This document shows positions 1 through 64,000 of a stretch of 64,000 nucleotides of DNA, one piece after another (position 1 is the stretch's first letter; every line of letters starts with the position of its first letter). The position numbers and the translations under genes were made by a program. The notes beneath the pieces are model-generated. The model ran no database searches. It was not told the DNA's origin and was given only the letters and a program-made list of their open reading frames with translations. Where the stretch lies: IMG/VR virus record IMGVR_UViG_2974732664_000001, positions 39,833 through 103,832 of that record; one strand, given 5' to 3'. This stretch comes from a virus (Duplodnaviria; Caudoviricetes).

Positions 1-782
1 GCGACAAGCCTAAAAGTGCGCAAGCACAAAAGTTCTGTGAAAACTTAATAAATACCGTTGAAATAGAGCTAAGTAAACAGCTCTCAGAAGCCTATCGCAA
101 ATCTTATAGTATAGTTGGCAAGAGCGAAGATAAAATCCTCTCAGAAGCGCTTAAAATAAGCGTAGAGTATAAGGATTATATCGAAGCCTTAAAAACGAAC
201 AAGATACTTATATCTGAATACGATTTAAAGCAACTTGATACTATTAAGAATAATGTGCAAGCTCACAAATTAGCATGCATATTGTTGCGAGAATCTGGAG
301 AGTATGGCTTTACTCATATATATCATGAATTCCAAATAAATTGGGATTTTCATTTACCGTTTAAGTGCATTAAATGCAAATCTTTATTGGATAGTTGTAC
401 ATTTGACTTTCAAAATAAAGTATGTACAATTATGGATATTAAGACTACAGCTAAATTATGGCATTTTGAAGACAGTATGAAAGAATTTGATTACTGTAGG
501 CAATTGTGCTTTTATAAGGATGCTGTATATTGGTATCTTGCAAATGTACTAGGAATAACTGATGAATTTGATAAATGGAGATTCGAGTTTTATATTATTG
601 CTATTGATACAACAGGCAGTAATGAAATAAGAGTTTTCAGATTGGATCCATCTCAGGTTTGTTCTAGAAACGACGTAATAAATGATACAATGACAGAAAT
701 AGCATGGCACATGGATAAAAATCTATGGGAACATGGTTATGAGTATTATGCTGGAGATGGTAGTGAAACTTTAAACCTATGA
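1..782 (+). CDS. PD-(D/E)XK exonuclease (DUF3799/RecB-like), 5'-truncated by the window edge
   Basis: The frame is open from position 3 with no TAG. Motifs CKSLLD, IMDIKTT and YCRQLCFY; stop TGA at 780-782. Confidence 0.8.
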   Translation, partial: DKPKSAQAQKFCENLINTVEIELSKQLSEAYRKSYSIVGKSEDKILSEALKISVEYKDYIEALKTNKILISEYDLKQLDTIKNNVQAHKLACILLRESGEYGFTHIYHEFQINWDFHLPFKCIKCKSLLDSCTFDFQNKVCTIMDIKTTAKLWHFEDSMKEFDYCRQLCFYKDAVYWYLANVLGITDEFDKWRFEFYIIAIDTTGSNEIRVFRLDPSQVCSRNDVINDTMTEIAWHMDKNLWEHGYEYYAGDGSETLNL

Positions 783-925
783 GTAAAATGAAAAACGAAA
801 CTTTGAATGTTGAAGTGTTAGAAAACACATTTAATGTTATGAATCTTGAGAATACATTTAATGTAGACGATTTTGAGAATTGTGCTACAGGTGAAGAATT
901 AGAAGCAGCAATTTTGAATGTTTAA
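779..925 (+). CDS. small acidic hypothetical protein (48 aa)
   Basis: ATGA overlap with the upstream gene. MSKMKNETLNVEVLENTFNVMNLENTFNVDD...; it overlaps the next start. Confidence 0.55.
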   Translation: MSKMKNETLNVEVLENTFNVMNLENTFNVDDFENCATGEELEAAILNV

Positions 926-1307
926 TAAGGAGAAGTTTAAAAATAACTCTATATTTGTAGTTCCCTATATAATAACAAATAGAGAATTATTAACTACAAA
1001 TGCTCTTTATTCTTCAGAAATAGTTACAGTAGGAGAAAAGAAGTATATACGACTTCTTTATAATCCTATTTCTGTTGCACAGCGTTATTGGATATACAAA
1101 CAATCTGAGAGTGAATATTATTTTGACTCTAAGGTTGATGTAGAATCTAATAGTAAAGTTCTTCTTGAAGTTTTGTACGAAATACCGAAAGCAAAAAAGG
1201 CTGAAGTATCTTGTATAGAACAAGGTGGATTTGATATTCTAACAAAGCAGAATGTAGTTGATAACGCAATATACTGGGGATACTATTCCCAAGAAGTTTT
1301 GAATTAG
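918..1307 (+). CDS. hypothetical protein (129 aa), ending at TAG
   Basis: ORF track; the TAG lies immediately before the terminator hairpin. Confidence 0.7.
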   Translation: MFNKEKFKNNSIFVVPYIITNRELLTTNALYSSEIVTVGEKKYIRLLYNPISVAQRYWIYKQSESEYYFDSKVDVESNSKVLLEVLYEIPKAKKAEVSCIEQGGFDILTKQNVVDNAIYWGYYSQEVLN

Positions 1308-1313
1308 TGGATA

Positions 1314-1357
1314 AATAAACCCCGGCCACTCGTGAGAGCAGTCGGGGTCTTTTTTAT
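1314..1357. terminator. intrinsic terminator between convergent early and late units, likely bidirectional
   Basis: ACCCCGGC...GTCGGGGT stem, followed by a T-run on + and preceded by an A-rich run (AAATAAA). Confidence 0.8.
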
Positions 1358-4300
1358 TTATTAAATTTATCTAAAGCCCAATTGTATAATGGGTCATCTG
1401 AAGATTTATTTTGAATGATTTGATTTTCGTAATAGCTTCTTTTACTCTTTGAGTCAAGGATTTGTTCATAAGCATGATGAAATGGTGTTGCTTTAAACAT
1501 ATCTCTTGAAGCTTTATTCCATTCAGTATCTGTAAATGGAATATTGTAATCAGAGTAAATACCTCGCTATATACTTGGATCATAATCGTTAAGGGAGCCA
1601 CCTAGGAAAGTATCCAATAGCGATCCTCGAGGCATAATGGAATATAATGCGTATTCCGGAACGGATTTGGCAACGCTCTAAATAGCGTCTAAAGTACCAG
1701 TTTGGGCTGATACTGTCTTAAAGTTATTTAATGCATCGTCGAAACGATAAGGAGTAAATACCTCCCATTTTGTACGTACTGCAATATATGCAAGTAGCTA
1801 CATTAATTTATTATCATCATCAGAATCTGCATATGCACATATTAAGGCAACAGCAGGGCAAACAACTAATTTATATAAAGCAATTTCAATTGCAAGACGT
1901 TTTAATTGCTGACGTCTAAATCTACATAATCTAGCCTGGCTTTCGGACGAATTATCGTACAAATATCTCTGTAATGACCTAGAATTTTTCGCTCTAGAGC
2001 CCAATAATGCACCAATTGCAGAACCTATAGCAACGCCAGCCATAGGACCTACAATAGGCAAGAATGAGCCTAATGCGGCACCTGCTGCAAGACCAGTTAA
2101 GATTGATTTCTTTCTGTTCACCTAGAAGTTCTAGAGGTTTATTTCATCAGAATATCCTTTAGACAACACATTAAGTAATTGTAATCCAGACCTAAATGAA
2201 CCTCCTTTAAACTGCTGAGTAGAATTATCCCATACGGTATCTCCGAATCTCTCTTGAAGCATAAGAGGGAAATATTGTCTATGAACCAAAACTGCGGCAC
2301 CTAATGCGTTTGTTGTGATAGCAGCCTTTTGTGATTCGGTAGCCATACCATCTGCATTTTCTGCATATCTCTCAATTCTAGAATGGAGTACGTCTTCTAT
2401 CTATTTATACTATTTGTAATACTGTTTATCTACAGTAAGCTTACCATTCTCTTCTTTCATAATAGATAGTAAGCTCTTTCCTTTCTTCCACTCTTTAATC
2501 CGCTTTTTAGCCTCTTCTGGATTAAGGATATTATTCATTATAACGTCATCCTTGGTTGTAAACTCTCCATTGTAATATCTGTAAGACATTATAGTAGAAA
2601 TAGCTATAGGTGCCTTAGCACAGAAGTCAAACATAGTAAGTCCACCGAATGCCCAGTTATGAGTTATGGCGTTTATAAAATTGTTTCTGTTTGAATCCTT
2701 CATCTTTCTCTCAAGCTAACTAGCTACATTAAAATGCTCCATTATAAGCATTAAGAGGTCTTTAGAGTTATGGTCTTCTATATATTTTGCGCCCATACCA
2801 TTTTTAACTAAATGATGTAAAACAAATCTAGTGGCAGCGCAAGCGTCAGAAAAACTATATTTCTATCCAACTATAGAATTTACAATATGCGCCCATGTAG
2901 CGGTAGCAAAGCCAGTTCCAGCCACAGCTATATTACAGCCAAGGTTTACAAGTGTTGTAGCAGCTCGGAATAACTAAGCTACCTTACCCATATTAACCTC
3001 TCTACCGAATATATTGACCTACATTCTTGACGAGCGTATATTATATAGATTCATATCCAAGAATTTTCTAGCAGCCTTATATGTATTAGAAGACTTTCCG
3101 GTAACATTTCTAGTGGTTCTCTTAAGATTGCCTATACTACCAGTAATTGATACCTTTTCATGATTTCTATTCTCAATCATATCTACCATAGATTCACATG
3201 TGGCTTCTATCTACTTCTTATTCTTATACTTCTAAGACTAGTTGTAGTACTCTCCAAGTATACCTATTAAATCTGATGATAGCTATGATGCGTCCTTAAG
3301 TCTTCTAGTGTAGTACTATGGTATCATATTAAGCTGTCTACCATCTGGACGTTCTCCGCTTATTTCACTACCGAATGTAGGATCTTTTGAGTTAATAATA
3401 TCTCCAAACTAATCCTGGTCAGACAATGCCTAGTCAATAAACTATCCGTATGTACCATCTTGTTCCCATCCTTTCTCTCCAATACCAACGGTATCTTTAA
3501 AATATTCTCTAAGAGCGCCTCCAGAAGAAGATGGATCTACATTACCAGTTTTAATAAAGTCCCAAGCCATTCTCCATTTACCACTATGTTTTTTAAGATA
3601 TTTAAAGAACGAACCTGTTATCTATGGAAGAAGATAATTGTCTACATAATTTCTGTTTACCTATAACTCGTTAGACTCTTTAATTGTTTGATACGTCTTA
3701 TCATAAAGAGCTTTAAGAGTCTTAGATTTTATAATCTTGTTATACTGCTCAGAATTGTCGTATAATTCCCTTTTTGGCACAAATGCCTATCCATAACTAT
3801 CGTCGAAATCTTTATCAAGTAAATCGTTATTCTCATCAGAGTTAAGATAACCATCTCCTGGTAGAACCTCCATAAATCTGTCGTAGTAAGCCTATTTTGC
3901 TACAACTTTTCTAAACCAAGGTTTAGCCTACCATGATATTTCTCCATCTATATCCTCTACAAGTCTACCAGTATTTCTCTAAAATGTATCAAGATAACCT
4001 GGCTCGTCCTTGTCTCTAAGAGCTGCCAATCTGTGCATTTCTTTATATACATCAGTCAATGAAGATTTAGCATATTTTCTAAAAATTTTTGCACGATTTT
4101 TAGAAAGCTTTTTTAAATCTTTATCCTCTCTTACAGCTTGCTTTCTAATCTTAGCTAACTCTTTGTCTATTTCTTGTATTTTATTCTGTATGGACTTCTA
4201 TAATTTAGAAGGGTTTATATCACCGGTATTGTAATCTCTGTATGTAGACAGTATATTGTACTTCTGTTGCTATAATTCTTCATATCTAGCTCCATGGTCG

Positions 4301-7191
4301 CTAACTCCGTCTACAATTATTGCGTATACAGGTTTCTCTGCTTCATTATCGATAGTTTCCCAAAGTAATGCTTTACCAGTCTCTTCGTTTACCTTGAGTC
4401 TAGTCTTACTGTTTCTTGAGTCCCATTTTCTAAGCTTATTGAAATCGAAGTTACCATCTTCACCTTTAGCCATTTCTTCAAGACCACCACACTCTTGAAT
4501 AATTTTGTTTCTATCAGCCTGCCATCTCTTTGTATCTTTCTTAACTTTATCGGAAGAATTAAAGAGAGTTTCGTTCAGTTTCTAAAGCTCTTTTGCTATA
4601 CGGTATTCTGGAGTTCCTTCTATCTTAAGCTCTCCGTTTATGTCATAATCAGAAGCTAACTATTTCTTTTGTATATACAGGCCTCTAAGTGTATTCCATT
4701 CAGAATCTGTAAGTCTATCAAAATGATAGTTTCCAAACTCGTCTTTACAGCTCTACTTTATGGCTTTAATCTATATCTGGATAGAATCACGTGCTCTCAT
4801 AGTATCTGCAGAAAGATTTGCAAATGCTTCGTAGTATTCTTTCTTATATTTCCTATGACAGTTTTTGCTTAACCAATCATTTACTTCTTTACTCCATTTT
4901 ACACCATCATCACCTTTTGGCTATTCCTTATTAGATGGGTCTAATCCGTATTTGAGATTAAGCTTTTCCATGAACTCCTATCTTTTTCTGAAAAATTTAC
5001 CATAATTAAGGTCTCTTACCAAATAACCTGTAGTAAATCCGTTATCATCAACCTCATAAAGATCAAGAACACTTTCGCCAAACTTAAGCTATTCTTTAAG
5101 CTGCATAAGTTCTACGACTCTGTCATGGGTATCTCTATCAGCTTTATGAGTAGCCTTATCTATAAGATAAGCCATTGCTCTTAAAGATTCATCTTTAGCA
5201 GAATCCATAGAACCTACAGTAGTATAAAACCAGTTTGTATCGTATCCTATAGTCTTAAGGTGGTTGATATAATCTGCTATTGTAGGAGAATGAACATCGT
5301 TACCTATCTATGCAAACCTCTTCTTCATGTTATTAATGAGGATCTCAGACATAAGAGATGTAGCGTCTGCTGCTACAGCTTCAGAACTTTGTACAATCTA
5401 GATTATTCTTTGTATATCGTTAAGTGTAGCCCTATCCTATTGCGGTTTATCCTCAAGTTCTTTTATGAGTAAATCTATTACAGTAGGAGAATTAAGAGCG
5501 CTGTTAATCTCTGATAAAATCTTCTAATATGTACCAAAGTTATCATGTGCTAAGAACATATACTCAGCATCGCTTATAGTCATATTATCTTGTCTTATCT
5601 TGTGTATCTTTTTGGAATCAATAAGAATCTATGGTGCGATCTATTGAACAAGACTAGCTATTGAATAAAATGTGCCTCCAAGTCTATCTTTAAAAGACTG
5701 AACTTGAGATCTAAGTATCTCTATGTTCTCACTCTTATATTCTTCTTGAAGCTAAGATACTTTAATAGCAGCCTATCTTTTTGATAAGGCAGTAGCTATG
5801 TTATTACACATTTCTTCTATTCTCTTCTATGCTATTTCTTCTGAATCTCGTGTATTAAGACCGAGATCGTTATCATTAATTCTATCAACTCGCATAGAAT
5901 TATTAACTTCTGCATAATTAGTAGCTCTAATAAGATCTTCTCTAGTCTACTATATCTAGTCGTTTGATAGTACAGAATTATCTAAAGATTTATATACTTC
6001 CTGGATTATTTTAGACGCCTACAAGCCTTCAAATTTAAGAATAGGTCTATTGAGTAGATAAGACGCAACAGTATTCTAATACAGCTTTAATTGGTCTTTA
6101 TTTGTATTAAATACATTACTGTTTACTAATAATCTAGATAGGCTATTTACAAGGTTTTTTAACGCAAGAATTGGAGCTTTGTTATTCTTTTTATCTTCAA
6201 GAATAGCTCTCTAGTACAGCATGCTTCTTATATCTTGTCTTGTAGCGAATTCAGAAGCAAACTCTTTTTCGTTTTCAAGACAATAGTAAAGACCAGACAT
6301 ATCCATTCTGCTAAATAACTCCTTAGGAAACAACTTGCTAAATATATTAAATACCTTTCTGTTCTAATCTCTGAATTTAATGTCTTCCTTAGTTTTTGCG
6401 TTATTTATAGGATCTGTTGTTATAGCATGCATTATCTCATGTAAATATGTATCAGCTAAATACTGATTAGACACATTGTTAGCCAACTATGGGTCAATAG
6501 ATATTGCGCTTTTTCCATTTACTGTATAAGTCTTCATTAAGCTACCATCTTCGTGATTTTTGAAAACAGTAGGTATTTCATGGAGCTATAAAACTTCTGT
6601 AAGCTTTTCGTTCTATGGAGAGAATAATCTCAACTATGAGAATCTGGAAACAATATCTTTACTAGACTATTCTTTGCCACTCTATAAAGCACTTGATATA
6701 GATTCGCCAAAAGTAGAATATATATTAGCTCTCTTAAATTTGTTTTGTATGCCAATCTTAGACCTAAGTGAAGCAGAAGCTTTTGCTTTTTCTAACGACT
6801 ATCCAAAAGGAAGTATAGGCTCTCCGTTAATATCAATTTTATCCTTACTGATACTATCGCTAAGCCAATCTCCAAAGTGCTTTCTAAACGTCTTTGAATA
6901 TAAATTAGTTTTAGCTTTTATGGCTTTATTTATATCGCCATTGTATATCTACAATAGCTGTTGAAATACTAATGATGGCTAGCCATTTGGAGCTAAATCC
7001 ATGAGATTGCCATTATTAGCATGATAGGCTTTATAGGCTGCTTCCATAGCAGAGTAATCAAGTCCGCGTCGCTGATTTCTCAACTCTGCGGACTTAAATT
7101 CATCTTCTGTCATTGGTTTACCACCAAGTGCCTATATTATATTGTTAAAGCCATCAAAAACATCTTTATTTTTATAATAAGGACAAAACAT
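1354..7191 (-). CDS. large virion cargo / RNAP-associated protein (~1945 aa, code 15) with zincin domain
   Basis: Start MFCPYYKN..., with LAPNGQPS and FGDW segments typical of crAss large cargo proteins. HEIMH at ~6425-6442 followed by EFASEF. All coding fragments share one frame; glycine-rich hydrophobic segment at ~2000-2100; TAA at 1354. Confidence 0.8.
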
Positions 7192-7193
7192 AA

Positions 7194-10100
7194 TTAACAT
7201 TTTTTATTATCATTCGTTTCTTTAGACTCTTCTGATAAAGCGTCGAACTAAGATAGCAACTACTCGTAACTGCCTCCAGTTTTATTTGGATCATCAATAT
7301 CTTGAGATGGCTATTGTTCACTCTGACCATCTATCTACTATATCAAGTCATCAGCAGACTAAGCGTTCTTAGTATCTTCTATATTTGTAATAGCACCATC
7401 AGCTGCATCATACAACATATTTATATCGCCTTCAGCACTTTCTTGTTCATCAGTTTTAACATCGACATCATCAAGTATATATTTCTACTTCTCTGTTTCT
7501 AAAGATTCTGGATTGCTCATAATTTTACCGAGAATATATATCCTGCAAGGTCCAAGTGTAGATGTTATGTTATACTGATTAAGCATAGCTGAATGCGCTC
7601 CAGCTTGCTCTATAACACCATCACCTGTAGACAATATTGTGAAGTTTGTTACATTTGATGAAATTAAATCCTTTACAATAGAATCAACTTTGTCGTTTAC
7701 ATTCTTCTGCAACAATACGTCTGGAGCTTCATCTTTGAGTTTCTTAGAGTATTCTGCTATAAACTATCTGCGTTGAGCTTTAGTTAAATCTGAAGCAAGA
7801 GTATCTTCGTATTCGCTTTCTTTCTATGTGATATAATCGCTTACCTGCTTTTTAGATGGTTCAAACTTGGATATATCTCCATTGAAATGTACAAAACTAT
7901 ATATTCCGATACTCTGTCTTGATTGTATCTATTCAACAATCTGCTATAAATTAGCATTATTGATATTTATATCAACTCCATAACTCTTTATATCCTGTTC
8001 AATCTTATTAATAGGATTAATAGCTGATACAAATTCTACAGAACCATCTTCATTTGTAACCTTGTTGTTAAGTTTGTTATCATTAGGATTTACTTCATAA
8101 TATGAACCATTTATCTTCAGAGGATTAATAGTTGAAGAGAATCTGTACATAACAACTTGCTTAGATTCGTCTTTTTGTTTAGATTTACCATTCTTTTTAT
8201 CTTTAGACAAAGATTCCGTAAGATCGTTTGCATACTGCTCAGCATAATCCAAAAGCTTGTCAGATTTAAATGTGCTAGGCAACTTATTCTCATCAAATAT
8301 AGAAACGCCTTCAGAACCCTACATGAATTCGTACAACTATGTTCCTTTTATCTATAATCCAAACTTAGGAACAATCATGTAAACCCTCTTGGTCTCTAAG
8401 GCTTTATTTTCTTTATTTAAGCCTTCGATTGCACCTGCATATCTATAAACAACATATTGATCTCCTCGTTTGATCTTAAAGTATCTAGACTTAGGTATAC
8501 TTCTAGAATTAGAAACAAGAAGAGCATTAACCTTTTTCTTTATACCATCAACTTTAAGAACGGTTCCTTCATATTTAATAATATCTCTTTTATCTTCGAA
8601 ATACATAGGAACAACGTCGTCATTCTTATAAAGGTTTCTTGCTATTACATCAAGAATATCATTAGCCATCAACTATGCATCTTCTAAAGACTTATGCTAA
8701 TATCCGTTTCTGGTTCTAGAATCAAGAGCTAAGCTAAGAGCTCTATCATACTGGCGTCTATATCTAGGAGGAATTATATCAGAGAAAGAATAAGCGCTAT
8801 TAGTATCGTATGTAGAATAGTATGCATATATAGCTAAATCCCTAGCTACTCTTCTAACTCTTTCAGACGGATGAGTTAATAACTAATCAAAGGCAGACAT
8901 GAGTCTCTACTTCTGTTCTACACCAACATTCATCTATGTCTTTGAGAGCATCATTCTTCCTACGCTTGATCCTTTTATTCCGGTCTGTGGTCTAAGATAT
9001 TCGAATAATTCATTACTTATAACACCATCCTAATCTACAAGGCCTTGAGCTTCATCAGAATCTGGATCATCTATTATATCCTGCATAAGATTAGCAAGGT
9101 TCTGGAATATTGTGTTTCTATCATATTCGTCACCTTCTTTATCTCCATACAGAATTCTTTTATAGTTCCTTTCTATTTCCTATCTATCTCCACCAAATGT
9201 AAAGTCTATAGGACCAGTGTAATCATCTGTAGCCTCAATCTTTGGAGCAAAGTCAAGTAATGCCTAGAATCTTAACATACTCTCTATTGATGAACCAATA
9301 GCTTGCACAACATCATCTTTCATTACTTGCTTGTATCCATCGTAAGGAGTTCCTGTATAATTACCATCCTTATCAAATCTCCACTTTGTATATCCCTAGA
9401 ACTATTCATCAGCATTTAAGCTAGCGAGAGCTGTTCTAAGCAGATTAGCATATAAAGGAGTAGCAGAGAATGTCTGGTTCTACAGTATTCTCTATACAAG
9501 CTCTGTAGAATTATAGAACTTAGAATCTAAGAACAGATTATGGAAGTATCTCATAAGAGCAGCTGTCGTCTCAGTAGGAGTTAACTCCTCTCCAGTCTTT
9601 TCATCAATCTTCTGCTCGTATTTATTTCCGTCATTTATATACCACTCAACCTTATGATCTCCATACTTAAACTGCTCGTATGTATTCTTAAAGTTGATAT
9701 GTGAAGAAATGTTATTACCGAACTTCTTTGTATCGATCTTAGATACCTTTACAAGGTCTGCAAGCTCGTCTGCATATGTCTTTATCTTGCCAAATGATCT
9801 TAACGATAACATTTGATAATACAAGCCAAATGTAGAATCAATATGCTCTATAGCGTAAATACCCTTCTCAAAGTTCATGGCATCTTTCCACTATATGTCT
9901 TTATCATTACCTATGATAAGATTAAATATATCTGCAGTATACTTATTGATGACGTTCTGGTTCTTTTCTCCATCAGACTTTAATGAATCATTGATAGAAT
10001 CAATGATTTCGTCTCTATGTTTCTTTATATAGTCTTCGTTAAGAACATAAGATACGCCACCAGACTTCTTTTTAAATGTCTTATACAAATTCTTTAAACC

Positions 10101-13100
10101 AAGCTTATCAGCAAGATTCTGTCTAGTTACATTAAGAAGATAACTGTATATCTAAGAATGATTGTTTAATTCCTAAGATTTTCCATCAGCCTTAAAGTTC
10201 TTTCCAAATGTACCCTTGGCAGAACCCATTAACTATCCATACTTCTTAAGTATTGGCTAAGCAATAAATGAGAATGTAGCCTTACCCTTTCCTGCTCTAA
10301 GCAAGAAGTTTACATGATTATATGTAGCAGAGTTAATGTTAAGGTCAAAGATATATGGGTCCTTGGCAACGTCCACATGGGCATTAACCATAGCTGACAA
10401 CCAGTCTGAAATACGTTCTCCATCTTCTCCAAGAACCTAGTCAAGGTCATGGAATCCGAATTGATTATCTCCGTATCTCATAGACAAATGAGTAAACTAT
10501 GTAAGAGCCATATTTGTTACATTCAATGCGAATGGACCAATACCGTCTTTACCTGTAGAGAACTCCATCTTACGTCTAGACTGGAATGAAGGAGTAAGCT
10601 CATACATAGATGGTCTATACTCACTTAATCCACTCTTTAAGTGAGGAAGAATCTCTGACTTGATAACATCTGTAATAGTATCAATAGAAGCACGCGCATT
10701 AGAAAAGTTTCTTGTATCAGATATGATGTCAATGTAATTATTGAGCAATCTATTCTATATAGCTCCATAAGAAGCTTGCTACAAAATTTTCTGCACTGCA
10801 TTTTGCTTAGATCCTTTTACCTTGCTAGAGAATATGTCGGATATTTGTTTTTCCTACTCTTCTGTAATTGTGTCTAATTCACCGTTTGTGTAAGACATAG
10901 TAGCAATAAACAGTTTATCGACATCGAAGTCAGAACCTGTCTGAGCAGTAAACTCTCTAGGAACTACTATTGTATCACCAGATTGAGTAGGAAGTACATC
11001 GGCTACTGTCATAGCAAACATAGATGACATACCCTGTGTAGGAATACGATAGCCAATACCAAAAGGTTTAGGGTGAGAATATGATTTCTGTATAGATATG
11101 TTTGTATTTGTATTAAAATCCAAATTAACATTATCTAATAAATCTTTTAATTCTAATTGTAATTTATTGCCAATTTGGTTTTTGTAATCCTAATGTTTAT
11201 CAATTACATCTTTTATTGTATAAACGTTATTCTTCTATAAAATACGTAATAATTTAACAGATAAATTAAAATCTTCTATCTTTGCGTCTAAAATACCTTT
11301 GAGTTGTTTTTGTTCTTCTGTAATATTCCAATATTCTTCAGATTTTAATCCATTAATTACATCGTGATCGATAAGCCACTGTCTCATCATACCATATGTC
11401 TTCTGATATTCTTGAGGAACAACTGGTCTAAAGAAGTTGATAGAAAGCATAACTTCCATACTACCATTCTATGTATTCCATCTAATCTCTCTACCTCCGT
11501 TAAGCAAATGATAATCGCCATCTTCGTAAGATCTAACACTATTATCATCAAAGCCCGTAAAGCCAAATATAGATTGCTGGACGGCAGAGCCTCCTTTGGT
11601 TTGTATATCTATTACATCTTTACTAACTGCAGAGAACACACTTTGCTCAAATACCTTTCTAGACATAAGTGATGCTACAACGCCGCCATTATGAATAATC
11701 TCTTCAGCAGATACACCAAGTCCATTGTTTTTAACGATAGTTTCTACAAGATTTCTTACCTATCTCTAGTTTATATGAGTAAATCTACCTTCATCATTCT
11801 AAGAATAGAATCTATCCTATACTTTGTTAATACCAAGCATAGTCATAGCATTAATACAAGCCATAAGATCAGCTTTTATTTCTCTACCATATCTAGAAGG
11901 TTTACTCTAACCTTGCCAGTCAGCTTTATTTAAACCGTACTTAAGATTATCAAACAAGTTAGAGAACGCAAGTTTAAACATCTGCGTACCAATAGATCTT
12001 TCAGTAGCCTCGTGAGCATCAGTATTAAGCTGCATACGAATTCCGTTAAGATCCTATACTTGTACAGAAAGCTTACTTCCTTCAGTAGTATTAGCTTTAA
12101 CTTCTCCTGTAGATCTATCAATATATTGATCAGAATCATTATTGATTGCATCGTCCATTGTTGTTATATCTCCATCTATAATCTTTACATCTTTATTATA
12201 TGGAGAGTATCTATTCTGGTTATCACCAACTTTAACAGCAGATTCAAATGCTATCATATCGATCTCATTACCATCTTTGTTCATACGATCATAAAGCTAT
12301 CTACCAGACGTACTCTATGTAGCATACTTAAACATAGGGAAAATAGCCATCTTATTATACACAGGAAGATTCTAGAATATACCAGGACCAAGTTCTGTAG
12401 GACTATTACTGAAGTAAGTCATCTTAAGAGGGAATAACTGAAGTTTACTAACCTTTCTGGCTTTCTCTGGGTCATTCATCCAAGAACCATCAGTCTCAAG
12501 GATCTTATAAGCCTCCTCGTCAGAATATCCAGACTCATCTGGCTCTGTAGTCCAGTTACCAAGATTCATACGGATCTTTCTATATAGAGCAGGTCTGATA
12601 CAAACCTATGCGTCTGATACGGTAATCTCTTCGTATGGAGACATCTATTGTTTAGATCGAATATCAACAGCTTCTTTTACACTCTTTGGAGCTTTATCAA
12701 GAATAGATTTATAATAATTGTCTTTAAGATACATCTTAGTAATCTATCCTTCTCTTGTAAGCTTTTCGCCTAACTCTTTAGATTCTTTCTCAACAATCTT
12801 ATCAAACCATTCTGGATTAGATCTAATTTCATCTGCAAGTATTTGTCTTCCAAACTGCGTCTAAACGTCATTTATGAACTTAGATTTAGCTACAATATCA
12901 TTTATGTTAAGAACTGTATACTTGCTTCCTCTAAGCTCTTCTTTACCACTTATTGGATCTTTAAATTCTTGTATCTCCCTATTAGAATATTCTGTTCTAA
13001 GATTCTGTCCTGGAGAAAGTATAGCTCCCAAACGTTTAATCTTATCAGCGTCCTTAGCAGTCAATCTTCTTACTTCCTAAGTACTACCATCAACAGTAAA

Positions 13101-16100
13101 CTTATCGAGAACTTTTCTGTTGTATTGCCACTTATAATAAGCAGGATCTCCAGTAAATACTTTTTCAAGTTCTATAGTAGAGATCATCTCGTTTGCTACA
13201 TTATTAGCTATTGCAGACAATGTACAGTCAGCAACATTACCAGCTTCATCTTCGTAGTAGTCAGATAATACTCTTCCACTCTTTCCGAATCTATTATGAT
13301 AGTAGTCGAGTATCTGTACAGGTATCGCTCTAGGAAGATATGTTTTACCATCAAAATAAACAACCTTTGTAGAACCATCGTCAGATATAGTCTGGAACTC
13401 ATCACTGACTCTAGACATAAGCATATGGTTTATGCCATCTTTTAGCATAGACGGATTTGATTTAACATAATCGTTAAGATCGTTTATATATCTTCTTATA
13501 AGTTCAAATCCATCAAGTTCGTTATCACCTTCCCTTATAGTACCAAGACCGCCATTCTTAACAGGATTCTTTTCTATAGCCTACTGTTTGTTGTAAAGGA
13601 ATTCAAGATATTGGTTAAGATTCATCTCTTTACCATTGTCATCCTTTATCTTTATAGCGTCATAGAAGTATCTGAACATTCCGCCGTTTCCAGCCATATT
13701 CATTCTACCATCCTTAATCTTTCCATGGAAGTTGTCTCTTGCTCTTCCTGGATTATTTACAAAGTATGCTATATTCTTTCTATCGTAGTATTGTTTAAGC
13801 GATTCAAGCTCATCGTTAAAATATCCAACAAATCTATTAAGGGTACCTTCGGAGAATCTTAAGGCATTCCATTTACCAGCTTCATCTGTATGGTTATACG
13901 TAATAAGATCGTGCACACATAATCCGTCAGATAATATTTTTACTTCTGCGTCCTTTGCAAGAGGATCATAAGATATAGAATACCATGTCTTTTTATCAGC
14001 CATTGTAGGGAATACAAGCATGTTGTTATGCTTCATAACCATCTTTGAAATATAGTCTGCAAGAGGTGTTATTCCAAAGTAATCATCTCCAGTATTCTCT
14101 CTAGTATCTTTTATTCCAACAAATGCATTAAGCTTAAACTTGTTTGTATTATCTCCAGGTCTATCTCCAAGCTGATCGTTTCTAGCTATATTAAGAATAG
14201 AACTGTGCTTAGCGTATGGCGACAACATCATCTATTCAACAATGCCATCCTTATTATCATTTATATGACGAAGTTTATCAGAAGCTTCATTATTCTCGCT
14301 TATAGGATACAATGTAGCTCCATCTGGACCCTTAATACTTACATCGGTAGAAGACGGGTTAGTCTATGCATAAACCTCAGCCATCTTTGATATAGGTGTT
14401 TTTAAACCGTATCCAACAAACAGCTAATCAACTGTAACAACGTCCTTATTTCTCTTTGACTGTTTAGTTTCAAGATAAGGTTTTCCCTTATACTTATCAA
14501 GCAAATCAATAAAGTATGACAAAGAACCAGTTTGTTTATTAGTCTTCCATTTGTAATTATTTTTTGAGCCATTTTTCTTCTACATAGAGCCGCCGAGCAT
14601 CATCTATAAGGCCTAGAGCTATGCTAACATAGGATTTTTACCATCAGATTCATCCTTTACCTAATATGTATAAGCATCAAGTGTTTCTCTGTCGAATGGT
14701 ATACCCATGTAGTTAAGGATTTTAACAACCTGTGTAGCGGCTTCATCGTAAGCATAAGACAAATCTTGAATAGTATGTTCATTAAGAACTTTAGAAAGAT
14801 CTATGGCATCCTGGCGCATCTTTACAAGTGTGTCTACATACTCTGGGTTTATAATAGTCTAGCCATCTTTAGAAACAATTACATTAGAAGAAGCAAATTC
14901 CTAACTCCATAAACGTGGCTAGTTTCTCTTTGCCTTGAGCGTATTATCATTTCTTATCTCCCAATTACGCTTCTCATCTGTAGGTATTTCTACTACAGAT
15001 GAAACCATGTCTTCTGGAAGGTCCATGATGCCCATAGATTTTTCTACTGGGTCATTAAGCCAAATCTATGCTACTTGATTATAAGAACTCTTTACTGTAG
15101 CAAGTATCTGGTTTTCAAGCTCTATATCTCCTTCTATTTCTTCAAGCTTATCATTAAGAGCGACAAATAAAGCCATCTTTCTATCAGCGAGCTATTTAAC
15201 TTTACCTCTAATTGAATTAGCTGCAAACACACCAGTATTTTGATCTATATTATCATAAGATTCGCACATCCACAAATTCTTTAGTATAGAGCTCCATGCT
15301 TCGCTATAGCTCCAATACAAAGGAACATCGCTAATAATGTCATTAAACTATGTCTCGTACTCACGTTCTCCTGTTTCTGAGTCAAGAACAAACTTACCTT
15401 TTTCTATAAGACTCAAGAAAAGCTTAGCTCTAAATGCTACATTGTCTTTTTTACTTATAGACAACTACATTACATCCCAAGTATTATCTGCTCTATCGCC
15501 AATATCTCTAGACTGATCGTCGTCGTTTATAGAATCTTTATTTGTAAGATCATTAGTCTCATCCATCTATGAGAATTTCTTTACATTTGCCTTTATTCCA
15601 TACTAAGAAAACACATTGGCTACAATACCTTCAAAAGCTTTAGGATTATTACAGATATCGTTTATTATAGATTGCTTTAACGGATCTGATTCAAACTCAT
15701 TGTTATTCTTTAAATCTTCAATAAGATCATTGAATTTAGATACCTTTTTGCTATTAATATCGTTTGGGGTTTTAAAACCGTAATCGCTTAATAACTTCTG
15801 CGCCAAGGCTACACCACACTGATAGAATGTATGATAATCCTTTATTCCTTCAAGCTTATCGAGAGTAGATTGATCTACAGTAGGAACATAGTAGTCTGCT
15901 GAAGCTACGCCGTTTGGATATCTGTTCTCAAACTCCTTTATAGAGTCTTTGTCCATATGTACGTCAAAATACTGTCCATTATTAATGGCGTTAAATACAT
16001 TGCGTACAATATCTTTCTTTCTGGATACCTTTACAAAATCAAGTATATTGTTATACAATCTCTTGATCGTGTTAATGATTCCCTTTCCGTTTCGCATTTC

Positions 16101-19100
16101 TGCATATCTACGGAAATCTTCAGCCATCAACTCTTCGACTTCTCCGAATGTAATATTCTTTAAGTTGTGTGATTTAATATAAGCATCATATAATCTAAGT
16201 CTCTATGCTTTATTATTTAACAGCAAATTAACGTAATGCCATGCTTCATGATAATGAATACCATATCCAGCCTCATTAGATAAAGTGATAACACCGTTTA
16301 CCTATCTATCTATATAATCTGCTGCAAGACTTGTGATACCATATACCTTACTATTTTCGCAGCTTTTAAGAACACCGTCAAGAACGACAACTTTAGTCTC
16401 ATCTAATCCAAGCTTTTCGCTAAGCCATTTTCTAGCAGCTTTCTCATCAAATTTTCCTTTTGATTTGAATCTAGAGAATACTCCAGTATATCCATCCTAT
16501 CTAACCTTGCTGTTACGAAGTATAGACAATGGATCCTATGCGTTTATATGAAGTTTTCCATTTACACCAACATTAAGTATAGGAACATAGCCCTTACTTG
16601 CAACATTCTTAAGCATAGTATCAGATACAAAAGTAAGATCTTTTACATCAAACTTCTAACCTTCCTAAGAATTGGCATAATCTACATATTTCTATACATG
16701 CTATGCAATAATACGTTTAACTTCATCTAACGATTTACCTTCTACATCCTCTTTGAGTACATCAATTACAACTATATCATATATACCACGTTTTCTATAG
16801 TTGTTTAACACATCTTTTCTAGCATCATCAGACAGAACTAAGAAATCATCTTTAGTAACCTTCTATTTCTATGAATCGCTCTTATATCTGCTCTGCATTC
16901 TGCTTATAGCCTCATCAGTAAATCTCTTTGCTGCTATATTTGCCTCTGCTTCAATTACGCTAGGATTCTCCTATTTTTTGCTTTCCCTCTTTACCTTTGC
17001 TACAGCCTTCTTCTTTGTTGAAGCCTGCACTCCGTCGGAATATATAAATGGTGCGTAGAAATGTTGTGGGGCTAAGTCTGTAAGAAGCTTGCCATTATTT
17101 ATCATCCATGCAGCAAGTGATACCTTTTTAGGATTAAGCTAACCATTCTTGTTTGTAGAGAATAACTCATCTCTCTTAAATTCGAGCTGATTAAGACCAA
17201 AGAATTTATATGATTTAGCTTTAGGATTATTCTCAAAATACTATCTTAAGAACGCAGATAATTTAGGCATAGATTTATTAAAATGTTCGACCATATCTGC
17301 TTTATCTGTGTTCCAGTGTAAATTGTTTGCTATATATCTAATAGTAGACCTTCTTGTCTTCTCAGACTAATCGCCAAACAACTAATCCATAGATAGTTTT
17401 AAATCCTATCTAGTGCCCGGTTTGGTTAACACAAGCTAATTCTTCTCATCGTCGAAATAGAACTGCTTAGAAGCTAAATAAGGGTGCTTTTTATCAGCTT
17501 TAGTAGCAAATGTAGTATGTACGCTTAACGCAAGCAGATCTGCAATCAATCCCTGGTTACCTTCAAATTCTTCTGGATTAATTCTACCAGTAACCATGTA
17601 TAATATAAGCTCAGCCATAGATAGTGTGGCATTTCTATTTATTTTTCCTGTATTTGGATCTATAGCTAACTACATATTAACAGGATCAATAAACTGCATC
17701 TTACCATCTTTGCCCTAAACCTAATTGAATCTTTCTTCTCTAAGCATTACAGGAACAATGTATCCACTAGGACCTGTTATCGTAAAGTACAATTTACCAG
17801 AATAACCTTTACCGTCTATTGTGTCTCCAGAAGGTTTGTAGAGATTACGAATAAGAAATCTATTACCTTCATCAGCCATTACTCCGGTACCATAGCCAAG
17901 TGTTATAGTGCCATTCTCGAGCTACATTGTAAGTTCTTCTGGATCAGAAGGAATGCCAAGATTCAAATCTTTTTCTGTAAGTAGTCTAAAATCAACAAGA
18001 TTATTTTCAAGTTTTGGTCTAGTCTATATTTTACCGTTACTTATACTAGCTTCTTGTGGCTTTACATCAGTTCTAATAGTCTATGGTATTATATACTTAC
18101 CATCTTTAAATGTGCAATACGCTTCAATTATAGCGTTTCTATTATCTCTAAGTCTCTAGATTTGCTGTGTAACCTAATTGTTTGTCAAAGGAACCTTGCC
18201 TGGAAGAGCTGACTTGTTTCTAGTAGTATCGTCTATATATGCACGTATCTAACCGGCGTTTTCTGGATCACTTTCATGTAGGTTGTTATACCAATCTATT
18301 ACTTTCTTATTCAGTTTATCATCGTTTTCCAGAAGAGATTGATCAACATTATTATGAAGTAAGTAATAATTTTTCGCTGTCTCAAACAGATTGACCTTAT
18401 ATGCATCCATATCGACGCCTATAAATTTAAGTTTATTAGCGAGCTCATATGAAAGATCAACATCTGTGTTTTTCTTATACTCGTAATGGTATTTACCTAT
18501 TGCTCTAAGTGCAGAGAAGTATATCTTATTGCCATCTCTTATAGCCAAAGATACTGTGAATAAATCTCTTTCGTCACCAATATTTCCTTTCTGGTATTTC
18601 TGCATCTATGACACAACGTAGAACTTATCAGCTTTTTCAAACCATCCTTTCTATGTAAGTTTCTGTGCAAGTTCTGCACCAGTACCAATAGTACATCCAT
18701 CTGGTAATTTTACATCCTTACCGTCAACTCTTATATCCATAGGTTCTTCTGCATCAGGTCTATAGAAGAATGTATGATCAATGTATCTTCTCTCTATATC
18801 TTCAGACTCCTATACAGCTTGTGGTTTAGGTTTTCTATCATCGTATACTCCAGATGTATCAGTTGACTCAGTTGGGTTATCCATATTACTAAGAGTATCA
18901 GACTCACTCTATATATCTACATCCAACTTTTCTGGAAGATCCTCTATGTTTAAAGTTCCGTTATCATCGTACTTCTTAGGTAATACTTCTGGTTCTTCTT
19001 GTTCTAAAGGATTTTCTATATTGAGCGTATCTTCTGCATCAATACTTTTAGGATCAATAACCTACGCAGTCTTACCTTCTTTATAAGGAACCTGGTCTAT

Positions 19101-22100
19101 ATCATCGTTGCTATCTTCTGGATTGTCGTCAGGAAAGTCCTAATCATCCTGAATTCGTTCAGCACTAAGACCAGTATCAGCAATTGTTTTATCTGGAGTT
19201 AAGTCTGGAGAATTGTTATCGTCTTTCTTTTCTGGCTCATCATCCTCTTGTACCTGCTACTGTTCTATCTATTTCTCTGTATTATCCTAAACACCGGTAT
19301 CCGTACTATTTTGCTAAGCTTCTTGAGATTTTCCTGGCTTTATAGCTATAGCTCTACCGTTATTATCATCATCTTTCTCATCTGTGAAATCAGTAGAATC
19401 TGATTGTTCCACCACGGCTTTCTACTTCTACTGTTTTTCCCTAAGCTTCTACTACTATTTATCTTCAGTAGGGCTCATTCCTAAAGCTTCTTCGAGGTTT
19501 CTTTCATTTTCTGTAGAACCTTGCTGAGAATTATCCATAGCTGCATCAAGCTCAGATGTGTCAAGCACTGACTTATCCTAAGATATTGGCTGCACATTTA
19601 TATCTTCAGCCTCTTTCTCAATATCTGGACTCTTAGGCTCACCAGCAAGATCTTTAATTCTCTGAGTTACTTCTTCATCGGCTGTACCTTCTTCAGCTTG
19701 CTAAACGTCATCTTGTGTAAGTGGTCTTTCTTGATTCCATTCTCTACGAGCTATACGCATACGATTCTTTTTGTCAGCAAGAACTGAACCAATAAGATCT
19801 CTAGCAGCCTTTCTTTCCATATCAGTAAGGCGAAAAATATCATCCATACTCATATTAGATGTGTCGTCATTACCTTCAATCTTATCTCTTAATTCTGCGT
19901 ATTTTTTAGATAGATATTTTATGGAATTTCTCTTCTTGTTCTACTCATTCGAGTATGCCGCTCTGACCTACGCTTCAGTTGGAGATTGTTTGCCTTGCTC
20001 TTGGTATAAACCCTATACCTTTTTAGTGAACTCTGACTTTTGCTCATCTGACAATTCGCTCCAGTTCTATTCTCTTCTAGAAAAATACACGGATCTAGGG
20101 TCAACTTGTCCTGTAGTAAATGCTACAGACATTGGCTTTAGCACATTGAATAAAGCGTCGTTTATAAGAAATGCCTAATAAGCATTGTCTATTTCATCCT
20201 GGTTATCAAAGTCCTAGTAATATTCAAAGATTGAGTCATATGTTATCTTTTTATGCTATTTCTCCTTGTCACTTATAGAGGCATTTAACAAATCAATCTT
20301 TTCATTGTATGCTAATATATCTTTAGAATTCTCTACTTCATTCTTTCTGTTCTATACAAGCTTATCAAGGTAATCAATCATACCGGTAAGCTTGTCAGTA
20401 TTGATATCCGTTCCTGTTTCATTAGATATTAACTAAAGCCTTCTTTTTTGATCCTTTAAATCTTTAGCCAACTTCTAAGCTGCCTTATACAATCTATAGG
20501 TGAATATTGATTCAAGTCTAGACTATATATATTCATCCTCTGGACCAACCTTGAACTCATCACGCTCATTCATTGCGTTTTCGATAGCCTCATCCAAAGG
20601 TATTCTTTGTGGATCATATTCATAATAAGCTTCATTATTATCATCTTCATAATAAGCTTCATTCTTATCGATCCACTCTTGACCAGCTTTCTTTCCTTCT
20701 TCAGAGTTCTTGAATTGATTTCTTCTATCGTTTATAAATTCATTAAACCTCTGGTATTCCTGCTCTATTTTATTAATAATATTAGATAGCGTTGGATTGT
20801 CTTCCTATACAGTCTTATTTATTATAGAATCAATGTTGTTTCTAGCTTTCTCGTAATCTTTTGCTGCGTTATTAGAATCTATCATGACTCTAACAGCCGC
20901 TTGTACGAGCTATTTATGATCTTCACTATTTCTAGAAATGTTTAGATCTTTCATAGACTGTTCAAGGTTCTTGTTGTTGTATGCAAACCACGCAGCATTA
21001 AGAAGCTCTTTGTCATTCTCTATATAACTATCTGAGCCATCTTGCAATAAAGAACCCTTGTACTTTTTCATATCATCAAGAGACGTCTGTAGTCTATCTT
21101 TATTTACGCCAGCTCTACTAAATGCGTCAAAGAATATTCCTATATGATCATTATCTTGTGCAAGTTGATAATTATTAGCAGCTATACTGCGAATAACATT
21201 ATCATTTCTAAGCTATGCTACAGTATTTCTCAAACTATACTTATCGCTTGAGCTAAAAGGGCTAGTACTACCTTCTCTGTATGGAGCTAATAAGTTTTTA
21301 ACATCATGAGGAATTCTGAACAGTAATCCTGTCATAGCTCCTATTTCCATAGATCTCCTTAATTCTGCATCACCATTATCTGGGTCTCCAGATGATATTC
21401 CAAGATAAGCTGCTGCAGCATCTACGTTCAAGAACAGGTTATCAAATACACTTGGCAAATAAAAAGAAGACTCACCTGTTGAGTAATTATCATATTCTCC
21501 TCTTTTAAATCTAGATGTAAGTAACTACTGTTTACCTTCTTCAAGAGCCTCGGATGTAGCAAGAGGGAATAATCTTTCAAATTTCTTTGCAAGATATTTT
21601 GAACCATGAACAAATTTGAGCCTATCACCTATATTGCTAAATTTACTCATAGCTACTCTATCTATAGCATTATCTATGACTCCAGTAGCGGCAGCTTTTG
21701 TGGCCTTGTCTAATACCTTATCCTATATGTGCATCTTTGGAACTCTAGAAAACACGTTGTTAGCAGCTTTAGATATCACTCCTCTCGTATAATCCATAAA
21801 AGGTAAAGCTTGTAAATAATCCTCGAACGCCATTGCGTTATTATCATTTATAAGCTTAGCTAAACCCTTTCTAGAGTCTACTTTAATCTTATCGAAGTTA
21901 GCATCACCTGTAGGTATATTGTAAGCTAATGCGAGCTTTACTTTTTCAATCTAATCAAGGTCTTTTGAATCTACGCCTATACGCTTAGAATACTAATCGA
22001 CAGCATTAAATACCTTGCTAAAATCTACATCTGTTTTATATGAAGAATCCAAAACTCTTTGTGCTAAAGCATTTATAGCTTCACCATTAGTCTCCGACTA

Positions 22101-23525
22101 GCGCATTTGTTTTGTCCAATATATTTCAGCTGCAGCAGTAGAGCCACCTATTATTTTTCTAGCAGTTTTTACTCTACTTAACACATTAGCAACTTGATCT
22201 ACATTTTTTGCAGAATTAAAAGCTTTTGCCATATCTTCAGCAGTAAGTACAATGCCTAGTCCAGGAATCTTTCTAGTAAGGAATTTTACAGCTGCTTTTG
22301 TAGCCAATGCACCACCAGCATTAGTTGCTATCATTCCTGCGAAACTTGCAGCATCGCTATATGATGTACCTATCTCTGGTACTAAATAACCCCATTGTGT
22401 AGGGTCGATAATAGAACCAATTAAACCGCCTCTATTCTGATTCTAAAGGTCTCTAAATTCCGGATTAATCTTCTTAGGATCAAATAGCCAATTACCATTT
22501 TTATATTGATTTATGGCTGATCTTAACGAAATCTCCTTCTTGTTCTGCTCTCTGTCAAGATCGGTTTTTAATGCATTTATCTTTGTCTACAATAATTGTG
22601 ATCCATCTTTTGTTAAATATCCTTCAAATAAATTATCGTAATTACTAGTACCATTCTTTATAGCACGCTTAATAAACGTTCCACTTTTATCGCCACCAAT
22701 TGCCTAAGGAAGAACACTACCTATAGCATCCCATGTAGTAAGTGCTATATTCTAAAGACCTTCAGATAATGTATCAGCTGTGTATTTTAATGCATTAATC
22801 ATAGTACCAAAAATACCATTGGTATTAAACTACTAATGAGTGACTAATGTATTATCTTTAAGAGCAGCTAAATAATCGCTAGCCCCAGCTTTATTTGTAT
22901 CGTAGAATAAATCTAAAAATACGTCGTCATTCTTATGCTATTTAAAGAAATCTTGGTATTTCTTAACTTGATCATCTACCTTTATAATAGCATCCTATAA
23001 TTGTCTAGTCTATTCCTTTGAGGCGTATCCATGACTCTTAAAGGCTCTATATTGATTTATGAGATTCTATCTTTGTTTTAGAAGATTATTGTAGTCCTAA
23101 GCTATTTTTAGAGCACACTATTGGAAAGTAATATTATCAAGCTCTTTTTCTTTAGAATCTACGTAGGCTCCATACCCTTTCTCGAATGTAAGCCTATACA
23201 TATCCTTGAAAGAGAATTTGTCCCATCTCTCTTTCATCTTGTTTAAGTCCCAAGAATCTCCTAAAAGGAAATCGCCAAGGGAACCACTATTGCTTTCTTC
23301 TGTATCTACAACAGCTTTACCATGTTTATCAATCGTAGTATACGCAGGGAATGTCATATTATTAAAATCACTGACATCTGTATAGGCGCCCATACTCCCC
23401 TCAACATAAGGAGCGGCGTAGTCAGCACTTCTTTGTGCTACACTACGCTGTAAATCCTACGCTATCTAAGCTCCTCTACTATACGCCTAGTTGTATGTAA
23501 ACGTCTTTTTATTTTTATTTGCCAT
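7194..23525 (-). CDS. virion RNA polymerase polyprotein (~5443 aa, code 15)
   Basis: About 20 ORF-track fragments share one frame, and where read they are separated only by TAG. Catalytic GSDFDVD at 10917-10931 and GYRIPTQG; zincin HEAWH at ~16240 followed by EELMAEDF; acidic linker at ~18800-19700; ends ...NKKC-TAA. Confidence 0.85.
11100..11282 (-). other. RNAP alpha-subunit CTD-like (HhH) domain inside the virion RNAP
   Basis: KIEDFNLSVKLLRILQKNNVYTIKDVI...QIGNKLQLELKDLLDNVNLDFNT matches the RpoA CTD pattern by eye. Confidence 0.7.
20621..20664. repeat. short tandem duplication encoding NEAYYE twice
   Basis: tcataataagcttcatt occurs twice with a 27-nt period, in frame within the polyprotein. 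Confidence 0.7.
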
Positions 23526-23534
23526 AATATTTTA

Positions 23535-25457
23535 TTAACCTATCATTAATGAAGAATTTTGTGCATCATTAGCCATCTTAAATGCATTACTAGATCCGAA
23601 TTCCTATTTATTGATATCTGTATTTATATCTCTTATCTTAAACGCACCATTATTCTGAATCGTTCTAGTCATAGGAACCTAGTAATATGTAGCAGATCCA
23701 ACTTTTTCTTTCTTTGTTACAGGCTTAGATGCTGCATCAAATGCATCAAGACCAAGTTCTGATGCTATCCTTGCTTTATCGTTATTAGAAGTAGCTCCGA
23801 TTGATACACAGAACTCACTGAATTGTTTTCCAGTAATTGTAACGTGTCCAGCTATATCGAACTACTTATGTTTGCCTGGTATCCATCCAGCATTAAGATC
23901 TTCGTTTACAAGTGCTCCTCTACCAGCAGATCCACTCTTAAGCCATCTATCAAACTTACGCATTGTCGTTGCATATCTAAGCCTCTTGTTACCTGTAACA
24001 TTTATTCTTCTAATCGGAGAATATCTTAAGTTAGAGTCTTTGAGATTTACAGCAAGATGTTTATTCTGCATTAGTTCAAATTGCTATGGTTTTTCTGTTC
24101 CTGCAAACTTATTTAAAAGCACCTTGTGCTCAGCAGAACCACCAGTTGGTTTATACATATATCCACTATACTGTTTATCGGCAGCCTAAGCAAGTTTCTT
24201 AGGATCATTAAATGTTCCAACATTTGTATAACTTGCATAGCCATCTGCGTTCAAAAGTCTTCTAGATGGCTAATATTGTCCATATTCATCAATCTGTACA
24301 AGGCCATTCTTCATAAGAGAATTAGGATTAACTTTAGCCTACTTAATGGCATTATTCCACCATGCTGCATGATCTCTTCCCTATTTTCTATATGCAACAG
24401 AAAGCTTTGTATTATTAGCTCTGTTTTGCCAATATTTAGATGCCCTCTGCATTGTATCAAATAAGTTTGTCATTACTTGATTATTCTTCTATCTCTATGA
24501 TGTTCTTTCAGATCTAGTAGACCACTACAATGGAGATTGCTGTCCATTTGCACCAGAACCACTAAGCTGAGCTTTAGGTATTGCGTCATCTTGATCCAAT
24601 TTATACTTAAGAACAGCAAGCCCTTTCTGGAATGCTCTGTTTTTAGCGGCCTCATTAGCCTAGAATCTCTGATCATCAAGATGTATCTAAACTTGATCTG
24701 GGCGTCTATCAATCTACGTATACTCTCTATTACGATTGATAATATCATCCTTAAGTGAGTCTATATCACCTCCGTACATATCAAGGTAATATCTTCCTAA
24801 ATCAGATTTTATCATATCCTTTATATTCGCATCAAGAATCTACTACATCTTCTTTGGAGATTTAGAATATACTTGATACATTCCTCCGGTCTTCTTAGTA
24901 GCCTCGTCATCATACTCAAGCTACATGTTATCAAACAGATTACTTGTCCAGTCCTTAAGGCTAGAATACTTAGATGGAGCTTCTCTTGTCCACATTCCGT
25001 CTGTAGATGGGTCCCAAGACTCCAATGTCTTACCACCCAATACAAATTTTTCAAAATCTGGATCATATGTACCATTACGCATAGCTTCTGCTCTATATCT
25101 CTAATAAGTCTTCATTGACTCATTCTGAGCTTTAAGGTTAGCTATTTCTGCATATGGTCTCTCTCTAATAATCTTGGCTATATACGCTCTTCCTTCTGCT
25201 GATCTAACAGGATCTATTCCGTTCTAATAGAGGTAATCTAATCCTTTGTTAACAGCTCCCCTTGTGATATCGTAAAACTCTTTATTTACATTAGCATTAG
25301 GCCCATATAGCTCACCGAATTCCTTAGCGAACTCCTTCTAGTCCTATACTGCCTAATTGTATTGTTCTCTTGCAGCACTGATGTACTATGACATCATGCT
25401 ACTATCCAGTAGGTCGATTATAGGCACCGCTACTGGCTCATCATACATTCCTATCAT
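23535..25457 (-). CDS. virion cargo protein (~640 aa, code 15)
   Basis: MIGMYDEPVAVPIIDLLD...; frame consistent with fragment 23862-24071; lies between cargo 1 and RNAP. Confidence 0.75.
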
Positions 25458-25466
25458 ACTTTATTA

Positions 25467-27239
25467 TTAATTAATAGATGGAACTTTAAAATTATTATTA
25501 TATAGCAGAAGACCCCTGATCATTTGATCTCTATTAATTGGGAACCCATATCTCGATATAAGCTCTTTGTTACCAGGTGCACTTATTCTAGTAAATCCAA
25601 TTGGTTCTTTAGAATTTTCTGCAAAAAGATCGCCGCCAAGATATTTGCTATAATCTTTTCTTAATTGATCCATTGGTATGCCCATGTACTTTTGATACGT
25701 TTGCATATATTTACTACCATCTGGTAAAGTTGGTATCATTTGAGGTATTAAATTAGACAAATGATCATTCTGTGTGGAAGTGGATTTTTTGTAATACATA
25801 TACTAAGACGATTTAGGGATACCATTGTTACCTTTAATAATTTTGTTCAATTTTTTCTAAGCTTCAAAATACTTATCCCAATCTATTGTATCTAAGTAAT
25901 TTGTATGATAATATGGTAAATTTGGCAATGGTAAATTACTAATGTCAGAAATAGCCTTCTACTACCAATCTCCATACGGCTAAATGCTACGTTGGTACAT
26001 ATTCATTTCGTACGGCTATCCGGTTGGCCTTATGTACGAATTATTTGCACCACTTCCTTTTGAATTGTTTGTACTACCAGTATTACCAGTTGTACCTTTA
26101 TTACCATCTGCTCCTATACCGTATATTGTTTTTAATGCTTCTTTCTTGTTGTCTACATCCTACTGATATATATCAAGAATATCGCCATACTGCTTGTTTT
26201 TAATGCGTTGTGACAACCATTTCTGACCAATAAGACCAAGATTAGATAAGTGTGTTTCTATACCCTTAATCTTAGCACCGTGTGCTCTATTGTAAGCCTC
26301 CCATCCATATTGGTTAGACTTCTGTAATCTCTGTGCATCACTATCACCAAGTCTGGCAGCCATCTCAGCATAAGCATTTCTATATGCAGCATTCTTTTCC
26401 TGTACATTCATGAGTGCATCAGCAACATTTCTCTAATTTCCTAAAGCTAAAGCTACTCTATTAGCCTATCTCTGACCACCTGTATAACCACCAGAATTAG
26501 CAAGCTAATAAGCAGCCTGTCTATCTTGTGCATATAATTTTTCAAGAACAGGATTAGCTGATACTCTATTACCAGCCATTGTCTGTAAAGCTATTGGTGC
26601 ATATTTATTAGCTGCATATATATTTGGCATTACAGGGTTTTCTCTACGCCAATGATTAATCATCTATGTTTCAAGCAGTGCTGGTAAAGCATAACCTGTA
26701 TCAAGCATAAGATTTGATACCTTTCCTTTTCCGCCTGTTGTGTAGGATTTCCAGAAACTTTTTCCTTTATCAAATCTATCTTTCCCGCAATTATGCTTAA
26801 TCTAAGCTGCGTAATCTTCGATCTAATGCTGTTTCTCTTGTCTGTCTGTAATATTCTTCATAGCTTGCAAAATAGGGGCTTTAGCGCGATCTAATTGATT
26901 TTTCTGAAGCTCAATCGTCTACTTTGATAAAGAGCTAAGATCGGATTTCTTACCTGCTCTTTTTTCAATATCATTATACATCTAAAGCTTAGCTGTCAAC
27001 GGGGCTACTTGGTCAGAAAACTTCATTCCATTGCTCCAGTCTATATCGTTACCAGCTATAACATTATTATCATCTCTTCTAACAGAGCTAGGCTAATTAT
27101 CAACCCCAACCTTACCCTTCGTTACAAGAGTGCCGGTACCATTTGTATAATCTATAATAGACTCTCCTTTACCGACCAAACTATTAACCGGACCAGCCTA
27201 ATAACCATTAGGTGTCCATACTTTATTTCCCTTTAACAT
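25467..27239 (-). CDS. cargo protein 1-like, C-terminal part (~590 aa, code 15)
   Basis: MLKGNKVWTPNG...NSLVGKGESI; Q/A/N-rich coiled-coil region; fragments share a frame. Confidence 0.7.
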
Positions 27240-28011
27240 ATCTTGGTTTTCTTAAATCTTTTCCTCGGTTAGCATATAATACATCATCATACGTGTTACC
27301 ATTATCTAAATAATATTGCTATGTAAGGCCTTCTGTTGCAGCTGATGATTGATTAACCTAGTTGATAAGATTAACTTTCTATTGTGCGTTAAATATCTTT
27401 CTACGCTATCTTTCTCTAGCTTTTTTACTTCTAAACAAGCCTCCGAATAATCCTGTGATAGCTCCAACTGCTCCTCCTATAAGTGTACCGACACCAGGTA
27501 TAGCTGAACCTATAGAGGCTCCAGCAGCGGCTCCAGATCCAACCATTCCTAACGTCGCATTTTTATTTGACTTAGATATATCATCCATAGCTTTCTGTCT
27601 GTTGATATCATTCTGTGCTTGGTAATTTACACCGAATGCCTAATCTGTTCTTTGTCCAGAATAAGCCATAAGTTCATCCGTTCCCTTTACTGCGTTCTGC
27701 ATGGAATTATATCCTTGTATCATTCCTATTATTCCATTAACAGCTCCTGTTACAGTACTAGAGCTTATTCCGCCTCCTCCTGCTGTCTAAACTACGCCTT
27801 TTGGGTTCCATTTTGAAGCTGGTGTTTGCCCAATATTAAATGACGCGCTAGAACTTCCTGCTCCAGCTATAGCTGATCCAGAAGGAGCGTTACCGCCAAT
27901 CATGCTTGTAAGATCATTAGCTTGATACTATTGTCCAAAACCAACTTTTGAATCTATACCATTATTGAATTTTGGCATATTGTTCATCTTTTTTCTCTAC
28001 TTTAACTCCAT
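27223..28011 (-). CDS. cargo protein 1-like, N-terminal part with glycine-zipper membrane segment (~262 aa)
   Basis: GAAAGASIGSAIPGVGTLIGGAVGAITGLFGGLF; directly follows the muzzle gene. Confidence 0.7.
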
Positions 28012-31000
28012 GACTATCTATATTTTGTTATTATATATTGTATTGCCATAGCTGGATTTGGTTTAATATCTTCTATGCTGCAAATCATGACCTTGCCTCT
28101 AGCTCTATTGCCAAATAATCCATCAGCCCTAGGTATGACAAATCTATGATTATTTTCTCTAAGTGTTATCTACTCTTCTAGACTAGATTCTATTTTCTAA
28201 GATTCTGTCTACCATGTATATTTATGATTTTTTGAGAAATAATCATCATTGTCGCGTATTACATCCTGTAACTATAGATTTTCGTATGTAACAATTTCTT
28301 GATTGTCAAACACCTTTGTAACCAACGGCTATTGAGCAACAACATATTTAACGTAACTTGAAAGTAACTACTGATTTGTTGATTTAGGCGATTCGTCTAG
28401 ATAATCGTACTAATACACACATACAGTATCATTCTTCTTTACAAGGTATTCTCCATTAAAGAACTATATAGCTCCATCAAACGGAATAGTTAGTGTTGAC
28501 GTGAATTTTCCAAGCATTTCATTGTATACGATTTGCATATCATCGCTTAAAATATTGAATACAACTTCATTGTATCTATTGTTGTAGAATACCTTAAAGT
28601 TATCGTTCTTTTTATACTTGTTCAGTATATTCTATACTTTACCTTGTTTTGAAAGCTATACTACGCTCTATCCGTCGAATAAGCAGATTACATTATTATG
28701 ACTATCAAACCAATATAAACCACCTGTAGTACATACTGAACAGAATTGCTGCTTATGCATTCCATAAGTATTGCTGTAGTAGTCATATCTATCAAGTACT
28801 CCTCCAGTTCCTAATACTATGTTTTGTCCAGAATTGTCTGTAGCAACACTACGGTCATTAACACTGAGTACACCAAATGATTGCTCCTAGAAAAATGTAA
28901 GAACATTCTTAAATGTACATATATCAGTTATAGGGCCATATTCCTAATCGACGTCTATAAAATTAGAGCTTCTAAATTTACACCAGCTATCTATAATTTC
29001 ATCATTCTGTTTTAAATCAGAATAATATACTCTTGTATCTATAGTTTTATTATAATCTTGTGGATTAAGATCATCGTATGCAGCAAACGGCATACTTGTA
29101 TTCTATACACTGTAGACAGAATTATAAACGTATTCAGGCTCTTTCTGTACGTAAGCTTCTGTTATTTCACACGGTTCAGACTGTATAAAAGATGCGTAAT
29201 TGTCTCTTGCGCTAGAACTAAGTGTCCATCCATGTTGAAATTTGCACCATATATTTGATTCTGTTGGTATAGAGTATGTTATCATATGAGTATTAGGGAA
29301 TTGTAATTCATCCTTTCCGTTCTTTGTATAAGCTCCATACACTTTATGCATAGATGTATATTCGAATGTCTCTACGTGACAATCTCCATCAAATACTGTA
29401 TTCCATTTATTTTCAGACTCAAAGTAATTACCATCTCCGTAATATATATTCGTAAGTCTATTTGTAAACGAATACCCACCATAAGGAGTTGTTTGCTATC
29501 TAAGATTGGTTAGGTATGTTCCAAGTAGAGTTGGCCTAATTACTTTTGTGATCATACCAAAATCACTAGATTCTGTCTAATATAGCTCTTCTTCTAGACT
29601 ATCATAATAATTACCATTCTTAGGATAATAATAAGAAAATGCACCAGCTGTACCATTTTCTTTATACTAACAACTTAACAATAAGCACTTTCCACCAGTT
29701 CCAAAACATGCATTTTTATTGAACTTTGCATGAGTTCCATCGCCTTTAAATCCTCCACTATAATTACCAAACTATTCAAATATATTACCATTAGTATCAT
29801 TGCAAATTCCGCCGGTAATCATATTTGTAAATAGCGCTCCACCGGAAGAAATAGCATAATTAGTGTACGTTTTTGATGAGGCCTATTCGTTATTATCTTT
29901 GTTAAAGTTTCTTTTGAACGCCTAATCCCATTTTATTTGATCAACTAACTAAAAGTCCTATATATAATTTATCTAAGATTTTCCAAACCAATCATCATTA
30001 GATGCAAAATTACCATCAAAAAAATCCTATACACCAGCACTCTGTTCGTACAATTTTATATAAGCAAAAGCCTTCTGTATTATGAATTTGCCAGATTTTT
30101 CCTTTCTTTTATTAGCAGACTAGTCATCATTGTTATATAGTCTATCAAAATTTAAAATGCAATCTTTTATTAATGCATAGGAATATGGCCTATCATATCC
30201 AAGACCACCAATAGAAGCATGATCGATCTTTGAACCAATCATTGTTATACCTTTATTTTTATACGACTAAGGATTAGTCCTGTAAAAATAACTTGGATTA
30301 TATGGTGCGTCTAAATAGCATATTGTACTACTTTTTACAATATCGTTTTTAACATCTATATCATTAACATGGAAAGTTCCCCTTGCGTCACCATTATCTT
30401 TTGGTCCAGTAAATAATTCTACAGCACAGTTTGAAATGCATGGTATTACAAACTTAAAATTTCTCCTATCGTTATAACCAATCAACATTCCATAATCTGT
30501 ATTTGCACCTCCATTCTTAGGAGAATCATACTAGTCGTCATTAAATTTATGATCGCCTCTTGCTCCAAATAAAAAAGACTATTTTTGCAAATAATATTTT
30601 TTGTCTTTTGTAAATTGTTTAAACGATTCTGGTTGATAACAAACTTCCTTTGAAACAAATTGCAATAATTTGTCGTTATCTATGTTTGTCATACATTGTG
30701 ATGCAAGATCACCTCCGTCGCCAACAAGCTAATTATGCACATCGTAGCCTTCTATAAACTTATTTGTTGTTAAAAACCCTGTTGGGCAAAACATATGATA
30801 CTTAGTTACATAATATTCATTATTTTTCCCTTCATACTGTCTACTATAAGCATTAGATACAGGAGAACTAAGTACACCTTGTGATATTGTAGCGATATCA
30901 GATTCATGTCTAGCACATCTAACTATCTGGTAACCAGTACAGCCTTCTGGTAAACTTTTTACCATAAATTGTATTCCAAGATTTCTGATAACTAGTTCGT

Positions 31001-32696
31001 AACACTTGCCATTAACGATAGTATTTGACGACATTAACTAGAAACCTTCTTCAGTTACATTTGGGGTTCTTATATCAGCAATCCATTTAACTGAAGAAGC
31101 TTGGCAATATTTATCATACAAAACAATTCCGTAACGATAAATCTCATTTCGTCTAAGTGACTTTATTAACCATGTGTTTTTATTTATTCCAGGATCAAAT
31201 TCTGCTTTCTATATTATGGATGGTTTAAAATTTTTATCAATGTAAAAAACATAATTTTGCTATATGTTTTCTTTCTGAGAATAATTGTATAGCGTTCCTA
31301 TCTTTCTTGTATTGTTTTCTTTTATGCAAGAATCTTCTACCTAAGAAGAAATAACAAATCTCCATTCTATATTTTTACCAGATCCTCCAACCCATCTATA
31401 TTCTGAATCGAATACAAAATTAGCAGAATACAATGAAGCTTCTTTATTTATGTTGTTATAAGTACCATCATAACAATCATGGTCAAATGGAGGAACTGCA
31501 ACAGAGTCGTCTTCTATGTCTTTGCCGTGTGCATCTATTATAAATGAGTTATTACCATTAACGTCTGTTAAAGTACTAGTATTTAGGTAATTGAACCTAA
31601 ATGCTCTAGCGTCCCATTTATCGAAATCCTTAATAGTAGTCTATATTGTCTTTGTGTTTGCTGCAAACAGAAAACCATCTTTAGATGCTAGTGAATTAGG
31701 TATTATTCTAACACCTTGTAATGAATTTAACTCTTCAACACTGATATGTTCTATTGGATCATTACCAACATCATTTATAACTATATCTGTAGAATCTTGT
31801 TCATTAAAGTCTACTTTAGCGTCATATATTACAGATACTATTGGCATCTATCCGTTTTGCGTATACTGTACTCTAAATACTTTAATATAATCAAGATGCC
31901 AATAATTACTAGGAATTTGTATAGATATCTTTACTCCACAATTTGATATAGAACCCTGTTTACCGCCGCACTTTACATATTTGCTGTCGAAATCATAATT
32001 ACCAATTGGTATTTGCTAACATTGTATAGATGCTCCTGTATGTATTCCGTATCTATTGTACAGCTAATAACAATAACTTACAACGCCAAATTCTATTTTT
32101 CCTGGCACATACTCTTCAAATATCGGTGGTTTACAAACTGCTTCTGGATAAGATAAGCATTTGTTAAGATCATCATATAAAAAATCATTGCTTATATTAA
32201 AAACCATTATAGGATGTATTGAATCTGCTAAGTATAGCTTGATGTTGTTTTCGCTCTCATAATTAAGCTGAATATCAAATACATCTGGATACTTCTACCC
32301 TTTATCTAAGGGCAATAATGGCGCATTTGCAACAAGACTTCTTTTCTATATATTATTGAAGTCCTAGTCATGCACTGTTCCGCCTATTGCGTTTTTAAAA
32401 CTATAGATCTTAAGTCTATTTTCATTTTCATCAATGCAAACAACTACTCCGTAATCTCTTATTGAACCAGTGGCAACAACTTTGTTGCTCTCGCCAGCAA
32501 ATGATCCAGCTAATTTTACACCCTAGACTGGCATTAATGATCCATGTCTATTATCTCTGCCTTCTCCACCTCTATATGATGATATTTTTATATTTCTAGC
32601 ATCAATATACTAGTTTGTGGCAACAACAGAGAGATCATCATCACTATTTAATCCTCCTGCAAAACTATTAATTTGTGGTTCAGTATTAGTATCCAT
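28002..32696 (-). CDS. tail muzzle/stabilisation protein (P22 gp10-like, ~1564 aa, code 15)
   Basis: N-terminus QINSFAGGLNSD...YIDARNI and SLRRNEIYRYGIVLYD are characteristic of the crAss muzzle protein; synteny agrees. Confidence 0.85.
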
Positions 32697-33549
32697 AGCA
32701 ATAATCGTTAAAGTTTAACTATTTCTTTCCGGTGTTATTAAAGAAGTTCTCGTCATCATCCCACTCTGGTATAAGCTTAGTCCACTCATTCTTAATAGTA
32801 AGCATTTCACTTTCGTTTGGCATCATTGCTTCAGCGTAAGCCTGGTTTCTATAGAAATTCCACTGCTACTGTATGTAGAAGTATGTGTTATAATTATATC
32901 TAGCTTTTCCACCAAGTGATCCTCTAAGGAACTTTGGAAAGCTTAACTTCATCATTACATACCAGTATATAGCTTCCTAATATGAAGCTAAGTCTGGGAT
33001 AAGCGGATAGCCCCTTTCGTCTGTAGCTATTGCCTTGTATGACAATTTAACAAAACCTTTATCTTTATTAAAGACTATCCAACCTGGTTTAATCCAGTAT
33101 GTAGGAACATCTACTTTATTGTCTCTAATAGCATCCATTAGTGTAGTGCTACCATTGATTCCTAAAAGCTACGATCTATGCGTAGGCAGCATTACTCCAG
33201 CTGGTTGTTCTGGGTGATAGTGATGTATATGCTTTGTGTTAGCTTTAGACTTAAATGAGCTTTCATCTTTTAGTGCCTATACCCAATTTGTTCCATTGTT
33301 TGAATAGGCTACAGTTGTCAATGACTCTAAGTCTTCTGGTATTGGAACTTGATGTTCGTGTATTTCAAATATTGGAACGCAATCTTCACCAGACTCTTTC
33401 TATACATACTATACAGGAGCACCAATCTTCTCAACAGCTTCAAAGATCCATTCTCGTATATCTGTAATACGTATGTTCTTTTCTTGCATGTTTGAGTCAG
33501 CCATAATTTTAGCTATAACTGACTCACATTTTGTATATTTGTATATCAT
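32686..33549 (-). CDS. tail ring protein 1 (tubular, P22 gp4-like; 287 aa)
   Basis: MIYKYTKCESVIAKIMAD...EWIFEAVEKIG; WNFYRNQAYAEAMMP; lies upstream of the muzzle. Confidence 0.8.
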
Positions 33550-33994
33550 CTATATTTATATAATCTTGTTTATTAAATATAAGTTGAGCAAGGTGCCTTT
33601 TGTTTTCTCTAACCATACATAGCTAGTATTTATATCTATCAGAAAATACCCTGGGTATTTTTGACCAATATAATCTATATTTGTATCCATTAGAGTGCTC
33701 GTTTAAATGATAAACCCTTTTACCTACTTCTTTTGTTGATTTATAATCTGTAGACAATGACTAATCAGAATAGCTCTTAGGTTTATATTTTACTATGCAT
33801 ATAGTACCTAGCCCATAAGGCATTTTAAATGGCTGTGAGCGCTCTAAAATCTCTTCCTTGACAACTTTATTAAATTCGTCTATAATGCGCTTATATCGCG
33901 CGTAATTAAGCTCTACATCGTTCTTTTTAATGTAGTCTCTATATATATCAGCTATTGTATAACTTTTCTTATTCTTCCTTATCTTGAGGACCAT
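33524..33994 (-). CDS. crAss IHF/HU-like conserved protein (156 aa)
   Basis: FKMPYGLGTICIVK, DYKSTKEVGKRVYHLNEHSNGYKYRLYW; conserved position between ring genes. Confidence 0.7.
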
Positions 33995-34661
33995 TTGGTT
34001 TAACGCTTGCTAATGTTGAGTTGTTACTATCGTCACTAGGCCTCTTAAGCATAAACGCTAATTCGTTAATCATGATAGCTTTTTTAATATCTGGTATCAT
34101 CCATCCAGGTATCATTATATCATCTTCACTACCAGCTGTTTGTGTTGGGTCAAATATTCCTGTAACGTATATGTATTTAAAGTTTTCTGAACCATTACCA
34201 TCAACGTATATATACTAATCATCAAACCAACACATAGGTTCATTGTATGTATACCTTCTAAAATTATGATAATGCTTTCTAGATTTACTCATAATCTGTA
34301 TAACGCAACCACTAACATCAGTAACGTTAACTATGTCGTCGCTACTATTCTCCATTGTATACAGCTTATTTTTTGTTCTCTTTAGTTTACCACAACGACA
34401 GCAGCAACAGTCCTTTGACCCAGAATCTGGGTCGTCTATAAGTTCAAGTGGTCCAATAGTTGATAACTAGCTATCATCCGGATCCTCGTCATCACCGGTC
34501 TCAGCATCTTTATCATTTTCTTTCTTAGACAAATAAGCTTTATACTACATTATCCAAGATAAGATCTAATCTCTAGACATGTCCTCACTCTCACTTATGT
34601 TGTTATTTCGTACAATAAGAAGTATGTCATCTATCAATGTACGAGCTGAGAATGTTTTCAT
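33969..34661 (-). CDS. tail ring protein 2 (230 aa)
   Basis: LIDDILLIVRNNNISESED..., YIYVTGIFDP, PSDDSNNS. Confidence 0.75.
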
Positions 34662-35308
34662 ATTGCTTCTATTATTCTTATACTGTCTTCTTTAAGTATG
34701 TCATTCGTATTACGTATCTTGTATTTATACACATCTTTCTTTTTCCAGTCAAATGTTATCAATCTCTTAAAGAAGTTCTTTTTGTTTTTATATTCTCTAT
34801 GCTTATAAACGTAGAGGTACTAAGTGTTCTATACATCTAACTTGATATTAACACTATCTTTACCGATTGTATAGTATACTTTAGTTAGGTTGTTATATTG
34901 TAAACTATCCTTATAAACAGAGTCTTTAAGTATAGTTATAATATCACCCCCTACCCCCTTACTCTTATTAACGTTTATAATCTACTTCTAAGTTGCCGCT
35001 ACCTAAATTTCTTTGCTTTTTAGCTTTTCTGTCTTGCGTACAGAATCCAACTACTACACAAGATTATCGTTATAATCTTTAAGCTTTTTCATATCTAGCC
35101 TTAAAACACCAGAAGCCTACTAGGCACCGCTTAAGGCATCCTAATAGGCTTCGATGTTATTATTAGCCATTTTAAGCTCCTGTGAGAGCCTATTAGCTTT
35201 GTTGTGGTAGAATATACCAGACGCTACACAAAAGGCTATTAGAAGCCCACAAATGGCATTAAGCAGCGTTTTGTAGTTGTTCTTTATTTTGCTTAATATC
35301 TACTACAT
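34658..35308 (-). CDS. putative spanin-like lysis protein (DUF6549-like, 216 aa)
   Basis: N-terminal TM helix, coiled coil, then a beta-rich region with KNFFKRLITFDWKK. Follows the holin and begins ATG-TAG-TAG. Confidence 0.65.
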
Positions 35309-35564
35309 CACAATTGCTTTCATTATTAGTTAAACACTCTTTTAAATATGTTTTTATCTCACCAAACTTACCTTGTATATAAATAGATACTCCATATATA
35401 CTAGCTGAATAAACTAATGTTTGGGCTACAAACCCTAGTACACCTGTGGAGATTTCACCATATTGTAAATACTGCACCCAGGTGAGAACCTAACCGCTTA
35501 AAAACGCGAGGCATGCGGTTGAATACTAAATCTTCTCGCGCCATGTTCCTGTTACATTGTTCAT
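35259..35564 (-). CDS. putative holin (101 aa)
   Basis: Two hydrophobic helices, GEISTGVLGFVAQTLVYSASIYGVSIY, charged C-terminus; ATGA-coupled to the endolysin. Confidence 0.7.
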
Positions 35565-35986
35565 TTTATCTCAATAGTTACATTTCCGTTAGAACAAGCT
35601 TCCTTTATTATTGGATAAAACTTGTTTATAGTAGCTCTTGAGTTAAGGACTTTTCCAACCTATTTGTTTTTGCCGAGAATCAAACAGCCTTCAGTGTCAG
35701 CGCTTGTGTTTCCTGCGTGAATACGTATACCTTCAAATGATGGAACGTTCATCAACTGTGGTGTATACTTCTTAAACCTAGGTGAATATGTCCACTTGAT
35801 CTCATAAGTTCCGTAAGGTATTGCCGTTTTGGAATGTACCTTTTTCTCTCCATTGTCAAATTTGCCATTCTTATTGAGGTCTCTTACAGTATCTTCTATA
35901 GTGTCGCAAAAATATACATCGTCTATATAAAGTTTTCCTATAGTGTAAGTTGGACGGAGAGCTATTCTTTTTAATGTTAATTTCAT
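35561..35986 (-). CDS. DUF5675 family protein, putative endolysin (141 aa)
   Basis: YTIGKLYID, TAIPYGTY, FEGIRIHAGNT..DTEGCLILG (L,D-transpeptidase-like H/C motif); one TAG near the C-terminus. Confidence 0.8.
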
Positions 35987-38900
35987 ATTATACTTACTCC
36001 AGTTTCTTTATAGTATTTTAAACTTTCTCCAGAATTCTAAATATTAGCAGTAGTTATAGTTATATCCTATTTTATATCTGCAAACATCTTATTAACAATA
36101 CTACTATTTGCTGCAGGCCATTTTATAAAGCTAGATGTATGGTTACCAACATTTTCTCCCCACGTTGATACAATTTTAGCATTATTAGAAGCCATTTTAC
36201 AATTAGATATATAATATGTACCAGCAAATATTGGGCCGTTTAATACACATAATAAGTTTGTATACAACATCTGGTCTAGCGTAATTGATGAGAATCTAGT
36301 CATATCAAATCCTTCAACAAGGTTTCCGTTATTATAGGAACAAGCCAAATTTAATCTAGCTTCTCCAGAATAACTTCCATAATCTATACCACAAATCATA
36401 CAACTATTATTAAACGCATTGCTCAATGTGGATGTTGTAGAAGGTATTGACTCATTGAATATCACAAATGAATAATTGTGTATTGTATGTGTGCCAGATT
36501 TGCTATCCTATAATATAACGGGCTGCGCTCCAAACGCATAATTCAAAGCAGAATATGTAGTATAGTTTTTAGGATACTAAACATATACATTTGTTGTTTC
36601 GTTTCCAGATGTTGTAGAACCTACTAGACGAGGTATAATTACCTGGTTGTTAAATACGCCGGTTACAATACCAGACCTATTTGCTTTAAAAATATTTTCA
36701 GGTATAATTCCAGCCATTGCATTAGACGTATTATCTTTAGCAAATGCATAACTATAGTCTGTTATACCATTATCTCCACTATCTGAAGTATGAGAAGTTG
36801 CTGCACAATAAAAGAAATCTGGTGGAATAATCAAGTTGTTTACGCCTCCATCAGGAACCTATCCATTATTAAACGTTGCGCCATTTCCAAGATTATATGA
36901 AGCCTAATATCCACCTTCCAATTCCTATGTATCAGTAAGCTCTGTGCAGTGATTAATAGTATGTTTTGTATATGTATATTCTTCAGTTTCCGGATCCTAT
37001 GTGCGAGTATAATATTCCATATACGCAGTCTGATCGCTTGTGTCATTATTCTTTGCACAGTTGTCTGGAATTTCTGTGGTCATATCAAACTACTATGCAC
37101 CACTCTATGGACTAACATTGTAAAATACATGAGAGAAGCTCCAGATTTTATAAGTGTTATCTCTTCCGTATCTATAATCATGCAGAGTTGCAGGCTTATA
37201 CTCATTGCCAATCTTTATGAATACCTAAGTATTAATATTGTCATATCTCTTTCTAAAGAAATCAAATGGTATAGGTTTTGCTAAAGATATATTTGCAAAG
37301 CAATATCTAACATCTTGTATTTTAGGTAATTTAGAGAAGAAGTTGTCATCCAATCTTAATGCTCCATTATCACACTTAGCACCATCGAACGTATGTCGCA
37401 TATATTTTGCGTTTGAATTTATTGTAGGTAAACTTCCAAACGTTAAATCTCCATCAGTTTCGGTTATATTTGTATTATAGAATAAGTTACTAAGATTCTC
37501 TTTGTTGTGCTTAATGTACAGATTACATATATCTCTATAGTGTGCCAATGAAACATGGGCTTTAAAGTTATAGCATCCGTAATCATGTCTATATTGATCT
37601 GTTAAGAATCCACCGTGACTTCTTGGAACAAACTTCTCCCAATTAATAAACTCCCATAAATCAATATCATCGGTACTTCTTCCATCTTGCGATAAACATG
37701 TTTCAATGTTGTCTATATTTGGTAGGTCATAAAGTAAGCCATCAAGGTTTACACTATAACAATTAAGGAAGCTTGCGCGCAAAGTTGTTAATGATGTCCA
37801 ATTAGAGTTGAATAATTCATTCAAATCAACCTTGTATGAGTTAGATATATTAAAGTCCTATATTCTCCAAAGTTTCTTAGGAGACACACCGTTAGGATTC
37901 CATATATCTTTAGCAGATATAATTTCGGATGTTGATATATCGTTACCGGTAGTTGGATCCATTGGTATCTAAAATTCATGGTCTCCATTAAAGTCATCAC
38001 CACCCCAATCTGTCATCTTTGATACACAGTGTTCAAAACAGTCTGTAGCCATTCTTGAAGTATGTGTACAAAATAACTAACTATACGAACATCCTGATGG
38101 ACTACCGAAATTATACAACTCTTTAAAGTGTACATTTATACCTGTATAAAGATACATCTAACTAGCATTAGTAACCTTGTTTAAAGCTGATGGATCTATA
38201 GGGCTTTTAAATACACCTTCTATTATGCACTTCTTATAATCATCTTGTGTAAACCTAACACTAGAATGAGCAAACATTAAACTAGTGTTAGTAATGTTGT
38301 TATCTTCTGGAATAGAATGTGCAAAAAAGTTTGCTACAAATTCAAGATCAACACCACTTCTTTCAAATGCACTATTTAAAGACGTTGTATCAGGTTTTAC
38401 TGATAACTCTGTATAATCTCCACTCTAATTTAAACCATGATAATTAAAACAGTTATAGAACGTATATGGCCCAATATATAGAGGTGTAGCATCAACGGTC
38501 TAAAGACCTGTAACATTCTCGAAGCAGTGATTTATAGCTGAAATATTTGGAGGAAGGATAACATGCTTTATATTTGTGCTATTCTAGAAACATACATTCT
38601 AAAGATGTGTTGAGTTATGCAAGTCTACAGTATTATTAACGGTTGCACCAGTATTATCTTTGATACAAAGCTAACCATGTATGCAATTTGTTACAGATAT
38701 ACTCTTAGGGTAAATCTATACATTAGAATGGTTGTCATACTCTGTAATTGTAACGGTTCTAAGCTTAGGACAATTGTTTATATTTATTGTTTCAAAACCT
38801 TGTAGTGTTATAGTCTCAACAGAATTGTCACCAGAAAGAGTAAAACTACCGCCACTCTCAATGCAGCTTAAATTAAAGTTTGTGATATTCGTTTTATTAT

Positions 38901-41900
38901 TGAACGACAAGTTCTTGTATTGCCCCTATATCTATGACCACTGAAGCGTCTAAATCTAACTATTGTCTACAGAGAAACTGGTGATATTAGTACAGTTTGT
39001 TATAACAATACTTGCTCCTGGGTTTTTAATATTACTAACATTAACAGTTGCTACATTTAAACCATTCGCAGTTAAACCCATTTTTGATCCGCTAAGATTA
39101 ATAGAGCTTAGGTTCGGATAATTGTCAGCTCCATTAAGTGTTAATGTTGCAGTATAACCAGGTGATGTTAAATTGATCTCCTTAACGCTAGGTGTATCAA
39201 AAGAGAAACTTCCAAATGTATTCGAAGAACCGTTTATTGATTCAAGTTTATCAGACCCAATGTACAAACCAGTCTAAGCATTTCCTTCTATCCAGTTTAT
39301 ATTTTCAAGATAAGACCATAGCTAAGAACCTCCAACCTTAACACCTTGCACACCGGTTGTTTTAATGTCGACCTATTGATAATTATCTCCACCAATTATA
39401 TAGTTTGCAATAACCGAGTTAGCCTTAGTAATCTGTAAAGGAGAAAATTTAGGACATTTAATCTTAAAGCTAGCATTTGAACCAAGCTGAATACCGGCAG
39501 AAGAACTTCCAGAAGAGAATATGTCTCTAAGGATAATTATATCTTGATTCATAGGTACAGAATAGTTTGCGGCGTTATAAGTAAGATCGTATACGATGTT
39601 TTCAACATTTGGATCGCTACTTAGATTTATGTCCTTCCACTATCCGTCATCATCTCTATATTGTATAGGAACACCTATGCTTGAGTTAATATTAAAGTAT
39701 GCATCAAGGATGTGCAATCTACCATTAAACCAATCTCTTACATAGTTGATTCTGGTTCCGTTAAACTTCTGGTAATCAATAGGATTCCATTGCGTACCCG
39801 AACCATCGAGTGCAAGATATTTAGATCTATAGTTGTATGTTACAAGTAGGCTATTTATAGAACCGAGATTATTAGCGTAGAAATTATCTACAAAATAATC
39901 AGCATTTTTTAGAATGCCTTCGTGAGTCTTGTTGTTTATAACATTACTTCTCCATTTTGCATACAATTCTTGCGGATAGTTAACCGTATACTATTCGTCG
40001 TCCTTAAATATTAATCTTGCATATTTAGCGACTGCAAATAAATATGATGAAGGAACATCGAATCCGTTTGACCCAAGTGTAGATGGTGAAAAGTCTCTGT
40101 ATATATTTACATTATCTGGATAATCAACACCGTATTGAGTTTTCTTTAATTGTCCATCCCAATAGTCTGAGAAAGCAAAATAAGAAATTTTACCACCGCT
40201 ATTGTTAATACCTAAACATGTATCCATATCATAGAACGCTGTTACCCAAGTTGTACCAGCAGAATTCTTGCCAGACCACGTCTTAATATTAAGATTCTTC
40301 ATTACACTATCAACAAGACCAAGAACCATACATATTGTATAATACTCGGATATTGACTAGAAGTTTAACTCTGATGGCCTATTGTTATCCATATCTGGTA
40401 TACAAAGATCTCTTAAATTATTCTGTGTTCCAGGACTAATAGTGCTCTTCAACACGTATTTCCAACTTGAACCATCAGATCTTCTTTGATACTATTTAGT
40501 ATAATCTGGAACCATATTTAATGATTTTCCAGTTTTGTTTCCGGATTCATCAAGCTCTTCTGCAGAATATCCATTTTCATAAGAGCCTCTTACCTTCTTT
40601 AGGTAGTCAAATAAATAGCCACCTCCAAGCGTCACTGATTTTACTAGCTTTTGTATAGATTCCTACAGTTCTGCTTCAGAAAAGTTTGAGCCATGAACAA
40701 GGTCTCCAAACATGTATGTGTTATCGTTCTCTTTGTTCTGCTAAAATAATATAGTAGAATCATACTGTGAGAAGTCAAAGTAGTTAGAACCGCCCTAAAT
40801 TTCAGCAACACCAAGACCTTCTCTCAACGTATTATCATCGTTATTTATTTTATAAAACACAAAGTCTTTTCCGCTACCAGTTAATGTAGTCTTGTCACCA
40901 AATACTCTAAGATCTTTATAGCCGAGATTAAAATACGACTCACGACCAAGGTTAAAGTTATATACTCCAAAGTAATAATAAACGTCATCTTTGAGCCCTG
41001 TATCAGGATTTTCTGTAACAATATGCATAAACAAAAGTATAGGAAATCCCTCAAGGCAGTTCTTTATGTACGGCTTAAATACACTATCTTCACTAATACT
41101 ATCGCTAAATTTTTCACAAACTGTGTTTACAAACTTTCCGCAAGTTGTATTATTTGAGTGAGAGCTATCAACGACATCAGCTTTTAATGTAAACTACGTT
41201 TCTGGTAAAAATGTCTCAGGGTTATTTTGATTGAAATTAGGAGAATACAAGTAAACGTCAGCAGTTTCAGATTGGTCTGTATTTTCTATTTCCAATGTAA
41301 AGTTTTTTACTCTATACAATTTTGTAGAAGAACCTTGTAACGATGCCCTAAACTGTGCATTAGTAAACGAATCTGGTACCTTAACTTCTGTTAACGCAGA
41401 TCTTCCAGGACTCCATTCAATTGATACAGGGAAATTAAGATCGGATCCTTCACCGGTTCCATCCTCACCATAATTTTTCTCGAGCCTCTATATCATTGGA
41501 GTTCCGGTACCATTGTCTTGGCACGTCATAACAAGAACAGGAGTTGACGTATTTGCAGCAATATCGCTAATTGTTGCACCGTCTATAATAATTCTACCAT
41601 TTGTTCCAACATTAAACTTTTTTAAATATTGCTTTAAAATAAGTTCTTGCTAAAACTATTCGCTTTGTTCGCGAATTATCTCATATCTATATTTAAGATA
41701 ATATTGATATACGTCGTAATCTCCATTTTCTCCAATATCAGACACAGGAAGATAATCAACATCTATTGTGTTAATGTAAACGTTAACTGGATTTATCTGC
41801 AATTGTTTTACAATCAATGGCGCGTTGAACAAACTAGAGAATGACGCCTCCATTCTTCCATCAATATATATAGAAGTGTCATAGTATGAGTCATTGCCAT

Positions 41901-43476
41901 CCTTTTTTACAAAATTTGAAAAAACCTACAATAGGTGATATTTTGTAAGATCATCTTTATTCGCATCATTTTGCTTTTGCACATAGCAATCTACTAACGA
42001 ACTACCTCTAGTTGTTAACTGCTACCCTATTGTCATAATTGGAGAATCTCCCTCGTTGTACAAACTTATAATAGTAGCGTTATCAGAGTTTATATGATTA
42101 AACTGTAAACCGATAGCTATATGTGTACAAATATTTCCTGTACCACTAACCTATGGAGGTTCAATACCTGTTATTCTAATAGCATTAGAGTTAACAGTCT
42201 AAGATATACTTGTATTAGCTAAATACTAATTAAAATTATCAGTACAAGTATTTATTCTGTAATAGTACTATGTCCACTGCTACGGATTTTCAAACCAATC
42301 AAGCTAATCCTCGGATTCTTTTACATAAAAATAATATTTAGCGCTGTACCCAGAAACGTTTATTTCAATTGTGTTTTCCCCATCTTTTGTAGCAAGAATC
42401 TTAAATGAATTCTATTGACGCTCTGTTACGGTAAGACCGTTTTCAAACATTTGTACACCGTTAACCTTTACGAAAACATTATAACTTCTGTTATTATTTA
42501 TGCCTTCATAGATTCTGAAGTTAAACTAAATATACCCAGGATTGTAAATATACTACCCCTCAGTCTATTGTGTATTATATATAACACCGACATCTGGAGA
42601 TATTAAACAGTATAATTCGTTAGGTATAAGAGATATATTTATAGTTTGATCATTGGATATCATTTCCTAGCCATCTGGTATAACCTATGTACTAAATACG
42701 GCAGAGTAAAATCCAGATTTATCGTTTGTAAAATTACTCTTATCTATAGGAAATGTAAGAGATCCACTTTGATTTTCAATATTTCCAGAGCCTAAATCCT
42801 ATCCATTAAATCTAGCCGAGTAGTTTATTGATGCTGAAACGGAAACTACGTAGTCAACTTTTATATTAAGACCAGTATCTCTTGCTGTTTCTATAAAGAT
42901 CTCATACGTATTGCTATCTGTTAAATATTTCTTTCCATTATCATCAACAAGTGATACATCGAACGAATATGGTGTAACAATGTACTAGCATGATACCTGC
43001 TATGTGTCATTACCATCTGTTACAGTAATAGTAAGCGTGGAGTTTGTATTAAGATTAATATTTGTCTAAAATCTAAACGCATTTTCGATAGATAAAATCT
43101 AAGTTCTTGTCTGAGTAGTTTCTCCACCATTAGCAGTTTTGGTTGTATACGAGTATGTTACATTAAACTTGCCACCATTTGGGTTGTTTATTATAATAAG
43201 AAGCGGATATGTATCTATTCCGTTAAGGACAATATTTTCGCCCTTAAGCTGGATACCATTAAGCGAAGCAAATACACTAAATGATTTATCATTGCCTCCA
43301 TCTCCATTACCAGAGCCAGAACCGACTCCGCCATATTTATAAATCCACTTAACATTTGTTTTAAGCGAATTTACATCATTAGTTATAGACTATAATTTGT
43401 CGGACAGCGTTGAAGAGCCATCCGACATTATTATATCGTCATCACTAACAATCTTAGAATTGTTATTTAATCTCAT
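35983..43476 (-). CDS. giant tail-associated protein: Ig-like/LamG-like region + CotH-like kinase + LRR/BspA-like repeats (~2497 aa, code 15)
   Basis: LQGSST..KNF, LKADVVDSSHSNN, EGFPILLF, YFGVYNFNLG, GLVDSVMKNL, FYDMDTCLG. LRR-like text such as NLSSINLSGS; repeats of type xxxxFxNC/CFAN at ~36100-38600. Single frame throughout. Confidence 0.75.
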
Positions 43477-46400
43477 ACTGTAAGCATTATTGTTTCTGTA
43501 TCAACCCACTCTCCGTAGTTGTTATCAGAAACCTGCTTAAAGTACTGTAACTTCATAGGAGATGTAGAGTAATCGTACTGTGTAAATTTAGCTGTAGATG
43601 TAAGAATGTTAGCTATTCTAACAAGCTCAACATTGTAATCAGAATCCGAGAGTTTTATTATACCAAACATTGGGTATTTCTAGTTAGCGTTTGCTACGTC
43701 TTTTCCGTTTTTAACTGTTGTTTCTGGTATAGCTATAGAGAACTTCTAGTTTGCAGAAGGAAGCTCTTTATTTGATGTAAGTTTAAATCCTGTAGCCTAA
43801 CACATAAAATAAGTAACACCGCCTTCAAGGTTAGGTACGCTTGTATACGGGAAGAAGCCAGTAGGAGCCTGTCCTACATCCTCTCGTTTTGTTAAAGGGA
43901 ACTTTGTATAATCTTTACCATCTACAACAAATCTAACATTATCGTTCTATAATGTATTACTCATCGAATACTCTGAAAAATTATCTTTGCTGTTTTTATT
44001 CTATCCAAAGAAGAAATACTCTCTAACAGGATATGTACAAGCATATGTGTGTTTATGACCACCGATCATAAGCTTTACACCTTTGTACTCAAGGAGTCTG
44101 CTAAGCCAATATGTACCAGCACCAGTTTCGGTTTGATCGATCTAATTACAATGGCTGCCGATTAATTTGTCTCCATTAGGTCCAAGTGATCTAGAATACC
44201 GTTCCTGTCCATTTGCGATATTGCTATTTGTAATAACAGTGAACGGTATTCTAGATCACTTGGACCTAATGGAGACAAATTAATCGGCAGCCATTGTATA
44301 TATAGATGTAAAACTGCTAATATATTTCTTATTTGTACCAATAGTGTAGCCGGTATAAATATTAACAGTGTCTTCTCCGTCTTTAAGATTAAACCACTGG
44401 TTACAATTAATCGTTGTGATTTCACTATTAATCATAACGAATCTGTAGTTCTTTGATTCGAAATAATACAGAGATGGTATATATTTGCTATTAACAATTG
44501 GCACGAATACAGATTCATTTATATCGTAACAAAAGAATACATGAAAGTAGAAAGAGTTTGATTTACCAAGGTCGTCACCAGTTCCAAGATCTGTCACATT
44601 TGTACCACAGAGGTCGTTGTTACCAACAACATTCATCTACTCAAACTTGTTAAACAAAACATGACCAGCGTTGTAGTAATCAAACCACTCATTAATTCTT
44701 GTTCCGTTCTGTGTCATGTCTCCAGTATTAATGAGAATAGGAATAATATTGCTACTCTTTTGGTCTTCTGTAATCTTTTCATTCAGCTTGTTTGCTGCTG
44801 CAGCCCAAACCTGGTACTATAACCAATCAAATCCTTGCTAGTCTGTTATTTGATAAATAACTGGCTTATAAGTTTCTGGGTATAACGTAAATGACTGTAC
44901 GTCTGATACATATGAACCAGGATTACCATTAGCATTAGGTCTACCAACAACATATTCCCAAACCTAAGGACCTCCTGTAACAGCAGAACCAACAACATTA
45001 ATTACACATTTATGAGATGTATACTGTGTATCATCTGCTGGAAATCTACTTACGATTCTACTATAGATAACATTATTAACATCTTTAGAATATTCTTTTC
45101 TTCTAGGATAAGATGTATCCTACTCAGTAGCGTTTTCTACCTCTTTATAAGATTCGAATCTATATGTCCAATCTGTCTATCCTTTCTGTCTAATCCAGAT
45201 ATACTCATCATGGTATCCTACAGAGATCCAGTTAAATGCTCTATCCTTATGCATGTCTATACCAAACGAACATGTAACTATATTTGGTTTAGTTACATCA
45301 ATCTTAGACTTATCTGTGCATACATTCTTATTTAAATAAGACGCCTTTGGAGCAAAGTTAGCTACACTATACTATTCTTTAGAATGTGGAAAACTAATCG
45401 TTGGCGAACTAAGATCTACAATCCAAACATCTGCTGTACTAGCCCATCTTGCTCTAGAACTATCTTTAACGTTTGCTGACTAATAAGCCTACTGTGCAGG
45501 GTCAAGCTCAAATGTGTTTTTATACATTGTATTCGATTTAATACTAAGAATAAGCTTTGCCCAATATCCAGTCTTAGAAGAATCTATAACACCTGTAAAG
45601 AAATAGATTGAATCAATGAATGATGGATCGTATAGGTTAGGGTAAGTCTTAGTGTCATTAAATATGGTTACAGAGCTATCGTTTGTTTTCCATAAATATG
45701 TTGTAGGAGTAAGTGTTGGATTACCATATGTCAAAGCGAAACCGTTTCCAAGGTTAGAACTTGTATCGATTGTAAAATCAATCAACTTACCGCTTTCGTA
45801 CCACTCTTGATCGTACGAATCTACCTTAATATAAGCGTTTTCATCTTTCTTATTACCATAATAAGCTCCTGCAATAACATATGTACCACCTGCTTTTATC
45901 GTGCCAGTAAGTGGTAAATGATATACAGCCTACTTCTCGTCTGTTGGTCTAGTGTAATGCAAATAGCACCCCTGTAAGCAAAAGTCGCTATCAGATGTAT
46001 TCTCAAGTTCAACGAACGCTCTTGTACAACCGTGTACGATATCTGTATCCAACGGTGCGTAGAATGCACCAATTTTTATTCTGTCAGAATATAATCCAAT
46101 ATTTTGTGTTTCAGATAATCTGTTAGATGGATTTGCTTTATTATATTCTGCTAATCTAAGTCTACCGATAAATCCTCTAGCACTCCAGCTATCCAAGTCA
46201 ACACCACTAGCGATTACTCTATTAGAAAGAAGATCTTCGTCATTAGGAATTTCTTGATTAATAAGATCTCCAGACTCATTGATAAAGAACTTGTACTTCT
46301 TGCCAGTGTCTTGGTGAATAAATGTAATATCTGAAAGGTCTGTTATTCGTAAGTTTTCACCATCCTCGCGAATAATACCTTGCCTCTTAAGCAAATCTAA

Positions 46401-47633
46401 TACTTCACTTTCTGTCATACCGTCATCTGGTGTTGTACCGCCACCAGCAGCAATTTTAACTAGTTTATTATTATTTTTAATCCATAAATTCTTTGTACTT
46501 TCAACAAAGGTTAATTCGTTATTCTGAATTTGGTCCTTTATCTTCTAAAGTACATCTTCTGATTTTACAGAACGAATTGTTATATGTGATACTTTATATT
46601 TGTAATCCTACTCAGATGGTGCGCTAGGAATAACCTGGTTAGAAAAATCCTGGAATTTAGAGCATATATCAAACATAGAAACGTTTGTATCTCTAAACGT
46701 AACCCAATCTGGATAATATGAATACCCGATATCGTTTCGTATATTGTTTAGCCTATCATCATAATAATAACCCTCTTTGTATACCTTGTCATGGATAGCA
46801 TCGCCGATACTAATGTATATATATCTACTACCAGCATCTCCTACCATTCTGCTAATGCAAACCATTATATTGTATGCGTCAGCTTTTGGCAACTCTATTG
46901 AATTTATATTAAAACGAGTCTAGTTTTCTCCGTTTGTTAAATGTATAGTTATATCTGGATTAGTTACAGTAAAATACATAAAAATCTTAGGATCTGTAAT
47001 CTATTTTACAGTCTAATCGTCATTCCATGTAGCTTCTCCAGTAACCTTTACTACACCTTCTTCATCATAGCCTAAGTTTGATTCTGGTGTAAGTTCACAA
47101 CCATGACCTATTGTAAGACTTGTGACAGATGACAAATCTTCTTTATCAACCGCCCACAATGGTTCGTCGTCTGGATCAGAAATACCGTCTAGAACAGATG
47201 ACATTAACGTATTTTCATCCGTATATGAATTGAGTCCATATCTAAACGTATTCCTTATTTTTGCCACTTCGCTCTATAATGCTCTTATGGCAGAAAACAA
47301 AATGTCGACATACGTACCATTTACCTAAACTTCTCTAGAAGGTTTTGTGTTTAGGTCACTTTCCTTATCAGCTATAAATATATATTTATCAGGGATGTCA
47401 CTATGGTCTAAATTATCTATGATATCTTGTGTATATGTAGGTATTCCGGCAAATGATCCAATGCCGCTCTTTATAATTCGCTCATTTAATTCGTGCTGAC
47501 AAATTTTGAGCTGTTCATCGTATATTTGTCCAGCATCTGCCACAACGCCTTCTGTAGACGCACTAACGATCCTTCCGTATACGATAGTATCCTCTTTCTT
47601 TGGTCTTATATACGAGTTTTTAATATCTGCCAT
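43473..47633 (-). CDS. calcineurin-like (purple acid phosphatase-type) metallophosphoesterase with lamin-tail-like domain, ~1386 codons; interrupted by in-frame TAA (44280) and TGA (44256)
   Basis: Motifs ITDQQGF, NTGDMTQNG, VVGNNDL and GGHKHTY; LTD-like FVELENTSDSDFCLQGCYL; fibre-like N-terminus IVYGRIVSASTEGVVADAGQIYD. The same frame continues either side of the lesion. Confidence 0.75.
44147..44298. repeat. perfect 58-bp inverted repeat with 36-nt loop
   Basis: 44147-44204 (tacaatggctgccg...ataccgttc) is the exact reverse complement of 44241-44298. Confidence 0.95.
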
Positions 47634-47644
47634 AATTAGTCATT

Positions 47645-48562
47645 TTAGAATATTGCCTTTACAGAAACTCCTCCAGACATAGTGTTTTTAAGTACTGGGT
47701 TAGAACCTGCATAATAATAATATCCTGTTTCAGCATTATACTAAACAGTAGTAAATGGTATATTATTCATACTTCCATCAATAAGGTTTTTAATAGGCTT
47801 TTTAGACATTACCCATAAATATTGACCATCTACATAATTTACTATAGTTGAGAATCTTGATAAATCATGAACTTCGAGAAGCAAATTAGGATCTACATTC
47901 TGTATTCCTACATTATCATATGTTTCCTGTGATGGGTTTTCGTATCCATCGTCAGACCTGTCGAATCCTTTATCTTGATCACTTTCTTCGTCTTCGGCGA
48001 ATGGTCTTACTGTTAAATATCCAATAAATCCAGAATTAATCAAAGGATCAACTCCAGTTGTTATTGTTATTCCACCAGTCTGCTCTGTACCTTTATCAAC
48101 GATTTCAAATATCTCTCCATAGTCTATCGTATTAGTTTTAAGCTATCTTTTTCCCCAACCAGGAACAAATGTTTCTACGACAACAATTAATTGATATACT
48201 CCACATATCTAATCTTTTGATGGAAAGTATGCGTTTATAACATTATTGTTTGCGTCTAATTCAGACTCCATGAGATATTTTGTTTTGTCCAAAGGTCTAT
48301 ATTTATCCATTTCACACTTGCAGTCAAAATCTCTTCCGTTATAGTAGAATTTATTTCTACAATGAGGCAATATATGATACGTAGGACATCCACACCAATT
48401 TAGCAAATACTAACTATTGCAGCATTTTTTATTCATGCTCTCGGTTAATGTTTTGTTAACCAAATAACATTTTATATTCTTGATATTAGATGCGCTATAT
48501 TCTGTTTTATCAACAAGTGATATATTTATTCTAATATCATTTCCGATTCTGATTTTTTGCAT
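47645..48562 (-). CDS. tail fibre/hub-associated structural protein (305 aa)
   Basis: MQKIRIGNDIRI N-terminus is common to Bacteroidota phage fibre anchors; Cys-rich insert; fragments share a frame. Confidence 0.6.
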
Positions 48563-48575
48563 ATTGATATGTATT

Positions 48576-48620
48576 TAAAAACAAAAAGCCGAGATAGGGC
48601 TTATTACCCCACCCCGGCTA
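48576..48620 (-). terminator. intrinsic terminator after the auxiliary capsid gene
   Basis: Minus strand AGCCGGGGTGGGG-TAATAAG-CCCTATCTCGGCT followed by TTTTGTTTTT. Confidence 0.8.
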
Positions 48621-48624
48621 AATA

Positions 48625-49755
48625 TTAAAATTTCTTTTCGTCGTATGCGTTTGCATTACTAATAGGATTTGCTATGTTCTGACGAGCCTGAATCATATTC
48701 TGAAGCTTCTCTACAAGTCCACCAGCAATCTCTACAGCACCAGTTGTAAACTTTTCACCATTATTAGAGGCGTAAATCTCAACTGTCTGCTTTGTTCTGC
48801 GCCACAAATCATCAGCTGTTCTATACTGGTTCTCGAACTCGATTGTGATACCATCGTATTTGTTATCGATATTTGTAACCATAGCTGGCTGAGGATCGTA
48901 CCAGCAGTTACGATGCAAAACACCCTGGTAGTCAAATGATGCACGTTCGCGATCACGAACAAGCTTAGCTGAAGCAGGATATGTTGTACCTTCCTTCTTT
49001 GAGAAAGCTGCACCAAAATCATACTTGTTATTAGATGCCCAACCTGGAGCAGCTGGATTCATCCAATACATATTTGCATCAAAGCGACCCTTCATGTATA
49101 CGTTTTCTGTTCTATTAGACTCATCGTCATCATACTTCATTGCTGTAAGAATGAGCTTCTTCTCATCAGCTTTAGCGTATACTCTCTGACGCTTTGGAGC
49201 ACGAATAATATCCTTTATAAGACCAGCGATAATCTACTCAACACCGTCACCAACTTCTGTAACGTAGCTATAAGACTCTGTCCATTTACGATAACGCATT
49301 GGCATATCTTTGAATGTAAGACGAAGTACAACAGGACAACCACCCTGTGCAAGAACCTTAAGTGTTTCTGATGGTACGTTTGTAAAGTCTATTGTAATCT
49401 GATCTTCAGCATCGTCCTTATAGTCGAGCTTTGTTACAGACTTAATATCTGCAACGTTGATGATGTTAGACCACTTGATAACTGGGACAAACTTAACGGT
49501 GCCGTCCTTACCAACCTTCTGAAAACTATCAGATGTAATAACGCCAATCTTGAAACGATCTGCGTTTTCGTCATAAGAATAAACATCTGTGATAGCTGTA
49601 CCATCCTGTGCAGATGGATCGCAGTTCATAAATACAAACTTACCAACCAATGGCTTAAGTTCTGCTTTTGTTTCCTTGCCAGCCAAATCTTCGGCTGTAG
49701 CAAGTGTCTCACCGTTCTTGTTAGAAACAAGGACTGTATTTACATATGTAATCAT
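48625..49755 (-). CDS. auxiliary capsid protein-like (376 aa)
   Basis: MITYVNTVLVS, WSNII, RKWTESY, KLVRDRE, TKQTVEIY; only one TAG; synteny after the ring genes. Confidence 0.7.
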
Positions 49756-49832
49756 ATTAAAATTAATTTTTTCTACTCACCCTATAATGTTAATGCTAGA
49801 CCTAACTAGCTGGGCTTTCCACGTTAAAATTA

Positions 49833-50528
49833 TTATTCTTGTGTATTTACCTCTTGAGTTATAGTTCTATAGCGCTCGTCTTTCTTATTTTCTAAATACA
49901 TTTGAGCAGCAATCTTTATAATCTCGGGCATAATAATATCCTCGAAATCCTCATATTCATCATAAGGATTATCGAGTGTTATTTCTGTAGGCTTTCTGAG
50001 ATAACCTAAAGAATATTTACTAATCTTATATTGTTTATCTGTTAGCAACATACATCCATTAGAATTTCTTACACGTAGAGGTCTAGCTCTATGAAATCTG
50101 TAATGGAAGTCTGTAAGACTGTTGTTAACTCTGTACATAAAATTATCCTACGTGCACTCAAACATGCATGTATTGATTTTATTCTCTCCATCAAGATCGC
50201 TTATTACGACGTCCTCATTGAGTGAGAACATGAAGTCTTCTGGATAGATTATAGTGTAAGATGTATATGACGGCTGACTTTCATCTACAGTCATATTTGT
50301 TGATGTGTAAGTCTTCTATTCGTATAGTTTAATAAGATCTTCTCTACGCTTTTCATTTTGTTCGTACGAAGTTCCGTGAACAAGATCGCTATTAAATCTA
50401 AGCTTAATAAACTTACAAACAGCCTAATTGAGCCAGAATAAAGATTCGTCAGTAGATGGTTTGTCTAGCTGGCTATCAAATTTATTTATCTCTCTTTCTA
50501 GCCCTACTAAAATATCTATATTCCTCAT
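49833..50528 (-). CDS. tail ring protein 3-like (231 aa)
   Basis: LFWLNQAVCKFIKLRF...SYEQNEKRREDL; YLRKP; EIIKIAAQMYLEN. Confidence 0.75.
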
Positions 50529-51274
50529 TACTCAGCCTCCTACTATTTTGGTTGTGATTTCTATTTAGAATTACCCTAAGCAAGTTTTAGTTTATACTGA
50601 GTCAAATACATGTCTACAGCACCTGACACGAGCTCTTCAAAACATGAATACGGAAGCGAACAATAACTATGTACGGCTCCAGCAGACTGATCGCTGTCAT
50701 TAAACTTTAATACATTGAATGCATTAGGCTGGCAATAGTATGTAAGATCCACACTATCTATCTATGTATATACGTCAGATATAACCTTAAACTAATTACT
50801 TGTATAATTAGTGCTTTCAAATATAACTAATGGATTTTTTATAATCCCGTTATAGTTGTAGTACGCATTGATTACGTTGTCTACATCTTCTTGCTTAATA
50901 AGTATATTTGGTGTAATTACACCACCTTCTAAAACCTTATCACTTTTATAATTTTTTGTAACGATGCTTTCAGATCTTACGTACATTGCATAATCTTCAG
51001 GCAATTTATATAAGCCATCATCATTTGATGCCTTTATATTAACTCGCCTAATTAAAGATCTGCTAACATCGCTTATTCTTTTAGCTCGTCTAGTACCACG
51101 TTGAAAATCGTCTTCTGTAGAATACAGCATTTTTACATACTGTGTCTAGAACTCGCTTAAGAATGAATATATTGTATCGGTGCTAAGTTTCTATTCTGAC
51201 GCAAACTAAGGATATACTTCAATTAGTCTACGTTCAAACTCAATACCAAGTTTTCGTGTTTCTTCTCTTGTCAT
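50528..51274 (-). CDS. tail ring protein paralogue (248 aa)
   Basis: LGIEFERRL...IYSFLSEFQ; YKLPEDYAMYVRS; CSLPYSCFEELVSGAV. Confidence 0.7.
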
Positions 51275-51999
51275 GATTCAAGTGGTCTAGTATTAGCTTT
51301 AGTAGTAAGTCTACTAGATTCTACAATCTCGGTAGACATAATAATTGCCAAATTAATTAATTCTTCTGCCATGCTATCAGATAATTCAAATTTAGTCTAT
51401 CCGAAATCATAGTCGTTTACTGATAGTCCTGGTCCAATAGCAAATTTTGCAGGACGTTTAATATATGTGAATTCAGCCGTTGACTGAGCTCCATTATATT
51501 GTACATCCATTGGATCTACATATACCACAACATTGTTGTTCTCTATGCATCCTACAGGCTACTCAATCCAAGGTAGATTTGTTTTTGTTACCTTAAATTT
51601 TTTAGCAACATCATGCAATACGAATACTATATTTTCATATTTATGGTTCTTGTTATCATGAGAAGTAATATTCTCTTTGATTTCAATCTGTCCATCAATT
51701 ATGTATAAAACAAGATTATCTATAGTGTGCGTAGCGAATGTATAGTTATTATCGCCAGATAAACTACCAACGGCAGTTAATTTGTTAATCAATGGCTATA
51801 AATCTTCGATTGCTTTCATATCTGACTCAAACGCTGACCTTCTAGGATTATTTCCTGTATATTTTTGAGCTATAAGAGCTAGGTAGGCTTTATCGAGTAT
51901 TGTAGCAATCTCATATTTAGTTAGCGACGGATATGACGAAGTTATATTTGCCTTGTCATATTCAATCATAAACTTAGTATAAATATCACTATGCGTCAT
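51271..51999 (-). CDS. tail ring protein 4/5-like (242 aa)
   Basis: KFMIEYDK...EIATILDKA...FESDMKAIEDL; YIKRP; FELSDSMAEELINLA. Confidence 0.75.
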
Positions 52000-52014
52000 A
52001 CGTCGTTAGTTTAA

Positions 52015-52767
52015 TTATTTATTTTCGATCTGATTAATAATCGAGATCTTTAAGTCTTGATTCTTCTTTGCGTCCAAGTATGCAATACAATCCTACAATG
52101 AGTCTGCAAGCATCTCAGAACCATAGTAATACTGTGTTCTATCCTTACGGATAATACCTTTGGCAATAGCACTCTCGATCAAGAACTCTGTTTCCTTTGT
52201 CTTGTTATTAACCCACTTTGTAAAGAAGTTCTGTGGCTGTTTATCAACCAATGAGAACAATGTAGACTCTACAAGCTCATTAGACATTGTGTCAGCGCTA
52301 ACACCGAACAGTCTAAGACACTTACGCATCTCTTCGAGAGAAAGCTTGCCAAAAGCAATAATAGCGTCTCTACGAAGCTTGTTAATCTTGTTCTTCTCAA
52401 TAGCTTCAGCCTGTCTATTAATAAGCAGGTAATCCTTACCAGCATTGAGTTTATCAAGCGATGTGGCTACTCTCTTATGTCCCTCAAGGAACTTAATAAT
52501 CATAGCCTATCGTGGGAATGAGTCATCAAGAATTGTGCTCTTAGAGCCAACCTTAACACAGAATGTATTCCAGAATGGTGAATTTTTAGCGAGATGGCCT
52601 TCTGGATAGCCAAGCTCCTTTTCAAATTTCTTTTCGTCCTCAGGTGTTAAACCTGTGTATATCGACCCAGATCTGGTAAAGTAAGGTGCAATATAATCAA
52701 AACAATGTTTATACTTTAACAATCCAGCCCAGGGATTTTTCTTTCTGATCTTTAATTCAACTACCAT
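52015..52767 (-). CDS. conserved crAss protein downstream of MCP (250 aa)
   Basis: RSGSIYTGLTPEDE, SPFW, FLIESAIAKGIIRK; two TAGs join the fragments. Confidence 0.8.
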
Positions 52768-52787
52768 AATTTTTCAATTAGTTGTTG

Positions 52788-52830
52788 CAATGCCAAGCTC
52801 CCACCCGATCTTGGGTGGGGTTGAACATTG
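52788..52830 (-). promoter_or_regulatory. strong stem-loop directly after MCP (mRNA stabiliser or attenuator)
   Basis: CCCACCC/GGGTGGG core with outer CAATG/CATTG pairing; no clear U-tract. Confidence 0.55.
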
Positions 52831-52846
52831 TATATTATTTTATTAA

Positions 52847-54382
52847 TTACGCGAGCTCTGCTGCTCTATTCTCGACTGCAATAGTCTCCTGGTCTTCAGC
52901 ATCGCAATACAAGATACCACATGACAATGGGTTTCTCAGCATGATACCCTCTTCACCAAGGAAGTGTACCTGGTAACCATCACGGCTGTTAGAACGCATA
53001 GTGTTGATGTTGTTTGCATAACCATTTGGCAATACAGAACCACCAGTACACCACTGTACGAACTCACGACCCTTACGACATACCTTAACGATGTTAGCCT
53101 GACCATCACGGCGACCAAGGTCAACGAACAAGAATGTATAAGACATCAATGGTTTACCTGTCAATGGGTGAAGCTGACGGAACATTTCCATGTTATCAAA
53201 CATAGCACAACGCTTAACTGTCAACTCAATACCATTAGTCATAGTGTAAGTTGTGAACTGACCACCCAACTTCAAGTCCTGACCAGAACCTGTAACGAAG
53301 TGTGTATCAATCATATTGAAGCTAGCTGCCTTCTCCTTCAAGATACGGTCGAACTCACGGATACCCATCTCACCGGTCAAAGCAACGAATTTACGCTCGT
53401 TAGTACCGATAATGTTGTAGCAGAGATCGAACAAGTAATCCTCGAACAACTCTGTAGTCAGATTTGTATAATAACGTACGTTAGCTGGAGCAATCTGCTC
53501 GAACAAACCTGCAGAGATTGGAACGAAACGGCCATTAGTACCCTTCAAATTGTAAGTACCATCTGCGTTACGGTTAGAATGAGCGAACAGCAACTGCTTC
53601 TCTTCTCTCTTCTTCCACTCACGAAGAGCCTTCCAATACTGATAGTCAGACCACAAATAAGACTTCTTACCTGTCTCAGGATCAGTCAAAGCGATAGCCA
53701 ATACTGTAGAGTAAGCATCACCAGTGATATCGTAAGTAAGACGCATAGTCATCAAGCTATTACGCATCTTAAATGGAGTCTGATAGTTGATAATATCTGC
53801 CTCATCACTGTACTCCTCGTAAGCAGAACCGATACGGTCTACCTGACGACCTGGGAGCAAATACTCGCAAGGAATATAAGAACCCTGGAAGCCTTCTGCT
53901 ACATAGCACTCATATACCCATGTGCTACCATCCTGGTATGGAGTACCATTTACACGTACCTGGAAGTTTACGTTGTCAAATGCAAGAATTGCACCTGGAC
54001 CAAACCACTTCTCTTCAAGACCAAGATAAATAGGAGTATTGTTAATACCTGGAGTCAAACCTTCTGTAATTGACTTAGGAGTAATCTCCTTACCATTCCA
54101 CTTAGCATAGCGGATGTTAACAGCGTGATCAGCATCAATCATTACAGACCACTCATATTCTCTGTTTTCGATAGTCATGGTTGAACCAAGACCACCAGTT
54201 AACAAGTCGATGGTAGTTGAAATACCATCATCCTTTGTACCAAAAACCAATGACAACAAGCCTGCTACTTCATGAGGCTTTGTAAGCATTGCGTTAGCAA
54301 TCATGTTTTCGTCTACCAAGTCAGCAAAACGCTTACCACGGTAGAGCTGAAGATTATTTAATAAAGAACTTGAATTATTCAT
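52847..54382 (-). CDS. major capsid protein (511 aa)
   Basis: Uninterrupted ORF with crAss MCP signatures (GKRFADLVDEN, YDITGDA, AGLFEQI, DGYQVHFLGEEG); no TAG. Confidence 0.93.
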   Translation of the reverse strand: MNNSSSLLNNLQLYRGKRFADLVDENMIANAMLTKPHEVAGLLSLVFGTKDDGISTTIDLLTGGLGSTMTIENREYEWSVMIDADHAVNIRYAKWNGKEITPKSITEGLTPGINNTPIYLGLEEKWFGPGAILAFDNVNFQVRVNGTPYQDGSTWVYECYVAEGFQGSYIPCEYLLPGRQVDRIGSAYEEYSDEADIINYQTPFKMRNSLMTMRLTYDITGDAYSTVLAIALTDPETGKKSYLWSDYQYWKALREWKKREEKQLLFAHSNRNADGTYNLKGTNGRFVPISAGLFEQIAPANVRYYTNLTTELFEDYLFDLCYNIIGTNERKFVALTGEMGIREFDRILKEKAASFNMIDTHFVTGSGQDLKLGGQFTTYTMTNGIELTVKRCAMFDNMEMFRQLHPLTGKPLMSYTFLFVDLGRRDGQANIVKVCRKGREFVQWCTGGSVLPNGYANNINTMRSNSRDGYQVHFLGEEGIMLRNPLSCGILYCDAEDQETIAVENRAAELA

Positions 54383-54400
54383 AATATGTTAATTGTCTCA

Positions 54401-55597
54401 TCATAGGTATTTTGACGCGAGATCCCATGCCTGAGGTTGTTTTTCATGCCCAACATTGTATGATGTATGATTTTTTGTTTGGTGTTTGAGCATTTGTCTA
54501 AGTTTACTCGCAGCAGATGTCTGACCATTGCGCTGTGCTTCGCCCAGTAGAGCATCACCCTTCATTGTGAAGTAGGCTGATTCTATCAAATTGTTAACAA
54601 GGTTATTATTAAAAGCCTTCTGATACTCTGTTAAACCGTCTGCATCAGTTCTTGTGATATAATCGAACAACGCTTTTCTATCCTCCTTTGGAATATTGAT
54701 ACCTCTAATATTTGTAAGACTATTAATACTAGAAGTAAGATCGTTCATGAACTGTGCAGCTTGCTGCTCTTGTTCCTGTCTTTGAGCTTCCTGTTGCTGA
54801 GCCATATACTCTTGCTGTTGCTGTTCGTACGCCTTAAGATAATTTACAGCATCAGCTGCTTCATCTTCCAGCATGTCAGCATCTTCATAGCGCTCAATCT
54901 TGCGACTAATCTGTTCGTCGTTCATTCCCTATAATTTATAGAACTCGCGAACAGCTGCTTTCTGATTAGATTCGTCCTCCAAATCTATGTTATCGTAAGA
55001 CATAGATTTCTGTTGTGTCTGATAGAAGTCTTCAAATTTACCACCATTCTTTACGTACTGATCAAGTCTAGCAATACGATCATCGGCGTACTATGGGGTT
55101 GAATTCTCATCTACGACATCTTTGATATACTCTACGAGGTCCTCGACTGACTTAGGTTTCTCGTCTGCATCAACACTCCAACCATTAGCTTCAGCGAATG
55201 CGTCAAAGAAAGCACCAATCTATTCTGCTTCTCCAGGATCTACGACGTCAGTGTCAGTCTGCTGATCATTATCATCATTGTCGTTATCCTATTCGTTGTC
55301 AACTGTAGTTGAGTCGGACGTATTATTATTTAAAATATTATCTGGGACCTCTGTATCATCATCATGAGCGTTAGGATCACCAGTTACATTCTTATTATCT
55401 TTATTATCCTCAGAAGACTTATCGTCATCTGGATTGTCTAAATTATCAATATCATCATTAGGGTCATCTAACACCTGATTAACAACATCCTGGTTATCGA
55501 TGTCTGTAACGCTGTCGCCACCTTCCTGGCCACCGAACCCGAGAGAGCTCAAAGCGTCTTCAAAATCACCTAATGGATTTTTCTTTTTTCTTGCCAT
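54401..55597 (-). CDS. acidic scaffold-like protein (398 aa)
   Basis: Very D/N-rich N-terminus and Q-rich coiled coil; directly upstream of MCP. Confidence 0.75.
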
Positions 55598-55631
55598 AAT
55601 TTAAATTATAACTAAGTTAATATTTTTAATT

Positions 55632-55663
55632 GTTGTACGCTACACGGGAATCGAACCCGTGTA
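55632..55663 (-). other. isolated tRNA T-arm-like hairpin (tRNA remnant or mimic)
   Basis: Minus strand TACACGGG-TTCGATT-CCCGTGTA followed by GCGTACAA; no D-arm or anticodon arm visible upstream. Confidence 0.6.
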
Positions 55664-55669
55664 ATGTTA

Positions 55670-55840
55670 TTAATGTCTATTAGAGGGTTTCTTAAGCTTT
55701 CTCATTAGCTATTTCTCTGCTATCTACTACTCTGCTTCAGCCTACGCTTTTCTTCTACGTTTGATCTTACGAAAGAGCTTATGACGCTGATAGTCATTCT
55801 TCTTCTACATCTTTCGCTTAGGACTTTCCATCTGTGTCAT
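55670..55840 (-). CDS. small very basic protein (56 aa, 5 TAG)
   Basis: MTQMESPKRKMQKKNDYQRHKLFRKIKRRRKAQAEAEQQ...; TAATT-ATG start context as in neighbouring genes. Confidence 0.6.
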
Positions 55841-55906
55841 AATTAATCCTTTCCTTTATTCCACCACCAATGACCATGTTTGTCGTATTCTTTATTTGCA
55901 TCTATT

Positions 55907-57043
55907 TTAGCTTTCTTTAGATGCGAAATGATTTTTAGGCAATCCAAGTTCTAAATTTATATATTGATTAAACTTATCTTGCTACAATGGATTCACGCCT
56001 GCTATTCTTTCATCTTTACCACCTTTGAAGTGCAAATTATTTCCTCTTCTCCACCAGAACTTCTAGCCATAAGAGTCTTTGCCAAAGTTATTAGATGGAA
56101 GCAAGTTTAGTATATTCGGAAGTGAAGGCTATGTTATACTATCGTACATCTACTGTTTATACTTATTAAGATCACGCTATTGCTGAGCCTTTATTTCTTC
56201 CTAAGTTGGACCAAGTAGAGTTGTAGGAACATCTGCTCTAATAGTACTAGGCTATCTTATAGATGGAGAATTGATAATTATAGGACTAGCATTCTTAGCA
56301 TCTTCGTAATCCTGCTCAATGCCATTTAACTATACATTATAATTATAAGCATCCTTATGTGCATTCTTGTGATTACGAGCGGCTTTAACAAGGCTATTCA
56401 TACTATTAAGGTTTCTCGAGTAATTCTAAAGAGAATCTTCATAATAACCCTTCTATTTAAGAGCCCTAGCATAATCCTATGTAGATTTAGCTCTAAGAGC
56501 TGCTCCGTATCGTGTATGCATAAGTCTTACATAATCCTTAACAAAATCCGCATCGCTCTTATATGTATTGTAAGTCTTACCATTCCAGCCTACTCCACCA
56601 TAATTGTGTTGTCTTCTAGCAACTCTAGATCTACCATAATTAGATTCGTATGCAAGCTAACGCATTACATTGTAAAACGCAGCATCACCATAACCATATC
56701 TGTTCAGCTATTGTCCTACAAGAGGGCCCATTCTGTTAACAAAAGTATTAATAGAATCATCTTTTCCACCTTTATATTTATGAAGTATAGGATGCTCTTC
56801 ATTTAATGGAGTATCAAAAGGCAATGGCTTAATAATGTCTTCAGCTATATTAACATCTTTTCCTTCATTATAAGCATTAAGTATAGACTATACATTCTGA
56901 TCAATCTACAGCTACTCTTCTGGACTAGGTTCCTCAGCCTGGGTGTCTCCACCCAAGTTGATTCCTCTAATGTCTTTCCAGTAATCAGCGCCATTCTTCC
57001 ACGCCTCATACTTCTATTGAAACGTCTTATTATCGAACTTCAT
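55907..57043 (-). CDS. GH73 glucosaminidase-domain virion protein (378 aa, code 15)
   Basis: QLAYESNYGRS..HNYGGVG, LKQKGYY; TAATG-coupled to portal. Absent from the ORF track because of TAG codons. Confidence 0.8.
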
Positions 57044-59514
57044 TACTTCCCACTAACCGTTTTATTCTTAAGGGCCGTGCGAGCCTTAAGTTTCTCGCGT
57101 TCATAAGCAGCATCATCCTTAGCCTTCTGCAGCTCTGTCTCATGCTTCATCTTATCTTTCTCAAGCTAAATCTTTTGATCTTCTATCTCACGCTTCTACT
57201 TAGCTTCATAACGCTTATTATAAGCCTCTTGATTAATCTTCTGCTGTTCGATAGCCTGTTTACCAATTTCTACTGGGTCTGGGATTCCGTTTTGATCCTG
57301 ATCTAATTCCTCGGTTCCACGATAAGCATTAATCTGTGCTACAGCTATCTTAGTCTGATTATCTTGGTCAATCTGGTATCTCTGAAGATCCATCTGAGCT
57401 TCCTGCAACATAAGCTCCTGCTGTTTGGCTTCGTTCTGCATCTACTGTAACTGCTGTTGCTGCTGAGCTTCTGCTTCCTGCTACTGTTGCTGTATCTGCT
57501 CCTGTCTAGTCTACATATCCTTAAGCTTCTGCTTAATGATATTGAAGTTATCGTTTGTAAGAATCTCTGCGGCTTCAAGTAAGCTGGCACCATTCTGCAT
57601 AGCTGGCTGTATAAGCTGCTGGAGCTTCTGTATGTTCTCGAGATCTTTAGACGTATCACTTACGAATACATCCATGTCCTCATAGTAGAACTTAGGAGTA
57701 ATATCCAAGAATGCTCTTTCTCCATTATCAAAGATATATTGGAGCTTCTGTTTACCGGTCTCTTCCCAAGCACCCTTAGCTGTATTAAGGAGCATATTAA
57801 GTACTCTTCGCTTGCACTAGTTGTGAACCCAGAATAATGGTTCAGTAATATGCGAGCTCTGTATTACAGATCTTTCTACATTACCAACCATCTCCGATGA
57901 ACTTACAGCTCCTTCACGCTGCTATGTAATACCAGAGATTGTTCCAGCCAACTCTTCTATCTTATCCATCAGCTGTATATATTCAGCTATGACGTTAGAC
58001 ATTGTAAGGTCCAACGCTGTTATCTGGTTAAACTGAGCAGGCTTACCGCCCTCTCTTCCTGGGATATTCCAACCTTCTTCGTATGGGTTAATAAAGTTAA
58101 CACCAACGCTAGACAAGTAGTGCATCCATTTAGCCGGGCTAATATTCATAGACTTAGGAATCTATGTAATATCCATGTTTACAACCTTACCTTTATCTCT
58201 AGCAATAGCTAACTCAAGTCTGTACCACAATACAATATACATATACTGTAATGGCTTAAGAATGCTAACCAATGATTTAGGTTTACTATTTGTGTTACTA
58301 TAAATAGCGCCACAATAAGGAAGCTTCTGGCTATTAGGGTTATCGATACTTACATGCTGATACTCGATAGGCTGTATGCCAAAGTATAAGTCACTACCAG
58401 CTCTATATCCTTCCCATACCTCTATAATCCAATCTGGTTCTATGCTTACCTCGTTACCAACAGGCTGATATGTTTCATCAACTATATTGATCTAAGGCTG
58501 TCCTGCGTCATCTGTAGTTGTTACGTAAAAGATCTTCTTAAAAGACTTCCAGCAACAATGCCATACATTTACAAGCGATTTACCTGACCCTTCAAATATC
58601 GGGTTATCATATATACGTAACTGTATGCCCATATCAACAGGGCTTCTGTCTCCAAGGTTTCTACCTGGAGTAGAACCAATCATTTCTTCAAGCTTGTCAA
58701 GGTCTTTCTCTTCAAGCTTATCGTAATATCTATCGTATACTTCAGTTATAGGCATACGCATCTTTCTGCAACACCATGATCCATCCTCAATAAACTCAAG
58801 ATCTGGACTCTTGTCATAAGAGAAACATATAGGATTAACCCTCTCAGCATATGGCTCTGCATTAAGTACGCCAACGTAATAAATTTCTCTACCTGAGATC
58901 AATCCGTCCTTCCAGCCTTTGATAAACTCGTTGTCAAGATCAAGCTTTTCTCTCAGATAAGTAAGAGAATGATACGCAGTATTTTCTACAATATCTTTGT
59001 AGTCTTTGTCCATATACTTAGCTATCTACTCTGGCGGCATAATCTCTCCAGACTGTAGCTATTCCTGGAACTACTGAGCTTCCTCTGGGCTCATTCTAGC
59101 TGTGATAGCTGCTTCTATATATTGTAGAATCATCTATTTCTCTTTCTCCTGCATTTCTGATGTAGCCTCCTATGAAGTTCTGATAACTCTGAAGTTAAGA
59201 GGTCTTTTTGTTTCCTCACCTATAAGCAAATCTACTTTAGGTCTTATAATATTAAAGTCGTGAGGAGTAGCAGGAAAACCATCCTCGACCTTGAATGGGT
59301 TTGTAATTGATTTAAAATCCTTCTCGTCGAAGATGCTGTTATATAAATTATAATAGGTCTACAGCTCTCCGTAATATGATGTACTATTTCCTCCAGATGT
59401 TACGTTACCTTCACCTATAATATAGTTAACGCAATCTTCCTGCCATTTCTTTCCTTTCTTTGAAAGAGGGAGCTTTTGTCTGGGGAAAGCTGAATTGTAT
59501 AAGTTATCTTCCAT
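57043..59514 (-). CDS. portal protein (823 aa, code 15)
   Basis: FPRQKLPLSKK, NIIRPKVDLLIGEETKRP, KLPYCG, ELAIARDKGK, Q-rich C-terminal barrel; follows terL. Confidence 0.92.
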
Positions 59515-59517
59515 ATA

Positions 59518-62500
59518 TTAAAATGTGAATATCGGCATACCGTCTTCACTTGTGCTGCTATCTTCTTCAAACCATTGTTTGCTAAATAACGGCATCTCGA
59601 AGAGTTCAACCTATTTGTTTTGTTCTTTTGCAGACGACACCTTTAGCTAATAGAGCTCCTCTCTGTATATCATTACCATACATAAAGCTATCACACGGTC
59701 TACATTTCGTACACCATCATTCTCTATAAGCTCTTCTATTAGAGGTTCGCTGTATACTCTTTCTACATTAGGGTGACCTTCTTCAAACTCATCTAACAGC
59801 CACTCTAATATTAATCCTTCGCCATACGCCCTAATTTGCTTGGTCATGTGGCATCCTTTTCTTCTTTGCACTTTGCTGTCTTTAAAGACTTCAGATATGA
59901 TTTTATCTGGCTAATCAGCCAAGAGGTAATCGCAGTGTTTATTCGTAAAGTAAGGGTAGATTCCTTTTCTTTCATTCTCAAATAATAATCTAGCGTTATA
60001 AAACGTAAGCAGCTTGCGAACATTCTCATAGTATTCTTCTGCTGTATCCGGTCTTCCGGAATACTCTGCTACTATTACATCTGTCCATGCTTCCCCAGCT
60101 CTTACGCGCTTAAATATAAATGTAGAACCAAGAGAGTTTGTAAAACTATCATCATGGTCATCAATTTGTTATCGTTAAGCTTTTTATCTTAACTTCTACA
60201 TGTCCCCATGTAGTTCAGCATATATTATCACCAAATTGGCGTCGAGCACTCGTGGGAGAATTATATTTATTCATCTCCTATGCGTTACACTGTTTTATAG
60301 CCTTTCGTAATCTATAAGATTAGCACGGTGTTTTCTGTTCTAGACTTTCACCGTTTTTGCTCGATTGTACCCCGCTGATATGTTAACGGGTCGCAATTGT
60401 GCGTAAGAATATTTCTGCACATAAACGTATGTGTTTCACATTCAAAATTATACACAATTCCAGTATATGACGATTCTTCTATTTTCTCTATTTTTAGTAA
60501 TACTTTATTACCAGCTTCTTCATCATTAATAAATTTAATCTTCATCTTTGATGTAGGTGGTATCTCTGCTTGTTTTAGAAGCTTTATTTTTCTACTCTCA
60601 AACACAGGTGTGTTCTATAGCTAATATTGATCAGCTCTACTTATATTTATTCTATACGATTGTTCTGAATGAATGCCATGTCTGCTTACGCATTCTTTCT
60701 AATGAATAACTATGCTATTTGCTATCTTCATTCCAAATAACATATCCTGCACGTCTTCCAGGAGCTATAAGTTTACACTAGTGAAATTTACTCGAACCTT
60801 TCCGTTATCATAGAATACCGATCCATCCGAATCTAAATAACCCTATATAAATGATCTTTTATACGCATTTGGTAACCGCTTTATAAATTCTGGAACCCTT
60901 TTGTTATAAGCGTTCGAACCAAACATAGACTTAAGTTTTAAAAATAGATTTTTATTCGTAAATCTTCTTGTCTATTCTTTATCTTTATGAACGTGTATAC
61001 ATTTTCTATCAAATAGTTCAAGTACTAAAGAATCGTAGAACTATGCTAAATCTTCTTCATCTTTTCCTATTGATAAATAAATATCATAAGAATTTCCGTT
61101 TTTGTTACAAAATCCATCACCCAACCAAAGCCCATAAAAATAATAAAGTTTAGAAAGTTTTTCGTCAATATCTACATAATTATTATTTACGTATATATTT
61201 GGGATTTCTAACCAATCTTCTTTTTTCAGATCTTTAGCTTTAACAAATCCTTTATCGTAAACCCATATTGGGTGTTCTCCTGTAAACGTGGTTGTTCTGA
61301 ATGACCCATATGGTTTTACTTTAAATATTGGTTCGTCTTTTTTTTCGTATCTCTAAAGATTCTTTATCTCTACAAACTTGCCGTTTTTGTTTAAAAGCTT
61401 ATCATCAAATGTAACATCTTCTACATTTACCAAACCGCGCTATGTGCAAACCTTTTCTCCTGGTGTTAAACATCCTCCTATATATAAACCGAGCGGAGGA
61501 TCCTTTACTGGGTATTCCCATATAACTACTGATCCATGGGGCTTATCTCCCTTCTTAAGAGGGTAGTTAGTTATATCACCACTAGGCTTCTCTGTAGCCT
61601 TTACCTGACCATTTCCATCCCATTCTAGATCAACTATATGCTTCATGCTTTGTAGCTTCTTGTTGGTCCTTATTCTTGTCAACTGGTCCATTAATAACTT
61701 TCTAGGGAATATATTCTTACCGAGCTCAAATACAGCTTCTGCTGGCCTTATAGGACGCTCTGATATAAAACGGTCTATTGACTGCTAACTAGCACCTCCA
61801 TCTTTTACCTTGTTTCTCTAATCTATAAGGTTCTCTATAGCTTTCTCTTTATAGCTATTTCCATCCCTATCCATGTAAACCTAATTACCGTCATCATCAA
61901 ATGACTCTAGGTTTGAATATGCTGGAACAAAGAATGCACATTCAGTATTCTCTCTGCCTTCATCCCATATATTAGGGAAGCTGAGAACATTATAAGACTT
62001 AGGCTTATAGAACAATTCTTTCAATCCTTCGAAGCTAGCTCCTTCGGTACCACCGGTACCAAATGCTATCATCAATCCGAACGCTTTACCGTCATCGGTT
62101 TCTACTGAAGGCTGTTCTATACGCCATGCATCAAGAAGGCTAGGGAATTTACCACCTTCCTCCCATAGTACAAGCTTAGCACGTGTACCACGCACACGTT
62201 CTGGATCGTTCTTAAGAGTTATTCCTGTTATACTGGACAGGTATCCTTGTTCGGTTTGTTTGCCAAACTCATCGGTGATTTTATAACCGGATGTTCTTTC
62301 CATACGTGTAGACACAAGTCTTTGCTTAGCCCATGCTGTATGCTTATCAAGGAAGTCCATTATCTGCCAGGCTTTAGTTAACAAACCATCACCTATAAGG
62401 AATTTCTGTTCTGATGCTATAGCAAAGTTCTTCGAACCTGGTATAAGCATATAGTTTCTAACCAGCATAGATCCACCTTTAAATGAATATCCTCTCTGTC

Positions 62501-62882
62501 TGCATTTAAGTACAGCCATATGCTTTCCTTCCAGCTCTGCTTGTTCTATAGCGCAAAAATAATAGTAGTCATAGTCCCAAAAGCTAGGGAACTCAAGTAT
62601 ACGTTGTCTTCTCTTTCTAAGGTTACCCTCTCTATCTGTATACTCTTCTTCCTTTAGTCGCATGATTGGACTATAATTTAGATAGAAGTAATTGTATCCA
62701 GTTATACCTTCTCCATCTGGAGCTGTATAACCATTAATGCATCTATCTGTTTCTTGCTCCCAATATTTGTTATAATCAGTAGTACCTCTAGGAGCTAAGG
62801 TATAGCATCCATGCTGTTGAAAGAAGATAGCTGCCTATCTAAACTTATCAGTATCATGGAGTCTCTAATTAAAGTCTATCAT
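59518..62882 (-). CDS. terL: terminase large subunit, join(60386-62882, 59518-60161); 1046-aa precursor including intein, ~687 aa mature
   Basis: Walker A LKCRQRGYS, Walker B LWEEGG, FGTGG. The nuclease motif YIGGCDPYDHD is restored only after removing both intein and intron; also AEYSGRP and NVDRV. Confidence 0.93.
60162..60385 (-). ncRNA. group I intron, ORF-less, 224 nt
   Basis: The 5' exon ends in U (CCG-T) and the intron ends in G. Splicing gives CCG TAT GAC CAT (PYDH) and corrects the frame. IGS GCGGG pairs with CCCGU; P3 TCGAGCA/TGCTCGA, P4 ACGGTG/CACCGT, P7 GCATA/TATGC. Confidence 0.9.
60396..61472 (-). mobile_element. intein with LAGLIDADG homing endonuclease (359 aa) in TerL
   Basis: N-terminus CLTPGEKV, block B TFTGEHPIW, endonuclease motifs FYGLWVGDG and FIQGYLDSDG, C-terminus VYNFECETHTF..ILTHN followed by Cys. 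Confidence 0.95.
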
Positions 62883-62884
62883 AA

Positions 62885-63394
62885 TTATTCGTACATACCA
62901 ATAATGCCACCACCCTTGACTCTACCGGTTTCTGCTTGTTCTGCTTTTGCCTACTTCATAGCCATGTCTAACGACTTGATTATTCCGCTAACATCTTTCA
63001 ATATAGCTGAAAGCTTCTTAGCTGTATCTATATCAAGCTCTTCTTCTGCATAGCTATCCATCGTGTTCATAATGCCCTCTGCTGCGCTCTTAGAAGATTT
63101 AAGCAGCCTGGTAGCAGGAGTCTCTTGGAACTCCTGGAACCTTTTTGCTAATTCTTTTACAACGTCATCAGGTTTATAATTCTCATCATTAAGTACATCT
63201 TTAGCTACTCTCCATGTGCGTTCTTTCTCTGGATATGCCTCATATGGGCTATTCCATTTATATCTCCACACTATGAATTCAATCTTCTTTAATGCATCTT
63301 GTTTATCTTTAGCATTGTTGTAGAAGTCTTTAAATGGTGGTATAGCTAAATCTTCTGTGCTTAATTGTATTTTATTCTATATGATGTCAAACAT
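62885..63394 (-). CDS. putative terminase small subunit (169 aa)
   Basis: Immediately upstream of terL; WNSPYEAY, C-terminal RVKGGG; helical. Confidence 0.6.
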
Positions 63395-63720
63395 TACTTA
63401 AATAGTCTTTTAAGCCAACTATAATGTTTTCTTGTTTTTAAATAATCTAAATTGTACTAGTTACTGTAAGCTTCTCTCTCAAAGGAAAGATTTCTATACG
63501 CATTTCCTTTACAGAACAGTTTAACTAACCATTCTACTCCATACCACAAATAAAATGGTACATATAGCATTTCTTTCATCTATTCTGTATGTATCTGTTC
63601 ATGGTTGATTGTAATATCAGCTATCTTAGCATTTGGCCTACAGAATAGATATCCAAATAAATTAATCGCCAGAAATCCTTTTGGAGGAAGTATGTTCTAT
63701 CTAATTATTTTTATGCCCAA
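63394..63720 (-). CDS. small HExxH zincin-like membrane protein of Bacteroidota type (~108 aa); start uncertain
   Basis: PKGFLAINLFG, INHEQIHTEQMKE, FYLWY, AYRNLSFEREAY; no in-frame ATG, so the start is TTG (63720) or ATA (63714). Confidence 0.75.
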
Positions 63721-64000
63721 ATCCTCTACTAGATACTTTTAGTGTTCTATTGGAATCCATCCATAAAACTCCTTCAATTTTTGGATCACTTGTAGGCAGA
63801 CCATCTAATATATACAATATATCATCCGATGACGCATTATTAATTCTCTTTAAATGAAGCCCTTTATTATTATGACTATTTGTTAATGTTACAAAATCGT
63901 TCCCTGCAAAATCGTGGCCGCTAATATTTATATATGGTCTACCGTTACCATCATACAATCTTATACTTGTGTCAGTAATACTAGAACAATCAAAACCATT
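63662..64000 (-). CDS. tail fibre-like protein, C-terminal fragment (gene starts beyond the window)
   Basis: LPTSDPKIEGVLWMDSNRTLKVS resembles common fibre C-terminal motifs; ends at 63701 (TAG) or at 63662 (TAA under code 15). Confidence 0.5.

Follow-up and report, generated by a model that had tools for sequence, protein, structure and literature searches.

The closest described counterpart of the polymerase examined here is gp66 of Cellulophaga phage phi14:2 (PDB 6VR4), a virion-packaged enzyme that transcribes early genes and that some phages fuse with its neighbours (Drobysheva et al., bioRxiv 10.1101/2020.03.07.982082). In some crass-like phages gp65-, gp66- and gp67-like proteins have been reported as one fused polyprotein. 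Published work also shows that gp66 alone transcribes single-stranded DNA (ssDNA) far better than double-stranded DNA (dsDNA), and that its early promoters share no common motif. A full-text search found no literature on alpha-CTD or HhH domains in crass-like polymerases, and the two key papers on these enzymes make no mention of one.

Two other systems invite comparison. The C-terminal domain of the bacterial RNA polymerase (RNAP) alpha subunit (the RpoA alpha-CTD, as in 1z3e_B, 4mex_A, 8dkc_A and 9n9p_A) lies C-terminal to the dimerisation domain on a flexible tether and is the classical activator hub. The Rpb1 dock is a platform on which factors bind, next to the RNA exit. In the phage polymerase described below an alpha-CTD is found inside the catalytic region of a gp66-type enzyme. 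Both the domain and the enzyme are known; their arrangement is undescribed in the literature searched and is mechanistically suggestive.

A gp66-type polymerase gene read through TAG codons

The window, meaning the whole 64-kb stretch of DNA analysed, is part of a complete crass-like virus record of 103.8 kb with terminal repeats. It contains a very long open reading frame whose product matches 6VR4 over residues ~3414-4618 (E 2.2e-21), barrel motifs and catalytic site included. Members of the gp66 family have gp66 homology, the barrel motifs and a DFDxD catalytic motif with Val or Ile at position 4. The polyprotein has all of these, with DFDVD at residues 4199-4203, and belongs to that family. 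Its nearest named relatives are Suoliviridae (Bohxovirus, Blohavirus). From this homology, and from the position of the gene in a virion/transcription gene block, we infer that the polymerase is carried in the virion and serves early transcription. A zincin-type HEAWH motif in the same polyprotein is consistent with a fused gp65-like protease. The features referred to below are as follows, all on the minus strand.

7194..23525 (-), virion-RNAP polyprotein open reading frame, 5,443 aa, open only with TAG read as Gln, with 148 in-frame TAG codons
16236..16250 (-), HEAWH zincin-type motif, residues 2426-2430 of the same polyprotein
11502..11594 (-), GGSAVQQS strand motif and 'site A' loop, residues 3978-~4008, the loop being short here
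11319..11348 (-), N-terminal tether of the cassette, residues ~4060-4069, pLDDT below 50 at its start
11085..11333 (-), alpha-CTD cassette, net 83 codons, residues ~4065-4147, replaced by a 7-residue linker in short-allele relatives
11112..11318 (-), predicted (HhH)2 folded core, residues ~4070-4138, pLDDT 87-91
11235..11237 (-), in-frame TAG (Q4097) within the cassette
11190..11192 (-), in-frame TAG (Q4112) within the cassette
11079..11111 (-), C-terminal tether of the cassette, rich in Asn, Thr and Ser, residues ~4139-4149, pLDDT 46-60
11031..11054 (-), GYRIPTQG barrel strand motif, residues 4158-4165, just downstream of the cassette
10917..10931 (-), catalytic DFDVD motif, residues 4199-4203

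TAG is assigned to Gln because the same genome, outside the window, encodes a tRNA with anticodon CUA, because TAG positions align with CAA or CAG in relatives, because homology to known polymerases continues across the in-frame TAGs, and because there are 148 of these in the one frame. No tRNA was found within the 64-kb window. When both halves of the polyprotein were searched, no other Pfam domain appeared at E<=0.01 beyond weak noise, and the alpha-NTD families PF01193 and PF01000 had no match anywhere in it. Since there is no alpha-NTD and the domain is internal to a gp66-type polymerase, the cassette is a member of the domain family and not an RpoA alpha subunit.

The original prediction, made from the sequence of the window, had placed an alpha-CTD-like peptide at residues 4082-4142 with TAG read as Gln, and this peptide is found there verbatim (window positions 11100-11282). 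As had been claimed, it contains two in-frame TAGs, precedes GYRIPTQG and ends 57 aa before DFDVD. It also lies in the catalytic barrel region, the insertion point being a loop of the second, DFDVD-bearing double-psi beta-barrel just upstream of GYRIPTQG. The expectation that it would be more AT-rich than its flanks proved too modest. At 21% GC, the 272 nt by which it differs from short-allele relatives are poorer in GC than any other such stretch of the window (mean 34.8%, sd 3.5), and GC3 is 16% in the cassette compared with 28% for the whole gene. The cassette is compositionally foreign. TAG makes up 2/7 of its Gln codons, which matches the rate of the gene itself.

The cassette belongs to the alpha-CTD family

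The cassette was compared with profile libraries, solved structures and predicted folds. On PF03118 (RNA_pol_A_CTD) the window copy scores 22.9 bits (E 6.9e-5), 0.9 bit below the Pfam gathering cut-off of 23.8 bits. Cassettes at the same site in two relatives (L008 and L009), which are 55-56% identical to it, score 37 bits (E 2.4e-9), and by sequence identity with these the window copy passes into PF03118 by transitivity. The NCBIfam rpoA equivalog models match the cassette only through their C-terminal ends, with E down to 1.4e-5. A plain phmmer search of the PDB gave 19 matches, 15 of them RpoA CTDs. When a profile built from ten same-site cassettes (A3) was used instead, all 33 of the 33 best matches were RpoA CTDs and the whole CTD was covered. 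The best two were the RNAPs of Flagellimonas taeanensis (9n9p_A, E 1.7e-6) and Porphyromonas gingivalis (8dkc_A, E 7.6e-6), both Bacteroidota, in keeping with the Bacteroidota RpoA likeness that had been noted at the outset. With a four-sequence cassette profile, a library of 1.8 billion representatives yielded 622 proteins at E<=1e-3; PF03118 was present in 10/10 of the top library matches scanned.

Two template-free AF2 models of the cassette have identical helices (piece residues 12-21, 32-40, 46-56 and 62-74), and the better one has a core pLDDT of 87-91. In VIA comparisons with a set of representative structures the modelled core was closest to the B. subtilis alpha-CTD (1z3e_B; Z 9.1, rmsd 1.6 A over 64/67 residues) and next to E. 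coli RpoA (4mex_A; Z 8.9). Alpha-CTDs scored about 2 Z units above other HhH/SAM-like folds. The compact (HhH)2 fold of an alpha-CTD is thus present in a predicted structure, not a solved one. Foldseek returned alpha-CTDs throughout its top ~40 matches, with weak E-values (best 0.036) that are not significant alone.

The window copy taken singly falls 0.9 bit under the Pfam cut-off and the Foldseek E-values are merely ~0.04, as would be expected if a generic helical insert resembled an alpha-CTD by chance. This is very improbable, since the orthologues exceed the cut-off, the profile search singles out RpoA and no other fold matches as well. Profile, library and fold comparisons together effectively refute it. 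Homology of the cassette to the RNAP alpha-CTD family is established by the Pfam, NCBIfam and phmmer matches, the 37-bit orthologues, the RpoA-specific profile matches and the predicted fold. The identity proposed in the original prediction is borne out by the profile searches and the structure prediction that it had suggested. Among the outcomes examined that had been named as counting against it, namely no profile match, an unlike fold or a segment ordinary to polymerase cores, none was found.

The cassette is an optional insertion

The gap between two aligned barrel segments is 63 residues in gp66 and 159 in the window protein. Spacing of the flanking motifs is bimodal among the 53 analysable loci, with 110-119 residues in 14 and 13-33 in the other 39. 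Relatives were found only through the conserved flanks. When 50,697 phage records were searched by tblastn with the 96-aa cassette, nothing above noise came up (E>=6); divergence or low complexity puts the cassette beyond the reach of that method.

Close relatives of the window in IMG/VR differ in whether they carry the cassette. It is present in L003 (98% nucleotide identity). In L004, L005 and L006 (93-96%) a 7-residue linker replaces it, the net difference being exactly 83 codons. A further locus on the same contig as L004 (L020) has the short allele, yet over 502 flanking protein columns it matches the window at 100% identity. The cassette is absent from phi14:2 gp66 and from most crassviruses. 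It is an optional, lineage-specific insertion in crass-like virion RNAPs, which is what the alignment of relatives had been proposed to decide. Because a phage with 100% identical flanking protein lacks it, transcription does not depend on the cassette. Long and short alleles that occur naturally with identical flanks are ready-made isogenic controls.

When the tree is built from the flanks only, six changes are needed to account for the long state, at least five of them forced by well-supported branches. In the five-member clade that contains the window (support 100), two alleles are long and three are short. By this reconstruction the cassette has been acquired or lost no fewer than five times. 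Short linkers from distant lineages look alike, which argues that they are not deletion scars. Sliding mismatch counts revealed no extended recombination tract around the indel, the junction bin alone being elevated. No near-identical donor cassette was found in IMG/VR, where the contig of L003 is the only one to contain an exact 32-mer taken from the cassette.

A second insertion site

The best single-domain matches outside the same-site cassettes (53-60 bits) are three polymerase fragments, P0011, P0165 and P0169, that have a short linker at the site used in the window (site B). Their alpha-CTD lies further upstream by ~75 residues, in the loop (site A) that follows the GGSAVQQS-type motif. 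Two of these site-A cassettes exceed the PF03118 cut-off (P0011, 26.1 bits; P0165, 24.4 bits). In the domain tree the site-A cassettes nest within the site-B clade that holds the window copy (support 98), and cassettes at both sites share a 3-residue deletion and the loss of Gly279 relative to cellular alpha-CTDs. By this nesting and these shared changes, one and the same phage cassette has come to occupy two neighbouring loops.

HhH-like inserts occupy site A in two more lineages. That of L033 is seen by our in-house cassette profile (E 3.6e-5, small set) and not by Pfam, and is counted as alpha-CTD-like only. In L025 the site is filled by a different HhH-like insert, resembling RAD51D_N/HHH_5 (E 1.8e-5), which suggests selection for an HhH module at this face. 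The essential barrel tolerates the exchange of domain-sized cassettes undisturbed.

Selection, exchange and origin of the cassette

Omega is 0.07-0.16 within the cassette and 0.03-0.12 in its flanks. These values indicate that the cassette is maintained by selection where it is present. Synonymous changes between L008 and L009 are more frequent in the cassette (20/54 sites) than in the flanks (32/190; Fisher p 0.002), and synonymous divergence of the cassette also exceeds that of the flanks between L011 and L014 (p 0.04). The raised synonymous divergence and the foreign composition point to swapping of cassettes between diverged phages via recombination in the conserved flanking motifs.

The original prediction had the domain as a captured alpha-CTD of host type. 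Its family holds, and so does its Bacteroidota type, which is evident from the best PDB matches and from a C-terminal motif common to Bacteroidota RpoA. A recent capture from the host does not hold, given that identity between the cassette and cellular alpha-CTDs is no more than 21-29%, that its TAG usage is that of the gene and that it has an indel signature of its own, the shared 3-residue deletion.

Among the library matches PF03118 occurs in an 11-repeat protein, with TPRs in two copies, with sigma region 4 in two copies, with a helicase in four copies and with HTH_17 in one copy. Proteins of the last kind (~300-330 aa, with HTH_17, a coiled coil and an alpha-CTD; P0053, P0097 and P0099, loci L090-L092) are phage-borne, score 46-51 bits and are among the closest single-domain relatives of the cassette. 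Their genes lie beside integrase, S24 repressor and RecT/YqaJ genes on temperate phage-like contigs. Like the cassette, their alpha-CTD is of the Bacteroidota type. They differ from the cassette in being stand-alone regulators with the domain at the C-terminus, and in keeping Gly279 and the full-length loop. They are as close to the cassette as RpoA is, and a domain tree of 82 columns did not separate RpoA from these temperate-phage regulators as the source of the cassette. The alpha-CTD is traded as a module among Bacteroidota phages, in virion polymerases and temperate-phage regulators alike.

Putative contact residues

Residue numbering of E. coli alpha was mapped onto the cassette alignments. 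Two groups of putative contact residues were located.

11253..11255 (-), K4091, equivalent of E. coli alpha R265, Arg in L008, L009, P0004 and P0005
11163..11171 (-), G4119-N4120-K4121, equivalent of G296-K297-K298 of the second hairpin, with G and K invariant in window-type cassettes

The equivalents of R265, N268, C269, N294, G296, K298 and S299 are K, R, I, Q, G, K and L in the window, so 3/7 of the canonical DNA-contact positions compared are kept or conservatively replaced. Lys or Arg occupies position 265 in 9/10 window-type cassettes. These cassettes also have the 3-residue deletion, which falls in the '287 determinant' region before the second hairpin. The net charge of the domain is about -1. 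In Bohxovirus-type cassettes the second hairpin motif is lost altogether and purifying selection persists.

The cassette resembles the RpoA alpha-CTD in family, in predicted fold, in the LSV[R/K] first hairpin and G-x-K second hairpin, in a Bacteroidota-type C-terminal helix-turn and in flexible tethering to the polymerase. It is unlike RpoA in being internal and tethered at both ends within a single-chain, two-barrel polymerase, in lacking Gly279, in its 3-residue deletion and in the change of 4/7 compared DNA-contact positions. Compared with gp66, the homologous catalytic core, barrel motifs and DFDxD site are shared and the alpha-CTD is not.

Possible functions

The original prediction had offered UP-like DNA binding, or the recruiting or decoying of host factors, as putative roles. 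The reading that we tentatively favour, and that we consider to have nearly an even chance of being right, is that the cassette is a tethered nucleic-acid contact that aids promoter engagement. Both of its ends are low-confidence tethers in the model, so the domain is probably mobile as in RpoA. Going by sequence topology rather than coordinates, its site would correspond to that of the dock insertion in beta-prime and Rpb1, close to upstream DNA and the RNA exit. From the upstream, RNA-exit side of the barrel, K4091 and the G296/K298 hairpin would hold the backbone or minor groove of AT-rich duplex DNA. Such a contact might help a single-chain polymerase that is poor on double-stranded templates to engage early promoters on the injected phage DNA. 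The tethers, the retention of K/R265, G296 and K298, the low omega, the weak activity of gp66 on dsDNA, its early promoters without a shared motif and the HhH-like insert at site A of L025 all argue for this reading. Against it are the replacement of the N268, C269, N294 and S299 equivalents, the Lys in place of R265 in the window, the net charge of about -1, the phage with 100% identical flanking protein that manages without the cassette, and the Bohxovirus-type cassettes, which lack the second hairpin and are still constrained.

Those Bohxovirus-type cassettes are the strongest point in favour of a protein-docking module (or of lineage-specific functions), in which a mimic of the host alpha-CTD recruits, or late in infection titrates, a host or phage transcription factor. 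We consider docking possible, if on the unlikely side. Over half of the canonical DNA-contact positions are changed, the alpha-CTD of RpoA is itself the hub on which activators converge, and PF03118 combines promiscuously, as an adaptor domain, with modules such as sigma region 4, HTH_17, TPR and helicases. The nearest non-polymerase relatives of the cassette include regulators in the early region of temperate phage-like contigs, and presence or absence within a species together with repeated gain and loss would fit host-specific adaptation. On the other hand, all window-type cassettes have the deletion in the '287 determinant' region, which is used by activators such as CAP, and few copies of the polymerase are injected, so that a decoy role early in infection is unlikely.

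Binding of single strands, with the cassette touching nascent RNA at the exit channel or non-template or other single-stranded DNA, would agree with the preference of gp66 for ssDNA, with insertion in the dock region beside the RNA exit (again going by topology) and with the hosting of the domain by either of two neighbouring loops. Known alpha-CTD and (HhH)2 domains bind the duplex backbone, however, and the cassette has no sequence signature of RNA binding, which makes this a distinctly improbable role. It is also improbable, marginally less so, that the cassette is a tolerated passenger, spread by recombination and folding harmlessly in a permissive surface loop with no further role. Near-identical phages do without it, its composition is foreign and its distribution patchy, as a passenger's would be. 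Yet its omega is near that of the polymerase core, it is kept in at least five lineages that are merely ~45-57% identical in the region, and it has been placed anew in a second loop. Selection for foldability alone could account for the low omega but leaves the conserved surface Lys and Gly unexplained.

If the cassette is a nucleic-acid contact, it may explain how the polyprotein polymerase finds promoters. A wider form of this proposal, which we regard as doubtful, is that a mobile alpha-CTD lends a sigma-less virion polymerase the promoter finding of bacteria, through UP-element-like DNA or class-I-type activators bound upstream. Were that true, swapping cassettes in, out or between the two loops would retune early transcription to particular hosts, and crassvirus early transcription would have its first identified promoter-recruitment element. 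A detachable alpha-CTD gives a concrete handle on how crassvirus virion RNAPs recognise early promoters in dsDNA. The cassette is comparable to the Rpb1 dock and to insertions in bacterial beta and beta-prime in that all would, by topology, be domain-sized inserts in the same inter-strand region of the barrel. The dock differs in that it does not have an HhH fold and is not optional within a species.

Insertions in the polymerase of related phages

A group I intron of about 900 bp interrupts the catalytic motif DFDVD in the polymerase of L006 (IMGVR_UViG_3300045988_076858), an allele without the alpha-CTD cassette from a relative 93-96% identical to the window. RF00028 matched the intron in two pieces (E 7e-10 and 3.8e-6), parted by an intron ORF of 233 aa.

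L006 2147-3047 (equivalent to window ~10928-10933): group I intron, RF00028 match

The polymerase of the window has no intron at DFDVD. P0165 and P0169, library proteins with the cassette at site A, the neighbouring upstream loop, end at the point equivalent to the L006 intron site. Introns in the DFDVD motif of crass-like phages have already been described (Yutin et al. 2021, PMC7886860).

Other crass-like polymerases have inserts of another kind in the site A loop, which belongs to the same catalytic barrel. In L025 (722-1207) the loop holds a different HhH-like insert resembling RAD51D_N (E 1.8e-5), and in L033 (1001-1525) a divergent alpha-CTD-like insert that was detected only by the cassette profile built in this analysis.

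A zincin-type motif was found elsewhere in the 5,443-aa polyprotein frame.

Window 16236-16250, minus strand: HEAWH zincin-type motif

Pfam gives no recognised domain in this region. The motif is consistent with a fused protease like gp65.

In-frame stop codons, tRNA and tmRNA

Upstream of the window, the phage genome carries a tRNA with a CUA anticodon and a tmRNA, the latter called by ARAGORN; no tRNA was found in the window itself.

G000:C1 (complete virus record) 9123-9194, minus strand, outside the window: amber-suppressor-type tRNA, anticodon CUA
G000:C1 20629-20985, plus strand, outside the window: permuted tmRNA, tag DNVNNIVDYTNVA

The polymerase frame of Bohxovirus sp. 'endotrachealis' (PV686213.1, record 10165-14241) contains 14 TAG and 8 TAA codons in frame. 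Six of the eight TAA codons could be aligned with IMG/VR relatives that are 88-93% identical, and all six face TAG or CAG/CAA. Either TAA would also be read as glutamine in this phage or systematic G-to-A assembly errors would have arisen at TAG. To our knowledge, reading of TAA as glutamine would be new for phages.

Alpha-CTD domains in other proteins

P0097 (327 aa) starts with an HTH_17, continues with a coiled coil and ends in an alpha-CTD of family PF03118; P0053 and P0099 are its relatives.

L090 6001-6984: HTH_17, coiled coil and alpha-CTD protein
L091 5264-6247: HTH_17, coiled coil and alpha-CTD protein
L092 2687-3670: HTH_17, coiled coil and alpha-CTD protein

Genes of this type are flanked by an S24 repressor/integrase module on one side and RecT/YqaJ on the other, on temperate phage-like contigs. 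Their products look like an alpha-CTD-based class of phage regulators, apparently uncharacterised.

PF03118 also occurred in unexpected domain arrangements among the library matches (P0003, P0009, P0014, P0025/P0029). These comprise a 1,031-aa protein with 11 tandem copies, a ResIII helicase followed by four copies, and sigma-70 region 4 with two copies; in addition, TPR proteins of ~445 aa with two copies at the C-terminal end form a large group. In another library match, the called protein P0007 (126 aa), an unrelated N-terminal half is joined to the beginning of a cassette like that of L009, which occupies the same site as in the window; P0007 probably stems from either a chimeric contig or a wrongly called frame.
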